DNA of 63,126 nt, filler included. It is 10 parts of 10 records of this genome, joined end to end, with 100 filler letters (N's around TTAATTAATTAA, not from the genome) between each part and the next. Parts side by side here need not be neighbours in the genome. Positions count along the whole stretch, not along the records: positions 23,415 to 29,213 come from SRR31147125_140411; 9 more parts are not named here. One strand, given 5' to 3'. Each line of letters begins with the position of its first letter. Positions within the stretch are counted from its first letter, which is position 1. The translations under genes were made by a program, and so were the position numbers. The notes beneath the pieces are model-generated. The model was not told where the DNA came from. It did not search any database and saw nothing but the letters and a program-made list of their open reading frames with translations. Positions 1-63,126 of this stretch are shown piece after piece.

Positions 1-894
1 CGTGTCGGTCGTTCTCGGGATTTCTCACGGCGGTGCTATAAACATAGGTGGCACGACCGCCATAAAGCGGCGTGGGCACGAATTCGGATACGCAGTCGTC
101 CCGGCTGGAAGAAAGGCTCGGGGCCCGGCGCACGAAATCGCGATCCAGTTGTGTGCCCACCATATCCTGCCCCACGGACAGCCGGTCATCCAAAAGATGC
201 TCCGCAAGCTCTTCCGGCGGGTTCGACACGGCGATCACGACCCCTTGCGGATCCGCAAGAACCAGACGCAAATAGGGCGTGTGAAGGTCATTGATATACT
301 GAAGGTTACCGGTCGGGGCCTGGCGTTCGGTATCACTCAAAGGGTGGTTGCGATGCTTGGTCAGAAGCTGGCGAAACATCGGCGTCAATGCCCACCAGCA
401 CACATCGTTGGCACGCTCGTAGAGGTTGCGGTCGGCGATATTGTTCCCCTGAAAGGCGCGGAACCGTACATCATTGAACAACGAGGTCACGATGGTTCCC
501 TGCAGATTATGGATGGCTGCGTTAAACAGGTCGTCGATCTCTTCGCCGATCCATTTCACGTATTGAAGGACCTCCACGAAGGCCTTGGCCTGGAATTTGG
601 TGGCCTTGACCCGGCCATTGATGCTGTCCAGCTTCATGTCGTCCAGCAGTTCCTCGGCCGAGTGTTTGATGGATGAAAGCTCTCCGAGAAGTCCTGTAGT
701 TTTCCCACGAGCGCCTTGTCCAGGGCGTCACCGGAATGCTGGGCGTTGAATGCGAGCTCGACATCGATCATGCCGGCAGTAATGGCGCCGGCCCAGCGGG
801 TATTGATGGAGTGAAATTTATCCAGGTAACGGGTAACGACGGGAATGGATTTGGTCAGTCTGTCTTGGTTGTTCCGAATAACGTTTGGATCCAT
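1..894 (-). pseudogene. Chemotaxis-associated Cache-type protein (DRNLYERAND..WWALT family); frameshifted near 670-690 and running off the contig end
   Basis: The ORF starting MDPNVIRNN (GAGG RBS) stops at 634. A different minus frame continues SIKHSAEELLDD...NIADRNLYERANDVCWWALTPMFR...SEFVPTPLYGGRATYVYSTAVR to position 1. I recognise this motif from large CheW/Cache chemotaxis proteins. Confidence 0.55.
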
Positions 895-1717
895 GGATAG
901 TCCTCGCACTCCGAATCACCAGGGAATTAGAAATTTGTACCAATCAGCCGCAAGGTTCGCGTGTCGCATGTCATCATCGGTCGTTTTTCATAAGACCTTA
1001 ACAACAATCTCCCACAAGGTGTATATTATTACATTTTTGTTTTTTTATGGCCTCGCTATCAGCCTGTGCACCGACCAGTCCAGCATTCAGGAAATGCTGG
1101 CGCCTTGATTGACGCCAGTGCCGGACGGACCGAAGTGGTTGGCGGCTGATCAATTGCTCAGGCCAGCGCCCTGCGCCCAATAAAGCATGTCCGTTCAGCA
1201 TACAAATATACTTGTACAGGCCCAGTCCTTTGTAGTAAGTCACCCTTTCCCATCGGCGGAGGAATCGGCACGCTTGATCCTTTTTCCGGTAAGTATTCAT
1301 GCTGTGCACCACGCCGGCGCTCCTTTTTTCATGATTCCCCGGACAAGGTCGGCGGCAGCGTGGTTTTCCAAGGGTTGGCGAGGATTGACACGTATTTTAG
1401 GGACGTCACCATGATAAACAGGAAAGATGCTTTTTTAATCGGTTCCCTTTTCTGAATAGCCTGAACCAAACATACCCGAGAAAAGTTGAATTTGTCGTCA
1501 CGCCCCGCAATACGCCTGACAATCTGCGGGTGGCATTTTGCATGGGACCGGATGATATTGTTATCGAGGTGATGCAACGGCTTTAGCCAAAACTGAGCGT
1601 TTAAACAAAATGGGCACCGTCATAAAACGATGTTTGTTAAGATGACCCAACAAATGGTATGATCGTTCCGATGAAATTCTCATACCAATTCAAATCCCAG
1701 CTTTATTCAGGGGACCA

Positions 1718-2599
1718 GTGAAAAGACTGCTCGTGACCGGCGCAAGCGGATTTCTGGGCTGGAATGTGATCCACCATGCCATGGGCGGGTGGGATGTGCA
1801 TGGCATCTGCCTGACCCATCCCGTGGCCATCCCCGGCGCGAGGATCATCCGGGTGGACATTACCCGTTATCAGGACCTTAAAAAGATCGTTTTCGAGGTC
1901 ATGCCGGCCGCGGTGATCCACGCAGCCGCGATATCCGACCCCAACGCCTGTGAACAAAACCCCGGCCAATCCAGAACCATCAACACCGATGCATCCATCC
2001 ATCTGGCCGGACTGTGCGCGGAGCTGGACATTCCCTGTCTGTTCGTCTCGTCCGATCTGGTCTTTGCCGGGACCAATGCACCCTACGCCGAAGACGATGA
2101 ACCTTGCCCCGTGAGTGCGTATGGCGATCAGAAGGTTCTGGCCGAAAAGGGCATGAGAAAAGTCTGCCCCCTGACCGTTGTTTGCCGCCTGCCCCTGATG
2201 TACGGAGATCCCGGGCCGGTAGCGACAAATTTCCTCCAGCCGTTGGCCCGGGCCTTGTCGACAGGACCTCCACCGAGGTTGTTCATTGACGAGTACCGAA
2301 CCCCACTCAGCGGCCGGTCTGCCGCAAAAGGACTGATGACGGCCCTTAGGACGCTTCCGCCGATTGTCCATCTGGGCGGAACGGAGCGAATCAGCAGATA
2401 CGAATTCGGCTGCGTGCTGGCGGATGTACTCGGTCTTTCACGGTCCAATATCATTGCTTGCCGGCAAAAAGAGATGGATATGCCGGCCAACCGTCCTCCG
2501 GATGTTTCTCTTGACAGTAGCCGGGCCCATGCCATGGGATTCACCCCGGGGTCTATCCGCGAAGAATTGGACTTCCTGAAATCCCGTTTGGAGTATTGA
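1718..2599 (+). CDS. dTDP-4-dehydrorhamnose reductase-like (RmlD family) extended SDR
   Basis: GASGFLG Rossmann motif, HAAA, SSDLVF, YGDQK (YxxxK), and C-terminal RPPDVSLDS. Confidence 0.85.
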   Translation: MKRLLVTGASGFLGWNVIHHAMGGWDVHGICLTHPVAIPGARIIRVDITRYQDLKKIVFEVMPAAVIHAAAISDPNACEQNPGQSRTINTDASIHLAGLCAELDIPCLFVSSDLVFAGTNAPYAEDDEPCPVSAYGDQKVLAEKGMRKVCPLTVVCRLPLMYGDPGPVATNFLQPLARALSTGPPPRLFIDEYRTPLSGRSAAKGLMTALRTLPPIVHLGGTERISRYEFGCVLADVLGLSRSNIIACRQKEMDMPANRPPDVSLDSSRAHAMGFTPGSIREELDFLKSRLEY

Positions 2600-2652
2600 T
2601 AAAATCAATCGTCGCATGAAGAAAAAGGCGTGGCTTTTCACAGCGATGCCGT

Positions 2653-5002
2653 TCATTTGATTGACAGACTGAATTCAACCAGGCCCGTTTCGCCTTCCGG
2701 TCCGGTTTTGATATGAACCGGTTTAACGTCAATACGCACAGAATCGATACCGGCCTGTTCTATCAGATAAACACTCACATTGTCGACCCGCTGTTGGGCA
2801 AGTGCTTTCAGTTCTTTGATGTCGACGGCCTCGACGCTAACCGCTTCGGGCGCTGTTTTCTCTTTATCCTGCGAATCGCCTCCAGGGGCGCTTTTCTCGG
2901 GCAATTCTCCCATTATGGCAGCTCCGTCCATCCGTCTGTCGGCCGATCCCTCGACAACCAGGATCAAGGCGTCTTTCTCCTTCAGATAACTTGCCAGCGC
3001 ATTCAGTTTTTGGATCTCCCTTTCCGTTAAGGCGGAGGTCCCATAATCGAAGGCGACAAGGCTCAACGCTTCACCCGTAAATCCGTCGATTTCCTTGATC
3101 GCTGAAAACGGCTCACTGCCGGCCTTATCAATGGTACCCGTGAGTGCGCTCTTAATGGTTTTAGCAAAATCAAAACGTGGGTCATGGACATCGCCGACCA
3201 CGGGCACCTGCAACGCGATACGGCCGCTTTTATCCTTTAATAGCGTCACGCCAAGCTTGATGGGCAGGTTGATTGCGTCGGGACTGTCGACCGCTTCACC
3301 CAATTCCAGGCCATCGATGGTGATTACGTTGTCGCCATCCACATGATCGTCGTCAATTTTATATTTCAAGTCCGTGTGCAACGTTCCTTCGGCAATCTTG
3401 TAGCCAATGTATTTCCCCGAGTAAGGGGACATCGATTTTAACGCGAAATCTTTCAATGACAAATCGACCTTGCTGTACTGCAGGGCATTCATGGGATTCA
3501 TCCTGCCGGAGGCATTGATGGTGGCTTTCCGATCGATACTGCCGGCAAGCTTGAAGTCGGACCGGGTTGACGGTTCGGAGGACAATCCGTTGACCGTGAC
3601 ATCGGTGATTTCCATGTGCGTGTTGAAGGTGGGGGCGACGGAAGCATCCATGAAATCCCCCGTAAAGCCTTGAAGACGGACCCGATCCACATGGATCGGC
3701 ATGGGACCTTTAAATTCCATGATCAAAAAGTTGACCAGGCGTTGCAGCAGGTCTTCCTCCCCCGAGTCCTTATTCTTATCTACCGGTGTGAAGGCCTTGA
3801 TAACATTGATCACGCCGGCTTCATTGATGGTCACGCCGGCGTGCGGCTGGTCGATGAGGACATCCGCTACGGAGAGTTTGTTGGGCAGCAATTCCAATGC
3901 GATTCCGCCGGTCTTGATGTGCGCCAGAGTGACAAAGTCATCGGATTGGACCTGGTCCTGCAATTCCAGTTCATCGAGGCTGAATTCGCCCTCATACCGG
4001 ATTTGCGGTTGGGCATCCTTGCCCCGGTATCGGATGCGTCCTTTCGAGCTGATAGTGCCGCTGATGATCTGAGCGTTGACCGCATCGTCAACATAAGCTT
4101 GAAACGGCTTCAAGTCGATTTTTGTCGTAACAGTCTTGAAATCAGCCAGCAATGGATCGATGCCCGCCGATCCGTTGATCTTGACTTGGCCCGCCCGGTT
4201 GATCAGCATGGTCACATCGACGGTCGCCTGGGTGTCTTTTTGAATTGAGAGATTCTCGACCACGGCACGAATGCCGTCAACCGACATTTTAGCCGGGTGC
4301 GTCAGGGTCCGATCCTCAAAGGCGATCCCCCAGTCGGTCACCTCCATTCTTTTGAGGGTTACCTGCCACGGTTGCGTATGGGGCGTTTCAGGTGCGGGGT
4401 CGTTAGCGGACTTTTCCCCCATAATTTTTTCCAGATCCTTGAGCAACATCTGTTGGAGGGCGATGGTGCCATCGGCTGAAAGCCATGAGTTGATTCGGGC
4501 ATCCGTGGTTTGAACCAAGTCGACAGTAATATCATGGGGTTTTAAATCCGCATGGATCCCTTCGGCGGAAAAAGCCGGCAAGGCAATCAACACCGTCTTC
4601 TGGCCCTTCTCCACCAATTCGAAATCGTCGAGTTGAATCCCGCCGTTTTCCAGACGGGCGATGAGTCCACTGTCATCGATTGCGGCGAAAAAGTCGCAGG
4701 CCATACCGACCCTACCCTTGACAATCTGGAAAGACACGAGATCCTTAAGATGTTCCCAGTGACGACTGAGCTGTGCATTCCTCGTGGTAACGTGCCCCTG
4801 GAGTCTGAGCGGATTGAGTTCAAGGTCGCCGCTAAGATCGAATGTGCCGCCGATGGGCCCCTTTCCAGTAATTTTAAATTCACCCTTACGCCCTTCCAGG
4901 GTGCTGAGATTCTCTAACGTAAAGGTTATCGGGGTGATGACGTCGTGGACTGGCCCAGTGGATGCCAGATCCTCGAAGGTGAATTTTCCGTTGGTTACTT
5001 CT
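2653..5002 (-). CDS. DUF748 domain envelope protein with OmpA-like C-terminal region (5' truncated)
   Basis: The frame stays open from 4737 to the contig end. It contains SPYSGKYIGY, LPIKLGVTLLKD..G.I.L.VPV.GD..DP.F and a C-terminal VAFDYGTSAL...VEGSAD. Confidence 0.75.
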
Positions 5003-5102
5003 NNNNNNNNNNNNNNNNNNNNNNNNNNNNNNNNNNNNNNNNNNNNTTAATTAATTAANNNNNNNNNNNNNNNNNNNNNNNNNNNNNNNNNNNNNNNNNN
5101 NN
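5003..5102. other. Artificial contig spacer (N44-TTAATTAATTAA-N44). The same spacer occurs at 11325-11424, 17750-17849, 23315-23414, 29214-29313, 34457-34556, 42262-42361, 47997-48096 and 55782-55881.
   Basis: Identical 100-nt linkers with stops in all six frames; composition and gene content change abruptly across them. Confidence 0.99.
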
Positions 5103-5127
5103 TACCAGACAACTTGTGTCCAGGTAC

Positions 5128-5979
5128 TTAATGATCGGGATTGAGCCTTGCTGAGCAGAATTTGCAAAATACGGCATCTGAGTCATGCCCTTCAGAGAGG
5201 CACTCCGGACAGACCTGAGTGGTGACGGGCTTGGCACTTGCGCGGGCGAGCTCCGTAGTGACAATTCCAGTGGGAACGGCAATGATACCATATCCCAGAA
5301 TCATGATCATGGATGCCATGGTTTGACCTGCCGGAGTTTGGGGAGAGATATCTCCATAGCCCACCGTGGTCATGGTGACAATGGCCCAATAGATGCTTTT
5401 GGGAATACTGGTGAATCCGTTTTCCGCCCCTTCGATGAGGTACATGAGAGAGCCGAAAATCACGGTGAGACTGAGCACTCCGAGCAAAAACACCGCGATC
5501 TTACGTCGACCGGCCCAAAGCGCCTCGGAAAGGGCCCGGGACTCCCCGATATAGTGGACCAGCTTCAGCACCCTGAAAATTCGGATGACCCTCAGCACCC
5601 GAATGACGATCAGATAACGGCTTCCGGGGAAGAGAAGACTGAGATAGGTGGGCAGAATGGCCAAAAGATCCACCAAACCGAGAAAGCTCTTTGCATATCG
5701 AAGCGGATGACGAACAGAGTAGAGCCGAAGCAGATACTCCAAGGTAAAGAGCAGGGTCAAGCCCCACTCCATGCCATTCAGCCAACTGCCCAACGCGTCA
5801 TTGACGGCTGCTACGCTGTCCAGCATCACCACCGCCACACTCACGATGATGGAGAAGATCAGCAGCAGATCAAACCGTTTTCCGGCAATGGTATCCGCTT
5901 CGAATATGATCTCATGCAGTCGATCTCGAAAAGCGTGCTTTGCAGCCCGTTTAGCAGGATTTACAGCACCTTCATGCAT
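5128..5979 (-). CDS. Voltage-gated-type potassium channel (ion transporter)
   Basis: TMTTVGYGD selectivity filter, Arg-rich S4 segment (RVLRVIRIFRVLKL), and C-terminal CxxC...CxxC. Confidence 0.92.
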   Translation of the reverse strand: MHEGAVNPAKRAAKHAFRDRLHEIIFEADTIAGKRFDLLLIFSIIVSVAVVMLDSVAAVNDALGSWLNGMEWGLTLLFTLEYLLRLYSVRHPLRYAKSFLGLVDLLAILPTYLSLLFPGSRYLIVIRVLRVIRIFRVLKLVHYIGESRALSEALWAGRRKIAVFLLGVLSLTVIFGSLMYLIEGAENGFTSIPKSIYWAIVTMTTVGYGDISPQTPAGQTMASMIMILGYGIIAVPTGIVTTELARASAKPVTTQVCPECLSEGHDSDAVFCKFCSARLNPDH

Positions 5980-7433
5980 CTGTTCCTACCGTTTTCTTTG
6001 GCCATGTAGAGTGCTTGATCGGCCCGAGTCACAATGGAGTTTTCATCTTTATCATCCAATAAATTCCATTGACTCACCCCGAGACTGACTGTCACTTCAA
6101 TCTCTCGACTCGACCACTTGAACGGGGTCTCTTCCACAGCTTCCCGGATCTTTTCCGCCATGATAAACGCATCATCCAGCCGGCACTCCTTCAGCAGAAT
6201 CACAAACTCCTCACCGCCCCAGCGGCACATATAATCGGACTCTCTCAGCTGATCCCGCACCGTCATTGCCAGTTGCTTAAGGATGTTGTCTCCGGCAATA
6301 TGACCGTAGATATCGTTGACCTCTTTGAAATGATCGATATCCATAATGACCACGGAAAAAGGAATAAACCGACGATGGACCTCTTTAATCAGCTCTTTAA
6401 AAAGAATGGAAAAGGCTTGACGATTATAGATTTGAGTCAATTTATCCAGAGTAGCCATCTCCTCCAGCTTCCGCTGATATGTCGACAGGGTCAGGTGGGT
6501 CAAAAACAGAGCGCTGGCGGTGATCAATATGCAGATGACCAGATTGACGATGAGCGTCACCAGAACCTGTCGCACCGCTTTTGCTTCACACTGCTCCACC
6601 AAAAGATACCACTTCAGCTCCGGGATATAGCGAGTATTCAACAGATAGGAATTTCCATGCTTTTTATAATGCAAGGAAAGCCGACTGTTGGAAAGAATAT
6701 CCGAAGCATGTGCCGACAACCCCTCCACATCCTGGATGGCTGAAACACTTTTATCTCCATTGATTCCCTGGAGTACGATTTTACCGCTTTGATCCACAAA
6801 AAAGATAGTTCGGCCATACGCTGTTTGATATTCTTCAATCAATGCCTTGACTGCCGAAACCGTCAATCCTACCCCTGCAACTCCGATATATTTCCCGTCA
6901 TAATCGTATACCCGGTAGTTAATGAAAATGGTCATGGTATCGTGGTTGGCCATATCGGGATCCACATTGGTCTCGTAATCCGCAGGCATGTTTCGAACTC
7001 TAAAATACCATTTGTCCCGCACGTCATCTTCAGAGATCTTTTTCAGTATCCCGCCGGCCTGATAATATAGTTTCGTTTTCTCGGAAACAAAAAAGCTGGT
7101 GATGGTTTTATACCGTGTTTTGATCTCTTTCAAATAACGGATAATCCGTTTGGGCTCCATTTCTCCGGCAATGACCCAATCTCTCAAAAAGGTATCCGAC
7201 GCCATAAGGGAAGAGATAAAAATGGGCTGAAGAAGATCACGCTGAATCTCGGAATAGATATTGTCACTGGTCAAGGGCAGTTCGTTATCCAGAATCTCCG
7301 TTCGCAATGACGATCTGGAGACCCAATAACTGGCCAGACTGGTGACCAGAAAACCGGCAATCAAAATAAGGCTCAGGACGACAATGAGACGCCCCTTTCT
7401 CTTCTTCATGGGGAATTCGATGGGATCCTTCAT
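5961..7433 (-). CDS. Membrane sensor diguanylate cyclase (TM-Cache-TM-GGDEF)
   Basis: DIDHFKEVNDIYGH and RWGGEEF motifs, with two TM segments flanking an extracytoplasmic domain. The start is uncertain (7433 or 7409). Confidence 0.9.
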   Translation of the reverse strand: MKDPIEFPMKKRKGRLIVVLSLILIAGFLVTSLASYWVSRSSLRTEILDNELPLTSDNIYSEIQRDLLQPIFISSLMASDTFLRDWVIAGEMEPKRIIRYLKEIKTRYKTITSFFVSEKTKLYYQAGGILKKISEDDVRDKWYFRVRNMPADYETNVDPDMANHDTMTIFINYRVYDYDGKYIGVAGVGLTVSAVKALIEEYQTAYGRTIFFVDQSGKIVLQGINGDKSVSAIQDVEGLSAHASDILSNSRLSLHYKKHGNSYLLNTRYIPELKWYLLVEQCEAKAVRQVLVTLIVNLVICILITASALFLTHLTLSTYQRKLEEMATLDKLTQIYNRQAFSILFKELIKEVHRRFIPFSVVIMDIDHFKEVNDIYGHIAGDNILKQLAMTVRDQLRESDYMCRWGGEEFVILLKECRLDDAFIMAEKIREAVEETPFKWSSREIEVTVSLGVSQWNLLDDKDENSIVTRADQALYMAKENGRNRCMKVL

Positions 7434-7820
7434 CACTTCAACTTTCACATTTGCAAAATTTGGGAAATCGTTTTGATTCGAACGCTGTAGCAGCCGCTGC
7501 CGAATGGATTTTTCAGAATCTACATCGCACATGGTCACGCGTGATACAGCTAAATCGGCAAATCATTTTTTTCATGCCGTATCTACGTTACCACACATTT
7601 CCATCCGCTGAAAACCCTTGAATTTATCCATACCCGCAGATATACTTTCTTTAATCCCAATTATACCCAATCAAGCAGTTTGTTCGGCCACACTCTATGA
7701 AACAGGAATTTTTCATCATTCATACCCAATTATTTCTTTAACTCGATATTCGAGTTTAGGGTACTTATCCCTCTCGGCTGGGTTAGGGAAGAATGAGTAA
7801 GAAGAAAGGAACAGTGACAC

Positions 7821-9020
7821 ATGGCATTGTGGGAAAAAGCCAAAGGCGAATTTATCGACATTATCGAGTGGACCGATGATTCATCCAACACCATGGTCTA
7901 CCGGTTTCCAAGATACGACAATGAAATCAAATACGGCGCTCAGTTGGTCGTTCGTCAAGCCCAAGCTGCTGTTTTTGTAAATAAAGGAGACATTGCCGAT
8001 GCGTTTCCCTCCGGTCAATACCGCCTGGAAACCGACAATCTGCCCATTCTCTCCACCCTTGCCGGTTGGAAATACGGATTCCACACTCCTTTCAAGGCGG
8101 AAGTCTATTTCGTCAATCTGAAAAACTTCACCAACCTGAAATGGGGAACCCGGAATCCGGTCATCCTGAAAGATCCGGAGTTCGGACCGGTCCGCCTTCG
8201 CTCTTTCGGCACCTATGTGATCAAAATTACCGATCCCAAGCGATTCATCAAAGAGATCGTGGGAACGGACGGTCTTTTTACTGTGGAGAAGGTGGAAGAG
8301 CAGCTCAGAAATCTCATTGTCAGCCGCTTTTCCGATCTGTTGGGGGAAAAGAAGCTGCCGGTGACGGATCTCACGGCCAATTATGATGAACTATCCGCCA
8401 TTCTCACCCGAATCATCGCTCCGGAATTTATGGAATACGGCCTGGATCTGACCAAACTGCTTGTGGAGAACATCTCTTTGCCCGTTGAAGTGGAAGAAGC
8501 GTTGGATAAACGGAGCAGCATGGGCGTGATCGGCAATCTGGATGAGTATTTCAAATACCAGAGCGCCAACGCCATGGAGAGGGCGGCTCAAAATCCCGGA
8601 GGAGATGCGGCATCTGGGATCGGGATGGGGATGGGCTTTGCCATGGCCAATCAGATGGGCAATGCCCTGTCAGGTCAAGGTCAAACAGAGCCCTTTTCCG
8701 GCGGTCATTCAACAGTCGGCATTCAAAATCATGCGGGGGCTGACCCGGAGCCGGCTCACCGAAAAACGAATGATGCAATAGGACGACGGGAGCCGCCTCC
8801 GATTCCGGAAGCGCAACCGGAGATGGAATACTATGTGGCCATCAATGGAAAGAAAATCGGGCCTCTGGCGCTGAAAGTGATCCTGCACAATATTAAAAAA
8901 GGGAAAATCAACAAGAAGACACTGGTGTGGCATCAAGGACTAAAGGATTGGCAACGGGCGAAGAGCATTGAGGCCTTCTCCGAGAGCTTTCAGATGCTTC
9001 CCCCCCTTCCCATTGAATGA
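7821..9020 (+). CDS. SPFH/band-7 domain protein (YdjI-like) with C-terminal GYF_2 domain
   Basis: N-terminal EFIDIIEW, KWGT..P motif, GIGMGMGFAMA linker, and C-terminal YYVAING..GP...TLVW..GL..W. Confidence 0.85.
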   Translation: MALWEKAKGEFIDIIEWTDDSSNTMVYRFPRYDNEIKYGAQLVVRQAQAAVFVNKGDIADAFPSGQYRLETDNLPILSTLAGWKYGFHTPFKAEVYFVNLKNFTNLKWGTRNPVILKDPEFGPVRLRSFGTYVIKITDPKRFIKEIVGTDGLFTVEKVEEQLRNLIVSRFSDLLGEKKLPVTDLTANYDELSAILTRIIAPEFMEYGLDLTKLLVENISLPVEVEEALDKRSSMGVIGNLDEYFKYQSANAMERAAQNPGGDAASGIGMGMGFAMANQMGNALSGQGQTEPFSGGHSTVGIQNHAGADPEPAHRKTNDAIGRREPPPIPEAQPEMEYYVAINGKKIGPLALKVILHNIKKGKINKKTLVWHQGLKDWQRAKSIEAFSESFQMLPPLPIE

Positions 9021-9050
9021 TGAATCAAGAAAACGTGAGGAATATTGCCC

Positions 9051-9707
9051 ATGGCAAAATGTATCAATTGCTCAGCTCCCCTTCCGCCCAACTCCATTGT
9101 GTGTGACTATTGCGGCAGTCGCAACGACACCGATTTGTTCGGCGTTCACACCTATACCACCCATGAGCTGGAATCCGGACGCATCTGCCCCCGATGCGAT
9201 GTCTCTTTGCAGACCATCGATCTGAAGATCCACGGCAAATTTTTCATTGAACGATGCGATCGATGTATGGGCCTATTTTTCGATCCCGGTGAGCTGGAAA
9301 CGCTGTTGGAAGCATCGGTGAAGCATGTTTACAGTATCAACTTCAAAAAATTATCCAACATCACCAACGCCATGACACCCGATGGGCAAAAGGTGTCTTA
9401 CATCAAATGTCCGGTCTGTTCGAAAATCATGAATCGGGCCAACTTCGGCACCCGGAGCGGCGTGATTGTCAATGGGTGTACCGATCATGGGATCTGGTTG
9501 GATGGCGGCGAGCTTCGCCGTCTGTTTGAATGGAAAAAAGCAGGCGGCACGTTACTGCATGAACAGCGTCAATTGGAGACCGCCCGGGAGAAAGAGAAAC
9601 GAGAAAAAGAAAAAACAGCTGAGGCTCAATTTTATGGAATAACCGAAGAGACGCAGAATCATGGGATTGGCGCACTGTTGGATGGGGTTGTTTCCTGGCT
9701 ATTTTAG
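9051..9707 (+). CDS. Zinc-ribbon (zf-TFIIB-like) repeat protein
   Basis: Several CxxC pairs; CPRC...C.RC.G.FFDPGELE and CPVC...C.DHGIWLDGGEL. Confidence 0.8.
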   Translation: MAKCINCSAPLPPNSIVCDYCGSRNDTDLFGVHTYTTHELESGRICPRCDVSLQTIDLKIHGKFFIERCDRCMGLFFDPGELETLLEASVKHVYSINFKKLSNITNAMTPDGQKVSYIKCPVCSKIMNRANFGTRSGVIVNGCTDHGIWLDGGELRRLFEWKKAGGTLLHEQRQLETAREKEKREKEKTAEAQFYGITEETQNHGIGALLDGVVSWLF

Positions 9708-9861
9708 TATCTTACATCTCGACTCATGTCGAAGAAAACAAAAACTTTGGTGAAAGGTACTTTTGGGTTGAAGGTTTCCCGCGTCAGCGATTTATTGCTT
9801 GCTCCCTACTTCTCTTTTTTCACATTAACTCCACCCCCTAAAAATACCTTTGAAAAATTCT

Positions 9862-10878
9862 TCACAACCTCATCCATGCAGCAGTGGTATCCAGCATCCG
9901 ATTGGCATAGGCCCATTCATTATCGAACCACGCCAATATCTTGACCAAATTCTCTCCACTGACCCGTGTCTGACTGCCGTCCACAATGGAAGAGCGGGAA
10001 TCATGATTGAAGTCGCAAGAAGCCAGAGGCTCTTCGGTATAGCCTAAAATTCCCGCCAATCGGCCGATGGAAGCGGCATCTCGAAGCATATCGTTCACCG
10101 TTTCCACATCCACACGCGTTTTCACCACCAGCGTAATGTCCAACGCCGAAACATTGATGGTGGGTACCCGCATGGAGACCGCCTGAAATCGACCGCTGAG
10201 CTGAGGCAGGATTCGCTCGATTCCTTTGGCAAGCTCGGTATCCACCGGGATGATGGATTGCCCGGCACAGCGTGTCCGGCGAAGATCATGATGATGGTAG
10301 GCATCGATCACCGGCTGATCGTTCATCACGGAGTGGATGGTGGTGATGATGCCCGACGCGATCCCCACCCGGTCATCCATCACCTTCAACACCGGAATGC
10401 TGCAGTTGGTGGTACATGACGCATTGGAGACAATGGTGTGATCGGCCTGCAAGGTCTCTTCGTTGATACCGTAAACGATTGTGGCGTCCACATCTTCCTC
10501 GGCGGGCTGGGAAAAAAGAACTTTCCGTGCACCGCTTTTGAGATGCGCTTTTGCCACCTGCCTTGATGTGAACGCGCCGGTACACTCCAGCACCACATCC
10601 ACATCCAGTTCTTTCCAGGGGAGTTGATCCAGCTCACGCTCATGGCTGATTCGGATTCGGTTGTTATTGACGAACAGATCCTTTTCACAGATCTCCACAC
10701 TGCCGGAAAAGCGTCCATGGGTGGTATCGTATTTTGTCAGATGGGCAATGGTCTTGGTTTCAGACAGCTCATTGATGGCCACCACTTCCAGGTTTCGGTA
10801 ATGGTGCGATTCATACAGCGCCCTTAACACAGATCGGCCGATCCGGCCGTAGCCATTGATTGCAAGTCGATATCCCAT
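9862..10878 (-). CDS. epd: Erythrose-4-phosphate dehydrogenase (GAPDH family)
   Basis: [19 protein letters not shown] and ASCTTNC motifs, plus the Epd-type LFSQP and [20 protein letters not shown]. Confidence 0.8.
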
Positions 10879-11016
10879 AATCGTATCCCTTCTTCCGTAA
10901 CGATCTCTTTCGTTCTCCATCATTCCGAATAAGCCGGGCAAATAGCATATATTAAAGGGTTTGTCACCCTACTGAATTCAATTTTCCGCTGATTTTTTCC
11001 CATTTTCAATTTTTCC

Positions 11017-11054
11017 TTGACATACCATTATTAGTGAGTGAGGATTACTCACTA
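11017..11054 (+). promoter_or_regulatory. TTGACA box followed by an 8-bp perfect inverted repeat (putative repressor operator)
   Basis: TTGACA at 11017-11022; TAGTGAGT (11032-11039)-N7-ACTCACTA (11047-11054). Confidence 0.4.
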
Positions 11055-11424
11055 GAAATAATGAACAGCGATTATTTATTAAATAGTTTATTTGAAAGCT
11101 GTCGACAGCCATAGCCGGATCACAGCTTTCGATCTGAGATGTGAATAGGCCACTCATGAGCGTTCATTAGAAAGTCTCCATAAAATGCTGTAATAAAAAA
11201 ACTTTCACGCATCGTTGTGATGCGCCGACAAACATGGAGGTTTAGTGTGATTATCAATCAGATCATCTGAATGTCGAATTATCAAAAAATGACAATAATA
11301 TCTAAATAATATAAATGAAAAAAANNNNNNNNNNNNNNNNNNNNNNNNNNNNNNNNNNNNNNNNNNNNTTAATTAATTAANNNNNNNNNNNNNNNNNNNN
11401 NNNNNNNNNNNNNNNNNNNNNNNN

Positions 11425-12408
11425 TTTTTTTAATCCCTTAACATAAAATCCAAAAGAGGGATTAATTTTTCGACAGGGTGCTACAACCTTTCCATTCTCG
11501 CTGTATTTTAACGCGAACTGAAATAATTTTCTTAATACTGGATCATCATTATTTGCAAAGTTTTCTTGTATTTCTTCATCACTCCATGCCCGTCCATTGC
11601 TATTGCTCATTCGTCGAACAGCACGAACATTTTCTTCTATTTCATCAATACTGCTAGTTTGTATCTCAACTGAAGGCGGTAAATCTTTTTGTCGATAAAT
11701 TACCGTAACAGCGGTTCGCGCAACGATTTCTGTTCGGAGTCGTGTTTGGGGAACGAATATTATCTCATTTTTTTGCGACTGTTTTTGAATATATGGTACG
11801 ATTTCAGCAACTTCTAACTTAAATTCAAGTGCAGATTGACTGGCAATTCCTTTAATCAATTCATTTAATCCGATTGGGAGCTTGTCGCAAGCAATTATCA
11901 AATTTAGATCTCCCAATTTTAATCTTTGTAATATCAATTGAGCAAGTTCATCATAATTTACTTCCTCTGGAAAAAATTGATGAATCAACTCTACCCACGA
12001 TTCTATATCCGGGTACTCATTATTAAAAATCGCAACTATTTGCTCTTCTTCTAAAGCAGAAAACGAACCAGCATAATCAATAAGTTGTGCCAATACTCTT
12101 CTATCTTTTAATTCAGGATTACTAGATCTTTTGACTTCTACAATAACAATATGCCCACTTGCAGATAAAATGACAATATCTGGATGAATTTGTCTCTTAT
12201 TAGGAGTAACAAAGCTTAACTGCCTGAAAAAGTAAAATGGGCCATAAATTCCATTTGTCTTATTTTCTAATCCAAGAAGCTGTGGCGTTTCGGTAATTAT
12301 TTTTTCAAGAAACTTTTCTTTTTTGTTAATCTGATCGAGTGTTGTTGGTTCCCATAATTCATTCCTGCTATCCGGATCATATCGCATTATAAAGTTTGGT
12401 ACTGACAT
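11425..12408 (-). CDS. PD-(D/E)xK nuclease-fold protein (NucS/EndoMS-like N-terminal motif), 3' truncated
   Basis: E..LEKII...P.LLG, then PDIVILSASGHIVIVEVKR and AQLIDYA. The gene is AT-rich and has an AAGGA RBS before the ATG at 12408. Confidence 0.65.
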
Positions 12409-13060
12409 AGAATTCCTTAAGTGAAATGGTTCAGTTTTAATGAATTTATTTAAGTAAAATGCTCGATATTGATCAAACATTCTTGATTGCTATATTTATA
12501 GTCAAAAGCTTAAATCATTTAAAAAAATAGTTTGATTACAAAAAAATTATCACCATAGTAAAATATCTAAATTCTTATATGTGCCCTACATTTCTCGAAA
12601 TAGTTGTAATATGTTGTTTTGGTCAAAATACTATTCAAATTGTATTTTTAGGCAAATCACTAATATTTCATGTTCACACGAACAAGAGCACATTTCGAAT
12701 TATTAGCGATATTGTTTAAAATTTATTCTGATAAATAAATGAGTGTACCGTGAAGACAGATCCCCTAAAAATAAAAAGGAATGCATATTCTAAATTTAAA
12801 TATTTATTATGCCTCCATATAAATTGTACAGACTCTCAGAAGTTATGCTTTATATTTTAATGTAATTATTCATCTTGTAAATACAAATAAATAAATATTA
12901 TAATACATCTTATAGATTTAAGTGATTTAAAAATCATTTAATTCACAAATATTTCCCAAATTACCACTTGCCTTTTATTCTGATCTTTAATATTCTTAGA
13001 ATAACGATCTGGCATATTATTAAATCATCATAGTGGCTGCAAACAAGGGAGAAACATGGC

Positions 13061-14383
13061 ATGATTCAACAAATTAATCGTCGGGATTTTTTGCAAAAAA
13101 GTGCTGCGTCAACCGTTGGTCTGACCCTTGGCACAGGTATTATAAAAAAAGCAACAGCGGCATCAGGCAAAACAATTCGGATCGGTGTTGTCGGACTGGG
13201 AAGAAGAGGTCCATCTCTACTGAGAACAATGTTACGAATTCCAGGACTCGAATTTCCAGCTTTATGTGACATCAATGTCGACAGTTTAAAAAAAGCACAG
13301 GAACTGGTGGTCAAAGCAGGGCATCCGCAACCAGCCGGATACTCTGAAAATGAGTACAGCTTTGAAAAACTCATGTCACGCGATGATCTGGACGCAGTCA
13401 TTATTGCCACACCATGGCAGTGGCACACGCCCATGGCTGTATATGGTATGAAGCAGGGAAAATACGTTGGTGTCGAAGTGCCGGCAGCTCAGACTCTGGA
13501 GGAATGCTGGGATCTGGTCGATACTCATGAAAAAACAGGTGTACCATGTATGATGCTGGAAAACTGGAGTTTTCGCCGCGACAATCTGGCTGTGCTGAAC
13601 ATGATCCGACAGGATTTGTTCGGAGAAATGGTCCATTGCCATTGCGCCCATTCTCACGACTGTATTGATCACTGGTTTTTTGACACAGAAGGAAATAAAC
13701 GCTGGGGCAGCGAATTCCTTATAAAGCGTAACTGCGATCAATACCCAACCCACAGTCTTGGTCCTGTTATCAGCTGGATGGATATAAATTGTGGTGATAA
13801 TTTTGCTTCGCTCACATCTACGGCCACAGCGTCCAGAAGCATCAATGCCTATTTTACCAGGAAATTTGGTGCCGATCATCCGAACGCAAAACAGACTTAT
13901 AAACAGGGTGATATCGTGACAACCACCATAAAAACCCACAAAGGCAGATCCATTATCATCAACTATGACATGCAGTTACCGCGGCCTTATGATAATCGCT
14001 GGCTCATCCAGGGTACACTCGGCTTGTATAATGAACAGCGTAATTCCGTTTATATTACCGACAAAAGCCCCGAGTACCACAAATGGGAACCGTTTCCACC
14101 TTATATGGAAGAGTATGATCATTTCTGGTACAAGGATAAAAAATGGCGGGATACCATTGACCACGGTCATGGCGGCACTGATTATCTGGAATTGAGATTA
14201 TTTACCGAGGCAGTGAGAAACAAAACCCAAACACCCATAGACGTCTATGATTCAGTCATTATGAGCAGCATTGTGGCGCTTTCGGGAAAATCCATTGCCA
14301 ATAACAGCAACCCGGTCGAATGCCCGGATTTCACCCGCGGAAAATGGAAAACGAGGAAACCTGTTTTTGGTATAAGGGTGTGA
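13061..14383 (+). CDS. Tat-exported Gfo/Idh/MocA NAD-dependent glycosidase (GH109-like)
   Basis: NRRDFLQ twin-arginine signal, GVVGLGRRG, IATPWQWH, EVPA, YPTHSLGP, PRPY and GHGGTDY. Confidence 0.85.
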   Translation: MIQQINRRDFLQKSAASTVGLTLGTGIIKKATAASGKTIRIGVVGLGRRGPSLLRTMLRIPGLEFPALCDINVDSLKKAQELVVKAGHPQPAGYSENEYSFEKLMSRDDLDAVIIATPWQWHTPMAVYGMKQGKYVGVEVPAAQTLEECWDLVDTHEKTGVPCMMLENWSFRRDNLAVLNMIRQDLFGEMVHCHCAHSHDCIDHWFFDTEGNKRWGSEFLIKRNCDQYPTHSLGPVISWMDINCGDNFASLTSTATASRSINAYFTRKFGADHPNAKQTYKQGDIVTTTIKTHKGRSIIINYDMQLPRPYDNRWLIQGTLGLYNEQRNSVYITDKSPEYHKWEPFPPYMEEYDHFWYKDKKWRDTIDHGHGGTDYLELRLFTEAVRNKTQTPIDVYDSVIMSSIVALSGKSIANNSNPVECPDFTRGKWKTRKPVFGIRV

Positions 14384-14413
14384 TTGGTTAGGAGAAAATA
14401 TTTTCGAATATCC

Positions 14414-14509
14414 AACCTCCCGGAGGTTTTATAAAACAACTATTTTTAAAATGTCAGCGTCTTGCTGTCTATCCCGGTTTCAAATATCGGGAACAACCTC
14501 CGGGAGGTT
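14414..14509. repeat. Pair of 15-bp palindromic REP-like units between convergent genes
   Basis: AACCTCCCGGAGGTT (14414-14428) and its reverse complement AACCTCCGGGAGGTT (14495-14509), each followed by further Ts. Confidence 0.6.
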
Positions 14510-14520
14510 TTGTTAAGCAT

Positions 14521-15696
14521 CTATTCTTCAATACCTTTCTCATAAATCGTATAAGCTTTTGATAATTTTCCGTTCTCCATGATGTTAATAACCCGCTGTG
14601 TCATGACATTATCTTCCAGAACCCAACCCAGGTCAGCGTATTCATAGCCCATTTCCTGAGTAACAATCTTTTGTTTCCAGATCATCACTCCATCCAAACC
14701 CAGGCGGCGGAATTTCTTTTTAACACCTAAATAACCCAGGCGAAAACCTTTAATACTGTTTTTCGTCAGAAGCATTTTTACTGCACGTAGCAATTCACAA
14801 CGTCGCAAGCCTGCAATGGGTCTCATTTTTTCAAAAAGATTTGGGACACACCCCAAAAAAGCAGCTGCTTCTCCCTTTATATAGCAAAACATAAACAGTT
14901 TATCCTTCATGACAAGCTGCATATCATCCACAATCTCATAGAATTCCTCTTTTGTAAACGGTACAAAGCCAAAGTTATCACTCCAGGCGTCATTATAGAT
15001 CTCGAGCATCTCCCTTTTTCGTTCCTCCAGAGGACGATCCCCCCAATTTTCAATTTTAACATCATAACGCTTGATGACTTTTTGGGCAACTCGTTCCAGT
15101 TTCTCTTCCATGGGATTCATAACGCCAACTTCCCAGGACAACACACGGTTAACCGGTTTCAGGCCGGCATTCAGTACGAGTTGTTCATACCAGGGTTTAT
15201 TATAATGATAGTATACCACTGGACGCGAATCAAATCCTTCTGTCAACAGCCCGGGAGTTGCCTCATTAACAGGCAAATTCTGAGGTCCACGCATGGTGTC
15301 CATACCCTGCGATTTCAACCACTCTTTAGACGCATCAAACAAAGCATTGGCCACATTCTGGTCATTTATGGACTCAAACGTGCCAAAAAAACCGACCTTG
15401 TCATTCCAGACTTTATTATGATTGTGGTTAACAAAAGCAATACAACGGCCGACAACATTATCCCCTTTCAAGGCCAGAAAAAATCTCATATCCGCGTGTT
15501 GCATAAAACGATTTGACGGCTCAAAAAAACCGGTCATGCCCAAAAGCTTGAAACCAAGATACTCATAATCCAGCAATGGAATATATTGCGAGTCCTCCTT
15601 GTAATGCTGCCAATGAAAATCAACAAACTGTTTTAAGAGTTTCTTATCCTCTTTTGTCTGATTTGAAAACGCAATTACTCTGACTTTATTGCTCAT
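14521..15696 (-). CDS. YghO-like GNAT-fold protein
   Basis: VVGRCIAF, GFFGTFES, MRGP, GLLTEGFD..P...YN..WY, GVKKKFRRLG and WVLEDN; AGGAG RBS before 15696. Confidence 0.75.
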   Translation of the reverse strand: MSNKVRVIAFSNQTKEDKKLLKQFVDFHWQHYKEDSQYIPLLDYEYLGFKLLGMTGFFEPSNRFMQHADMRFFLALKGDNVVGRCIAFVNHNHNKVWNDKVGFFGTFESINDQNVANALFDASKEWLKSQGMDTMRGPQNLPVNEATPGLLTEGFDSRPVVYYHYNKPWYEQLVLNAGLKPVNRVLSWEVGVMNPMEEKLERVAQKVIKRYDVKIENWGDRPLEERKREMLEIYNDAWSDNFGFVPFTKEEFYEIVDDMQLVMKDKLFMFCYIKGEAAAFLGCVPNLFEKMRPIAGLRRCELLRAVKMLLTKNSIKGFRLGYLGVKKKFRRLGLDGVMIWKQKIVTQEMGYEYADLGWVLEDNVMTQRVINIMENGKLSKAYTIYEKGIEE

Positions 15697-15797
15697 TCTT
15701 TTCTCCTGATTAAAGTTAACCGCGGATTCATCTATTCTTGTCATTTTATATATTCAATTATAACGTAACATGTTAGAAAATTGGACTGATTGGACAC

Positions 15798-16961
15798 CTA
15801 AGCGGCGCGTCCAAAGCCGATGGCGTCTTCACCATATTGGTCACGGATCTTGTCCATAGCCGCTGTCACAGCCGCGACTTTTGGATTTTGCGCTGGTTGG
15901 AACAGAGACATTTGCAGCGGGACACAAGACAAATCACAGAGCCGAAGCGTGATTTTGCGCACGCGCACACGACGGCTCAAAGCACGTTCAAACACCTGTT
16001 TTACCACAAGGGTCAGGTCCTGTTCATTATCGCTGGCCGAAAAGCGCTGTTGGGCACGATCGTCTTTGTAATCGGAATAACGGATCTCAATGACGAGTCG
16101 ACCCGCACGTAAACCTTTACTCCGCAACCGCCTGGTCCCCTGTGCTAACAAACGAAAAACCCGGGCACGCAGGAAAAAGTAATCATTGCTGTCTGGATCC
16201 AGTTTTTCCACTTCAACCACTTCCGGAGAACGTTTGGGAGGCTGAACAGGACGATTATCAATGCCATGAGCACGCTGATGCAACAACACACCGTAACGTC
16301 CAAAAACCATCTGCATATTCTCCACAGAAATGGCTGCCACTTCCCTGATGATGCGCACATTAAGATCCAACAATCGTTGACGCTCCGGTTTCTTTACGCC
16401 CGGAAGATAACCCACAGCAAGCGGCGCGAGAAAACCTTCTTCATAGCCGGGATTCACATCACACAGGCCGCGGGATTGACCGGAGGTATTAACGACATCA
16501 GAAGCCACTTTGCTCACCAGCTTGTTACTGGCCACACCGGCATTGGCGTCCAGGCATAACAAGTCACGAATTTCACGTTGGACCCTGGCAGCCGCATCCT
16601 TGACCCCGCCAAAAAGCCTGGTCGTACCAGTCATATCCAGGTAGGCATGTCCAAACCGCAGCGGCTCGATGACCGGCGTGAACTGGCCAAGCACTTTCAT
16701 CATCGCGCTGGTGGCCCGGACATAAAGCTCTTCATTGGGGGGCAACACCGTTAGTTTCGGACAATACTTTTTCGCCTGCGACAATGCCATACCAGGATAC
16801 ACGCCATTCTGTCGGCCCTCTTTGGAGACGGAATAAACCAGCGAGCGTGTGGCTGTCTCAATGGCAATGGCCACAGGCCTTTGCCGCAGCCGGGTCTCTA
16901 ATACCCGTTCGACGGCAATGTGAAAGTCTGTGACGTCTATGTGAATAATATTTCGATTCAT
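15798..16961 (-). CDS. Y-family DNA polymerase homologue with degenerate catalytic residues (ImuB/DinB-like)
   Basis: HIDVTDF..AVE, R.RPVAI, GV.PGM.LSQA...CP, KLVSKVAS and IRDQYG motifs. The SIDE catalytic motif is replaced by RFGH. Confidence 0.8.
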   Translation of the reverse strand: MNRNIIHIDVTDFHIAVERVLETRLRQRPVAIAIETATRSLVYSVSKEGRQNGVYPGMALSQAKKYCPKLTVLPPNEELYVRATSAMMKVLGQFTPVIEPLRFGHAYLDMTGTTRLFGGVKDAAARVQREIRDLLCLDANAGVASNKLVSKVASDVVNTSGQSRGLCDVNPGYEEGFLAPLAVGYLPGVKKPERQRLLDLNVRIIREVAAISVENMQMVFGRYGVLLHQRAHGIDNRPVQPPKRSPEVVEVEKLDPDSNDYFFLRARVFRLLAQGTRRLRSKGLRAGRLVIEIRYSDYKDDRAQQRFSASDNEQDLTLVVKQVFERALSRRVRVRKITLRLCDLSCVPLQMSLFQPAQNPKVAAVTAAMDKIRDQYGEDAIGFGRAA

Positions 16962-17042
16962 AATAATATACAAACATTAAAGAAAATAAAAAACGATAAC
17001 CGTAAATCAAAAGTCACGATGTTTTACAGGATTTTCACCTCG

Positions 17043-17663
17043 TCATTCTACATTTTCCCGCAACAAAGAAACCACCTGACCCTGAATGTTCCACTCTCCT
17101 TTCGGATAAATGTCCTCATAATCCGGGTTCTCTGCTTTGAGGTACCGCCGTTTGTCCCGTATGGCCAACCGTTTTACAGTCGCCTCTCCATCCATCAATG
17201 CCACCACAATGGCACCGATATCCGCATTTTGCTGAGATCGCACCACAACCAGGTCGTTATCGAGAATCCCGGCATTTTTCATACTATTCCCCTGCACTCG
17301 CAAAAGGAAATGCCGGTCACTGGAGCGAATTAAATAACGTGGCGTCGATATATAACGGGAGATATTCTCCTCAGCCAGCATGGGTAAACCGGCTGTCACC
17401 GCACCAACAAGCGGTAAACTTGTCTCTTCCTCCGGATCAAGCAAACCTTTGTGCTCTATAACCTGGATACCCCGGGCTTTATTCTTTTCCCAGAGGATAT
17501 ACCCTTTACGCGCCAGAATTTTCAAATATTTAACAGCCGTATTTCGGGAAGAGGCCCGCAGCTCTCCGGTCAATTCGGCAATTGTGGGCGGATAACCTTG
17601 TTGCTTTATGCTTTTTATAATAATCTCAAAAGCCTTTTGTTGCTTGGCAGTTAGTTTTTCCAT
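17043..17663 (-). CDS. lexA: LexA SOS repressor
   Basis: wHTH (GYPPTIAEL), Ala-Gly cleavage site (VTAGLP), catalytic Ser (GNSM) and Lys (TVKR). Confidence 0.95.
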   Translation of the reverse strand: MEKLTAKQQKAFEIIIKSIKQQGYPPTIAELTGELRASSRNTAVKYLKILARKGYILWEKNKARGIQVIEHKGLLDPEEETSLPLVGAVTAGLPMLAEENISRYISTPRYLIRSSDRHFLLRVQGNSMKNAGILDNDLVVVRSQQNADIGAIVVALMDGEATVKRLAIRDKRRYLKAENPDYEDIYPKGEWNIQGQVVSLLRENVE

Positions 17664-17849
17664 ACTCTCTCCCACGTTTAAAGATCCCGACAATCATGGG
17701 CTAAAATGGCCCCACAGGTCATGCCATAGTCATTTTAGGACATAAAAAANNNNNNNNNNNNNNNNNNNNNNNNNNNNNNNNNNNNNNNNNNNNTTAATTA
17801 ATTAANNNNNNNNNNNNNNNNNNNNNNNNNNNNNNNNNNNNNNNNNNNN

Positions 17850-18421
17850 TGTGTGCCTGCCGCTACAGCCATATAGCCATGACTGATCCTTAACTCAAGA
17901 ATACGAGTCGGCGTCTCAATATCTTTCAAAAAACTCAAACGGCCATCTGGCTCTATTTTAAGAACGGCAATTCTTTCGTCACGACAGACGGCAAACAGAA
18001 AATGATCGAACTGATAAAGGGTAAAAACAGCTCTTTCGACCAGATATTCGTCGAACAACCTCGGTTGTTCGGGGTCCTCAATATTTATGGCCAGAACCCC
18101 ACCATGATGACTACTGGCCAGAAACAACACGTCGCCAACGATAAGGGAATCATTAATAATCCCGGGGACCGGGTAGACGTGCTGAACTTCCTGACCCGAC
18201 ATCGTCGTTTGAATCAGGCTGGCCGTGACGCCTTTATTGAGACCCTGACCGACCAGGTCAATAACCGGGCGCTCACCGGCCTTTAACACCTGTTTAGAGG
18301 CCGTCTCTATCCGAAGCGGCTCACCTGAAGCAGAAGCCAGAGAGGGCATTTCAACGAGAGGGTGCAAGACCCCGGTAAAGACTAAAAAGACAGCCAAAGC
18401 GGCAATCGAAATCGCTTTCAT
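17850..18421 (-). CDS. Exported protein with LVIVD-like beta-propeller repeats (3' truncated)
   Basis: Signal-peptide-like N-terminus and a GGVLAINIEDPEQP repeat-type motif. Confidence 0.5.
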
Positions 18422-20822
18422 TTCCGCTCCACCTGATTTAAACCCTGAGAAAAAAGAGGCTTCAACGTCTGCTCAATGCTGTCAGAAGTCAAAGGCTTGT
18501 TCAGAACAATTCCATCAACATCAACCAGGCCCTGCAATTCATCTCGGGATGACACAAGAGCAATCATCCAGCCTCGGGGGGCCGACAAAAAATCGTTCAA
18601 TTCATCGACGGAAGCATAGGGGCAATCGATTAACAGGATACGGCCCTCGGGGCTCTCCGGAAGCTCGCTCAGCGCACGGATCGGCATGACATCGATCCCT
18701 CTCTTTTCCAGAGTCAGTCGATTCAGCTCACGGCTGGCGATATTCTGGCCAAGCAGAACAACCTTCATGGTTCGTATCTCAACATTGTTATGCGCCATCG
18801 CCCTTCCAGGGATAACGCTGAGCGATTCCCAACTGCGGGTCAGCGCGACCTGAAGTTCTGACCACTTCAAGGGCAGGGACAGGCGGGTTTCATGCTTCTG
18901 CATTGAATCTGGGGTGGAGAAGTTATCACCCAGCAAAATCACCCGCAGTACAGAGCCCTCCTTTGTCTGTGGCAGCACCTCCCGTATAAGTTCTCCCGAT
19001 GTTGTTTTCAGCAGCCGATCAAACAAAAGAATAGCATAGGGACTTCCCTCTCTATCCGCCCGGCTGCACTGATAAACCAACTCATCAGCACCAGAGCTAT
19101 CATCCACCTTCAAACCGAGTTCTGACAGACAACGGACCAGAGGGGCACAGACACCCCTATCTTCGCTACAGACGAGCGCACGCTGACCAACGAGGGTGGA
19201 CGGGCAATTAAACTTAACCTTTTCGACCAGAGGCAAGGACAAACAGACCTCAAAGCAACTCCCTTTTCAGGAACCGTTTCAAGAGTCAGTTCACCGGACA
19301 TCATCTCAACCAACTGCTGTACAATCGACAAGCCGAGCCCGGCACCTTGCTGGGACCGCGCCCCGCTATGGTTCGACTGATAAAACATCTCAAAAACATT
19401 GGCCTTCGTCTGTTCATCCATTCCAGGCCCGGTATCATCAACTGTCAAACGGAAAAGACCCGATCCGGAATCTTCTGCCTGACACTTCAGACGGACCAGT
19501 ATCCGTCCAGTCGTCGTAAACTTAACCGCATTTCCAACCAGGTTCATGACGATTTGCCGCAATCGCCCTTCATCTGCATGCACCTTCCAGGTAGCGCTTC
19601 CAGAGATGTCAGAAATGATCTTCAAACCCTTTTCCTGAGCTTTCGGAGCTAACAGACCGATAACATCTTCAACAATCCGGAAATAATCAACAACTCCTGT
19701 TTCAAGCTCCATTTTCCCGGCTTCTATTCTCGAGATATCGAGAACATTGCTGATCAGACCAAGAAGATCTTCTCCCGAGTTCTGAACCGTTTCAGTGAGC
19801 AATTGTTGCTGATCGTTCAGCCCCGTCCTTTGCAGCAGCTCATTCATCCCGAGAACGCCAATCAAGGGCGTTCTCAGCTCATGGGTCATCTTGGACAGAA
19901 AAACAGATTTCGCTTCGTTCGCACTATCGGCTTCGTTTCTTGCCTGCTCCAGCTGTTTAACCGTTTCTCTGAGTTCAGACGTTCGTTCAGCAATCGTCTG
20001 TTCCAGAACCTGCTGATGGTTCACCAACAGCTTTTGCTGGTCTTCAATCTGACCAATCATCCGGTTGAATCCATCGACCAGAGATCCGACCTCATCTGCG
20101 CTCACCTTTTCAGCACGCGTCGTATAATCTTTAGAGGTACCGACTGCGTCCATGACTCCGGCAAGGTGCAATAGCGGCTCTGAGATCGGCTTATGAAGAC
20201 GTCGTGCCAGAAACCACGAACAGAACGAGAGGACAATAAATGAGATCAGAGCCCCCACCACAACAATTTTGATACGGGTGAACATCGAGCTCAGATCGCT
20301 GAGCAGATAAAGAGAGCCGATCACTTCGCTGGAATATGAAACCGGCTGCAGGCATCCCATATGCGTTAGAGCCGTCGTAAAACGTGCCTCCTTCGGGGTA
20401 TTGACAGGATCAAAAACTTTAAAATCGGTTTCGACAGCCTTCAGAACAAACCTGGGGTCCGTGAAGTTCAAATACTCAGCAACAGGCTTTCCGGCTTTAT
20501 TAAACAGATAGGCGGCATGGATGTGGGGCTGCTTCTTCAGAGAAGCAAGAATTTTTTCTGCGTCGAGGTATCTCTTCCGGAGCAGGTTCCTGCCCTGAGA
20601 TGTCTTTTCCTCGTCAACATACTTCTCCAGCAGAAGGGCCTGACTGCTGTTCGCTGCAAGAGACGCTGTCAGAGTTTTGATTTCCTGTTGCAGGGCAACC
20701 CGGCTGGAATAGAATTCTGCCGCCACAAAGCCACTGCCGACGATGATCAGCAGAAGAAACGAACTGACAAACACGATCAGAGTCAGTTTGGTTCGTATCG
20801 ACATGTTTGACAGTAATGGCAT
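18418..20822 (-). CDS. Membrane hybrid sensor histidine kinase (HAMP-HisKA-HATPase plus degenerate receiver-like tail); one-base frameshift near 19261
   Basis: DEVGSLVDGFNRM, MTHELRTPL, NLVGNAVKFT, DTGPGM and GAGLGL motifs. Adding one base in the AAAAGGG run restores KGSCFEV.LSLPL and joins ORF 18418-19242. Confidence 0.85.
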
Positions 20823-20988
20823 CCCTTCCCCCAACCAGTCCAAGAACTGAAGTGCTTTTTATAAAATAGAAATAACAGTTTTAAAAATGAAGTAAACTCT
20901 TTTCAGGACTTTACGTCTCAGGATTGCACATTTTTTCCGACTGCTTTAAAGTAACGCCCCTTTTGAGTATTTCTTGTGGAGAGATCCT

Positions 20989-22640
20989 ATGACCAAAATC
21001 ACCCTGCCTCCTGAACGCCAGGTCGGGCACCTGACCCTCATCCGCCAGGGTCGCGACATTTCGCTTGAAGAGTTTGAGTTGCTTGCTAGAAGTGAACAGA
21101 TCGATATTGTTCACCAGTATCAGGGTAAAGACAAATTCAACCTGCTCATCAGCATCAAAGAAGCGAAAACAATTGTCCCCTCTCTTCACCCACAGGACAT
21201 CTACCTGACTGTCAATGAACTTGGGGCAGAGGACGCGGCTGAGCTACTGGCCATGACCAGCCCGGAGCAAATCAACCTGCTGCTAGACCTCGACTGCTGG
21301 GAGAATGACAATCTAAGTCCGGTGTTATCCCTCCACTGGCTGGGACTGTTACTGAACAGCGGCGCGGACAAATGCAATGAACTTATCCGCGAACTTGAAC
21401 CTGAGGTTCTCGCTCTGTTCCTGAAAAAACACCTGACGATAACCCATGGAATTGAGGTTTTCGACAGTGATGACGAGGACAACGCGAAACGGCTTGAGTC
21501 CCTCTACGACATCGATTACGCAAGCGAAGATGCTGCGAAAATCATTAGTGCCTTACTGAAAACCTGGCTGGAGCACGAGCAGGAGAGTTATCTTCTGGTC
21601 ATGGAGATGATCCGCAGCGAACAACTGACCTCACTGGAAGAGGAAGCATACCAATCGCGCAGCAATCGCCTGCTCGACCTGGGAATTATCCCGACAAACG
21701 AGGCGCGATCAATTTATGCCTATTGTGACCCTGATCGTTTCGAACCGGGAGGGAAAACAGATTTTTCCCTTGAATCGGAAGACACCAGCCATCCGAAAGC
21801 CCTGCTCGCTCTGGCGGAACCGACCAACCTGCTGGCCGATATTCTCGGCGCAGGGATTGACCATGCTGCGGCCTGTGAACTGATGATGCTGGTCAACCGA
21901 AAGATGAGTGCTGACAATATCGACATCTCTTCATCTGACCAGGTCCTGGAATCGCTGCAAACTGTGTACGACACGCTCAACCTTGCCCTCGAATTTCTGG
22001 CGGAACAGATTCCGGTGCTGCAGACCAGGTTTTCTCCACCACCTACCTGATCCATCTGTTCCAACTCGGACACAGCCTGACTGAACAACGCAGAAAGGCC
22101 GCCGTCTCTGTTAGCCAAGGTCCACTTTATCCATACCTCGACTACCCGGAGCTTCTCTTTATCGACTCCCTCCTCGAGACACCTCCCTGTCTGTATATTC
22201 CTGAGGACGGGGACCGACCGGCATCCCTGCAACGCCTGAGAACCATCAAGGACTTGAACTTCGTCGATCTGCGCCTTGACCAGTTGAACGCCTTAGCACA
22301 TCTGTTTCTTGCGGACCTGCCGTTTGATTTGCCTGTTATTGAGGAGGAGATTGATCCAGAGCCGGCCAGTCTTGCTCAGCTGTTGATAACGGCCGTCGCC
22401 AACCAGATTCTCGACCGGGGGTTTGTTCCACAACCACTCAGTGTCACAGACCTCAACCCGCTGAAAGAGATCACGCTAACGGATCGAGAACTGGACCCTG
22501 CCTTCATCGACCAGTTTAAACAGCTCGTTCGAAAATTCAGCGATCAACTCGATTTCTTTTCCGAGTTCTGCCTCGGGCTATGGGAAGAAAGCCTCTGCTC
22601 TGAAGATCAGGAGCCTGGTTACTTTCTACAGGACGACTAA
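20989..22640 (+). CDS. DUF6178-like protein; one-base frameshift near 22000
   Basis: LLDLDCW and EEEAYQSR..RL.DLG motifs. The shifted frame reads GTDSGAADQVFSTTYLIHLFQLGHSL and continues into ORF 22254-22640. Confidence 0.7.
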
Positions 22641-22790
22641 TTTTTGGACAAATTTCGAAACCATGCTGCGACAGTCAAAATATGACTTTTTTTATCGTGA
22701 ATAACTTGATTCTCAAACAGTCCCTGCTAGTCTAATGAGAGCAACTGATCCGTGTAGTATTGTTTAGCATTATCTAATCCAGGAGGCTCC

Positions 22791-23314
22791 ATGTTTAAAA
22801 AAGGTTTATTACTGATCAGCATTATCATGTTTTTCGCACTTCCGGCTTCTGCCGATATCCAGCCCGGCGCGTTCACATTATCTCCTATGGTGGGCGGACA
22901 TACATTTGAAGGAAATCTTTCTCTGGACGATTCCAGTTTCTGGGGCATTGGCCTCGGCTTTAATCTGACAGAAAACTGGGCCGTGGAAGGTGTTTACACC
23001 CGAACCGATGCCGACGCGGATGACGCGTCAACAACGGATACCCGAGTTGAAACAATCCGTCTCGACGCACTGTATCATTTCAACCCGGACAACAAACTCG
23101 TCCCCTACCTCGCAGCAGGCCTGGGTGGCATCTATTCCGATCCAGAGGTTGGAGCAGACAGGGATCACCTGCTCTTCAACTACGGCGTTGGAGTTAAATA
23201 TTTTGTTCTCGATGACCTGATCGCTCTGCGTGCCGATGTTCGTCATCTGCTGGACTTCCCCGAGCCGGATAACAGCCTGCAGTACTCAGCCGGTCTGGTC
23301 TTCCAACTGGGCAA
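22791..23314 (+). CDS. OmpA-family outer membrane beta-barrel protein (3' truncated)
   Basis: AGGAGG RBS, signal peptide, and alternating beta strands (LVPYLAAGLG, NYGVGVKY, ALRADVR). Confidence 0.85.
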
Positions 23315-23536
23315 NNNNNNNNNNNNNNNNNNNNNNNNNNNNNNNNNNNNNNNNNNNNTTAATTAATTAANNNNNNNNNNNNNNNNNNNNNNNNNNNNNN
23401 NNNNNNNNNNNNNNCTCGGGGATTTCACTATTGCTACAAACAGTTATGCCTGCATATTGCTTCATGGATTGGTCCTTGTGCTTTGCTCAGGTTCTTATAT
23501 TACTCCAGATGAAGTACTCAAATTCGAATATGTAGT

Positions 23537-23579
23537 GTCCTATCAACGAGCGATGTTATATAGTACAGGGTTGTAGGAC
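23537..23579. other. Putative res/recombination site upstream of the serine recombinase
   Basis: Inverted arms GTCCTATCAAC and GTTGTAGGAC centred on TTATATA, directly before the resolvase start. Confidence 0.35.
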
Positions 23580-23585
23580 GTATAG

Positions 23586-24188
23586 ATGCGCTGTACAGGG
23601 TATGTGAGAGTCTCAACCGAGCGACAGAGTAATGAGCATTGGAAAATCCTCTTGTCTGAATATGCTATGACACATGGGCTTCCTGAACCGGATTGGATAG
23701 AAGAAAACGTATCAGGAATCAAACCGTGGCGATCTCGGAGACTTTCTGAATTCATCAGCAACGCTGAGGTAGGTGATGTCTTACTTGTCGGAGAGGCATC
23801 TCGTATCGGTCGTGATGCTGCAGATGCATTAGACTTTGTCAAAGCAGCTAAGGCTGCAGGTATCATATTGCATATTCGGCCATTAGATCCTATCAAACCT
23901 AATAGTGGACCAGATTCGGCAACGATTATTCTTCCCGTCCTATTTGGTATTGCAGAATATGAGCGGCAAGTAATATCGGCTAGAACAAAGCTTGGATTAA
24001 AGAGAGCAAAGACTCAGGGAAAGGTGCTAGGTGGCTATCGTCGAGGTGGTAGAAAGCCCGGTGATGGTACTAGATCGGATAAGGCTGAGATACTAAGAGC
24101 TATCAAGGCCGGAGCAAGTATTCATGGCACCGCTAAGCGTTACTCTGTCTCTCGCTCAACAATATACCGGTGGATTGGAGAAGCCTAA
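23586..24188 (+). CDS. Small serine recombinase (resolvase/invertase) with C-terminal HTH
   Basis: GYVRVST..Q catalytic Ser motif, SRIGR, AEYER..I..RTK.GL..AK..G, and VSRSTIYRW HTH. Confidence 0.92.
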   Translation: MRCTGYVRVSTERQSNEHWKILLSEYAMTHGLPEPDWIEENVSGIKPWRSRRLSEFISNAEVGDVLLVGEASRIGRDAADALDFVKAAKAAGIILHIRPLDPIKPNSGPDSATIILPVLFGIAEYERQVISARTKLGLKRAKTQGKVLGGYRRGGRKPGDGTRSDKAEILRAIKAGASIHGTAKRYSVSRSTIYRWIGEA

Positions 24189-24228
24189 CTAATGACATGC
24201 AATAGTGAATCAAGCTTGGTCAAAATCT

Positions 24229-24792
24229 ATGAAACTGAATGATCAGAATATCCGAAAGAGTTGGATTGCTCATCTTGAAAAGAGTTTTCCTAAACCGAGG
24301 AAGATACTCAATGAGTTGCATGTTGTTGGAGGTATGGCAATAGCCGATATCGTATCCCTTCATTCGGAATGCCATTGCTATGAAATAAAGGGTGCCACAG
24401 ACAGTATTAGTAGGTTGAAGCGTCAGGGGAAGTATTTTGATGAGTCTTTTCGTCGTAATACGTTAATCACAACAGAAAATCACATCACGAATGCAGCAAA
24501 GTACATCCCCAGTTACTGGGGAATCGTTCTAGCAAAAGTCAAAAACGGAAAAATCGTCTTTCGCTATGTGCGCAAAGCAAAAAGAAGCGAGAGATTCACT
24601 AGAGCTTCTGCCTTGAAGCTGTTATGGCGAGACGAGCTAATAGAGCTTGCAGAACAAAGTGGTACCATGATCAACAGCAAAATGAATAAGAAAGACCTTT
24701 CTGAGCTTATAGGACAAAACTACCAAACAAAGAAATTGTCAGAAGATATTGCAACTATTCTGCTTTTTAGAAATCGAATGTCTTCACCATAA
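24229..24792 (+). CDS. sce7726-family PD-(D/E)xK nuclease-like protein
   Basis: E.....IADIV, YEIKGATDSISRLKRQ..YF, and IPSYWGIV...LLWRDEL. Confidence 0.8.
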   Translation: MKLNDQNIRKSWIAHLEKSFPKPRKILNELHVVGGMAIADIVSLHSECHCYEIKGATDSISRLKRQGKYFDESFRRNTLITTENHITNAAKYIPSYWGIVLAKVKNGKIVFRYVRKAKRSERFTRASALKLLWRDELIELAEQSGTMINSKMNKKDLSELIGQNYQTKKLSEDIATILLFRNRMSSP

Positions 24793-25830
24793 ACTCTAGA
24801 TGTGCATTTATCGAGTTCCTGACCATCAGAGGTGGGGTCAAGCGTGGAGGTATTCCCTGTGCCTTTTCATAGAAGACACTATCACCCAGAGAATACCCAT
24901 GACCTCTAAAAATGCTTTCTTTACTAAGTCATTGCATAGCTGGTAACACTGGTCGTTTCCTTTTGATTGGATGCTGCCGCCTCTACTAATGTAGAACTTG
25001 CTACCAAAAGGATAGACAATTTTTGGAGCAGTGATTTTTGGATAGAGTCTAGGATCGATAGGGACAAATGAGAACTCAGGTGAGATCGTAGTATAGTCTC
25101 CAAAGAAGAGATTGTCGGAGGATACTCCTCTTTTTTTTATACCCTGCATGATCTCTAGTTCGATACGATCATAGACTATAGAAGTCTCAGTTGTGACGAT
25201 AGAACCTAATGAAGGTGGAAGAGATGAACCACTAACTACTATTCGACATGGTTTCACAGTTTTCTGGATCTCCGCCATGAATCGAATGATCTTGTCTGTT
25301 GTCTGTTCTGTATCTAACCCACGGCATTGCCTTAGATCGATAATACAATGCTTGTCATCGAAACCTTCAATTTGCCCCAATAGTATTCTCAGATCATCTT
25401 CAATCAGCCGAAAAGCTGTAAAATCATCCTTAGTAAACCGAATTGCGATCTCATTACTTCTTATTCGATTCCGCATTTTGTACGATTTTACTAGATCAAT
25501 CCTTCTGGTATCTCTATCAAGACCAACAACTGGGATAAACAGAAAATCCAACAGTTTGTCGAGTATGTATTTGTATGGTAGATTTCCTTGGATGCTTATA
25601 CTGTCATCAAAATTGAAATCATCAATGTAAAACACAGGCAATTGTCGCAAGTGTTTTCGACACTTGCTGTCGAAATTGTCGATGGTTGCTACGTATTTAT
25701 CTTCGCTAGGTTCTCCGATATGCGGGAAATCAAAGAACACAATCAGAGACTCCTTCGTTTCATTACAAAGGTCCTTTATTGCAAATACTTCACCCTGTTT
25801 CGTATATAGAAAAGGTATATATCGAATCAA
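24767..25830 (-). CDS. Beta-family protein (phage P4 beta-like); one-base frameshift near 24908
   Basis: N-terminal YIPFL..KQGE..A..L, FGDYTTISP, and APKIVYP...YISRG. Adding one T restores FFRGHGYSLGDSVFYEKA...SINAHLEFMV, the typical Beta C-terminus, with its stop at 24767. Confidence 0.8.
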
Positions 25831-26657
25831 AAGAAAAACTCACGAACATTGATGGAGTTTATGATAGAATTGAACCTACTATAGTTGCCGGTTTCCTTAC
25901 GTATCCGACCAGCTAGAATAGCTGGATGTACATTCAGTGGTTCGGCATGTTCGGCTAATATAGTATCATTCGCAATTTGATTGTGTCGTAGCGATCTCCA
26001 TACATGTCTTGGGATCAATGAATTAGCTGCTAATAGGTTCGCTTCCTCTTCTCGCTCATTATCTTCAGGGTCTTCGAAGTCGTCGATAATCGCCGATTCA
26101 GCTGTTTCTATATGAAGAAAGACATGCGATAGTTCGTGTAAGAGTGTGAACCAGAAATAGTCATATCGTGAGTATCGCAGGCTCAAGCCTATTACTGGTA
26201 TTGATTCGTCTAGTAAGAAAGTTACCCCATCAACTTTTGAACCAGGCATACTATTTTCTGTCACAAGCAGAATGCCTGCATCAAATAGGACTCTTTCGAT
26301 ACTGCTGAGATTAGAATCGTCGGTCGATAATGAAGCAATATATTCCAAGTAATCTCTGTCTATGCCCTTGTACGTTGGAATCTCATTGATAGTACGGGAG
26401 AACGAAGCGATATTCCTTACTTTACTCAGCCAATATTGGTTAAGTGCATCACTCGCACTATCGCTTCGACGAAAGAGTCTATGCTCATCATTGGATGAAA
26501 TCTGGTACAATGACGTGGATACGATATTCCTGTCATATTTCTTCGGAATGTAGTTCATCGCTTCAACTACATTCTCAAAGTTAGCAAGAACTTCCTCAAT
26601 TGAAATTTCTTCTTTATTAACGTAGAAATCTTCATATTCCGGAGTGTCCGAAGTCAT
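25827..26657 (-). CDS. ImmA/IrrE-family Zn metallopeptidase (HigA-peptidase type, no obvious N-terminal HTH)
   Basis: SKVDGVTF, PVIGLSLRY.RYD.FWFTLLHELSH (HExxH), and EEEAN..A...LIP. Confidence 0.9.
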   Translation of the reverse strand: MTSDTPEYEDFYVNKEEISIEEVLANFENVVEAMNYIPKKYDRNIVSTSLYQISSNDEHRLFRRSDSASDALNQYWLSKVRNIASFSRTINEIPTYKGIDRDYLEYIASLSTDDSNLSSIERVLFDAGILLVTENSMPGSKVDGVTFLLDESIPVIGLSLRYSRYDYFWFTLLHELSHVFLHIETAESAIIDDFEDPEDNEREEEANLLAANSLIPRHVWRSLRHNQIANDTILAEHAEPLNVHPAILAGRIRKETGNYSRFNSIINSINVREFFF

Positions 26658-27312
26658 AGTAGCTCCTTTGCAAATTCTTGCGATAACTTAGGATCCATTT
26701 CAAAAAAAATAGTTGAGATACGTCGTGTTTCGGAATGCTTGTCATACCGATTTTCTCATAGAATGATTTTGCTTGATTTAGAGCCAAGAGATTGAAACCA
26801 AAACCTAGACTGAATCTGGTCACAACATCTTGTTGAATAGCTTTCATCAGGATACTACCAAGCCCTTTGAACTTCTGATCACCTAGTGGGTTAATCCTAT
26901 TCCATGGAGCGACGGCAATATAATCAATATAGAATACACTATTTGGATGGATCTTGCTAGGCGAAGGCTGCTTAATCAAGCAGACTGCCTGAGGAGTCAT
27001 ATCTACCATCAGGTAGTACCAGAAAAACGGCGGTGATGATCTTTTTGTATGTTTATCAAGCCAATCCCAGTGTTTATCTCCTAGCTGTACCTTTGACAAT
27101 ATCGAACGTATATTCGGTTCGTCTTTCATATGATATACGTAATCTGCAACTTCATTGTGGTACCTGCCCCATAGCCGGTCACATTTCGCTGCTATAATCG
27201 GATCCCAGCCAAACAGAATACAATACTCATGACAGACTCCTGATGCGTCTTCGACAGATCCTTCTCTGATAATCGAATCAGGGTTGATCGTAATGGGTTC
27301 TCGCTCTAGCAT
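26654..27312 (-). CDS. GNAT acetyltransferase; one-base frameshift in the T8 run near 26705
   Basis: HWDW, YIDYIAVAPWNR, KFKGLGSILM (motif A) and AKSFYEKIGM. Adding one T gives LFFFEMDPKLSQEFAKELL* with the stop overlapping the ImmA ATG (ATGA). Confidence 0.85.
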
Positions 27313-27978
27313 ATTTCAGATTTCAGCTATGGAGTACATATGTAAACAAAAATCCTTGTTTATTGATAAATGCTAGGTGCATTGTTCTCAACCTAGTCTC
27401 ATTCTGCCTAATGATAGCGCATGATCGCTATTGAGTGTAGAAGAATCCATATCCACGAAAACCCTAGTAGTCTGGTTTTGACAAGAGAATTGCTACAAGA
27501 GAATGACGCCCTATGCATAGCCCTGTTGTCATACAGCGATCCTGAGTTCCCCAAGTGGAACGATCCAGTAGTAGTTCCTAATACTGGCAATTGGGATTCA
27601 AACGAACGATATCATGAACTGATTGAATAATACTTGTAGTTCGTGGGTATCTTCGACTTCAAATGTACCAAAACAGACTGCTGAGAGTATAACAACCACT
27701 GAGTGTACCCTCTTATAGTCGGAAGTCACAGAAAAAGCGATAGACTCACTATCCGATTGGATCAGTTTCCGAGGGGTAGGTCAGTGGTCAAATTGGGGTG
27801 TGAGGTCAATGTGACTCTCTTTGCCCTTTCGCCTGGAATCGCCTTTTTTTCCTATTGCGCTAAATAGTAAACAATGTAATCTTTATAAGCAGGTTGAGAT
27901 TACTCCATATTAAATTTCTTCGTCTATGAATCTGTTTCAATCGTAATTAGCGACTAGACACTCGAGGGGAGTAGTATT

Positions 27979-29076
27979 CTGGAAATTCTGAACACCACTG
28001 AGAAATTTTTTGTCGGTAGAAGGGTTGAGTTGGGTACCCTCAGAGATTATTTCTACAGCGGCAAGCGTTTGGTACAGGTTGTTGGCGATACAGGAATGGG
28101 TAAAACATCACTTGCTATCGCCTTCGCTAATAATTTCGGTAATATGTTTCCTGGTGGGATTTGCTACAATAATGTTTCGACCGGAATGGGGATTGATTGG
28201 ATACTTACCAACCACGTTCACCTTAAGAACAAAGATAATGTGCTTCAAATCATCGATGATGCGGGATTTCTTGCTGATGGGTCAGAGTTGACTATCCCCG
28301 CTGTCTTGAGAAATGTACCGAATCTCTATCTTCTATTAGTTACGGACGTAATCCTTCACTTTCCCGGTATCAGTCCACCAGTAATTTCGCTGACAGGGCT
28401 CAACCCTACAGAGTTCAATCAACTCCTGTCACGCTATGAGGCAATACCAAATGACAATGTAGCTTCTCGGCTTCATGAATGTGTTGATGGTAGTCCTCAA
28501 CTTGGTGAACTTGCATCGGAGTGTGCCAACGACAAGCTAGTTACTTTAGAAGAGTTCATCGATGCATATCAGGGTTTTCATTACTCGCCTATAGTGGGAC
28601 CAGACGGCGAGTCATCAGACCTAGATACGGCCGTTCTTAAGCCTATAGTTGTGTCAGTCACGAATATCAACGAAGAGCTCCTTCGACGGTTTCGTTCATC
28701 ACCGGAAATGATGAGGCACCTCGCTCCAAGGAAATTCGAGGAGTTGGTAGCTGAATTGCTTACGAAACAAGGCTATAGCATTGAGCTAACTCCTGCATCC
28801 AAAGACGGTGGTTTTGACATGTATGCAGCAAAACATGATGCTTTGGGTAAGTTTCTCTATTTGGTTGAATGTAAACGGTATAATCCACCAAACAAAGTGG
28901 GCGTTCATGTTATTCGGTCCTTGCATGGTGTTGTTCAACAAAGACAAGTTAATGCAGGCATTGTCATAACCACTTCTTTTTTCACCAAAGAAGCCACAGA
29001 GTTTTCAAAGACGATTCAACACCAATTACAGCTCCAAGACTATTTTGCACTCAAAAAGTTACTCGGGCTCATCTAG
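27979..29076 (+). CDS. P-loop (STAND-like) NTPase fused to a C-terminal Mrr-type restriction endonuclease
   Basis: FVGRRVEL, Walker A GDTGMGKT and Walker B LQIIDD. The nuclease part has PRKFEELVAELL...GY, DGGFD, VECKRY and TTSFFT. The frame is open back to a TAG at 27955, and a GAGGGGAG RBS precedes CTG at 27979. Confidence 0.85.
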   Translation: MEILNTTEKFFVGRRVELGTLRDYFYSGKRLVQVVGDTGMGKTSLAIAFANNFGNMFPGGICYNNVSTGMGIDWILTNHVHLKNKDNVLQIIDDAGFLADGSELTIPAVLRNVPNLYLLLVTDVILHFPGISPPVISLTGLNPTEFNQLLSRYEAIPNDNVASRLHECVDGSPQLGELASECANDKLVTLEEFIDAYQGFHYSPIVGPDGESSDLDTAVLKPIVVSVTNINEELLRRFRSSPEMMRHLAPRKFEELVAELLTKQGYSIELTPASKDGGFDMYAAKHDALGKFLYLVECKRYNPPNKVGVHVIRSLHGVVQQRQVNAGIVITTSFFTKEATEFSKTIQHQLQLQDYFALKKLLGLI

Positions 29077-29313
29077 ATATATAATCAAAACCATAAGAGC
29101 TACTACTTGATAGTAGGTATATTATGCAAAAGTCACACCAAAAGTGATAAAGTCAAATAAAACTCACATGGCTATTCGGGGTAACAGGTGATAATTTGTG
29201 ATAACTCTGGTGGNNNNNNNNNNNNNNNNNNNNNNNNNNNNNNNNNNNNNNNNNNNNTTAATTAATTAANNNNNNNNNNNNNNNNNNNNNNNNNNNNNNN
29301 NNNNNNNNNNNNN

Positions 29314-29489
29314 AGAGACGCGACCTTGAGACCCGGGCCGTAGGTTTCGCCAACAGCGTCCGATGATCCGAGAGAGACACGATCTGCGCTCTGGGACTTG
29401 GAAGGGTCTTCCTGCGGACGCTTCGCTTCGTCCTGCTGGACAGCCGGTTGCGGTTTCACGCTACGGGTCGGGTCGATATGTTCAGTCAT
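29314..29489 (-). CDS. Hypothetical flagellar-region protein (3' truncated)
   Basis: GGAGG RBS and a DRVSL motif typical of FliA-dependent small proteins. Confidence 0.5.
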
Positions 29490-29521
29490 TGTTTGCCTCC
29501 ATTGATAACTCTTTGGAAACT

Positions 29522-29549
29522 TTATCGACGTAAAATTGTTTTTTCTTTA
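29522..29549 (-). promoter_or_regulatory. Putative sigma28 (FliA) promoter
   Basis: TAAA-N16-GTCGATAA on the minus strand, just upstream of the gene at 29489 in a flagellar cluster. Confidence 0.55.
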
Positions 29550-29631
29550 GTGATTTTTTGTAACAGGTGTTGTTTTTAACGAATCATTGGAGAGAGCCTG
29601 AAATGGCTTAGAAAAGATCAAATCTGCCGGT

Positions 29632-29937
29632 TTATTTCTCTTTCATCAACTGCTGCATCATCAGTTCGGCCAGACCGATGCCACCCTGTTGAGCTGTGAT
29701 TTTCGCCGCTTCCAGATCCTGCATCTGATTGTAGATATCATCCGCGTTTCCACGCGGAATGAGGCCATCATCTGGAATGGTGTTGCGCATCTCTTTAAAC
29801 ATCTGCTGAATAAAGATCGCTTCGAACTGCTGAGCGGCTTCTTTCAGCTTTTCCGGGTCCTGCCCTTGTCGTGCTTTAGGTGTCTGGGCGTTGACCTGAC
29901 TGAGAATCTGCGCTGTATCGATTTTAGGATCCATCAT
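29632..29937 (-). CDS. flgJ: Flagellar rod-binding protein (short FlgJ type)
   Basis: LKEAAQQFEAIFIQQMFKEMR and GGIGLAELM; lies downstream of flgI. Confidence 0.85.
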   Translation of the reverse strand: MMDPKIDTAQILSQVNAQTPKARQGQDPEKLKEAAQQFEAIFIQQMFKEMRNTIPDDGLIPRGNADDIYNQMQDLEAAKITAQQGGIGLAELMMQQLMKEK

Positions 29938-29951
29938 AGAACCTTTTTATT

Positions 29952-30253
29952 GCCACTAAGGCACGAAGGACACAAAGAAAAACAAGATCAAAGCATGAAC
30001 CACGGAGAACACAGAAAACACGGAATCATAAAATCATTTTTCAGGTTTAAAACCTTAAAATTGTATTTAAGGTTTCCTTAGTGCTCTTTGTGCCTTGGTG
30101 GCTCACTGCTTTTAAAGAACTATTTCGTAACCACTAAAACCAGCATTCTAACGGAGAGGCGCCGAGTCTGAGAGAAAAAACCTTTAAGGTTCTCTTTGCA
30201 TCTCTCCGTCTCTGCGTTAAAAAGAATTTTGATCCTCTTGGTGCCTTAGTGGC
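29952..30253. repeat. Cluster of nested imperfect inverted repeats (REP-like)
   Basis: GCCACTAAGGCACGAAG (29952) pairs with CTTTGTGCCTTGGTGGC (ends 30102) and with GTGCCTTAGTGGC (ends 30253). An inner pair runs AACGGAGAGGCG...CGTCTCTGCGTT. Confidence 0.7.
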
Positions 30254-30261
30254 TAACCGCT

Positions 30262-31374
30262 TTAAAGAACGACCAAATCTGCGTATAAAGCTCCTGCTGC
30301 CTTAATCGACTGAAAGATCGCGATCAGGTCACGGGGGGTCGCGCCGATGGCATTCAAAGCCGAGGCCACATCACCAATACTCACGCCTTGCTCAAGGACA
30401 ACCAGTTCGCCATCTTCTTCAACAACGGTCATATCCGTCTCCGGGGTGACAACTGTTTCCCCTCCAGAAAAAGCCCTCGGCTGCGAGACGTTGCTGTCTT
30501 CCCTGATGACCAGGCTCAGGTTGCCGTGCGATACGGCCACTGTCGAGATTCTGACACCTTCGCCCATGACAACGGTGCCGGTCTTTTCGTTGACGACGAT
30601 GCGTGCCAGAGTATCGGGAACAACGTCAAGGCGTTCCAACTCCGAAACAAAGTCGACGACCCGATCCTGATATTCTTCCGGTATTGATACCTGCATCTGA
30701 CCGGCATCCAGACTCCGCGCATAGGTTCCACCAAAGCGCTGATTCACAGCATCTGTCATCCGCGACACGGTGGTAAAATCGGAATCCTTGAGTCGATAAT
30801 TCAACCCGCTCTGTTCTCCGAAGACAAAAGGAACTTCGCGTTCGACCAATGCGCCATCAGGAATCCGACCAGCCGTCGGATGATTTTTCTGAACCTCGGC
30901 CGCCTTGCCACCAAAGGCCAGAGAACCAACAACGAGAGAACCCTGAGCGACGGCGTAAACTTTCCCGTCAGCCGCTTTGAGCGGGGTCATCAGTAAGGTT
31001 CCGCCGGCGAGATTGTCCGCATCGCCAATCGACGACACCGCCACATCAATCGTACTACCCGCACGCGAGAAGGGCGGCAGTCCTGCCGTGACAATCACCG
31101 CAGCGACATTGTCGACCTTAACCTCGTCCTGATCAACGGTCACACCGAGACGCTCCATCATGCTCGCCAGCGACTGCATGGTAAACTGAGTGCCGGTGCT
31201 GTCGCCGGTTCCGTTCAAACCAACCACCAGCCCATAGCCCACCAGCTGGTTCGAGCGAACACCCTCAAGCTGAGCCAATTCCTTGATCCGTGACGCCTCC
31301 GCTGTTGACAAAAGGACAACGCTCCAGAGAAGCAAAAGTGCGACGATGATTTTATGAGTAGCGAGTTTTTTCAT
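30262..31374 (-). CDS. flgI: Flagellar P-ring protein
   Basis: RIKELA..EGVRSNQLVGYGLVVGLNGTGD and IVVNEKTGTVV. Confidence 0.97.
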   Translation of the reverse strand: MKKLATHKIIVALLLLWSVVLLSTAEASRIKELAQLEGVRSNQLVGYGLVVGLNGTGDSTGTQFTMQSLASMMERLGVTVDQDEVKVDNVAAVIVTAGLPPFSRAGSTIDVAVSSIGDADNLAGGTLLMTPLKAADGKVYAVAQGSLVVGSLAFGGKAAEVQKNHPTAGRIPDGALVEREVPFVFGEQSGLNYRLKDSDFTTVSRMTDAVNQRFGGTYARSLDAGQMQVSIPEEYQDRVVDFVSELERLDVVPDTLARIVVNEKTGTVVMGEGVRISTVAVSHGNLSLVIREDSNVSQPRAFSGGETVVTPETDMTVVEEDGELVVLEQGVSIGDVASALNAIGATPRDLIAIFQSIKAAGALYADLVVL

Positions 31375-31411
31375 AACGAGCTCCTGATTAGCTCAATTTC
31401 TCTATTATTTC

Positions 31412-31533
31412 AGGCTGATCAAAATGTCTTAGATGCGAGGCTTTCGATGTTTCGACACATAAGGCGCACTCACGAAGTGCGTCGTTGTGGAGAAACAAGA
31501 AAAACAAAGCAGATGAGGCATTTTCATCGGCCT
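31412..31533. mobile_element. About 120-bp MITE-like repeat between flgH and flgI
   Basis: Terminal inverted repeats AGGCTGATCAAAATGTCT and AGGCATTTTCATCGGCCT (15/18 match), an internal GATGCGAGGC...AAGCAGATG, and a central hairpin. Confidence 0.55.
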
Positions 31534-31537
31534 TTTC

Positions 31538-32230
31538 CTAGAATGGCCAGACCTGATCAAGTGTCCTTACCAGCCATCCCTGCTGCTGCTTATCACTGAT
31601 CACCCCTTCGCCCACATAGGCAATCCGGGCGTTGAGAATATGCTGAGAATTGATCGTGTTTGCGGGAGAGACATCCGCCTGCCGCACAATGCCACTGAGC
31701 GTCACAATCTGCATCTCGTTGTTGACAGTGACGGTCTTGTTCCCCTCGATCCGCAGGTTCCCGTTCGCCAGCACTTCAACGATTTGAGTTGTCAACGTTG
31801 CAACCAGATTCTCGCTCCGTTCCGTCTTGCCACCACCTGAAAAATCGTTGGTGGTTGTCGCATTGACCAGAGCCGTCGGGTCGATCGCGCTGTTTCCGAG
31901 CTGGCTGATATATTTTTCCAAGCCAAACACATTGGTAATTCCAGCGGACATGGAGCTTGTCCGATCAGTCTCAGTCGTCGCTTCCTTTGACGCGCTGGCG
32001 TTTTCCGAAATGATCACGGTGACAATATCACCCACGGTCCGCCCCTTCATATCAACGAACATCCCGCCACGGCTTTCGGTCCAGAGAGATCCGGGTGTCT
32101 GCGGTGGCGCTGGTGCCTCAACAATGGGAACAATCGGCTCCACGTGGTTGACATCGACCTGCGATGCTGGCCCTGCACAGGCGCACAGAACGGCACTCAG
32201 CAAAATAAGGAAAAGACTGTTTTTCAACAT
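31538..32230 (-). CDS. flgH: Flagellar L-ring lipoprotein
   Basis: Lipobox LCAC, GDIVTVII.E, VLANGNLRIEG, and terminal WPF. Confidence 0.96.
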   Translation of the reverse strand: MLKNSLFLILLSAVLCACAGPASQVDVNHVEPIVPIVEAPAPPQTPGSLWTESRGGMFVDMKGRTVGDIVTVIISENASASKEATTETDRTSSMSAGITNVFGLEKYISQLGNSAIDPTALVNATTTNDFSGGGKTERSENLVATLTTQIVEVLANGNLRIEGNKTVTVNNEMQIVTLSGIVRQADVSPANTINSQHILNARIAYVGEGVISDKQQQGWLVRTLDQVWPF

Positions 32231-32231
32231 A

Positions 32232-32942
32232 TCAGAACTCCACTTTGACCGTGCCGGGCGCGACAACCTGACACACGACTTCTTTTTGAGAATTGCTGTT
32301 TCGGACCCGGATTGATTCTCCTGAACGACCATCCTCACGCGCTTCGCCTGCAGCCGTAATGACTAACCCTCCGCGCCGGGCCTGAATGACAACTTTCTCG
32401 CCGCGCTTGATCACAGGAGGAAATTCAACCTGATGTTTCTGAAGGGGATCCCCCAGGCGAACCGAACGTTTGACACGCTTGCCAACAATCTCCTGTGGGT
32501 CAAAAATCGGATCTTTCAATCTGGAAACATCCTGCAGGCGCAGTTCAGTATCGACCGGGCCGAGCAACGAGCCACGGCGTTTCGAAGTTGTCGCGACGAC
32601 AACTTCGGCCAAAGCTTCGAGATCAACACGGATGGAACGATTGCTGACCGTCTGCCCATCCACCCGGGTGATCAATGTCAGCCGACGACTTCCAACCACT
32701 CCCGGTTTGGCCGACACAACATCGTGCACAATGCGGCCCTGAGGAACAGCATAAGGATCCGGATAAACAGCTGATTTCAGGTGTAACTCAACATGAGGCA
32801 ATTGCGAAGAACGCACTTCGAGAAAATCGGTCAAGACCTGCTCCATCTCCTGTCGATCAACAAGTGTTGTTGCCGCAGAGGCTCCAAAAACCGCACCAGG
32901 CAGCATCAGAAGCAGGAATAGACAGAACAGTTTCTTCATCAT
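32232..32942 (-). CDS. flgA: Flagellar P-ring assembly chaperone
   Basis: SAF-like region, IKRGEKV, and GEAREDG..GE.IRVRN..S. Confidence 0.92.
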   Translation of the reverse strand: MMKKLFCLFLLLMLPGAVFGASAATTLVDRQEMEQVLTDFLEVRSSQLPHVELHLKSAVYPDPYAVPQGRIVHDVVSAKPGVVGSRRLTLITRVDGQTVSNRSIRVDLEALAEVVVATTSKRRGSLLGPVDTELRLQDVSRLKDPIFDPQEIVGKRVKRSVRLGDPLQKHQVEFPPVIKRGEKVVIQARRGGLVITAAGEAREDGRSGESIRVRNSNSQKEVVCQVVAPGTVKVEF

Positions 32943-32952
32943 CTCAATCCCT

Positions 32953-33738
32953 TTAACGGACCAGTTGACTGGTCATCTGCAACATTTCGTCAGCCGTTGT
33001 GATGGCCTTCGAATTCACCTCATAGGCACGTTGTCCGGCGATCATATTGACCATCTCTTCCATAATGTTGACATTGGAGCCTTCGAGAAAACCCTGAGAC
33101 AGAGTGCCGAACCCTTCTTCACCGGGGGTACCGCCAATCGGTGCGCCGGTTGTCGGCGTTTCTGCGTAGAGGTTGCGGCCAAGACTACTCAGACCCGAAG
33201 GGTTACCAAAGCGCACCAGTTCAAGTGTCCCGACCTGGGTCGGGGTACTCTCACCGTCAAGAAGCGCATCAACGGTTCCGCCACTGCCGATGGTGACCGA
33301 GGTGGCGCCTTCAGGGATCGTTACTGTCGGAACAATCGGATAGCCATCCGAGGTGACCAGCTGACCACTACTGTCCTTTTTCAACGCCCCGGAGCGGGTA
33401 AACGCGTCGGTTCCATCCGGCAATGACACCTGGAAAAAACCTGCGCCTTCGATCGCAACGTCCAACTCATTTTCCGTCTGCTGAAAATCACCCGAGGTAA
33501 ATACCTTCTGTACAGCCGCAACCCGTGACCCCAGGCCGACCTGCACACCAGTCGGAACTTCACCTCCGTCAACGCCTGTGCCAGCTGCACGTGTCGTCTG
33601 GTAGAGGATGTCCTGAAAGTCCGCCCGGCTCTTCTTGAAACCGGTGCTGTTAACGTTGGCCAGGTTGTTGGCAATCACGTCCATGTTCACCTGCTGTGAT
33701 TGCATTCCGGTCGATGCGGTCCAAAGTGCTCTGATCAT
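32953..33738 (-). CDS. flgG: Flagellar distal rod protein
   Basis: MIRALWTASTGM, IANNLANVN, and LEGSNVNIMEEMVNMI..QRAYE. Confidence 0.97.
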   Translation of the reverse strand: MIRALWTASTGMQSQQVNMDVIANNLANVNSTGFKKSRADFQDILYQTTRAAGTGVDGGEVPTGVQVGLGSRVAAVQKVFTSGDFQQTENELDVAIEGAGFFQVSLPDGTDAFTRSGALKKDSSGQLVTSDGYPIVPTVTIPEGATSVTIGSGGTVDALLDGESTPTQVGTLELVRFGNPSGLSSLGRNLYAETPTTGAPIGGTPGEEGFGTLSQGFLEGSNVNIMEEMVNMIAGQRAYEVNSKAITTADEMLQMTSQLVR

Positions 33739-33779
33739 AGTGATCTCCTTCTCAACAGAGGCGTCAGCCCCCAATTCTG

Positions 33780-34456
33780 TTACTGAATCAATCCCAGCTG
33801 ATTGGCTTTCTCATCCATATCGCTGTATATTTTCAACGCTTTTTGCGTCGCTTCAAAAGCTCTCAGATTGGTCGTCATCCGCGCCATCTCTCTCATCATA
33901 TCGATGTTTGAGCTCTCCAGATTGTTCTGCACAACCAGAGGCTCGGCGTGAAGTTCCGGTTGCGTTTCATCACGCGGGACAAACAGCTCATTACCGGCTT
34001 TCTGCAGGACGCTGGTATCGGCAAAAACGAACAGACCAACCTGTCCGACCTGAGTCTCCTTATCCCAGATCGAGCCATCGTCAAGGATATCAACGTCGGG
34101 GTGTGGCAGTGTTATTTGAGCACCGGCTGCGTCCATCACCGGGAACCCGTTGGTATTAATCAATTGTCCGTCGCCATTGAGCTGAAAATTACCCTTGCGT
34201 GTGTAGCCGAAGGTTCCGTCTGGGCGTTGAATCTGGAAAAAGCCCTCGCCGTTGATCGCCAGGTCAAGGGTATCACCGCTGTACTCAATATGGCCCGGGG
34301 TGAAGTCGATCTCTTCTTGCGTCAGTCGGCTGTAGTTGGTTGCCTTGGTCGCCATACCCGAGGTGGCTTCCCCGAGCTTCGCCTCAAAGGTCACCACCCC
34401 CTTTTTATAACCGGGAGTTTGGCCCGCCGCGAGATGCTCACTGATGTTATCCAGCA
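33780..34456 (-). CDS. flgF: Flagellar rod protein (5' truncated)
   Basis: DLAINGEGFF, YTRKGNF and LESSNID; lies upstream of flgG. Confidence 0.85.
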
Positions 34457-35098
34457 NNNNNNNNNNNNNNNNNNNNNNNNNNNNNNNNNNNNNNNNNNNN
34501 TTAATTAATTAANNNNNNNNNNNNNNNNNNNNNNNNNNNNNNNNNNNNNNNNNNNNGGTGTTACAAAATCACTTGACCATTACACATTTTCCCATCATGA
34601 ATTGATTCCTTCCAGTTTGCTTATTATGTATAGCACATGATATTAAGGTACGTCCCAAATCAAGTATGTTATGGCCGCTGGCGACGGCCTCCATGACACG
34701 CTTGACGCAGTCCTGCCATTTGATCGCAGAAAGTGACGCATGAGTAGCGGGCTGCACTCTTAATGAACTGCCCATTTTTGCTTTAACGCACACTCTCACC
34801 GCCCGCGTCCCTTACATTATGTTACCATATCCGACAAAAATCAACACAGCACGCTGTCGGTTGCGGGACGCGGAGGACAGCGGCCTTACATGCTGGAACG
34901 GCGGGATGTGCAAGATGGGTTTTTGATAAATTATGGAGCCAATAAGACTCAACCACGCAAAACGGCAAACTCATGCATTGAGCTTGCCGTTTTTTGTTAC
35001 ATCCTAAAATTGATTAATTTGATTGAAATCTCTATAATAAAGCAATGTGGACGGTCAACCGTCCGTAAATTTTAAGATAACGCAAAGGCCGTGGGGGA

Positions 35099-35689
35099 TT
35101 GATTTTGCCGGAAAATAAAAGAAACCTGTATTTTAAGCTGTTTACAACGGCCTTATATATCAGCTCGTTTACGTTCGGCGGCGGCTTCGTCATCGTGACG
35201 CTGATGAAAAAGAAATTTGTGGATGACCTCAAATGGATCGGGGATGAGGAGATGCTCAATCTCGCGGCCATCGCCCAGTCGTCTCCCGGCGCGGTCGCCG
35301 TCAACGCGTCGATCCTGCTGGGATATCAGCTGGCGGGCGTATTGGGCGCGCTGGTGACGATTTTAGGCACCATCCTGCCGCCGCTCGTGATCATCACGAT
35401 CATTTCTTTTTTCTATACGGCGTTTCGGGATAACGCCGTGGTCCAGGCGGTTTTGAAGGGGATGCAGTCCGGCGTGGCGGCGGTGATTGCGGACGTTGTG
35501 ATCAGTCTCGGGACGGACGTCGTGAAGAAAAAAGAAGCCGTTTCCATCCTGGTGATGGCGGCGGCCTTCGGCGCGACCTTTTTCCTGAAGATCAACGTCA
35601 TGTACATCATCCTGGGCTGCGCTGCAATCGGCGCTGTCAAGGTCCTTCTCCAACAGCGAAAAGCGAAAAAAGGCGTGAAAACACCATGA
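35099..35689 (+). CDS. chrA: Chromate transporter (short CHR), subunit 1
   Basis: FTFGGGF, AQSSPG and GTILPP. Confidence 0.9.
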   Translation: MILPENKRNLYFKLFTTALYISSFTFGGGFVIVTLMKKKFVDDLKWIGDEEMLNLAAIAQSSPGAVAVNASILLGYQLAGVLGALVTILGTILPPLVIITIISFFYTAFRDNAVVQAVLKGMQSGVAAVIADVVISLGTDVVKKKEAVSILVMAAAFGATFFLKINVMYIILGCAAIGAVKVLLQQRKAKKGVKTP

Positions 35690-36249
35690 CACTGCTGCAA
35701 TTATTCTGGAGCTTCATACAGATCGGGCTGTTCAGCTTCGGCGGCGGGCTGGCGGCAATGCCGCTGATCCAAAACCAGATCGTTGACATCCATCACTGGC
35801 TGACCCTATCGGAGTTTACAGACCTTATATCCATCGCGTCCATGACGCCCGGCCCCATTGCCATCAATTCCGCCACGTTTGTGGGGTTTCGCGTCGCGGG
35901 CATTCCCGGCATATTCGTCGCGACCCTCGGCTGCATTATCCCGTCGTGCATTATTGTTTTGCTGCTGGCGTGGCTTTACTTCAAGTATAAGGAGCTGACG
36001 CTTATTCAGGGTATTCTTGAGGGGCTTCGCCCGGCAGTGGTGGCGCTTATCGCGTCCGCGGGGCTGACCATACTGATTTTCGCCGTCTGGAACGACAGCG
36101 CCGTCAGCTGGAGCCTTGACAGCGTCAATTTTATTGCCGTCCTGTTATTCGCCGCCGCCCTTTTTGTCCTGCGAAAATGGAAGCCAAACCCCGTTTTTGT
36201 GATGCTCGGCTCGGGCATTATCGGCGGCCTCATTTACCTGCTGATCTGA
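35686..36249 (+). CDS. chrA: Chromate transporter (short CHR), subunit 2
   Basis: FSFGGG and MTPGPIAINSATFVG; ATGA overlap with subunit 1. Confidence 0.9.
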   Translation: MTLLQLFWSFIQIGLFSFGGGLAAMPLIQNQIVDIHHWLTLSEFTDLISIASMTPGPIAINSATFVGFRVAGIPGIFVATLGCIIPSCIIVLLLAWLYFKYKELTLIQGILEGLRPAVVALIASAGLTILIFAVWNDSAVSWSLDSVNFIAVLLFAAALFVLRKWKPNPVFVMLGSGIIGGLIYLLI

Positions 36250-36290
36250 TTTGTCGGAAAAGCCGCACCAGCGGCTTTGTCGACAGTCTG

Positions 36291-36324
36291 AAACGGCGGA
36301 CACGTTTAGGTGTCCGCCGTTTTT
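36291..36324. terminator. Bidirectional intrinsic terminator
   Basis: AAACGGCGGACAC-N6-GTGTCCGCCGTTTTT between convergent genes. Confidence 0.8.
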
Positions 36325-36356
36325 CATGTGTTCAATTCTCGCTGCTTTAGTCCGGG

Positions 36357-37244
36357 TTATTTTTCGATCAAGCCCTGGGAAACCAGGAAATCGTGGGCAA
36401 CGGTCTCCGCCTTGAGGCCCTCGGAATCGATCTGGGCGTTGAGATCCTGCATGGTCGCCTCGTCAATAATGCCGCCGAGCTTATTGAGCGCGTCCGCAAT
36501 TTCGGGATACTGGTCCAGCGTGTCCTGGCGGACGACGGGGAGCGCGTTGTACGGCGGGAAAAAGCCCTTGTCGTCTTCCAGAATGACCAGATTATTGACC
36601 TTCAGCTGGCCGTCCGTAGAATACGAGTCGATAACGTCCACCTCGCCCTGGGTTAGCGAGGGGTACATAATGCCGTGGTCCATACCCTTGACGTCGCCAA
36701 AGTTCATGCCATAGGCCTCCTGCAGGCCGGGATAGCCGTCGGGACGGTCTTTAAACTCAAATTCGCAGCCCATCACAAGCTCAGGCGCGATAGCGACCAA
36801 ATCGCTGAAAGTTTTGAGACTATATTGCTGCGCTGTCTCCTGAGTCACAGCAAGCGTGTAGGTGTTGTTAAATCCGAACTGGTCGGTTAGCATATAGCCG
36901 TCTGCCGAGGTCAGATCCTTGGCTTTCTGCAGGGTCTCCTCGGCGGTGCCGGTTTCGCCCTGATAGTAGTTGGCAACAATGGTGCCGGTATAGTCGGGAT
37001 ATAGCTGAATATCGTTATTTACAAGCGCGTTCCACGCGACGTTGCTGCCGCCCAGGTTGACCTTGCGCTCAACCGTCAGGTCCGTGTTGGCTTCGATAAT
37101 ATCCGCCATCATATGAGCCAGCAGGATATTTTCCGTAAAGTTTTTCGAGCCCACCGTGATCGTGCCCTTAGACTGGCTCTTGCCGCAGCCAAACAGCAGC
37201 GCGACAAGAATGAGCGAAGTGAGTATGGCGATAAATTTTTTCAT
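36357..37244 (-). CDS. Osmoprotectant ABC transporter substrate-binding lipoprotein (OpuCC-like)
   Basis: Lipobox LFGC, VGSKNFTE, YPDYTGT, GFNNTY and FFPPY. Confidence 0.9.
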   Translation of the reverse strand: MKKFIAILTSLILVALLFGCGKSQSKGTITVGSKNFTENILLAHMMADIIEANTDLTVERKVNLGGSNVAWNALVNNDIQLYPDYTGTIVANYYQGETGTAEETLQKAKDLTSADGYMLTDQFGFNNTYTLAVTQETAQQYSLKTFSDLVAIAPELVMGCEFEFKDRPDGYPGLQEAYGMNFGDVKGMDHGIMYPSLTQGEVDVIDSYSTDGQLKVNNLVILEDDKGFFPPYNALPVVRQDTLDQYPEIADALNKLGGIIDEATMQDLNAQIDSEGLKAETVAHDFLVSQGLIEK

Positions 37245-37256
37245 GTAGTTCTCCTT

Positions 37257-37912
37257 TTACAATTTAAGTCCCTTTGGGGTTGTCGCGCTTTCCAGCCGGC
37301 CAAGCAGCCAATCCAGTATCAGCGCGAGAATCGCGGCCGGGAACGCGCCAAGAAGGATGAGCGCGTCAATGTTTCTCTGGATGCCGGTAAAAATAAAATC
37401 ACCCAGGCCGCCCGCGCCGATGAACGCGGCCAGCGTAGCCGTGCCGACGTTGATAACCGTCGCTGTACGTATGCCGGCCATGATAACGCTGAGCGCCAGC
37501 GGCAATTCAATTTTAAATAAGATCTGCTTGTCCGTCATACCCATGCCGCGGGCCGCCTCAATGGTCGCCTGATCCACATCCTTGATGCCCGTAAACGTGT
37601 TGCGGATGACGGGAAGCAGGGAATACAGGAAAAGCGCCGCCACAGCCGTTTTGATGCCGATGCCGAACAGCGGAATCATAAAGCCGAGCAGGGCCAGGCT
37701 GGGGATCGTCTGCAGAATACCGGCTACGCCGAGAACGCCCCCTGCAAGGCTTTTACGCGCGTAATCAAAATACCGAGCGGTATACCGATCGCAATGGCGA
37801 TCAGCATGGAGAAAAATACTAATTGAACGTGCTGGAATAAAGCCTGCAGCAAATCCTGCCACCGCATTTGAAATTGACGGGCAATTTGTTCCCACAACGA
37901 TAAGCTACTCAT
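37257..37912 (-). CDS. Osmoprotectant ABC permease (OpuCB-like); one-base frameshift near 37752
   Basis: QTIPSLALL, EAARGMGM and GAGGLG. The N-terminus lies in the frame of ORF 37724-38008 and is joined by adding one A to an A run. Confidence 0.88.
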
Positions 37913-39041
37913 CGACGCCCTCCTTCTCCTCTGTCCACTGGCTCGCAAATGCCGACAGCAGCGACCCGCGGGTGACAATGCCCTTGACCTTATTATTGTT
38001 GTCCACAACCGGTATAACGCCGTAAGGCGCTTGGGTCATTTCTACTAAAGCGTCCTTAGCGGACGCCGCAATATTCAGCACCGGCTCGGCCGGTTTCATA
38101 ATATTGGCGATAGTATTGATATTGTCCGGCTTGGCCTGCAGGTCATACGCCGAAATAATGCCCAGGAGCTTTTGATCTCCATCCGCAACAATCAGTGTGT
38201 CCGTTTTCCGCTGGCGCATGAGGCTCATCGCGTGCGCGGGTTTACGGTCCGGCGTAGTCGTAGCCGGATGGTCACGCATAATATCAGACACCGGAATGAG
38301 ATCCGGATTTTGATAAATCCTGTTTTTGCCGATGAACTCTTCCACAAAGCCATGCGTTGGATTGAGCAGCAGCTGATCCGGCGAATCCAGCTGTAGAATC
38401 TCGCCGGAACGCATAATGGCAATCCGGTCCCCCAGCTTGAGGGCTTCGTCCATATCGTGCGTGACGAACACGATCGTCTTATGCATATTGGCCTGCAGCT
38501 TTAAAAGCTCGTCCTGCAGCTGTTCTCGCGTAATCGGATCAAGCGCGCCGAAGGGCTCGTCCATCAAGATAATATTGGGGTTGGCGGCCAGTGCCCGGAC
38601 AACGCCGACGCGCTGCTGCTGTCCGCCGGACAGCTCCTTTGGATATCTTTTAGCAAAAACACCCGGGTCCAGATCCACCATGGTCAATAACTCTTCAACA
38701 CGGCTTTTTATTTTATTCTCATCCCATTTTTTCAGCTGCGGAATCAGCGCAATGTTTTCCTCAATGGTGTAATGGGGAAAAAGCCCGATTTGCTGGATGA
38801 CGTAGCCGATATCTCTGCGCAGCATAACGGGGTCCATTTCATTGATGTCCTGCCCGTCAATCGAAATCGTCCCGCCGGTGTGGGAAATAAGGCGGTTAAT
38901 CATTTTCATCGTCGTGGTCTTGCCACAGCCGCTGGGCCCGATGAGTATGACAATTTCACCGCTATTGATTGTAAAACTTAAAGATTTGACCGCTTCAAAG
39001 CCGTCGCCATACGTTTTACTCACTTGATTAAATTCAATCAT
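37905..39041 (-). CDS. Osmoprotectant ABC ATPase with CBS domains (OpuCA-like)
   Basis: GPSGCGKT, LSGGQQQR, MDEPF, and a C-terminal CBS pair. Confidence 0.93.
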   Translation of the reverse strand: MIEFNQVSKTYGDGFEAVKSLSFTINSGEIVILIGPSGCGKTTTMKMINRLISHTGGTISIDGQDINEMDPVMLRRDIGYVIQQIGLFPHYTIEENIALIPQLKKWDENKIKSRVEELLTMVDLDPGVFAKRYPKELSGGQQQRVGVVRALAANPNIILMDEPFGALDPITREQLQDELLKLQANMHKTIVFVTHDMDEALKLGDRIAIMRSGEILQLDSPDQLLLNPTHGFVEEFIGKNRIYQNPDLIPVSDIMRDHPATTTPDRKPAHAMSLMRQRKTDTLIVADGDQKLLGIISAYDLQAKPDNINTIANIMKPAEPVLNIAASAKDALVEMTQAPYGVIPVVDNNNKVKGIVTRGSLLSAFASQWTEEKEGVDE

Positions 39042-39164
39042 TGCCGGCCTCCTTTTAAATTAGATTTTCAAATATATCGTAGGTGCCGAACCGACAAAGC
39101 ATACTAACAATTAGGCAATGTCATTAGTGTTGCTTCCTGCCGGATGTTTATTCAGATTTGCCAA

Positions 39165-39195
39165 TTCTTGTACTTGCGGACCCATTAACCAAGAA
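39165..39195 (-). ncRNA. Candidate Na+-I (DUF1646 motif) riboswitch aptamer
   Basis: The minus strand reads UUCUUG-GUUAAUGGG-UCCG-CAAGUA-CAAGAA. This 6-bp stem encloses segments resembling my recollection of the motif's conserved core, in the 5' UTR of an osmoprotectant transporter. Confidence 0.45.
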
Positions 39196-39460
39196 ACACG
39201 AACCGCTTGTCTAACAAGTGCCCGCGGCCTCAGATGCGACCGTCAATGAGTAAAAAGCGCAACAAAAAAAGCCGTAAACAAAAACGACTTCATTTTGATA
39301 TATAACTTTTTTATGTTCGCCCAATTAAGATTAATTGACACGAAGCGTTATTTGTGTAAAAATAAGTCAGTCAGCATTGTCATATTATAGGTTTTTAAGT
39401 AATAATTGGGGCATAATGTGCACGCAATCCGCGTAACCGATGCCGACAGCGGGGGATTTG

Positions 39461-40657
39461 ATGCGGCAAAAAAATTACTACTCCAGATTCATTCCTGTTC
39501 GCAATTACGATATGGCCGGCATGGAAGCCTGGTTGTCGGACATGGCCGAGCAGGGCTTTATACTTTCCTCTTTAGGTTTTTTTCTTGGGAGCTTCACAAA
39601 AGCCGAACCGAAGCCTGTCCGGTACCAGCTTGAGCCGGCAGGCAACGACTGGAAGTATCCCAATATGACGCTGTGCGATTACTATAAGATAAACGGCTGG
39701 CGTTATATCACGACATACCGCAGGACGTTTCACGTCTTCAGGGCTGAGGATGCCGCGGCACGTGCTATCCAATCCAATCCGGTTGTCCAAAGTGCTGCCT
39801 TAAAGAAAACGTCCCGGCGGCTGTTGCATATGCTGCTTGTCTTTTTGGTAATCATGGCGAGTTTTTTCGGCCCTGCCATAAGCTTTGCATTTGACAATTT
39901 GGTCGGTAATTTAGTGCCGCGTTTCAATTTTGGCGTATATTTTGTTATTCCCGCAGTAATATTCGCAACCCTGTATGTTATAGCTTCTGCTGTGAGAAGC
40001 TCCAGGCTGCGCCGCCGCCTGTTGTCCGGCCAGCCGGCCGGGGAGCCGGAAAGCCGTAAACGCAGCACAGCTTTCAAGTTACTGGAGGTCGCGGCGCTGA
40101 TTGCACTCATTCTTGTGTTATCAGCCAAGGTGATCACCAGCAGCAAATCGGCCTTATCCGGGCCCGACCTGGTAGCGAATAAAAACAGCAATATGCCGGT
40201 CCTTTCGCTGGCAGATATTGACCCGGAGCAGTATGTTTATTATGATAACGGCGGGTTTAACTGGGATTATTCACCGTTAACCCCGGTTCAATACACGACT
40301 CATCAGAGTATCCGAAAAGAGGATCCTTATTTCTACCGGACCGTTCTGAGTACCTTATATTATAAGTTGGCGTTTTCCGGTCTCGCTAAGCCGGTTTATG
40401 ACGAAAAAATCCAGACCTGTTATGAAGACAACGAAAAGCTGTTGAGCTGCGATACGCTCGATACGGGGCTTTTTGACGAAGCGGTTTATATCCGGACTGA
40501 GTACACGTCAGACTCCATGCTCGATGATATCCCAGAAACCTATATTACGCAGCGAATCATTGCTTACCGCGACAAAACGATTGTCAAGGTCTATTACGTT
40601 GGAGACGAATATCTGCCGGATAAGCTAGAGCTTATAGCCGAAACCTTTCTCCAGTAA
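39461..40657 (+). CDS. DUF2812 membrane protein
   Basis: ME.WLSDMA.QG..L, F....PKPVRY.LE and Y...GW.YI, followed by TM helices. Confidence 0.8.
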   Translation: MRQKNYYSRFIPVRNYDMAGMEAWLSDMAEQGFILSSLGFFLGSFTKAEPKPVRYQLEPAGNDWKYPNMTLCDYYKINGWRYITTYRRTFHVFRAEDAAARAIQSNPVVQSAALKKTSRRLLHMLLVFLVIMASFFGPAISFAFDNLVGNLVPRFNFGVYFVIPAVIFATLYVIASAVRSSRLRRRLLSGQPAGEPESRKRSTAFKLLEVAALIALILVLSAKVITSSKSALSGPDLVANKNSNMPVLSLADIDPEQYVYYDNGGFNWDYSPLTPVQYTTHQSIRKEDPYFYRTVLSTLYYKLAFSGLAKPVYDEKIQTCYEDNEKLLSCDTLDTGLFDEAVYIRTEYTSDSMLDDIPETYITQRIIAYRDKTIVKVYYVGDEYLPDKLELIAETFLQ

Positions 40658-40761
40658 AACAACCGCGTGAAGCCGGCACGGCCAATACTATTACATATAG
40701 AAATTCCATGTCTTTTCAGCAGCTGAAATGCCCTGGCCGGCCGGCCGGGGCAAAATCATGG

Positions 40762-40809
40762 TTGACAATATCGAGTGTCGATAATATAATGATATCGACA
40801 CTCGATATT
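40762..40809 (+). promoter_or_regulatory. Consensus sigma70/sigmaA promoter overlapped by a double operator
   Basis: TTGACA(40762)-N17-TATAAT(40785). A perfect 17-bp inverted repeat, AATATCGAGTGTCGATA / TATCGACACTCGATATT, overlaps it. Confidence 0.9.
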
Positions 40810-40828
40810 CCTTTATATGGAGGACACC

Positions 40829-41140
40829 ATGGCCAAGAAAACACTCGAGCTTTTGACCGAGACGATGTTTTACGTCCTCATGGCGCTCCGGTCACGCGAG
40901 CTGTGCGGCACGGAAATCGCCGATTATATCCATCAAAAAACAGCCGGGCGCGTTTCCATCGGCCCCGGCACGCTGTATACAATCCTATCCAAATTCATGA
41001 CGGAAAAGCTGATCGAAGAAGTGAAAGTAACCGGCCGCAAGCGAACGTACGCGATCACACCAGACGGTCGCTCCGCCTATATCGATGAGCTTAAACGGCT
41101 CAAGCTCTGCGTCGCCGACGCTGAAAGCGAGGGAGTATAA
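40829..41140 (+). CDS. PadR-family transcriptional regulator
   Basis: LTETMFYVLMAL, IGPGTLYTILSK and RKRTYAITPDG; GGAGG RBS. Confidence 0.92.
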   Translation: MAKKTLELLTETMFYVLMALRSRELCGTEIADYIHQKTAGRVSIGPGTLYTILSKFMTEKLIEEVKVTGRKRTYAITPDGRSAYIDELKRLKLCVADAESEGV

Positions 41141-42261
41141 TGTCTGTCAAGCTATATCGGAGGCCCATCCTGGTCAGTCAATACGACATCACCGGCATGG
41201 AGACCTGGCTGGAGAAAAATGCGGAAAAAGGATTGTTATTGTACGATTTAGGATGTTTTTATGGGAAATTCACAAAGTCCGAGCCCAAAAAAGTCCGTTA
41301 CCGTCTGGAGCCGGTGGGCAGTGACCCGGAATACCCGACCCTTCTCATGAAGGACTTATATGAAGAAAACGGCTGGCGTTATATCGCAACATTCCGTAAA
41401 TTATTCCATGTCTTCATGACGGAGGACGTCACCGCACAGGAAATCCATACAGACCCGGTTGTTCAAAACGAAACGATGAAAACAATGAGCCGCCGCCGGC
41501 GTAATTCCATCGTTTATTCTTTTGTTTATGAGGTTGTTTTTATCGGCTTGACTATTTACGGGCTGACATTACGAGACCAATGGGTCAGCCATTTTATACT
41601 GGGTCGTGATTCCGCCCTATTTGTGCTCATACCGATCTATATTCTCATGGGTATCGTCATCATCGTTTCTACCCGACCCATGGCAAAGCTTCGGCGCAGC
41701 CTGCGTGCAGGCCGGCCGATCGAGCATCGCAGCAGCTATAAGCGCGCCGTCATGTTTAACGGTTTTACCGCGCTGCTGATACTGGTATCCTCATTCTTGC
41801 TTGTATCCACGCTGATCTTAATTAATACGACGGGGTTTAGCAGCATGCGTTCTTTGTCCGATGCACGAAGCGATATGCCGGTCCTGCGCCTTGAGGCTTT
41901 AGACCCCGATTATGCAGACTATTCCGACGGACATTTTTACCGGGAGTATTCGCCGCTCGTACCGAAACAGTATGTGGTTATGCAAGGCTTAAACACGGAA
42001 GATACCCACATGCAGACCGTGCTGCAAACGGAATATTATAAAACGGCGTTCTCCTGTCTGGTCGATACCGTATATGATGAAATGATCCACAGCAGCTTTG
42101 AGCGCATAAATGTAACGACGGCTGAGTTTGAAATGTCCGACTACGAAACGCTTAATACGCCGCTGTTTGACGAGGCGGCCTACGCCCGGATTAAAAACCC
42201 ATCGTCTAGCCCCAACCCGGACAACTATGCGCAGTACATCATCGCTTACCGCGATAAAACA
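41140..42261 (+). CDS. DUF2812 membrane protein (paralogue of 39461-40657; 3' truncated)
   Basis: METWLEKNAEKG, KKVRYRLEP and YEENGWRYIA; TAATG coupling to padR. Confidence 0.8.
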
Positions 42262-42361
42262 NNNNNNNNNNNNNNNNNNNNNNNNNNNNNNNNNNNNNNN
42301 NNNNNTTAATTAATTAANNNNNNNNNNNNNNNNNNNNNNNNNNNNNNNNNNNNNNNNNNNN

Positions 42362-43119
42362 CCCTGGCGTGTCAGGTTCCAGTTTTCTTTTGTCCATGGG
42401 TTTGAATTCTCATTATGGCTGGGCCTGCCTGCTGCCTGGGCCTCTGCCATCAGCCGTTTGGCAAGGGCTGGTTTATCGCGCACTATGCGGCCCTGAGCTG
42501 TAACATTGAAATGCTCCCCTTTTATGAACGGATTCGGGCCGGTGTGGGTGATTCCCCCTTGGCTGTTTTTATTGGCCGCCTGCTGAGCTTTTCCCGAATT
42601 GAATAGAAATGTATAGTCGGGATTCCGGGCCATGGATTTAACGAACTCATCCAGGGGCTGGGCTGTGTCCATGCCCGAAGGGCTGTCATTTTTGCGTATA
42701 CTGGCCTTTCCATGCTCATCAACTGTGATACTGCCAAGCTGTTTGGCTAATTTGCAGGCAAGGTCAGGGTTGACCGCCCCGGCCTCTTTAACGGTTTTTT
42801 CAAGTGCAAAGTCAACGCCTATGGCGTTCAGTTTTTCTCCCAATTTAGCTGCTTCTTCCAAAGCCTTTTCACGAAACCGGATAGACCGGTCAGCCAGGGA
42901 CAGGGCGGCTTTGTCCTTGGCATCCAGGGTGTCCGGCTCCTTGCCATTGATAAATTCCCGAACGGCCTTGGCCCGCTCAAGTGCAATGAGGTCGCCCCAG
43001 GCTTCATTTATCCGACCTGGGGCCTGGTGGATCTGGTATGCCTTCGGGTGGCTTGCAGGGATTGTGGTTTTAAGGGTTGCTGCGGCTTTCTGTGCTTTAA
43101 TGATATCGGTCAATTTCAT
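42362..43119 (-). CDS. Phage capsid scaffolding-like protein (3' truncated)
   Basis: AGGAG RBS and a helical body. The C-terminal NPF.K.EHFN.T.QG.I.RD.P.LA..L...A motif is followed by a second copy starting NPWTKENWNLTRQ. Confidence 0.65.
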
Positions 43120-43282
43120 TGTGAATACTCCTATAATTTGGTTGGGCATAAGTGCCCGTCTTTACTTCGTTGCGAAAATTGCGATTTAATGGGTGTTTTT
43201 ACCTGAGGCTATACGGTTGTGTGCCTCAGAGTGTAAAACACCCCTCAGATGGCATTTGATGGCTTTGTGGCATGTAATTTAC

Positions 43283-43811
43283 TCAATCGCCGTCGTATGA
43301 CTCATTGCCATATTCAGCTTCGGCCTCATTGAGCGCATCAATCCAGTCCTGCATTGGATCAGGCGCGCTATCGTCATTACTGGGCTGAACAAAGCGGCCA
43401 AACTCATCCGGAAAGCGACGCTCTAAAATCCACGCAGACGGGACCCAGTTCGGTAATGTCTCCCTCGTGATTGTCTTTTTTCTCAACGATGACCTTTTTG
43501 ATATCCCCGGTGGCAGGATCACGCTGGGGACGTTCGATTACATGTTCTTCGGTATACTTTCTGCCGCCCTGGGCTGCTGCATTAATATTTTGAAGGTGCC
43601 ATAGCCGGGCTTTCACGTTGGCCCTTTTTAAGGCATCGTAAAACTCGACAAAGCGACCGCTTTTTGCTTTTTCCCCTTTGGCCTTCCATGCATAAAAAGT
43701 AGCAGGATGGATTCCAGCGAACCGAGCACTTTGTTCGTAGGTAAGCCCTGAGGCTACTCCTTTGCAGATCATTGCAATAGTCTCAGGTGTCAATTTAGTC
43801 TTTCTTGCCAT
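43283..43811 (-). CDS. Terminase small subunit-like HTH protein; one-base frameshift near 43478
   Basis: MARKTKLTPE, AGIH.ATFY.W...G and F.EF.DA.KRA. The shifted C-terminus contains W..SAWILERRFPDEFGR. Confidence 0.65.
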
Positions 43812-43871
43812 AATGGATTTCTCCTTTTCTGATTTGGAATTTTGCTTTGAAATTAAGTGGTAGAGATATGG

Positions 43872-44018
43872 TATATTATATATAGTGCAGTACTGTGGGT
43901 AAGCCGTAGGGGAACGGAAAAATGGGCGTTTCCTGCGTTTACGACTTACCTACAGGAAAGTCGTTGGTCATTTACGGCTTACCTGTGGTACTGCGTAACG
44001 ACTTTCCTGTGGTACTGC
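43872..44018. repeat. Iteron-like repeat cluster with AT-rich flank (putative replication origin)
   Basis: Five copies of ACGRCTTWCCY: direct at 43941, 43974 and 43998, inverted at 43954-43964 and 43897-43907. Three extend to related 21-mers ending GTACTGC. TATATTATATATA lies at 43872. Confidence 0.65.
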
Positions 44019-44027
44019 TTATTTTTT

Positions 44028-44479
44028 TCATGCATTGCCTTTCTTTCCATGGGTCTGCCATCCAGCTTTCCCGTTCTTTTGCGGCTCTCTGATAACCTGC
44101 CCAGGTGTCCACGCCCGCCAATCCTCGGTGATTGAATAAATACTAAAATCACCTTTGTGCTTTCCCCCGTATTGATTGACCTCTATGAAGCCATGTGCCA
44201 AGAGCTGTTGAAAGGCACTCCAAATGGTTTTATCTGAGTACCCCAGGCGTTCCCTAATGTCAGCGTAAGGCAATACGATATTATGCCGGTTGCGAATGTC
44301 AGGCTGATATTTTCCTTCTTCTTTTGGCTGGACATCTTGATTTCAAAATATAGCTGGGTCAAAATCTCTTTGGATGCCGGTTTCAGTTCCCTGAATGCCA
44401 TTGACATAAAGAGTTCATAAGTCAGATAGGCCGGGAATTTTTGTGATTTCAAGTCCCGTATTTTCCGTTCTGTCGCCAA
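44028..44479 (-). CDS. Winged-helix protein, putative replication initiator; one-base frameshift near 44314
   Basis: GGAGG RBS and TTG start. It reads S.AFRELKPASKEIL.QL, then after the shift IVLPYADIRERLGYSDKTIWSAFQQLLAHGFIEV..YGG. Confidence 0.55.
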
Positions 44480-44504
44480 AGGAGTTCCTCCATATTTTGC
44501 CGCC

Positions 44505-44579
44505 AAAATAAAAAGGCCTGCGTGTACTGAGATGGCGACATTCCCAGTATGCCCCGTTGCAATCAGGACCACGCAGGCC
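44505..44579 (-). ncRNA. Three-way-junction structured RNA followed by a U-tract
   Basis: A perfect 10-bp closing stem (GGCCUGCGUG/CACGCAGGCC) encloses two hairpins, GUCCUG-AUUGCAA-CGGGGC and UACUGGGA-AUGUCGCCA-UCUCAGUA, followed by UUUUUAUUUU. Confidence 0.6.
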
Positions 44580-44688
44580 GTATGAAGACAAGCACACTGA
44601 TCAGGTGGGCTATGTCTCAAACTAAAAACCCGTGGAAAGGCTTGATGGCTCCCCACGGATTTTGAAATACTGATTTTAGGTTTGTTGT

Positions 44689-44889
44689 TTAGCTTCGTAA
44701 GGCATCCATTAGGGTAGACCTTTTCAATTTGAGCCAACCTGAATTTTCATTCAATAGGCTGGGGACAGTCATTCCCAATATTCGGCCTATAACCTCACTC
44801 CTGCTCTGGCCTACCTGGGCGGCCAGGCGGTCAACGTCATTTTTAAGATGGGGTCGGATTGCCAAGGACGTAGTTTGTTTTGCTGCCAT
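44689..44889 (-). CDS. Ribbon-helix-helix (CopG-like) DNA-binding protein
   Basis: TTSLAI...LKNDVDRLAAQVGQSRSEVI; AGGAG RBS. Confidence 0.7.
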   Translation of the reverse strand: MAAKQTTSLAIRPHLKNDVDRLAAQVGQSRSEVIGRILGMTVPSLLNENSGWLKLKRSTLMDALRS

Positions 44890-44931
44890 GTTGATCTCCT
44901 AATATGATGAGTTCTTGTTATGGTATCGCCA

Positions 44932-44973
44932 AATAAAAAACCCGCCTGTCCATACTTGATGGATACAGGCGGG
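44932..44973 (-). terminator. Intrinsic terminator/attenuator upstream of the RHH gene
   Basis: Minus strand CCCGCCTGT..ACAGGCGGG followed by TTTTTTATTT. Confidence 0.7.
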
Positions 44974-45057
44974 CCTGAAAGGGGATGGATGCCCCGATAT
45001 GATTCAATTTTAAAGGAGCAGTTCTCATTGCGCCTTTTGTAAGTATTACACTCCTAT

Positions 45058-45582
45058 TTAAAAAGTTTTTCTTACATGGAAAGAGGTGATGATGTCTGTG
45101 GAACTTGTGAAACGCTTATTAAATCTGATTATAAATTTTTTATATTTTTTTTGCTGCGCTATAAAAAATACGGGCTGCCCGTATATGGAAATCAGCTCAG
45201 ACATATGGATGCGCTCAAGAAGTTTTCGAGCTGGGCCTGTAGGCTTTGACCTGCCGCATTCCCAGTCTTCAATTGTTCGTGGCGACACTCCAAGTTCTTC
45301 ACCAAGAGTTTTAACACTCCACTCGCGCCATTTACGGATCGTCTTTACCGCGTCTGGCAAATTATCCCAGTCCACGGGGCCATAAAAACCGTCTTGATAG
45401 CCTTTTTTGCCACTGGGTGGAGCTTTTGCCTTCATATTTCCGAAATGCCGTTTTGAAAGCCTGATATCACCAGGGACCCATTGATACCTAAGCCTCAATC
45501 CCTTAACGTACCACTCCCAATAGGAAGTATCGTCTTGGGATTCGGCGATTTTTAACTGTTCTTTGTAAGCTGATTCTTTCAT
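45058..45582 (-). CDS. XRE-family HTH protein
   Basis: VKTIRKWREWSVKTLGEELGVSPRTIEDWECGRSKP; the 3' end is uncertain. Confidence 0.75.
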   Translation of the reverse strand: MKESAYKEQLKIAESQDDTSYWEWYVKGLRLRYQWVPGDIRLSKRHFGNMKAKAPPSGKKGYQDGFYGPVDWDNLPDAVKTIRKWREWSVKTLGEELGVSPRTIEDWECGRSKPTGPARKLLERIHMSELISIYGQPVFFIAQQKKYKKFIIRFNKRFTSSTDIITSFHVRKTF

Positions 45583-45616
45583 ATGCTTTGCTTAGCTCTC
45601 CCAGGAATCCCCTGCA

Positions 45617-45956
45617 TTAAGGTTTTTGAACCGTTGCCTTCTTATTGCCTTGCGTATCATAAATATTAAGGCGCTTGCCAGACTGCTTGACACTGCCTTT
45701 ATATCTGTCCTGGGCATCAAAGATGGCACCGGCCTTGATACGGCCCTTCAATTTGTCGTCAGGGCCGTAAATATCTTGACGGCTGCCCTTGTGCCTACTT
45801 TCTCCCAAGAGCTTGAACTCAGGTGAATAGCATACCTCACGGCCATTTTCTTTAACAGTCCTACCCTTGATATCCATGCCGATTATATACCACCTCACCG
45901 GCATGAATACCGGACGCTATCAGCCCAAAAACCAATATGGCAATCAGCCGCTTCAC
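45617..45956 (-). CDS. Small exported beta-repeat protein (probable frameshift near 45880)
   Basis: GTG-MKRLIAILVFGLIASGIHA signal peptide in one frame; repeated (I/Y)Y/FD..(G/D)..KG.(I/V) units in the adjacent frame. Confidence 0.45.
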
Positions 45957-46118
45957 TTAGTCAGCATTCTCCAGGGTAACGCGGATTGCTTCGGCCTGCC
46001 CCGCAATGACCACGCTGCCGGTATCCGGATTAACAAATACTCTGGGGTGGGCAGTCGGTACAAGGCTCTCATCCATTCCAACGGTTTCAGCGGCTGTGTT
46101 TTCAATCGTGTAATCCAT
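45957..46118 (-). CDS. 53-aa hypothetical protein (absent from the ORF track)
   Basis: AGGAG RBS, then MDYTIENTAAETVG...RVTLENAD*, with the stop abutting the next GTG. Confidence 0.55.
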   Translation of the reverse strand: MDYTIENTAAETVGMDESLVPTAHPRVFVNPDTGSVVIAGQAEAIRVTLENAD

Positions 46119-46163
46119 GGTTCGGCTCCTTAGTTCTGCGTGTAATCGGCCACAATGGCCGGG

Positions 46164-46349
46164 TTATTTGTCTCTATACATAGGCGTATTTTCCATTTGC
46201 TCAAGTTTGGCCTGGGCCTGTTCGTCTCCGGCCTCTGCCTTTTCTTTCAGGCGGCCAGCCCTAATCCAATCGCTGTTTGCCTCATCTGCGGCCAGATTAA
46301 TTACCAATCGGCCTTTTTCATCCCTGGAAATCGGTTTAATTTGTTTCAT
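46164..46349 (-). CDS. 61-aa hypothetical protein
   Basis: GGAGG RBS directly after the integrase stop. Confidence 0.6.
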   Translation of the reverse strand: MKQIKPISRDEKGRLVINLAADEANSDWIRAGRLKEKAEAGDEQAQAKLEQMENTPMYRDK

Positions 46350-46361
46350 CAGTCCTCCTAA

Positions 46362-47996
46362 TTAATGCTTCGTAAAACGGGATTTTTTTAGATGCTCCAG
46401 ATTTACCGCATAATTGAGCTTTAAGACCGTTTCATTATACAAGACCTCCACCGAATATCTCTTACCATACCGCCCCATGGTCTCTCCCTGGACTGCATGA
46501 CCGGTAAGTTCATCAATGAGGGTCTCGGTTATAAGTTGCTGTTTCAGGTTATCAGACAAGGTGTGCCGGAATGAATGGAATACCAGTTGTTTAGAATCTA
46601 TGCCGCATTTCTGCTTGAATCTGCCAAACCATTTGGTGGCCTTGTGTCCATAGTTGAAATTCTGGTAGGGCAGTTCCGGGAACAGTCTGGTTTCGCCTCT
46701 GTCCCTCATGGTCTGTACATGGCCCATAAAGTTCAGTTCATCGACTATGAAGGGGTGAAGGGGGACCGTCCGCATAGAGGCCGTATTCTTGATGGAGACC
46801 TCCTTGTCCTGGGAATCTTCCTGCATAACCAGGGAGGGAATACCGTCTATCTCCTGAACGTCTTCAAGCCTCAACTGGCACAACTCGTTTATCCTGGCCC
46901 CAGTGTATAGACCCAGGACAGGAAGCCAGAACTGATAGGATTCTTTGAAGGTGTCCTCTCTGTACTCTGGGGAACCGAACAGGGACAGCAAATCAGCCGG
47001 TGTAAAGGCCTTTCGGATCTGGTCTGGCCTCTGGTTCCTATTGACCTTTATTTTGGCCCCATCGGCGTAATTTGCGGGCATATAACCGTTCCCTACACAC
47101 CATTTAAAGAATGCTCCAAGGGCCGTGATATAGCCGTTTATGGTGCTTACGCTGATCGTCTCAAAGCCCTTTGTCTGGTTTATCTCGATGATTTCAGGGA
47201 CCGTCTTGCCTTTGAATACTCCCTTCTTGTTCATGCCGGACGGTAACTCCATGAGGGTCTCCTTGATATGCCGGACCGTGGCATGGTCTACAGAATCAAT
47301 GGGCTTGTCTTCTCCAAGAATCTGCTTAAAGATGGTGAAGTATCCGGTGTATTGCTTGTGGGTCCTGGGTTTCCAGGTATTGGCCCTTTGGTTTTCCTTG
47401 AACCATTTGTCGATGAGAGAGCCTATTGAGGGACCTGTGGGCTTCGATGGTTCTTCGGCTGCTACAGGGACGTTAGGAGGGGAGGGGCTTGGGGCGGGTC
47501 AGTCGGATAGGCGGCCAGGGTTTGCGCCTCAACGGGGCTGGTATAATTGCCTAAAAGACGCTCCTTTTCAATCTCATTGAGCGCCTGCCTGAGCTTCAAA
47601 AGCTCCCATGCAGTGTATCTGTAAAGGTCGCTGTCTTGGGGCATGGCCGGGAGTTGTTCTGAATTTAGGAAATCATTTATCTGGGCATTGTCATTCAGAC
47701 CGGGCCGACCTTGAAGCTGGTCCTTTATATCCAAAGATTCCATAGCAAGTGCCATATCGGGCTTGATTCGCTGTCCTGTGGGAGTACTGTCTGGTCCTAT
47801 CACCGGGCCGCCGTATGGCTGCCTAAAGCCGCCGCCGTATGGGTCCATGCTGGCCAGCCGGACTTGTTCATTGCCTTCAAGGATTTTTCTGAGGTACCGG
47901 CCCAGGGCTGCCCTAATTTCCGCTTTTGAAATACCGTTCATTGCTGCCTTGCTCTTTTTCATGAAATCATTTACTCCTGTGGCAAGCTGGGCGGCT
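46362..47996 (-). CDS. Tyrosine recombinase/integrase (5' truncated; one-base frameshift in a C-rich tract near 47470-47500)
   Basis: WLPVLGLYTGARINELCQL, IKNTASMR.VPLH, FHSFRHT, LTGH and RYG supply the R-K-H-R-H-Y catalytic set. The frame is open upstream to about 47470. Confidence 0.9.
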
Positions 47997-48096
47997 NNNN
48001 NNNNNNNNNNNNNNNNNNNNNNNNNNNNNNNNNNNNNNNNTTAATTAATTAANNNNNNNNNNNNNNNNNNNNNNNNNNNNNNNNNNNNNNNNNNNN

Positions 48097-50075
48097 GGAC
48101 TTCCACAACTTCAACACCTACTACCGCAAGGATGAGCGTTATGTCGTCGTAGGCTTCACGGCCACGCAGATCCCCAAGATTGAGGGACGCACCTACCCGC
48201 CCTCGCTTTCGGGACCCCTGTATCCCAAGGTGCGTGAATTGATAACACCCTCTTCCCATTTACTGATGACTTCCTATGTAGGGTCTTCCTATCTGGCGTG
48301 AGGAGGACTTGGAAGACATTGTCAAGCGCGAAAAGGTTGATACCTGCGTCATGGCCTACTCAGATCTTTCCTACGACTGGGTCATGCAGCGGTACGTCTA
48401 GTGTCGAGTGATCTTTCCTCTTATAAGCGAGATTATCCAGATCGGCACGCGTCCTGGCCTGTGGTTGTGATTTCAAGCTTATGGGATGGGAGAACACCAT
48501 GGTGAAGAGCACCAAGCCCGTAGTAGCAGGTACATTGTTGCTGTTGTCGTCAAGAGGACCACAGGGAACTGATGACTTGGTTTCTAGTTACGGCCATCCG
48601 CACAGGGTGTGGCAAGAGCCAGACCTCGCGATACGTGGCGGAGCAGCTCAAGAAGAACGGCCTCAAGCCCGTTGTGTGCCGTCACCCAATGCCCTATGGC
48701 AATCTGGTTGCTCAGGCCGTCCAACGCTTTGGAACCTATGACGATCTTGTGAAGCACAATGTTCGTAGGTCGTGTAAGAAGTCGCGTCGTTGTTATCTGA
48801 TGAGACAGCCCAGGTGACGATTGAGGAGCGCGAGGAGTACGAGCAACACATCGACGCGGGTACCGTCGTGTTCGCTGGTGTCGACTATGAGAGGATTCTC
48901 CGTGAGGCTGAGAAGGAGGTACGGGATGCGTGTATGTTATATGTATAACGAACCGGCTGGCCTTCCTAGGCCGATGTGGTCATCTGGGATGGTGGTAACA
49001 ATGACACTCCCTTCTTCCGACCGGACCTCTGGATCGTCGTGGCTGGTTTGTGCACGTGGAAAAAAACAGAAATGGTCTGCTTTGACGCTTGGATCCACAG
49101 ACCCTCACCGTGCGGGGCACGAACTGAAGTACTACCCGGGTGATGTGAACTTCCGATGTGCGAACATCATCGAGATCAACAAGGCAAACACGGCCCCCGC
49201 TGGCTCCATCGACAAAATCCTTGCGAATGCCAAGATGGTGTACGTATTGATGTTCGTGTGCCTAGTACGGTCGGTACTCACGATTGTGTCGCACCAGGAA
49301 CCCCAAGGCAAAGATCATCATCACCAACTCCGAGGTGACAGTCGACACCCCCGATGTCATCAAGGGCAAGAAGTGTGTGTGTGTGGATGATGGTCCCACA
49401 CTTACCCACGGCGAGATGGCCTATGGTGCTGGTCAGGTGAGTGAGTGAATGAGTGTGTGATGACGACGAGGATTCGTGATGAGTGTTGCCGGGCCGGCAT
49501 TAGGTGGCCGCCGAGAAGTACGGCGCCAAGGAAATCATTGATCCCCGGCCCTTCGCAAAGGTTTGGATGTGCAAGAAGCCCGCCCATCTGACTCCCCTGT
49601 TACAGGGATCCATCAAGGGAGTGTTTGAGAAGTTCCCGCACATTGGCAAGCTTATCCCGGCCATGGGCTACTGGGATGAGCAGGTGGGACTGACCTTTCT
49701 TCGCCCGCGTGTACGACTCATGCTCACGACGACATCTATCTGGCACACAGATCAAGGATCTGGAGGATACGATCAACGCCTGCGATGTGGAGGCTGTCAT
49801 CATTGCTACACCCATGGACCTGCGCCGGTGAGCAACGAATTGTTGTTCGTCATCAACCAACCAACGCACACAAACTATTTCGTGTGCCTCAGAGTGGTGA
49901 AGATCACCAAACCGTGTGCCGTGGCTAGCTACAGCGTGGTGGATCGTGAGGCCCCGTTCTTGAGCGCTGAGATCAAGGAGGTTTGTCGTCTCGGCCGGCC
50001 TCGCCTCAACGGAAAGTGTGCCCACTAACATGTATGTGTGCATAGTTCATTAGCAAGACGGTGAAGAAGCAATAG
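48097..50075 (+). CDS. Eukaryotic spliced gene: arginine synthetase (ArcE)-like / cDPG-synthetase-like P-loop protein (5' truncated)
   Basis: Twelve GT-AG introns: 48230-48281, 48392-48440, 48530-48587, 48761-48813, 48919-48969, 49046-49100, 49240-49297, 49437-49503, 49561-49605, 49684-49750, 49828-49892 and 49981-50045. Removing them gives one frame: DFHNFN...TATQIP...RTGCGKSQTSR...RHPMPYG...EEREEYE...WDGGNND...DGPTLTHG...PAMGY. Confidence 0.85.
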
Positions 50076-50671
50076 AGTGCCACCGTGTGCCACCCCGTCT
50101 GTCTGAATGAACTTTCGTGTTCATTTGATTCATTCACCATGGTTGAGACCCGAACGACATGCACGGACTCTCCCCCGCTGGTTTCAGAAGCTCGGCCGTT
50201 GAAGAGGCATGAGTGGACACTAGACTGAGAAGCACTCATGGGCAAGGTCACTGCCCCCGTGTCCCTGGGGACCGTCCTTTCGGCTTGTTGTTGCTGTTGG
50301 CGTCATCGCCGCATATACCAAACTCCAGCAGCAGCCAATCCTATGACAGCCACAATAGGACAGACAATGCAAATCCCAGTGTTTCAGGGACAGTAGCGAA
50401 TCCTGAGGCAATTGCTACGGCTTGTTGTATGCCCAGTAGGGCTATGAAGGTCCAGACGGTGCGACGCATGAGTAGAAAAGGAAGAAGGAAAGAGGGAGGG
50501 GGTAAGGGCAAACCAACAATAACTGAACCAGACCAAGCACAAACATTCTGCAACTGAACTGAAACACACGGATCGACGAAGGCATTCGCTGATACTAACA
50601 CCACCACAAACCCATTCACGGTAGAGATGTTCCATCAATTGAGAAATGTAACACAAGAGCGTTCACTCCCA

Positions 50672-52601
50672 TCACCACCCCGCATTGTAACCCCACAAGG
50701 CCAGCCCGCCTACAACTAAATTCACAAGAAGAAGGGCCGATCCCACAACCAGAATACAGCGCGTCAGAGATTCTACGTTGCTACAGGATCGACCCAAGGC
50801 AAGGGACAGAAGAAGACGCAACGAATGTTCCCCGTCAAGAAGAAACACAGGGGCCATGTTTAAGAGGCCGAGGGCCGCTGAGAACGACACAATGTACCTG
50901 AGAAGAGAGAGATCAGCATCCAGGACAGAAAATGGACGAAATACCTGAGAAGGCGTCCTGCCATTAGTGGTATCCACAAGATCATCGAGGAGCGTGCCAG
51001 GATACGGGGTAAGAAATCGGAGATTAGGACTGAAGAGATCCGTCAGACAGGTAACCCAGAAAGAACCGGGGAACAGACAGACGCACACGAGGAGGCAAGC
51101 CCAAGGGGGTGTCCGGAAAAGAGTAATCGTGTCCCATTCCTCAGGAAGAGCGGGACGATCTGATGTCCTTCGGGGAGTTTCGGAACGAAGCACGAGGGTT
51201 CAGCCTCGTCGCAATCACTGTTGCAAGTACACCGCAGCTCTCCCACAACGAGGCTTGCGCGTGCACATAGCGGCTGCATCTAATTTGGGGCATCATACTC
51301 TACACTGTACACACACGTGCGCACCACTATCGTTGTGTTGTAGTGGAAGCACTGTAGAGGGCCATCGTAGTCGATTTGATCACAACAGCTCAAGTCACTA
51401 TACAACTCTACCAGATCCAGATCCAGTCAGTCCATTCCACTTGACACAGTCCGTACACACGCACCCATGTTGGACGGTGGTGCTCCACAGTATCCAGGGG
51501 CTTCTCTGCCCTGAGATGTCACAAGATTCAGGAAGCAACTCTCCCAGGATTCTTGATCGACAACGGCACACGTCCCCACAGAAACCAGCACATCACCAGG
51601 AAGGATGCGAGATGTCAAGGGGGTTCCCTGATCCGTGTAAAACGACACCTGCCATACAACGGGTCCACCAGCTTACCTCCTCGACTTGAACAACCACAAC
51701 CCCCTCTCCCTGTGAGAAGAGCGGAAAGAACAATACGGGAAGTCCCACCAAGACCAATATCCCCATGAGACTCAGCATCAGGTTGTGCCAAGCTCCTCCA
51801 CAATACACACGAAGCTGTTGCCACGGGGTGTGCGAGGGTGACATATCCTGCGAGATGTGGACGTATGCGCCGGGGAAGATCAACAGCAAAAAAGCACCAC
51901 AGCGGCTGATCTTAATGCCTTGACTGCGAGGACGTGAAGTTTGGTGGATTGCGATGGGTGATTTGCTAGACACACCTTCCTGCTGCGATTGCATGACCAA
52001 ACTCATGAAACGCAACACAGATCAACAGGGAGAGCCACAAATATCCCATCTGGCTCAGAGGTAGGTTCACACCGGGAATCTGCCCACGCACAATGTCGTC
52101 ATTCCAGCCAAAGTTCATACAGAGACCGTTCGTACGACAGGGGTAAGGAGTTGAGGTGTCGTGGCGGGGGCGAAGAGGAGACGACTCAAGTTGACGACGA
52201 GCAGAAGAACAGAGCCCAGTAATCCCACCACCCCAAAGCCCACACCTGCAGAGAACCTTTGTAGCCAGGCACGGCACACTATTGTCACACACACACACAT
52301 CCCACACACCGCACACACATCGTCGCCGTCGTCACATACCAAGGGAGGAGCCAAGAGGCGTGGCGCTTACCAAATGTGTACAAGAAAGTGTTGAACGACG
52401 TTGTGTACCACCCCACAAACCCAAAGGAGACCCTAATATGATGATGGAGAAGCCACTGTTGGAACGGTGTACCACGACGTCTCTGTGTGGGATAGGTGTG
52501 TTAGGTTGGACAGACAGGCTGAACCAACCCGGTACCTCGATCTGTTTAAACACGAGAAACGCGGCACCCCAGAGCACAAGCACCCACGCAAGCAGATGCA
52601 T
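50672..52601 (-). CDS. Eukaryotic spliced gene: site-2 protease (MBTPS2-like, M50 peptidase); exons not fully mapped
   Basis: IPGVNLP...LICVAFHEFGHAIAA (HExxH), FPGAYV, LRVYCGGAWHN and LLNMAPVFLLDG motifs are spread over several frames separated by intron-like segments. Confidence 0.8.
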
Positions 52602-52999
52602 TGGAACGAGGACAAAAAACTCAGAGGAGAATGAAGGGCGATCCTATTCAACGCACAATCAATCAACCAACCCACCAACCAATCAATTCATCAATCAATT
52701 CAGCCCCAATTCCCCTTTCCATTTCCATTCCTGTGGTCCACCTTCTGGACTTCCTTTTTAGGAAGTTCCATAGGCTGTGGGTATAAAAGTGCGTCGTCCT
52801 AATCCCTCGTTACCCCGACAAATGGAAAATGAGACGGTCTTTTTCCTCCTTCGTGCCTTGTTGGGCGTGTGTGGGGGGGTGTTCTCTTCATTGGAACACA
52901 GCAAACCAGGCACATTTCAACGTCTAAGAGGTTGAGGGAGTAAGTGCTAAGTGCGTGGTTGCGATAAAAACCCCGAACGTGTGAATCGTATTGCTTGCA

Positions 53000-55781
53000 A
53001 TGGCGAGTGGACAGAACACCCTCAGGCACACGTCCACGATGAAGACGTTGAACTGGACAACTTGCCGTCCCCTTTACCCTTTCCCAGCGCAACGCAGACT
53101 GTGAGCTTCTCACATCCAGTCCCTGCACGACTTCCTCCGGCAACCAGCTATCAATATCCGCCGCATGGAACCCGCCTACCACGACGTGATGGGACCCGAA
53201 GGAGCAAGGTTGCACTCTGTGTCTTCGTTACAGTTTTGGTTCTCGTCCATGCCGCCTTCATCTTCACCTTCAATGCTTTCATGTTGCGCCGTTTCTACTT
53301 TCTCCGAGCGTCACTGGGCACCAGCTCCTTGGATATTCTTGCTGACGATGGTGTGTCCATCACAGGAGATGTTTCCATCAGTCATGACGGTTCTGAGAGC
53401 GATCTCCTCCTCCAGTCTGGCTTAGAAGATGGTGGAAGTGGAGTGACAGCAACGAATGGGCCTCTGAGACTCGTGACAACCGGCCAAGGAACGGATGTCC
53501 TCGCGCGTCATCAAACCAGTGGAACAGAGACAAGAATGGGCACGGCGTGCAACGTACACACAGAGAGGGATGAAAATGAAGAAAACACTGGTGGCGGTCG
53601 TGGTAGACGAGACACGACTGGGTCCTCCTCTTCTTCGTGTCCATCGGGAGCGGGAGGAGTACTCAGTGTCCGTACCACTGATCCCACTACCGACATTGAA
53701 ATCAATCCAGGGAACAGGTACATCCCCTCTCTTGTTGTAGGAGAGGAAAGAGTGGACATCAACCCTGGCGGAAATGGGATTCCTGCGGTTATGGTGTATC
53801 CGGAACGAGTGACTTATAACGTGCCCGTTCAGTTTGACAATGGTCTTGAAATGAATGGGTCCATCCGCGTCCAGGAGTTGAAAGCTGACAATGTGTCTGC
53901 TTCCACCATCACGGCCAAATCTGTTGAAACCGCGGAGATCGAAGCTCAACATATCAAGACTCAGACCGGTACCTTTGAAGAGGGGCTCACTGCCCCCCGG
54001 GCCGGTGTTGACTACATTGTGGCGGATCGCATCGATGTGGGAGATATGACCCTGGAATCGAATCGCATATCTTCCACGGAGGGTCGGGATCTTGTGCTGC
54101 ACTCGGACACAGTGGCTATTGGGACTGGATCAGCTCCCTCGGTTATAACCAGCACCGGTCTTCAAGCGCATGAGGGAGACACGGGACATAATACAACTCT
54201 TCGTGGTCAGGATGCCAGCCAAATGGGAGGAGACCTCATTCTAGAAGGTGGTTCCTTTCATAACACTGATGGAAGCCGTGGAAATGTTTTACTCACTGGA
54301 AGAGATGTATCGGTTCACATGGATGACACTTTCACGATTCGTCAAGGTGACAACGGCCAATTAGGTCTTACCCTTAGCAGCGATACGATGACCACGAGTG
54401 TCACGAGTACATTCAATAAGCCTGTGACATTCGAGGGCAAAGTACTCTTCGAGGAGACCGTTGCAATCGATGCAGATTTCCTAGTTCATAACGGGGGAGA
54501 GAATCGTGCTACATTCGAAGTTCCCGTCAGGCACACAAGTTCCGTGGTCATCGAAGACTCACTCGATGTTCTGGGAGGCCTTTCCGTGTCATCTGCAACG
54601 GGGATTCAAGTAACAGGGGGTGTGACAGTCAATGAGGGACCGTTCACACTACACGGCCCTCTTCATGCCTCTGGCCCAGCAGAGCTTGACACAGTGGCCA
54701 TTTCCGACGGTGGATTAGAAGTAACAGGGGGTGTGATTGTTCACGAGGGAGGCATGGAAGTCTTGTCAGGGGTGTGGCCATTTCGGGCGGTCTGACCGTG
54801 ACGGGCCCCGTCAACATCGATGGTGTATTTTTGAGTGAATTCGAGAAGGAAGTTATTGTTCACACGGGTGGAATAACCGTGGAAGATGGCGGCCTCGACG
54901 TCCAAGAGGGTGGTGCGACCGTTAACGGGGGCCTGGAAGTGACAGGGGGCATCACACTTCATGACGGGAGCGTATTTGTGGAGAATGGCGACGTGGTAAT
55001 CAACGGTGGATCCGTTACCGTGGTTCAAGACGGAGAAGTATTGTCGACTGTTTCTTCGTCGGGAATTGTAGTGAGCGAAGGAGGAGTGGTCGTCAACCGG
55101 GGAGATATGGTTGTGAACGGTGCTGTGGAGACGTGTGAACTCACTTCGTCATGTGGCGTTACCGTGCTCGATGGTGGCGTTACCGTCCGTGAGGGTGGAC
55201 TTACAGTCGAACAGGGACTGTCTGTGATCAGTGGAGGCCTGGTCGTCGAGGGTGGAATTACCGTTTCAGGCGATACAGTCTTACAAAATGTGGACCTTGG
55301 TCTGCTAAGCGGCCTTTCGGTTGAGGAGGGACTCGGTGTGAGTGGAGGAATCACACTTTTTACGGGAGACATGTCGATTCTTGATGGTACCTTTGTGGTC
55401 TCTAGCGGTGGGATGGAAGTGGCTGGCGAAATTAAAGCTGCGGAGGGCATTGACATTCTTGACGGTGGTATCGTGGTGACAGGCGGTGTCACGGTGATGA
55501 ATGAAGGATTGCTCGTGGATAAGGGGCATGTGGAGTTCAATGATGGACTCAGTGTCGCAGGTGGACTCTTAGTGGAGAATAGTGGAATTCAAGTGGCTCA
55601 AGGTGGACTGGAGGTGACCGGAGGGCTCCTTGTACGCGGGAACGATGAGGTCGTTGTGGAAGGACCGATCTTTTTCAAAGGCTCCGTCCATTTTTCTGTG
55701 CCGCTCACAAGCAGCGACCTTGAGGATGGAGCCATGACTGCATCAAAGATCGCGGACAACGCTGTCACTTCTTCCAAGATT
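53000..55781 (+). CDS. Single-pass membrane protein with long Gly/Val-rich beta-repeat ectodomain (3' truncated; probable homopolymer frameshifts near 53020 and 54770)
   Basis: A TM segment (LCVFVTVLVLVHAAFIFTF), an RGRR site, many GG(L/I)xV(T/S)GG repeats, and terminal MTASKIADNAVTSSKI. No introns are apparent. Confidence 0.65.
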
Positions 55782-55881
55782 NNNNNNNNNNNNNNNNNNN
55801 NNNNNNNNNNNNNNNNNNNNNNNNNTTAATTAATTAANNNNNNNNNNNNNNNNNNNNNNNNNNNNNNNNNNNNNNNNNNNN

Positions 55882-58690
55882 TTACAGAATGGGTGATTTT
55901 TATGAAATGTTCCATGATGACGCCATCAAAGCGTCGGCCATTTTGGAGATTGCCCTCACTTCCAGAAACAAACATCAAAAAGATGCCATTCCCATGTGCG
56001 GTGTTCCCTTTCGTGCGGCAGACACCTACATTGCAAAACTGATTGAACGCGGATGCAAGGTAGCGGTTTGCGAGCAAGTTGAGGATCCCGCGACGGTAAA
56101 AGGACTTGTTAAACGGGAAGTGGTCCGGGTGATCACCCCCGGAATGATCCTCAATGAGGAGCTTCTGGACCGACGTGCCAATAACTATCTGCTTGCCCTC
56201 TCCATTGCCGAGGGGCAGGCGGGATTGGCCTGGCTCGATATTTCCACCGGGGCGTTTCAAGCCACACAAACCGAGACGGACAATGGAAAAATCCCCAACA
56301 CCCTTCTGGACGAAGCGCTTCGTGTCGATCCCAGTGAAATTCTACTTCCGTCTCACTATAAAAGCGATCCGGCGTTCAGTTATATTCGCAAATGGTTTCC
56401 GGCCAAGGGAATCACCTACATCGATCGCTTTAATTTCAAAATGCGGGGCGCCAGGCAGACACTGTTGAAACAATTCCATACCCGGAGCCTCAAAGGCTTT
56501 GGGTGTGAGCATCTCACTGCAGGGGTGTCGGCGGCCGGGGCGATCATGGCCTATGTCCATGAAACCCAAATGCAGGATACCACCCACATCACATCCCTCC
56601 AGACGTATGCCCTCAACAGCTACCTTGTGATGGACGAACGTTCCTGTCGCAATCTCGAAATTTTCAGAAATATCGAAACCGGCGGCAAACAAGGGGCACT
56701 GATCCCCATTCTGGACAGCACCGTCACCGCCATGGGCGCAAGGCTTTTAAAGCAGTGGCTCCGCTATCCACTCATTGACAAATCGCTCATTGAAGCGCGC
56801 CTAAATGCGGTAGAGGACGCACTGAGACAAAAGCATGTCCGGGTTGGGCTTCGAACGTCTTTAAAATCAATTTATGACATGGAGCGCCTGGGTAGTAAAA
56901 TTTCCATGGGACATGGAAATCCCAAGGATCTTCTGGCACTGAAGACCTCTTTGTTAAAACTTCCCGATATATTTAATGATCTCAACCAGCTTTCCGCCCG
57001 CCTCTTTCGTGGAGAATTCATTGAAGATAAGGAGCGAGTCTCCAAAGAGTTGACCGAACTTGCCGAGATTATCGCGCATGCCGTTCGAGACGATGCACCC
57101 ATGGTGATCAACGAGGGCGGGATTATCCGGGATGGCTTCAACAGTGAACTTGACGAGTTGATCGAACTCTCCAGAAACGGCAAAGAATGGATCCTGAAAA
57201 AAGGGGCAAAAGAGAAGGAAAAAACCGGGCTCAGTTCATTGAAAATCAAGTTCAACAAGGTATTCGGTTACTTCATCGAGGTGTCCAAAGTGCAGGCCGT
57301 TTCAGTTCCTGACAGCTATATCCGGAAACAGACCCTCGTCAATGCCGAGCGGTTCATTACGGAAGAGCTCAAAGAGATGGAGTCCAAAATTCTCAATGCC
57401 CAGGATAAACGAGCGGCTCTGGAGTATGAGCTTTTTTGTTCCGTTAGAAAAGAGATCGTTCAAAAAACCGAGTCCATATTGAAAATGGCGGCATTTCTCG
57501 CCACGGTGGATGTACTGCTCTCTTTTGCCCAAATTGCGGAAAGCAACACCTATGTCCGACCGGAAATTGTCGATGACTTTCATACTGTCAGTCCGGTGCA
57601 GGATGAAAAAATCGAATCCGAATCCCACGCTGCCGTAAATAGAGCTGGTGACGGATTCACATCGGATCCATTATCAGGTTCAAAAATCGAAACAGAGAAT
57701 ACTTCTGAGTCGAATCCCGATTCTTGTCGTCGACTCTCAATTATCGATGGACGGCATCCCGTCGTGGAAAAATTGATCGCCGGCGAGCGATACGTCCCCA
57801 ACTCCGTCACGCTGGACGACTCTGAAGGTCAGGTGCTGATCATCACCGGGCCGAACATGGCCGGTAAATCAACCGTTCTTCGGCAAGTGGCTTTGCAGAT
57901 TCTCATGGCCCAAACCGGCTCATTCGTTCCGGCTGCCAAAGCGACCATTCCCATTACCGACCGCATTTTTACCCGGGTAGGCGCTCTCGACAATCTCTCC
58001 CAAGGGCAGAGTACCTTTATGGTCGAGATGGAAGAGACCGCCAACATCATCAACAATGCCACGCCGCACAGCCTTGTCATTTTGGATGAAATCGGTCGCG
58101 GTACCAGCACGTTTGACGGACTCAGCATTGCGTGGGCGGTTGCCGAATATCTTCATGATCTGGATGGCGGTCGGGGGGTCAAAACCCTCTTTGCCACCCA
58201 CTACCATGAGTTGACCCGTCTCGAGGCCCTCAACCCCCGGGTAAAAAACTTCAATATTGCCGTTAAGGAGTTCAATGACAACATCATTTTTCTGCGGCGA
58301 ATGGTGGCCGGAGCAACCAATAAAAGTTACGGAATTCAGGTCGCCAGATTAGCCGGTGTACCGGACGATGTGGTCATCCGCGCCAAACAAATCTTGAAGA
58401 CCATCGAACAGCAAAACGATCCCTTGGCAGATGAGACGTTTGGCACCCTGTCTGCCCATGAGTTCAAGGCAACGGGGAAAAAATCTAGTATAAAAAGGGG
58501 AAAGAGAGCAACAGACCCAAATCTGACGAACGATACGGAAATATCCGAGCAAATGGAACTGTTTCCTCCCCCAAATGATCTTGGAAATCAACTGATCACT
58601 CGAATAAAGGATCTGGATATCAGCAGCATGACCCCTATCCAGGCGCTGAATTTATTGAATGAACTTCACGAAGAAATAGCCGTTAATTGA
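55882..58690 (+). CDS. mutS: DNA mismatch repair protein MutS (5' truncated)
   Basis: YRMGDFYEMF, GRHPVVE, GPNMAGKST, STFMVEM, DEIGRGTS, FATHYHEL and SYGIQVARLAG. Confidence 0.98.
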
Positions 58691-60795
58691 TGATTCGATT
58701 TCATTTTTCAAAACAGGTACTCTTTTGTTTTTTCGCCGCAATCATTTCAGGCGTAGGGCTCTTCTCTCCGGCTTGGGCATCGACGCCCAAGGAGATCTAC
58801 CTGTATGCGGACAGCTGTTATCAGAAAATGAAAAATAATCCCGATCTCAAAAAATACCGCCATAACTGGATAAACTGCATTGAGAGGTTCGAGCGGGTTT
58901 ATACGGCAAAACCTCACAATCCCTGGGCGGCGGCCGGAATGTATCGTGCCGCCCAACTCCATTTGGAGCTGTACGCCATATCCAATGTAAAGAGGGATAA
59001 ATCCGAAGCTGCGGATCTGTTGAATCGAATCGTAAACCGCTATCCTGAAAGTCTTTACAATGCCAGAGCGCGTAAACTGCTTGCCGCCATTGGTAGTGAC
59101 ACGTCGGCATATAAAACGAGCAGCAAAAAAATAAAAAGTAAAAACGCATCATCCAGTACCAATGACGACGGGGGGAGTAGCGAAAAAGCCTCTTCCCAAA
59201 TAAAAACCAAACGCGCTTTAAAATACCTTACAAAAAATGCCGGTGCTCGCCAATCAGCCAAAACAAAACCAAACACTCCCCCAAAGCCAACCATAGATCC
59301 TATTGAAATATTGGAAACCCGTAAGGCCGATGGATCGATTCCCGTAAAGTTTTCGACACTGTATCGGGAAAAATTTGCCAAAAAGAAGGCGCAAAACGGC
59401 AAAATCGGTGTCGGTACACGTTCATCGATAGCTGCCATAATTTCAGCGGCAAAAGCAGAAGAAAAAGATACCGCAGATGGCGGCGTTCATGGAAATGGCG
59501 GATCAAATGGAAAAAAGCCCGCCTCACTATCGCAATCTGAAGATTTGGCGACGCCGTCAAATAGAGACCAGGCAATGCCCTATCCTGCCGAATCATCCAA
59601 AAACGGCTATTCGGTCAATGCGCTTGGCGATGCGTTTGTCACAGGATTGCGGTATTGGTCCACCCCCAATTACACCCGGGTTGTTGTTGATGCCGGTGCT
59701 AAAAGAGCCTACACTCACCATATGCTGGACAAGAATCCATCCTTGAAAAAACCGCAACGCCTCTATGTCGATATCGAAAAATCCGTTCTTGGAAAAGAGG
59801 TCCCCGCCCACACCATCATCAACGATGACCTTCTGACCAAAGCCAGGGCCGGCCAACACACCCCCCATTCCGTTCGGGTGGTCGTGGATATCAAATCCTT
59901 CGACAACTACAAGATCTTCTCATTGAATGATCCCTTTCGAATCGTCATTGACGTATGGGGCCATAACGCCAACGTGGGAAGCAACGGAAAAGCCGGCGGA
60001 ACCATTGCCGCCTCAAGTAAAAGTCCCATCCCTCCGGACCAACTTTCCAAAATCGGATCCAACACCGATCAAATCCATGCATCCGCCATTGCCAAGCAGC
60101 TGGCCTTGGGGGTCAAGACCATTGTGATCGATCCCGGTCATGGTGGAAGAGACCCCGGCGCTTTGGGGTACTACAAAGGGGTTTATGAAAAGGATGTGGT
60201 TCTTTCCATTGCCCAAAAGCTGGCCAAGAAGATGCGACATCGTTTAAAATGCAATGTCATCTTAACCCGTTCCAATGATGTTTATCTCAGTCTTGAGGAA
60301 CGTACCGCCATTGCCAATACCAAAAATGCGGATCTTTTCATCTCTCTTCACTGCAATGCTGCACGAAACAAAAAACTGACCGGCATCGAAACCTATTATC
60401 TCAATTTGGCTACAGACGAATCCGCCATCAATGTCGCTGCCCGGGAAAATGCCACCTCCCGCAAAAACATCAGTGATTTGCAATCCATCCTCAACGATTT
60501 AATGAAAAATGCGAAAATTAACGAATCCAGCCGACTCTCCGGCATGGTTCAAACCCATCTTTATAAAGGCATGGCCAAGAAATATTCAAAAATCCGAAAT
60601 CTCGGAGTCAAACAGGCGCCTTTTTACGTATTGCTGGGTGCCACCATGCCTTCCATTCTCATCGAGACGTCATTTATCAGTAATAAAACCGAATGTAAGC
60701 GACTGACAACCGCCTCATACCAGAATGCGCTTTGCAATTCCATTATCGACGGTGTCCAAAAATATATCAAGGAGACGGACCCAAGGGCGTTATAG
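58687..60795 (+). CDS. N-acetylmuramoyl-L-alanine amidase (TPR-like, AMIN and Amidase_3 regions)
   Basis: YTRVVVD/VRVVVD AMIN motifs; IDPGHGGRDPGA, FISLHCNA and PSILIE. Confidence 0.93.
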   Translation: MMIRFHFSKQVLFCFFAAIISGVGLFSPAWASTPKEIYLYADSCYQKMKNNPDLKKYRHNWINCIERFERVYTAKPHNPWAAAGMYRAAQLHLELYAISNVKRDKSEAADLLNRIVNRYPESLYNARARKLLAAIGSDTSAYKTSSKKIKSKNASSSTNDDGGSSEKASSQIKTKRALKYLTKNAGARQSAKTKPNTPPKPTIDPIEILETRKADGSIPVKFSTLYREKFAKKKAQNGKIGVGTRSSIAAIISAAKAEEKDTADGGVHGNGGSNGKKPASLSQSEDLATPSNRDQAMPYPAESSKNGYSVNALGDAFVTGLRYWSTPNYTRVVVDAGAKRAYTHHMLDKNPSLKKPQRLYVDIEKSVLGKEVPAHTIINDDLLTKARAGQHTPHSVRVVVDIKSFDNYKIFSLNDPFRIVIDVWGHNANVGSNGKAGGTIAASSKSPIPPDQLSKIGSNTDQIHASAIAKQLALGVKTIVIDPGHGGRDPGALGYYKGVYEKDVVLSIAQKLAKKMRHRLKCNVILTRSNDVYLSLEERTAIANTKNADLFISLHCNAARNKKLTGIETYYLNLATDESAINVAARENATSRKNISDLQSILNDLMKNAKINESSRLSGMVQTHLYKGMAKKYSKIRNLGVKQAPFYVLLGATMPSILIETSFISNKTECKRLTTASYQNALCNSIIDGVQKYIKETDPRAL

Positions 60796-60861
60796 CCTCT
60801 TCGCAAGCCCGTCAATGACCAAACGAGTATTAACCCATCCAACAGCAGAGGAAGGAAAACA

Positions 60862-61647
60862 GTGGAAAATCTAATTTTTGAAATCAACAACGGTATCGCC
60901 ACATTGACTTTCAACCGTCCCAAAGCCCTTAATGCTTTAAATCAGGCTCTTTTGGAAGAATTTGAGACGGTTTTGGATCAAGTGGATACAAATCCGGACA
61001 TCCGGGTATTGGTTTTGACCGGTGCTGGCGAAAAGGCATTTGTTGCCGGCGCAGACATTTCCGAGCTTGCCAAAATGAATCCTCTTCTGGCTAAAAAATT
61101 CGGCACCAAGGGACAAAAGCTCTTTTCCCGACTTGAAAGCAGTTCCATTCCAGTCATTGCCGCCGTCAACGGATTTGCCTTGGGCGGGGGGACTGAAGTC
61201 GCTCTGGCCTGTGATTTTATCTACGCATCTGAAAAAGCGGTATTCGGACTTCCCGAGATTACACTCGGGTTGATTCCGGGATTCGGCGGTACCCAGCGCT
61301 TAGCCAGAATTGTGGGGACCAACCTGGCCAAGGAGTTAATTTTCACCGGAAAAACATTCTCCGCTGCCGAAGCCCTCACCTATGGCGTAGCCAATAAAGT
61401 GTGCGCGCCGGAAACATTGATGGATGAAGTGATGAAAACCGCCGGCGCCATTGCAAAGAAAGGTGCGGTCTCCCTTAGAGCGGCCAAGGAAGCCATCGAG
61501 TGCGGAAAAGATGTCGATCTTGAAACCGGATGCCGATTCGAAGCCGACGCATTTGCCCTTTGCATGGCCGGTTCCGATGCCGCCGAAGGAACATCCGCGT
61601 TCCTTGAAAAAAGAAAACCGGAATTTAAAGGTAGTTTAGACAGTTAA
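60862..61647 (+). CDS. Enoyl-CoA hydratase (crotonase)
   Basis: NRPKALNAL, FVAGADI, GFALGGGTE and PEITLGLIPGFGGTQRL. Confidence 0.93.
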   Translation: MENLIFEINNGIATLTFNRPKALNALNQALLEEFETVLDQVDTNPDIRVLVLTGAGEKAFVAGADISELAKMNPLLAKKFGTKGQKLFSRLESSSIPVIAAVNGFALGGGTEVALACDFIYASEKAVFGLPEITLGLIPGFGGTQRLARIVGTNLAKELIFTGKTFSAAEALTYGVANKVCAPETLMDEVMKTAGAIAKKGAVSLRAAKEAIECGKDVDLETGCRFEADAFALCMAGSDAAEGTSAFLEKRKPEFKGSLDS

Positions 61648-61779
61648 TAAATTTCTTTGGCATGCTTCATTTCCTGTGTACGCTTTTCATGGGACGCCCT
61701 CCGCTTTTCGGGAATCTCACTCAAAAAAGTGTATTTGAGAGCATATGCAAGGATGCCGTTTTTTTAGGAGTACGAATCA

Positions 61780-63084
61780 ATGCCTATTTTTAATATGGAT
61801 TTTGAGACAATGCCTCGAGAGGCCCTTGAATCCATACAGTTAAGTCGTTTGAAAACCACTCTTGAACGGGTCTATGCCACCGTTCCATTTTATAAAGAGA
61901 GTTTTGATAAAGCCGGAATTACCCCTTCCGACATCAAATCCCTGAAGGATCTCCAGCGGGTTCCCTTTACAGTCAAACAGGATTTGCGGGAAAACTACCC
62001 CTACGGCATGTTTGCGGTTCCCATGGAAAACGTCGTCCGAATTCATGCCTCTTCCGGTACCACCGGACTTCCCACGGTTGTCGGCTATACCCAGCGGGAT
62101 ATCGAAACATGGTCCGAGCTGATGGCCAGAAGTTTGGCAGCCGGCGGCGCGACCAGTAACGACATTGTTCACAATGCTTACGGTTACGGACTTTTCACCG
62201 GAGGACTCGGTGTCCATTACGGTGCAGAGAGGCTCGGCGCTTCCGTTATCCCGGTATCCGGTGGAAACACCAAGCGACAGATTGTGATCATGCGGGACTT
62301 CAAACCCACGGTGCTTACCGGAACTCCCTCCTACATTCTCCATCTGGCGGAAGTTGCCGATGAAATGGGGGTTTCATTCAAAGATCTCAACTTCAAATGC
62401 GGCGTCTTCGGCGCTGAACCGTGGTCTGACGATATGAGAGCGGATCTTGAAAACAAACTGGATCTGAAAGCCATTGATATTTACGGCCTGAGCGAGATCA
62501 TGGGGCCGGGTGTCTCCATCGAGTGCCGTGAAGCGCAAAAAGGGCTTCACATTTTCGAAGACCACTTCATCGCGGAAATCATCGATCCCGAGACCGGTGA
62601 GGTGCTTCCCTATGGTGAAACCGGTGAGCTTGTTTTCACCTCCATCACCAAAGAAGCGTTCCCCATCATCCGATATCGCACCCGGGACATCACCTCATTG
62701 AATCCGGAACCGTGCGTCTGCGGAAGAACCCATGTGCGCATGAACAAAGTTTCCGGCCGTACCGACGACATGCTCATCATCCGGGGCGTCAATGTCTTCC
62801 CGTCTCAGATCGAGAGCGTCATCATGAAGAGCGAAAACATCCAGCCCCATTATCAGCTGGTGGTGGACAGAGAGGATAATCTCGATACCCTTACGGTGAA
62901 GGTGGAAGTGGATCAGGATGTCTTTTCAGATAAAATCAAGACCCTTGAAAATATCTCCAAAAAGCTGACCCATGACATCAAGGAATATCTCGGCGTCTCT
63001 GCAAAGGTGAAACTGGTTGAGCCAAAGGCCATTGAAAGAAGTCAGGGAAAAGCGATTCGCGTCATCGACAAACGTAAAAAGTAA
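61780..63084 (+). CDS. paaK: Phenylacetate-CoA ligase
   Basis: [35 protein letters not shown] and [10 protein letters not shown]. Confidence 0.92.
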
Positions 63085-63126
63085 TTTTTTCTCGTGTTTT
63101 TATATGAAAAACCTCACGCTCATCGG

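Follow-up and report, generated by a model that had tools for sequence, protein, structure and literature searches.

The question raised by this locus is whether four tightly packed genes, three overlapping on the minus strand and a fourth running toward them, form a working anti-phage cassette or something else, such as an addiction module, a life cycle control unit of a prophage or a decayed remnant. A reading made from the sequence alone (here, the sequence-only reading) had proposed a candidate anti-phage or toxin-antitoxin (TA) system made of a GNAT acetyltransferase, an ImmA/IrrE metallopeptidase, a Beta protein and a convergent sce7726-like nuclease. The window, that is, the whole stretch of DNA analyzed (63,126 nucleotides), is made of ten contigs joined by N spacers, of which only positions 23415 to 29213 are contiguous with the cassette, so that its real genomic context amounts to 5.8 kb. 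ORF calling on the window found the four ORFs where that reading had placed them (Table 1).

Table 1. Features of the four-gene cassette, in positions of the window.
Feature	Position	Strand	Remarks
GNAT-fold acetyltransferase, first operon gene	26654-27312	-	corrected frame; assembled ORF 26632-27312
ImmA/IrrE (M78, COG2856) metallopeptidase without HTH	25827-26657	-	PF06114, PADLOC PD-Lambda-2_B
Beta protein (Pfam Beta_protein; "TIM-B" of the preprint cited below)	24767-25830	-	read-through frame; assembled ORF 24838-25830
sce7726 / P4 cII-type predicted PD-(D/E)xK nuclease	24205-24792	+	NF033832, PADLOC "cll"; convergent with Beta
Tail-to-tail overlap of Beta and sce7726 coding regions	24767-24792	.	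26 nt

In the alternative frame of the GNAT gene, the stop codon TGA (26654-26656) overlaps the ATG of the peptidase gene (26655-26657) to give ATGA, and the peptidase stop (25827-25829) overlaps the TTG start of Beta (25828-25830) to give TTGA. Both overlaps had been claimed before and reappeared when the coordinates were recomputed, as did the overlap of the repaired Beta gene with the convergent gene, since the read-through Beta stop (24767-24769) falls 26 nt inside the latter. Judged from these junctions, the locus is a putatively co-translated operon in the order GNAT, peptidase and Beta, plus a convergent, 3'-overlapping cII-type nuclease gene. Scanned for promoters and terminators, the contig yielded 11 and 4 sites, respectively, versus 15.5 and 3.5 expected, nothing above chance.

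As given, the window sequence interrupts both the GNAT and the Beta genes. One A is missing at each break, from an A8 run (26702-26709) in the former and an A5 run (24908-24912) in the latter, and in the Logan contigs assembled from run X1 both of these runs are longer by one A, as is an intergenic G4 run (27773-27776) by one G. With 0.97 of the sampled words present in its contigs, X1 is possibly the source sample itself, and the comparison is with a second, independently built assembly, not with independent DNA. The shifted GNAT frame is also backed by homologues, which share the conserved C-terminal motif YFEM. Because the X1 contigs carry the missing base at each site, both coding breaks are assembly errors, not decay, and the cassette is intact; the homopolymer indel in GNAT and the need to repair Beta had been recognized correctly from the letters alone. 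That the window copy is a decayed pseudogene with two frameshifts is highly improbable, as all three differences from X1, the intergenic one included, are single-base undercalls in runs of 4 to 8 identical bases; the lesson for this window is that its seeming pseudogenes are assembly errors.

The assigned gene identities were upheld by Pfam, NCBIfam and PADLOC matches and, for the first gene, by its fold. The peptidase matched PF06114 (E value of 1.3e-10) and PADLOC PD-Lambda-2_B (6.8e-55), the latter only along profile positions 149 to 396 of 402; Pfam found no HTH family in it, in keeping with the HTH-less enzyme described earlier. Residues H174, E175, H178, H182 and E203, which include the HExxH motif and a downstream Glu, were invariant in 53 sequences. 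Further matches were to the PDB profiles 9vzy_A (8.9e-6) and CapP 7t5t_A (1.6e-4) and to phrog_2439, annotated as "transcriptional regulator." The convergent gene matched NF033832 (5.7e-41), PADLOC "cll" (1.8e-18) and phrog_984 (3.7e-28), with E37 and the D48, E60 and K62 of a D...ExK motif invariant in 51 sequences.

The third gene belongs to the Beta family, as had been supposed (PF14350, 3.2e-33), the assembled ORF spanning only profile positions 1 to 301 of 342. It matched PADLOC PD-Lambda-2_C (PDLC03983, 8.6e-27; PDLC03984, 1.1e-23) and, weakly, the P4-type "beta" profile (3.1e-4), while an HMM of the cassette Beta proteins covered the window gene in two frames (positions 3 to 310 and 306 to 355). 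A homologue from another locus (L020) was modeled as a TIM barrel (pLDDT of 95.4), which VIA aligned with Z scores up to 13.3 (648 chains at Z≥8). Beta has invariant Asp, Glu and Arg residues. Foldseek against the PDB and VIA wide returned generic TIM barrels, with no TGT/DpdA among the 50 matches listed by each, and PDB sequence profiles gave no solved relative of either the Beta or the cII-type protein. A tblastn search of a phage collection with a cassette Beta gave nothing at 1e-3, P4 beta included. Cassette HMMs were matched by both P4 beta (4e-12) and P4 cII (2.1e-26).

The first gene was the hardest to place by sequence, with a weak Pfam match when taken alone (PF13673, 0.017) and PDB sequence profiles reaching only E values of 0.38 to 1. 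In the family alignment, 34 of 61 members matched PF13673 and 11 of 61 matched PF00583. Its AF2 model (pLDDT of 90.2) confirmed a predicted GNAT fold: the top Foldseek matches listed from the PDB were all GNATs (154 matches at E≤1e-3), and known members aligned with it in the motif-A and FY regions. The glycines of the Gly-x-Gly CoA loop were invariant in a three-sequence alignment (G150 and G152, window numbering) and nearly so in the larger one (G159 and G161 in L001). When the matches were reranked with VIA, tRNA-acetylating toxins tied with Rim/Nat enzymes (Z scores of 11 to 12.6), and the type II TA toxins TacT, AtaT, KacT and GmvT took up 16 of the 50 best-ranked entries. No PADLOC match was found at E≤0.1, and the gene is neither the HigB-like PD-Lambda-2_A nor Gop.

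To evaluate the conservation of the block, we searched a species-genome collection for GNAT relatives, obtaining 237 pattern matches, 221 of them confirmed by tblastn, and kept the best 80. All four genes were present in the same order and orientation in 70 of these 80 loci, a co-occurrence far beyond chance that agrees with the unit proposed from the sequence; of the ten incomplete loci, seven end at contig ends. Intact cassettes occur, for instance, in Collimonas rhizosphaerae H4R21 (L001), Desulfogranum japonicum DSM 18378 (L009) and Pseudomonas putida PSE9 (L044). Among the 70 complete cassettes, the Beta and cII tails overlap in 60 (range of 4 to 74 nt), and a 4-nt overlap of GNAT and peptidase genes is the commonest state (31 of 70). 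Pairwise-identity matrices of the four proteins from 67 loci were correlated with one another (Spearman coefficients of 0.74 to 0.87, against a maximum of 0.30 in 200 label permutations). The cassette is widespread among bacteria, and its four genes are passed on together.

When Beta was searched for separately in 400 genomes from a single class, six had matches, one of them the centre genome, and the gene was found in four contexts: Beta and cII alone, an HTH-peptidase with Beta, a small M78 protein in tandem with Beta, and the GNAT cassette. Six genomes are too small a sample for frequencies.

Six of the 70 complete cassettes were naturally disrupted, five in Beta and one in GNAT. Beta was hit by IS21 in L057, by IS3 in L064, by IS3 at the junction with the peptidase gene in L039, by an in-frame stop in L021 and by a frameshift in L065, while the GNAT gene of L069 has an internal deletion; neither the peptidase nor the nuclease gene was disrupted in any of the 70. 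Since Beta makes up one-third of the coding length, the binomial probability of at least five of six disruptions falling in it is about 0.02, a post hoc value calculated by hand. This concentration hints that in the GNAT subtype Beta may be a sensor or output enzyme dispensable for viability and not an antitoxin, the parts that cannot be lost being the HTH-less peptidase and the cII-type nuclease, a reading that we put forward only tentatively and hold to be rather doubtful.

Regarding the genomic setting, 17 of the 111 flanking ORFs carry mobile-element domains and 14 carry domains that we take to be of defense type. The island context is only moderate, because 43 ORFs fall into housekeeping-type or other categories and 37 lack a Pfam family; many cassette loci lie in plain chromosomal settings. 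The resolvase and NTPase-Mrr genes beside the window cassette had been seen as signs of a defense island, a support that proved weak within 5.8 kb of context: the resolvase recurs in 1 of 80 loci and the Mrr gene in none, and both were rejected as conserved partners. Among six relatives on viral contigs, four hold the full cassette, two of these among P2-like phage genes. In L103 the cassette adjoins P2-type portal, terminase and capsid genes, in L104 and L105 CI-type repressors, and in L105 it lies between the repressor and an integrase, an interval named as a hotspot by Rousset et al. 2022 (PMC9122126). Thus, the cassette rides on prophages and islands.

Taken as a whole, these results point to an intact member of a Beta-centered ("TIM-B") family of conflict systems, which here includes P4 gop-beta-cII and Escherichia coli PD-lambda-2, and most likely to a mobile anti-phage cassette of the abortive-infection type. 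The mechanism that we propose for it builds on these tested relatives and on the model in a preprint on TIM-B systems (Li, Burroughs and Aravind, bioRxiv 22 Oct 2026, 10.64898/2026.10.19.760177), and from them we infer, for the GNAT type, the links to defense and toxicity, between its proteins and between enzymes and substrates. In uninfected cells the products of the cassette would keep each other silent, and a phage cue would release a growth-arresting activity. The best candidate for the latter is the GNAT, which might acetylate an amine target; in the VIA ranking, toxins that acetylate tRNA and N-terminal acetyltransferases resemble its fold equally well. As for the peptidase, it would be a proteolytic switch or, by analogy with PD-lambda-2B, could itself be toxic, with the first gene as its neutralizer. 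The Beta TIM-barrel enzyme would be required for the defense output, and the nuclease, tied to the operon through the antisense 3' overlap, could be a second effector or a regulator. Acetylation, proteolysis, Beta and nuclease may in this way be combined in the multilayer switch first suggested by the sequence-only reading.

Could the cassette serve only its carrier, as an addiction module that stabilizes a prophage, island or plasmid and has no anti-phage role? It is indeed cargo of mobile elements, TA-pair GNAT toxins are among its closest folds, and PD-lambda-2 A and B act as a toxin-neutralizer pair, B being toxic alone and rescued by A (Vassallo et al. 2022, PMC9519451). Nevertheless, we consider it unlikely, as both experimentally tested relatives protect against phages (PMC9519451, PMC9122126), a set of four genes, three or four of them encoding enzymes, exceeds what addiction needs, and where Beta is naturally broken the remaining genes of the cassette are intact, which is unexpected for a needed antitoxin.

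Self-marking of nucleic acid or tRNA, in which a base-exchanging TIM barrel and an acetyltransferase would protect the host from a nuclease acting on unmodified targets, as in restriction-modification, would account for the nuclease being convergent and always present, and the preprint does relate TIM-B to queuine/deazaguanine transglycosylases. We regard it as very unlikely, since in five loci a broken Beta coexists with an intact nuclease, which would be lethal under such logic unless the nuclease were silent; the fold searches, which weigh little either way, retrieved generic TIM barrels and no TGT/DpdA among the matches listed.

Control of lysogeny or induction by an ImmA-type antirepressor protease and a "cII" regulator that set the element's own life cycle is suggested by the CI-type repressors in L104 and L105, by the phrog_2439 annotation and by the described cleavage of HTH repressors by ImmA and IrrE proteases, but has in our view very little chance of being right: the peptidase lacks an HTH, the conserved block has no repressor gene, "cII" here has a nuclease fold and an invariant D...ExK motif, many loci are in plain chromosomal settings, and the four genes stay constant amid changing neighbors.

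If we compare the putative anti-phage cassette with known systems part by part, the type II TA toxins TacT, AtaT, KacT and GmvT share with its GNAT the fold, the CoA loop (Gly-x-Gly) and the FY motif, while the window protein differs by an additional hairpin at the N terminus and an extension at the C terminus, and no RHH-type or other DNA-binding antitoxin gene was found in the conserved four-gene block. Rim/Nat N-terminal acetyltransferases score as well as these toxins, so the fold does not narrow the substrate. With the ImmA/IrrE (M78, COG2856) repressor-cleaving proteases, the peptidase shares HExxH and the downstream Glu; no cognate HTH repressor, fused or adjacent, was found in the window block or in the 70 complete loci.

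The closest description of the whole is that of the TIM-B preprint, which counts GNAT as one of the effectors associated with TIM-B/Beta, often with a metallopeptidase, with or without an HTH, between effector and TIM-B, and reports a convergent overlapping nuclease gene, as in P4. The window has the PF14350 core, the GNAT effector upstream on the same strand, the interposed metallopeptidase and the convergent overlapping nuclease. The statement that this combination had not been characterized therefore falls, because the locus matches a described system: the preprint describes the parts in silico, and peptidase and Beta together correspond to B and C of the tested PD-lambda-2. We found no other description of the GNAT form in the literature on PD-lambda-2, sce7726, gop-beta-cII, PF14350, IrrE and COG2856. 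The cassette type is thus already in print from sequence; what we add is a well-documented member and a census, where section 33 of the preprint gives for the GNAT form no counts, gene order or tests. The natural Beta knockouts sit uneasily with the role of constitutive negative regulator proposed there for TIM-B. A sensor or output role of Beta would contrast with that model and with the P4 story, and would parallel the report on PD-lambda-2, whose Beta-like C is needed against lambda-vir (PMC9519451).

The likeness to PD-lambda-2 lies in a peptidase matching B, a Beta matching C and, in both, a co-directional operon of three overlapping genes. The first gene of PD-lambda-2 is HigB-like and of about 90 residues (86 to 94 in all five canonical loci, L096 to L100), in contrast to the 226-residue GNAT of the window, and PD-lambda-2 B is an Xre HTH fused to the peptidase, whereas the window peptidase has no such N-terminal domain. 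The convergent cII-type nuclease gene of the window cassette gave no match downstream of L096, the one complete canonical locus examined, and Beta gave none in three of the five A-B loci; the relatives thus differ in parts.

In P4 (NC_001609), gop and beta lie on one strand and cII is convergent, the layout with which the sequence-only reading had drawn its parallel; RefSeq labels cII a "sce7726 family protein." This module protects against lambda and P1 (PMC9122126) and becomes toxic in response to a phage gene, orf184 (10.1101/2023.04.06.535777). Effector, Beta and convergent cII are arranged alike in the window, where no gop-type gene was found and the position of gop is occupied by the GNAT and peptidase genes, as the sequence-only reading had it. 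The window Beta resembles that of PD-lambda-2 more than that of P4, and the cII-type protein of the window has 195 residues versus 264 in P4. As the first gene is homologous to neither PD-Lambda-2_A nor Gop, transferring their roles to the GNAT is not safe. By its gene content, the cassette combines parts of PD-lambda-2 (peptidase and Beta) and of P4 gop-beta-cII (Beta and convergent cII), and thereby ties two tested, mechanistically unexplained anti-phage systems through one conserved architecture, in a tractable version where every part is a recognizable enzyme with predicted, invariant catalytic residues. The product or substrate of Beta, the target of the GNAT and the substrate of the HTH-less protease, once worked out, would explain a whole family of defense modules on P2/P4-type elements.

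The window consists of ten contigs of 5.0 to 7.7 kb joined by nine spacers, so that gene neighborhood across spacers is meaningless and the flagellar and kinase genes found elsewhere in it are not neighbors of the cassette. The piece carrying the cassette (23415-29213, 5,799 bases) has a GC content of 0.41, with the remaining pieces at 0.42 to 0.54, and contains six genes. Its first 30 bases (from 23415) are shared with several further Logan contigs of higher depth, indicating that the contig breaks at a repeat.

Features of the window and natural disruptions of the cassette in homologous loci
Feature	Position	Strand	Remarks
Spacers, each 44 N + TTAATTAATTAA + 44 N	5003-5102, 11325-11424, 17750-17849, 23315-23414, 29214-29313 and four more		
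Serine recombinase	23586-24188	+	Resolvase 9.8e-22
sce7726-like gene	24205-24792	+	NF033832 5.7e-41
Beta, ORF as assembled	24838-25830	-	PF14350 3.2e-33
Beta, read through	24767-25830	-	3′ end overlaps the convergent sce7726-like gene by 26 nt
ImmA/IrrE peptidase	25827-26657	-	PF06114 1.3e-10; stop TGA overlaps Beta TTG start (TTGA)
GNAT-like gene, ORF as assembled	26632-27312	-	weak GNAT signal for the gene alone, 0.017
GNAT, read through	26654-27312	-	TGA overlaps peptidase ATG (ATGA)
P-loop NTPase fused to Mrr nuclease domain	28030-29076	+	Mrr_cat 1.5e-29
Locus L057, IS21-family element inside Beta	7540-10293		
Locus L064, IS3-family element in last 25 codons of Beta	8404-9675		
Locus L039, IS3-family element at peptidase/Beta junction	2340-3530		
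Locus L021, in-frame stop in Beta			
Locus L065, frameshift in Beta			could be sequencing error
Locus L069, internal deletion in GNAT			

As assembled, the Beta ORF spans only profile positions 1 to 301 of 342, with its C-terminal part in another frame, and the GNAT ORF departs from the frame of its homologues just ahead of their conserved C-terminal YFEM motif. Both frameshifts lie in homopolymers, A5 at 24908-24912 (Beta) and A8 at 26702-26709 (GNAT). Of the words sampled from the locus, a fraction of 0.97 was present in one public run. The Logan contigs of that run, built independently, have one additional A in each of these homopolymers, one additional G in the G4 at 27773-27776 and an AG-to-GA swap at 27318-27319; this run could itself be the source sample, its contigs being a second assembly, perhaps of the same reads, and not independent DNA. 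Three single-base undercalls, every one in a homopolymer, nevertheless speak for consensus error. These data point to assembly errors in both genes and to an intact cassette in the window, and other apparent frameshifts in its contigs may be artifacts as well. That the locus is a dead remnant seems improbable. The arrangement described in the sequence-only reading (four genes, ATGA and TTGA overlaps, a homopolymer indel and a 26-nt overlap of Beta with the sce7726-like gene) was confirmed in full.

When 185,579 species, each represented by a single genome, were scanned with the GNAT alignment, 237 pattern matches came up, 221 of them encoding a relative, and the best 80 loci were kept. Within these best 80 of 221, 73 loci had a phmmer match to the window's peptidase, 71 to its Beta and 70 to its nuclease, and all four genes kept identical order and orientation in 70, in agreement with the proposal of a four-gene system. 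Seven of the ten incomplete loci are at a contig edge (L030, L037, L042, L055, L056, L058 and L071; the remainder of the L055 Beta is on another contig), and the other three encode distant GNATs that have no partner genes (L075, L077 and L079). In 60 of the 70 complete loci, the 3′ ends of Beta and the nuclease gene overlap, and the commonest state of the GNAT/peptidase junction is the 4-nt overlap (31/70). The four proteins also co-diverge, with Spearman coefficients of 0.74 to 0.87 over 67 loci, where 200 label permutations reached 0.30 at most. The resolvase recurs in one of the 80 loci and the NTPase-Mrr gene in none, so neither is part of the system, and the supporting context that had been attributed to them was not sustained. 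The NTPase-Mrr gene, which also matches PADLOC PDC-S02 (6.1e-14) and mREase_IV (2.5e-13), is a candidate for a separate restriction-like defense gene. The serine recombinase ends 16 nt before the sce7726-like gene and matches the NCBIfam Mpi-type invertase model at 3.7e-27, below the model cutoff.

The first gene is a member of a distinct GNAT family. Its profile retrieved 899 clusters at an E value of ≤1e-3 and 69 at ≤1e-30 from 1.84 billion representatives, and among the 61 members aligned, 34 matched PF13673 and 11 matched PF00583. The AlphaFold model (pLDDT of 90.2) has the full GNAT fold plus an extra N-terminal hairpin, and the conserved Gly-x-Gly CoA loop and FY motif align with those of known GNATs. 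The Foldseek matches listed were GNATs throughout, and after re-ranking, the toxins TacT, TacT3, AtaT, KacT and GmvT made up 16 of the best 50 entries listed. The tRNA-acetylating toxins tied with RimI/RimL/Nat enzymes (Z of 11 to 12.6), a tie that makes the fold compatible with a toxin and is no proof of one. The peptidase matched PADLOC PD-Lambda-2_B (6.8e-55) within profile positions 149 to 396 of 402, indicating that the HTH is absent, and none of the residues H174, E175, H178 and E203 varies across 53 sequences. Beta was closer to PADLOC PD-Lambda-2_C (8.6e-27) than to the P4-type “beta” model (3.1e-4). A homologue from another cassette is predicted to form a TIM barrel (pLDDT of 95.4); both fold searches with this model led to generic TIM barrels (VIA Z up to 13.3), with no transglycosylase among the matches listed in either. 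Finally, the sce7726-like protein matched PADLOC “cll” (1.8e-18), and its invariant E37, D48, E60 and K62 correspond to the PD-(D/E)xK pattern.

The hosts are mainly Pseudomonadota (55 of the 68 phylum-labeled rows in a 74-row ImmA tree), together with Thermodesulfobacteriota, Verrucomicrobiota, Campylobacterota, Bdellovibrionota, Planctomycetota and one Riflebacteria genome. The copy in the window branches deeply in this tree and shares ≤39% identity with any other. Two near-identical short contigs (L016 and L017, 4.3 to 4.4 kb) binned as Asgard archaea contain barely more than the cassette and group in the tree with a copy from Planctomycetota, a picture suggestive of bin contamination or very recent transfer. 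For 61 loci, nine near-duplicates having been removed, we took the longest ORF found in the 2.5 kb to either side. Among the 111 flanking ORFs, 17 had mobile-element domains, including six integrases and four P2-type GPA replication proteins, and 14 had HsdR, DNA methylase, SoFic, DUF5677, HTH-M78, ThiF/JAB/E2 or UvrD-nuclease domains, which we take to be defense linked; of the rest, 37 lacked a Pfam family and 43 were housekeeping genes or others. The full cassette was found in four of six IMG/VR relatives; in L103 it adjoins P2-type portal, terminase, scaffold and capsid genes, and in L104 it lies within a lambdoid immunity region. In Collimonas (L001, 2876-3790), a gene for a small terminase subunit lies ca. 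2 kb upstream of the cassette, a setting that suggests a prophage or satellite remnant. We give little credit to a role of the cassette as a controller of the prophage life cycle.

This cassette type is not new, having been described from sequence in a preprint by Li, Burroughs and Aravind (bioRxiv 10.64898/2026.10.19.760177, 22 October 2026), the available text of which already includes the components of a combination for which the sequence-only reading knew of no characterization. There, Beta (PF14350) is unified with the TIM barrel as TIM-B, with HigB, nuclease, Pol-beta, “amino-group acyltransferase (GNAT),” sirtuin, RES, caspase and 2TM proteins as alternative effectors, a metallopeptidase (in some cases with an N-terminal HTH) frequently placed between effector and TIM-B, and a convergent overlapping nuclease. 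In the model proposed, the effector is under constitutive repression by TIM-B, a further step of derepression comes from the protease, and the two arms are made alternatives to each other by their antisense overlap. We found neither another description nor an experimental record of the GNAT form in the literature. Added here are the intactness of the window's copy, the census of the exact four-gene order, the co-divergence, the placement in P2-type hotspots and the pattern of Beta disruptions.

We consider that the cassette is probably a mobile anti-phage, abortive-infection-type member of the Beta-centered family. In the mechanism that we infer in all its steps, coupled translation would keep the three operon proteins in fixed proportion, and a phage cue would lead to proteolysis by the HTH-less peptidase and so to the release of growth-arresting acetylation by the GNAT. 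Alternatively, on PD-lambda-2 logic, the peptidase could be toxic and the GNAT its neutralizer. Beta might provide an enzymatic step required for the defense output, and the nuclease, coupled to the operon via the 3′ overlap, might serve as a regulator or as an additional effector. A pure addiction module is an unlikely reading of the locus, and we regard a modification-restriction pathway as improbable too.

Natural disruptions bear on the role of Beta. Six were found among the 70 complete cassettes: five in Beta, one in GNAT and none in the peptidase or the nuclease. As Beta represents one third of the coding length, at least five of six in this gene has a binomial probability of ca. 0.02 (by hand and post hoc), in a small tally (n = 6) where silent inactivating mutations in the other genes are possible. 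Being the gene most often disrupted, Beta is a poor match to an indispensable antitoxin, which should be the one least often lost, and the pattern fits PD-lambda-2 C better than the P4/TIM-B repressor model.

Two relatives have been tested against phages. PD-lambda-2 consists of a HigB-like protein (A), an Xre-HTH peptidase (B) and a relative of the P4 antitoxin (C); B is toxic alone and rescued by A, and C is dispensable for neutralization and required against lambda-vir (Vassallo 2022, PMC9519451). P4 gop-beta-cII confers protection from lambda and P1 (Rousset 2022, PMC9122126), and its toxicity is triggered by the phage gene orf184 (Silas et al. preprint, 10.1101/2023.04.06.535777). The P4 record showed the layout given in the sequence-only reading (toxin-beta convergent with cII), and the RefSeq name of its cII is “sce7726 family protein.” Among 301 genomes of one order, the five full-length HTH-type B genes all had A upstream and only two had Beta, and both HTH-less B genes belonged to GNAT cassettes. 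The sole complete A-B-C locus of that search (L096) had no cII-type match downstream. Three canonical A-B pairs (L098, L099 and L100; HigB-like plus HTH-peptidase) had no Beta match in the ORFs scanned, so the A-B pair also exists apart from Beta. On a single contig of one genome, three loci (L112, L115 and L116) form tandem repeats of a unit in which a small M78 peptidase gene (about 172 residues) precedes Beta, and lack a cII-type gene, which is another layout of the family. The present cassette thus has B (minus the HTH) and C in common with PD-lambda-2, and Beta and the convergent cII in common with P4 gop-beta-cII, while its GNAT occupies the place of HigB in the former or Gop in the latter.

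Follow-up and report, generated by a model that had tools for sequence, protein, structure and literature searches.

What kind of element places a TerS-like gene directly before a head-scaffold-like gene, without TerL or portal between them? We addressed this question for positions 42362..47996 of the window, the whole 63-kb stretch of DNA analysed, which consists of ten unrelated, artificially spaced contigs of 5.0–7.7 kb each. The region is exactly one complete contig (5,635 bp). It is bracketed by spacers (N44-TTAATTAATTAA-N44), and the flanking DNA is therefore not genomic context. The contig is cut at both ends, with the scaffold ORF running off one of them. Our main reading, to which we give a probability of about 0.4, is that the contig is part of an integrative element of phage origin, carried by a bacterium likely of the Desulfobacterota, and that this element is a PICI-type satellite, or a copy of such a satellite that has recently been inactivated.

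Gene content of the contig

All genes of the contig are co-oriented on the minus strand, in the order listed by the first-pass annotation: integrase, two small ORFs and a third small gene, XRE HTH, RHH-like gene, winged-helix gene, repeats, TerS-like gene and scaffold-like gene. The integrase, the XRE regulator and the genes of the TerS and head-scaffold families all lie within these 5.6 kb. The identities proposed for these four held up, whereas the RHH (E = 0.054) and "Rep-like" (E about 1e-3) assignments are weak. The AlpA/primase set was not recognised in the 12 minus-strand ORFs scanned, where we found no Phage_AlpA/MerR match (Pfam, E up to 0.1) and no primase or helicase domain (Pfam/PHROG). 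Searches of Pfam and PHROG found no TerL on either strand, and no capsid, protease, portal, connectors or HNH within 42362–47996. Pfam gave no family for the seven plus-strand ORFs (82–185 aa). None of the collections searched yielded a related element with this gene set.

The core-binding and catalytic part of a tyrosine integrase is encoded at 46365..47498 (minus strand; PF00589, E = 5.4e-11; phrog_1, E = 9.5e-29). Its frame is open over 378 codons, but the first start codon in frame yields only 296 aa. The N-terminal part is encoded by a 166-aa ORF at 47462..47962 (minus strand), which is preceded by an AGGAG Shine-Dalgarno sequence and matches no Pfam or PHROG family. In alignments, this ORF corresponds to the middle of full-length relatives (498–591 aa), two of which, P0106 and P0110, begin at the position equivalent to its start. 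The integrase has 800 relatives, with a top identity of 78% (P0106). Pfam matched PF00589 only and not the N-terminal domain PF20172, and we rejected the assignment to the DUF6538-type integrases (PF20172 and PF00589) for this reason. PF20172 is also missing from the closest relatives, P0106 and P0110, and present in most others. The host had been said to be beyond determination from this contig. This can be softened because the integrase relatives come from Desulfobacter, Desulfobacterium and related genera, and the host is probably a member of the Desulfobacterota.

Downstream of the integrase, two small ORFs (61 aa at 46164..46349 and 53 aa at 45957..46118) and a small secreted-type repeat protein (45617..45956, GTG start at 45956), all on the minus strand, match no family in Pfam, PHROGs or PADLOC. 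The third has a signal-peptide-like start, judged by eye, and a short repeated motif. The XRE-type HTH regulator (174 aa, 45058..45582, minus strand) matches PF01381 HTH_3 (E = 1.5e-5, 25.3 bits for a cut-off of 23) and phrog_2104 (E = 7.5e-11). A 66-aa RHH/CopG-like protein (44689..44889, minus strand) matches PF01402 below the cut-off (E = 0.054) and phrog_7325 (E = 0.012). The XRE HTH and the weak RHH proteins are possible analogues of the alpA/merR/stl regulation module.

The next gene encodes a small winged-helix protein of ~150 aa (44031..44479, minus strand), with a proposed TTG start at 44479 preceded by GGAGGA. It matches DnaD_N (E = 0.0034) and two profiles of replication initiation proteins (phrog_428, E = 1.4e-3; phrog_270, E = 4.3e-3). 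RepA_N and HTH_36 clusters are among its look-alikes in the atlas (0.91–0.93), and tblastn gave no match in phages or plasmids. Matches of E about 1e-3 make it a possible replication initiator. The gene is followed by a repeat cluster (43887..44021), then by an AT-rich stretch (43885–43855) and the TerS ribosome-binding site. The cluster had been described as iterons; the repeats are real, and consist of a tandem pair of 24-nt repeats (44021–43974), one full inverted copy (43908–43887) and partial copies. Their 13-nt core occurs exactly twice in the window.

The TerS-like gene

The TerS-like gene (43286..43811, minus strand) is split between two frames (43811–43404 and 43537–43286). The first matches phrog_4102, "terminase small subunit", with E = 3.4e-16 (profile positions 9–93) and the second continues the match (85–112, E = 6e-4), up to the conserved C-terminal LERRFP region. 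Relatives carry both parts, the N-terminal HTH and the conserved C-terminal region, in a single frame, whereas those of the contig are continuous only if one base of a homopolymer region is an error. The first-pass annotation had named a failure of this assignment as grounds for refutation, and the assignment withstood the searches.

The label is nevertheless not exclusive. Among 57 related loci with scanned downstream ORFs, a TerL gene or fragment follows TerS in 23 (22 in which one of the next two ORFs has a Pfam TerL domain, plus locus L002, whose TerL fragment was found with PHROG), as in the Methanobacterium virus PhiF3, where the TerS homolog lies directly before the annotated TerL. TerL was not recognised after the TerS-like HTH gene in the other 34. 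The family is also multi-copy, and away from TerL, in Methanosarcinaceae MAGs and several actinomycete genomes. Together with the match of the N-terminal HTH to Pfam HTH_Tnp_1 (E = 3.5e-7) and an assembly quality that is not established, this could mean that the contig is an assembly chimera or another type of integrative element, in which the TerS-like protein is a regulator or transposase-associated rather than a terminase subunit. We regard this as highly unlikely. The PHROG match is stronger than the transposase one and reaches the LERRFP region, the contig has no transposase catalytic domain (Pfam), and the gene adjoins a genuine head-scaffold homolog.

A scan of the genome contigs with TerS retrieved only distant loci. 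The nearest genomic relatives were found in Dehalococcoidia MAGs, and the closest three (L002, L003 and L004) have TerL fragments, transposases or a second copy of TerS as neighbours. Hence, decay is another route to a TerS that lacks an intact TerL.

The scaffold-like gene and its position

The last gene (42364..43119, minus strand) starts with MKLTD after an AGGAG sequence and is broken off by the contig end after 252 codons, with ~24 codons missing. Its product matches phrog_206 (E = 4.4e-7) and shows 30% identity with SPP1 gp11 over 132 residues (tblastn, E = 5e-5 to 7e-4), placing it with the phrog_206/SPP1 gp11-type scaffolds; the Pfam match (PF06810, E = 0.015) is below the cut-off. It has 95 relatives, the best at 46% identity (P0011, 275 aa). 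Seven of the 12 aligned family members match phrog_206 (best E = 1.1e-11) and four match phrog_194, both profiles being annotated "head scaffolding protein". The AF2 model (mean pLDDT 91.1) has the elongated helical fold of head scaffolding proteins, with long helices at 27–58 and 67–112. Its matches in BFVD include named scaffolding proteins (E = 1.4e-5 to 1e-3), at low TM values (0.3–0.5), and there was none in the PDB at E up to 0.001. This assignment, the other point on which the earlier interpretation could have fallen, has therefore survived.

The protein has two copies of a C-terminal motif, NP[WF]..N.T.Q. The form NP[WF]..NLTxQGR..P.LA is common to 81 of the 95 relatives. Only 14 of the 95 have two copies of the motif, and five have three. 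A scan of the genome contigs with the scaffold protein gave no match. In the window, the motif is confined to this contig and there is no helper-like sequence.

SPP1-type phages have TerL, portal and a minor head protein between TerS and the scaffold. The direct succession of the two genes on the contig is real and unusual, as had been claimed, and differs from the relatives with TerL after TerS. None of the 72 related loci encodes the contig's scaffold protein. The TerS-scaffold spacer (166 nt) is structured, and the scaffold gene has its own Shine-Dalgarno sequence. A nested hairpin (43190..43250, minus strand) was predicted by RNA folding; the fold of 43290–43125 has −40.8 kcal/mol (z = −2.84), one in 200 shuffles was as good, and the hairpin matches no Rfam family.

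The contig stops inside the scaffold gene, and a scaffold gene is normally followed by the major capsid gene. Capsid, portal, TerL, tail and lysis genes may thus lie downstream, which counts against a satellite. The contig, cut at both ends, could then belong to a functional temperate phage of the ordinary sort, or to a capsid-forming island, whose gene order is odd and whose capsid, other head and tail genes, TerL and portal lie beyond the contig ends. However, the integrase and TerS are separated by only ~2.55 kb, well short of the early region that known tailed temperate phages have, and the contig shares DNA with no phage record. Terminase directly follows TerS in the 23 relatives where it is recognisable. 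In favour of this reading, cf-PICIs and the Streptomyces satellites are described in 10.1101/2022.09.08.507074 and PMC10690885 as carrying whole capsid and packaging modules whose order varies. On balance we find this explanation quite unlikely.

Frameshifts and the possibility of decay

Four genes carry single-base frameshifts. The shift lies in a C-rich run (47501–47465) in the integrase, at a G3 run (45866–45864) in the secreted repeat protein, between 44342 and 44186, with four runs of four bases inside, in the winged-helix gene, and between 43566 and 43471, with an A6 run at 43481–43476, in TerS. Since the integrase, winged-helix and TerS genes are all affected, this copy would be functional only if the shifts are sequencing errors. 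Short homopolymer runs occur within each of the four intervals and we saw no in-frame stop codon in any gene of the contig, a pattern compatible with sequencing error. Yet, other contigs of the same tetranucleotide group have long intact ORFs (e.g., 933 and 702 aa), and ORFs of 150 aa or more cover 0.81–0.98 of eight other contigs versus 0.73 of this one, which speaks against an error rate common to the whole run.

With four frameshifted genes in 5.6 kb, the contig also fits decay, and either a decayed prophage or a dead satellite is to be weighed seriously as a rival. A temperate phage might have lost its early region and its TerL-portal block, leaving the adjacency of TerS and scaffold as a deletion accident while frameshifts accumulate. 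The other contigs of the window show no visible fragmentation, the closest genomic TerS relatives are themselves remnants, and the scaffold family otherwise resembles normal SPP1-type phages. In contrast, the genes that remain make up a full functional series that is ordered and tightly packed, has its own ribosome-binding sites and contains little junk. The damage consists of frameshifts only, and the scaffold (up to the contig end), the XRE gene and the small ORFs are intact. We consider a decaying prophage remnant somewhat unlikely, though to be taken seriously.

Comparison with known satellites

The putative order of integration, regulation, replication with repeats, and packaging and capsid functions matches the PICI layout outlined in PMC10085698. 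Like pac-type SaPIs, in which operon I (cpmA, cpmB or rcm, pti genes) groups capsid-size genes with terS according to part of PMC12409344, the contig has its own TerS and no TerL. Both features shared with PICIs, the integrase and a TerS without TerL on the contig, are frameshifted here. The scaffold-related protein could compete for capsid protein, as do CpmB and Rcm in the accounts of PMC12409344 and PMC10085698; its relationship was established with phage scaffold families, and its effect on capsids is putative.

The differences are substantial. The contig has no recognised homolog of AlpA, Stl or MerR and no recognised primase-helicase, and its one replication candidate is the ~150-aa winged-helix protein, with matches of E about 1e-3; this counts against a satellite. 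Its capsid-related gene encodes a scaffold-family protein that is full-length (252 aa or more), and CpmB is much shorter. Its genes are all co-oriented, four are frameshifted, its probable host phylum is the Desulfobacterota, and its dependence on a helper is putative. The scaffold itself differs from the SPP1 gp11 type (phrog_206, PF06810), which it resembles in sequence, helical model and C-terminal motif, by having the motif twice and by its position after TerS instead of after a portal or minor head gene.

Two other classes of satellites were considered and rejected on the gene content of the contig. The contig resembles cf-PICIs (e.g., EcCIEDL933) as an integrase-led island with head-assembly and packaging genes, and if a capsid gene followed the scaffold the element would build its own heads. 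Yet, of the capsid, protease, portal, connectors, HNH, TerS and TerL that cf-PICIs carry, as described in part of 10.1101/2022.09.08.507074, only TerS is present in the 5.6 kb; the gene order is unlike, and cf-PICIs use a protease and not a separate SPP1-type scaffold. PICMIs, the minimalist satellites of Vibrionaceae, are of the same small size class and integrase-led. They are described in part of PMC10803314 as having int, alpA and primase, inserting next to fis, and lacking terS and capsid-remodelling genes, whereas the contig has TerS and a scaffold gene and lacks alpA and primase.

A putative satellite and its implications

The observation of the first-pass annotation is partly confirmed, and its interpretation, an element hijacking the terminase and head assembly of a helper phage, is partly supported. 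If the contig is a PICI-type satellite, the integrase would insert and excise the element, and the XRE and RHH proteins would keep it silent until infection by a helper phage. The winged-helix protein would then bind the 24-nt repeats beside the AT-rich stretch and start replication, and TerS would direct the TerL of the helper to a packaging site on the element itself. The scaffold homolog may bind capsid protein through the two copies of its conserved C-terminal motif. It could compete with the helper scaffold and lead to small capsids, as with CpmB and Rcm of SaPIs, or assemble a capsid protein encoded just past the contig end.

A more specific proposal, which we find doubtful, is that of an undescribed satellite lineage of Desulfobacterota. 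In place of AlpA and primase-helicase, it would use XRE/RHH proteins and a small, RepA_N/HTH_36-like initiator that works on the 24-nt repeats, and the helper would be hijacked by TerS and a full-length scaffold only, whose duplicated capsid-binding motif would re-size or monopolise capsid assembly; the frameshifts would be sequencing errors.

A remnant would be ordinary. A satellite would extend phage satellites to the Desulfobacterota, for which a full-text literature search found no description of such elements. It would also reveal a third way, besides CpmB and Rcm, of making a scaffold protein a hijacking tool, namely a full-length scaffold with a duplicated capsid-binding motif. In that case, TerS directly followed by a scaffold gene would be a marker pair for finding similar elements.

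Delimitation of the element

Eighteen N runs, each exactly 44 letters long, occur in the window as pairs flanking the 12-mer TTAATTAATTAA. These N44-TTAATTAATTAA-N44 spacers (5003-5102, 11325-11424, 17750-17849, 23315-23414, 29214-29313, 34457-34556, 42262-42361, 47997-48096, and 55782-55881) divide the window into ten pieces, 5,002-7,705 bp in length, with a G+C content of 0.41-0.535. The element under study (42362-47996) coincides exactly with one such piece, an N-free contig of 5,635 bp. The sequence beside it is therefore not genomic context, and apparent ORFs that cross the spacers are artefacts. The remaining pieces encode ordinary bacterial genes, e.g., FlgI, MutS, an AmiC-like amidase, PaaK, a GGDEF protein, a BarA/TorS-like kinase, and ProV. 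In tetranucleotide composition, the element contig shows correlations of 0.54-0.67 with pieces 1, 2, 3, 7, and 10, against only 0.08-0.16 for pieces 5 and 9; from these signatures, the window is probably a mix of more than one organism. That the element itself is a chimera, or something else again, seems very unlikely.

The whole contig had no DNA match in phages (blastn) or in complete E. coli genomes (megablast). Its ends share no terminal overlap of at least 8 nt and no 10-mers, and circularity is unsupported. The 11 opening codons of the contig (47963-47996, minus strand) are stop-free, in frame with the N-terminal ORF of the integrase, and faintly like the extreme C-terminus of P0011, a relative of the scaffold protein (4/10 residues). 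As no terminal overlap backs circularity, this likeness is probably due to chance. The tRNA scan found none, hence there is no att-site candidate. The Rfam scan gave no family at gathering score across the window (three sub-threshold matches lie in the element contig). Promoter and terminator scans came out at or below the shuffle expectation, and PADLOC returned only generic HTH matches for the element.

Gene content and order

Every credible gene of the element lies on the minus strand; seven plus-strand ORFs (82-185 aa) matched no Pfam family. The integrase consists of an N-terminal ORF of 166 aa preceded by AGGAG (47962-47462) and of a main part (47498-46365) matching PF00589 (E = 5.4e-11) and phrog_1 (E = 9.5e-29). 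It is followed by two small ORFs without family (61 and 53 aa), a small gene also without family (45956-45617), an XRE-type HTH protein of 174 aa (HTH_3, 25.3 bits for a cut-off of 23; phrog_2104, E = 7.5e-11), an RHH-like ORF of 66 aa, a small winged-helix gene (44479-44031), a repeat cluster (44021-43887), a TerS-like gene (43811-43286), and a scaffold-like gene (43119-42364) that runs off the contig end. The first-pass annotation had described such a co-oriented series from sequence alone. The integrase, XRE, TerS, and scaffold assignments hold, as do the order and the orientation, and the RHH and Rep-like assignments are weak (Pfam E = 0.054, and E of about 1e-3, respectively). By eye, the start of the gene at 45956-45617 resembles a signal peptide. 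The gene also contains a short repeated motif; it sits between the integrase and the regulators, which is the site of accessory genes in PICIs. The 166-nt spacer between TerS and the scaffold gene holds a nested hairpin (43190-43250, minus strand) with a 12-bp outer and a 7-bp inner stem (fold z-score -2.84, no Rfam family), which may serve as a terminator, as a regulatory RNA, or as a packaging site.

The winged-helix gene was matched weakly by DnaD_N (E = 0.0034) and by PHROG replication-initiator families (E = 1.4e-3 and 4.3e-3). Among its Atlas look-alikes are RepA_N and HTH_36 clusters (0.91-0.93), which have few features in common with it, and tblastn gave no match in phages or plasmids. 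Directly downstream of it comes the repeat cluster, with two 24-nt repeats in tandem, one full copy in inverted orientation, and partial copies, followed by an AT-rich stretch and then by the ribosome-binding site of TerS. Initiator gene, repeats, and AT-rich stretch together make a plausible candidate origin; the arrangement could just as well serve the late genes as an operator.

Assignment of TerS and of the scaffold protein

The TerS-like gene matched the PHROG family "terminase small subunit" (E = 3.4e-16, rated good), and its N-terminal HTH also matched Pfam HTH_Tnp_1 (E = 3.5e-7). In the phage collection it was best matched (41.5% identity, E = 6e-11) by an unnamed ORF in Methanobacterium virus PhiF3, which directly precedes the annotated large terminase and portal. 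Scanning genomic contigs with the TerS alignment, we retrieved 72 loci from many phyla. A TerS-like ORF could be called in 63 of them, and 57 of these 63 had downstream ORFs under the calling rule used (105 ORFs, scanned in Pfam). A TerL domain was present in the first downstream ORF of 21 loci and in the second ORF of one (L003), while L002 has a TerL fragment downstream (PHROG), i.e., 23 of the 57 loci have TerL or a fragment of it after TerS. In L009, L034, and L047 the next gene was a large unassigned ORF or a portal, and nothing terminase-like was found downstream in the rest of the 57, many of which are in Methanosarcinaceae MAGs with several copies of the gene. The family thus acts as TerS in many phages, although not all of its members lie within packaging modules. 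By tblastn, the 72 loci contained no homolog of the scaffold, integrase, XRE, RHH, or winged-helix genes, or of the small ORFs.

Six loci (L006, L013, L017, L031, L033, and L064) come from one Methanosarcinaceae MAG. In these and other Methanosarcinaceae loci the TerS-like HTH gene is present in many copies per genome without an adjoining terminase and is followed by unrelated genes (PAP2, a KaiC-like ATPase, a large DUF7507 protein), which suggests a repeated or domesticated element. In L045 (10435-12771), the 778-aa TerL downstream of the TerS relative matched an intein-splicing domain below the cut-off (Pfam E = 1e-7).

The scaffold-like protein matched phrog_206, "head scaffolding protein" (E = 4.4e-7), and Pfam PF06810 only at E = 0.015. 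Its tblastn matches were restricted to SPP1-type Bacillus phages, where they fell on gene 11, annotated as scaffold (residues 110-241, 29-31% identity, E = 5e-5 to 7e-4); plasmids gave no match. A word-index search returned no relative; an exhaustive search returned 95, eleven of them at E up to 1e-10, the best being 46% identical and 275 aa long. Among 12 aligned members, seven matched phrog_206 and four phrog_194, both scaffold families. The alignment places the true start at MKLTD (43119), and about 24 residues are lost at the contig end when judged against P0011. A scan of genomic contigs with a two-sequence scaffold alignment matched 452 stretches, none of which was confirmed.

The family has a conserved C-terminal motif, NP[WF]..(F/W)NLTxQGR....P.LA.RL..EA. 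Searched for as a strict pattern, it occurs once in 62 of the 95 relatives, twice in 14, three times in five, and not at all in 14; the protein of the element has two copies, as do both of its closest relatives. The copies are in tandem, and some multi-copy members (among P0011-P0105) are without most of the N-terminal half. Given what is known on scaffold C-termini, we infer that the motif may bind the capsid protein. The AlphaFold2 model (40-sequence alignment, mean pLDDT 91.1) consists mainly of long helices. It matched predicted viral structures at E down to 1.4e-5; the TM scores were low, which is expected of rod-shaped folds. Several of the named entries matched are called "scaffolding protein" or "minor structural protein GP20". 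The PDB gave no match by fold or by sequence.

Frameshifts and the possibility of decay

A single frame change is found in each of four genes: the integrase, TerS, the winged-helix gene, and the small secreted gene. In the integrase, the 166-aa ORF stops at 47464-47462 and the catalytic frame is open from 47498, with a C-rich overlap. Full-length relatives (498-591 aa) run uninterrupted across this point; the 166-aa ORF aligns to their middle region, and the relatives P0106 and P0110 begin at the equivalent position. In TerS, the first frame covers positions 9-93 of the phrog_4102 profile and the second 85-112. The shift lies between 43566 and 43471, with an A6 run inside (43481-43476). The conserved "...LERR[FY]P..[WY]G" region is within one frame in ten TerS relatives, and the two parts are consecutive and in frame in relatives such as L002 (tblastn). 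The winged-helix gene shifts between 44342 and 44186, an interval with four runs of four bases, and in the small secreted gene the shift coincides with a G3 run (45866-45864). None of the element's genes contains an interrupting in-frame stop codon. A pattern of shifts only is what homopolymer miscalls give, and real slippage mutations are also compatible with it. Other contigs of the same compositional group contain long intact ORFs (933, 702, and 694 aa), and ORFs of at least 150 aa cover 0.81-0.98 of eight other contigs, against 0.73 of the element contig; a run-wide high error rate is thus not evident.

Coverage by long ORFs is lowest (0.72) in the contig at 48097-55781, whose tetranucleotide signature is also an outlier. 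Its short overlapping plus-strand ORFs at 48481-50028 look like a single gene in fragments, and these pieces matched no NCBIfam model. We dropped it as a control for the error rate because of the differing signature and the lack of NCBIfam matches.

The four frameshifts also agree with decay as the cause of the missing TerL. Decay is plain to see in the nearest TerS relatives from fairly complete genomes (L002-L004, in Dehalococcoidia MAGs), with TerL in pieces, transposases, and duplicated TerS. The TerL that follows the TerS relative is split into three ORFs in L003 (10440-12469), and L004 (8826-15176) has duplicated TerS relatives with identical transposase genes on the flanks. Both loci are decayed prophage remnants. 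Given the state of these relatives, decay-driven loss of TerL is a real alternative, and we regard such a remnant as a serious, if somewhat less likely, rival reading of the element itself.

Comparison with known satellites and likely host

PICIs are laid out as integrase, regulation, replication, capsid morphogenesis, and TerS, with other structural genes absent (PMC10085698); operon I of SaPIs unites capsid-size genes with terS, and CpmB and Rcm compete with the helper's scaffold via common motifs (PMC12409344). In gene content and order the element resembles PICIs, with the integrase and regulators first, then a possible initiator accompanied by repeats, and finally TerS (but no TerL) and a capsid-assembly gene; like SaPI operon I, it pairs the latter with TerS. 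It differs from PICIs in that no AlpA/Stl/MerR homolog and no primase-helicase was recognised in it; the scan of 12 minus-strand ORFs agrees with the earlier remark that the AlpA/primase set is missing. The integrase and TerS are about 2.55 kb apart, a distance far too small to accommodate a tailed temperate phage's early region. Among other satellites, cf-PICIs (10.1101/2022.09.08.507074) and Streptomyces satellites (PMC10690885) have complete sets of capsid and packaging genes, and PICMIs are without terS and require alpA and primase (PMC10803314). A piece of a functional phage or of a capsid-forming island, with an unusual gene order, is an improbable reading. The satellite interpretation of the first-pass annotation is supported in part: it is favoured by the PICI-like gene content and order, whereas the four frameshifts and the decayed TerS relatives weigh against it. 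Our preferred reading, with a probability of roughly 0.4, is a fragment of a PICI-type satellite, possibly inactive.

The host had been considered impossible to determine from this contig; the integrase now permits a suggestion. It has 800 relatives, the closest three being 78%, 76%, and 75% identical, and nothing above 30% identity in phages and plasmids. Among these close relatives, P0106, P0107, and P0108 are on contigs of 39-58 kb, and P0110 and P0119 belong to uncultured Desulfobacter assemblies of 0.63 and 5.5 Mb. The named sources of the closest relatives are uncultured Desulfobacter, Desulfobacterium, Desulforhopalus, and Desulfocurvibacter, so that a host within the Desulfobacterota can reasonably be proposed.
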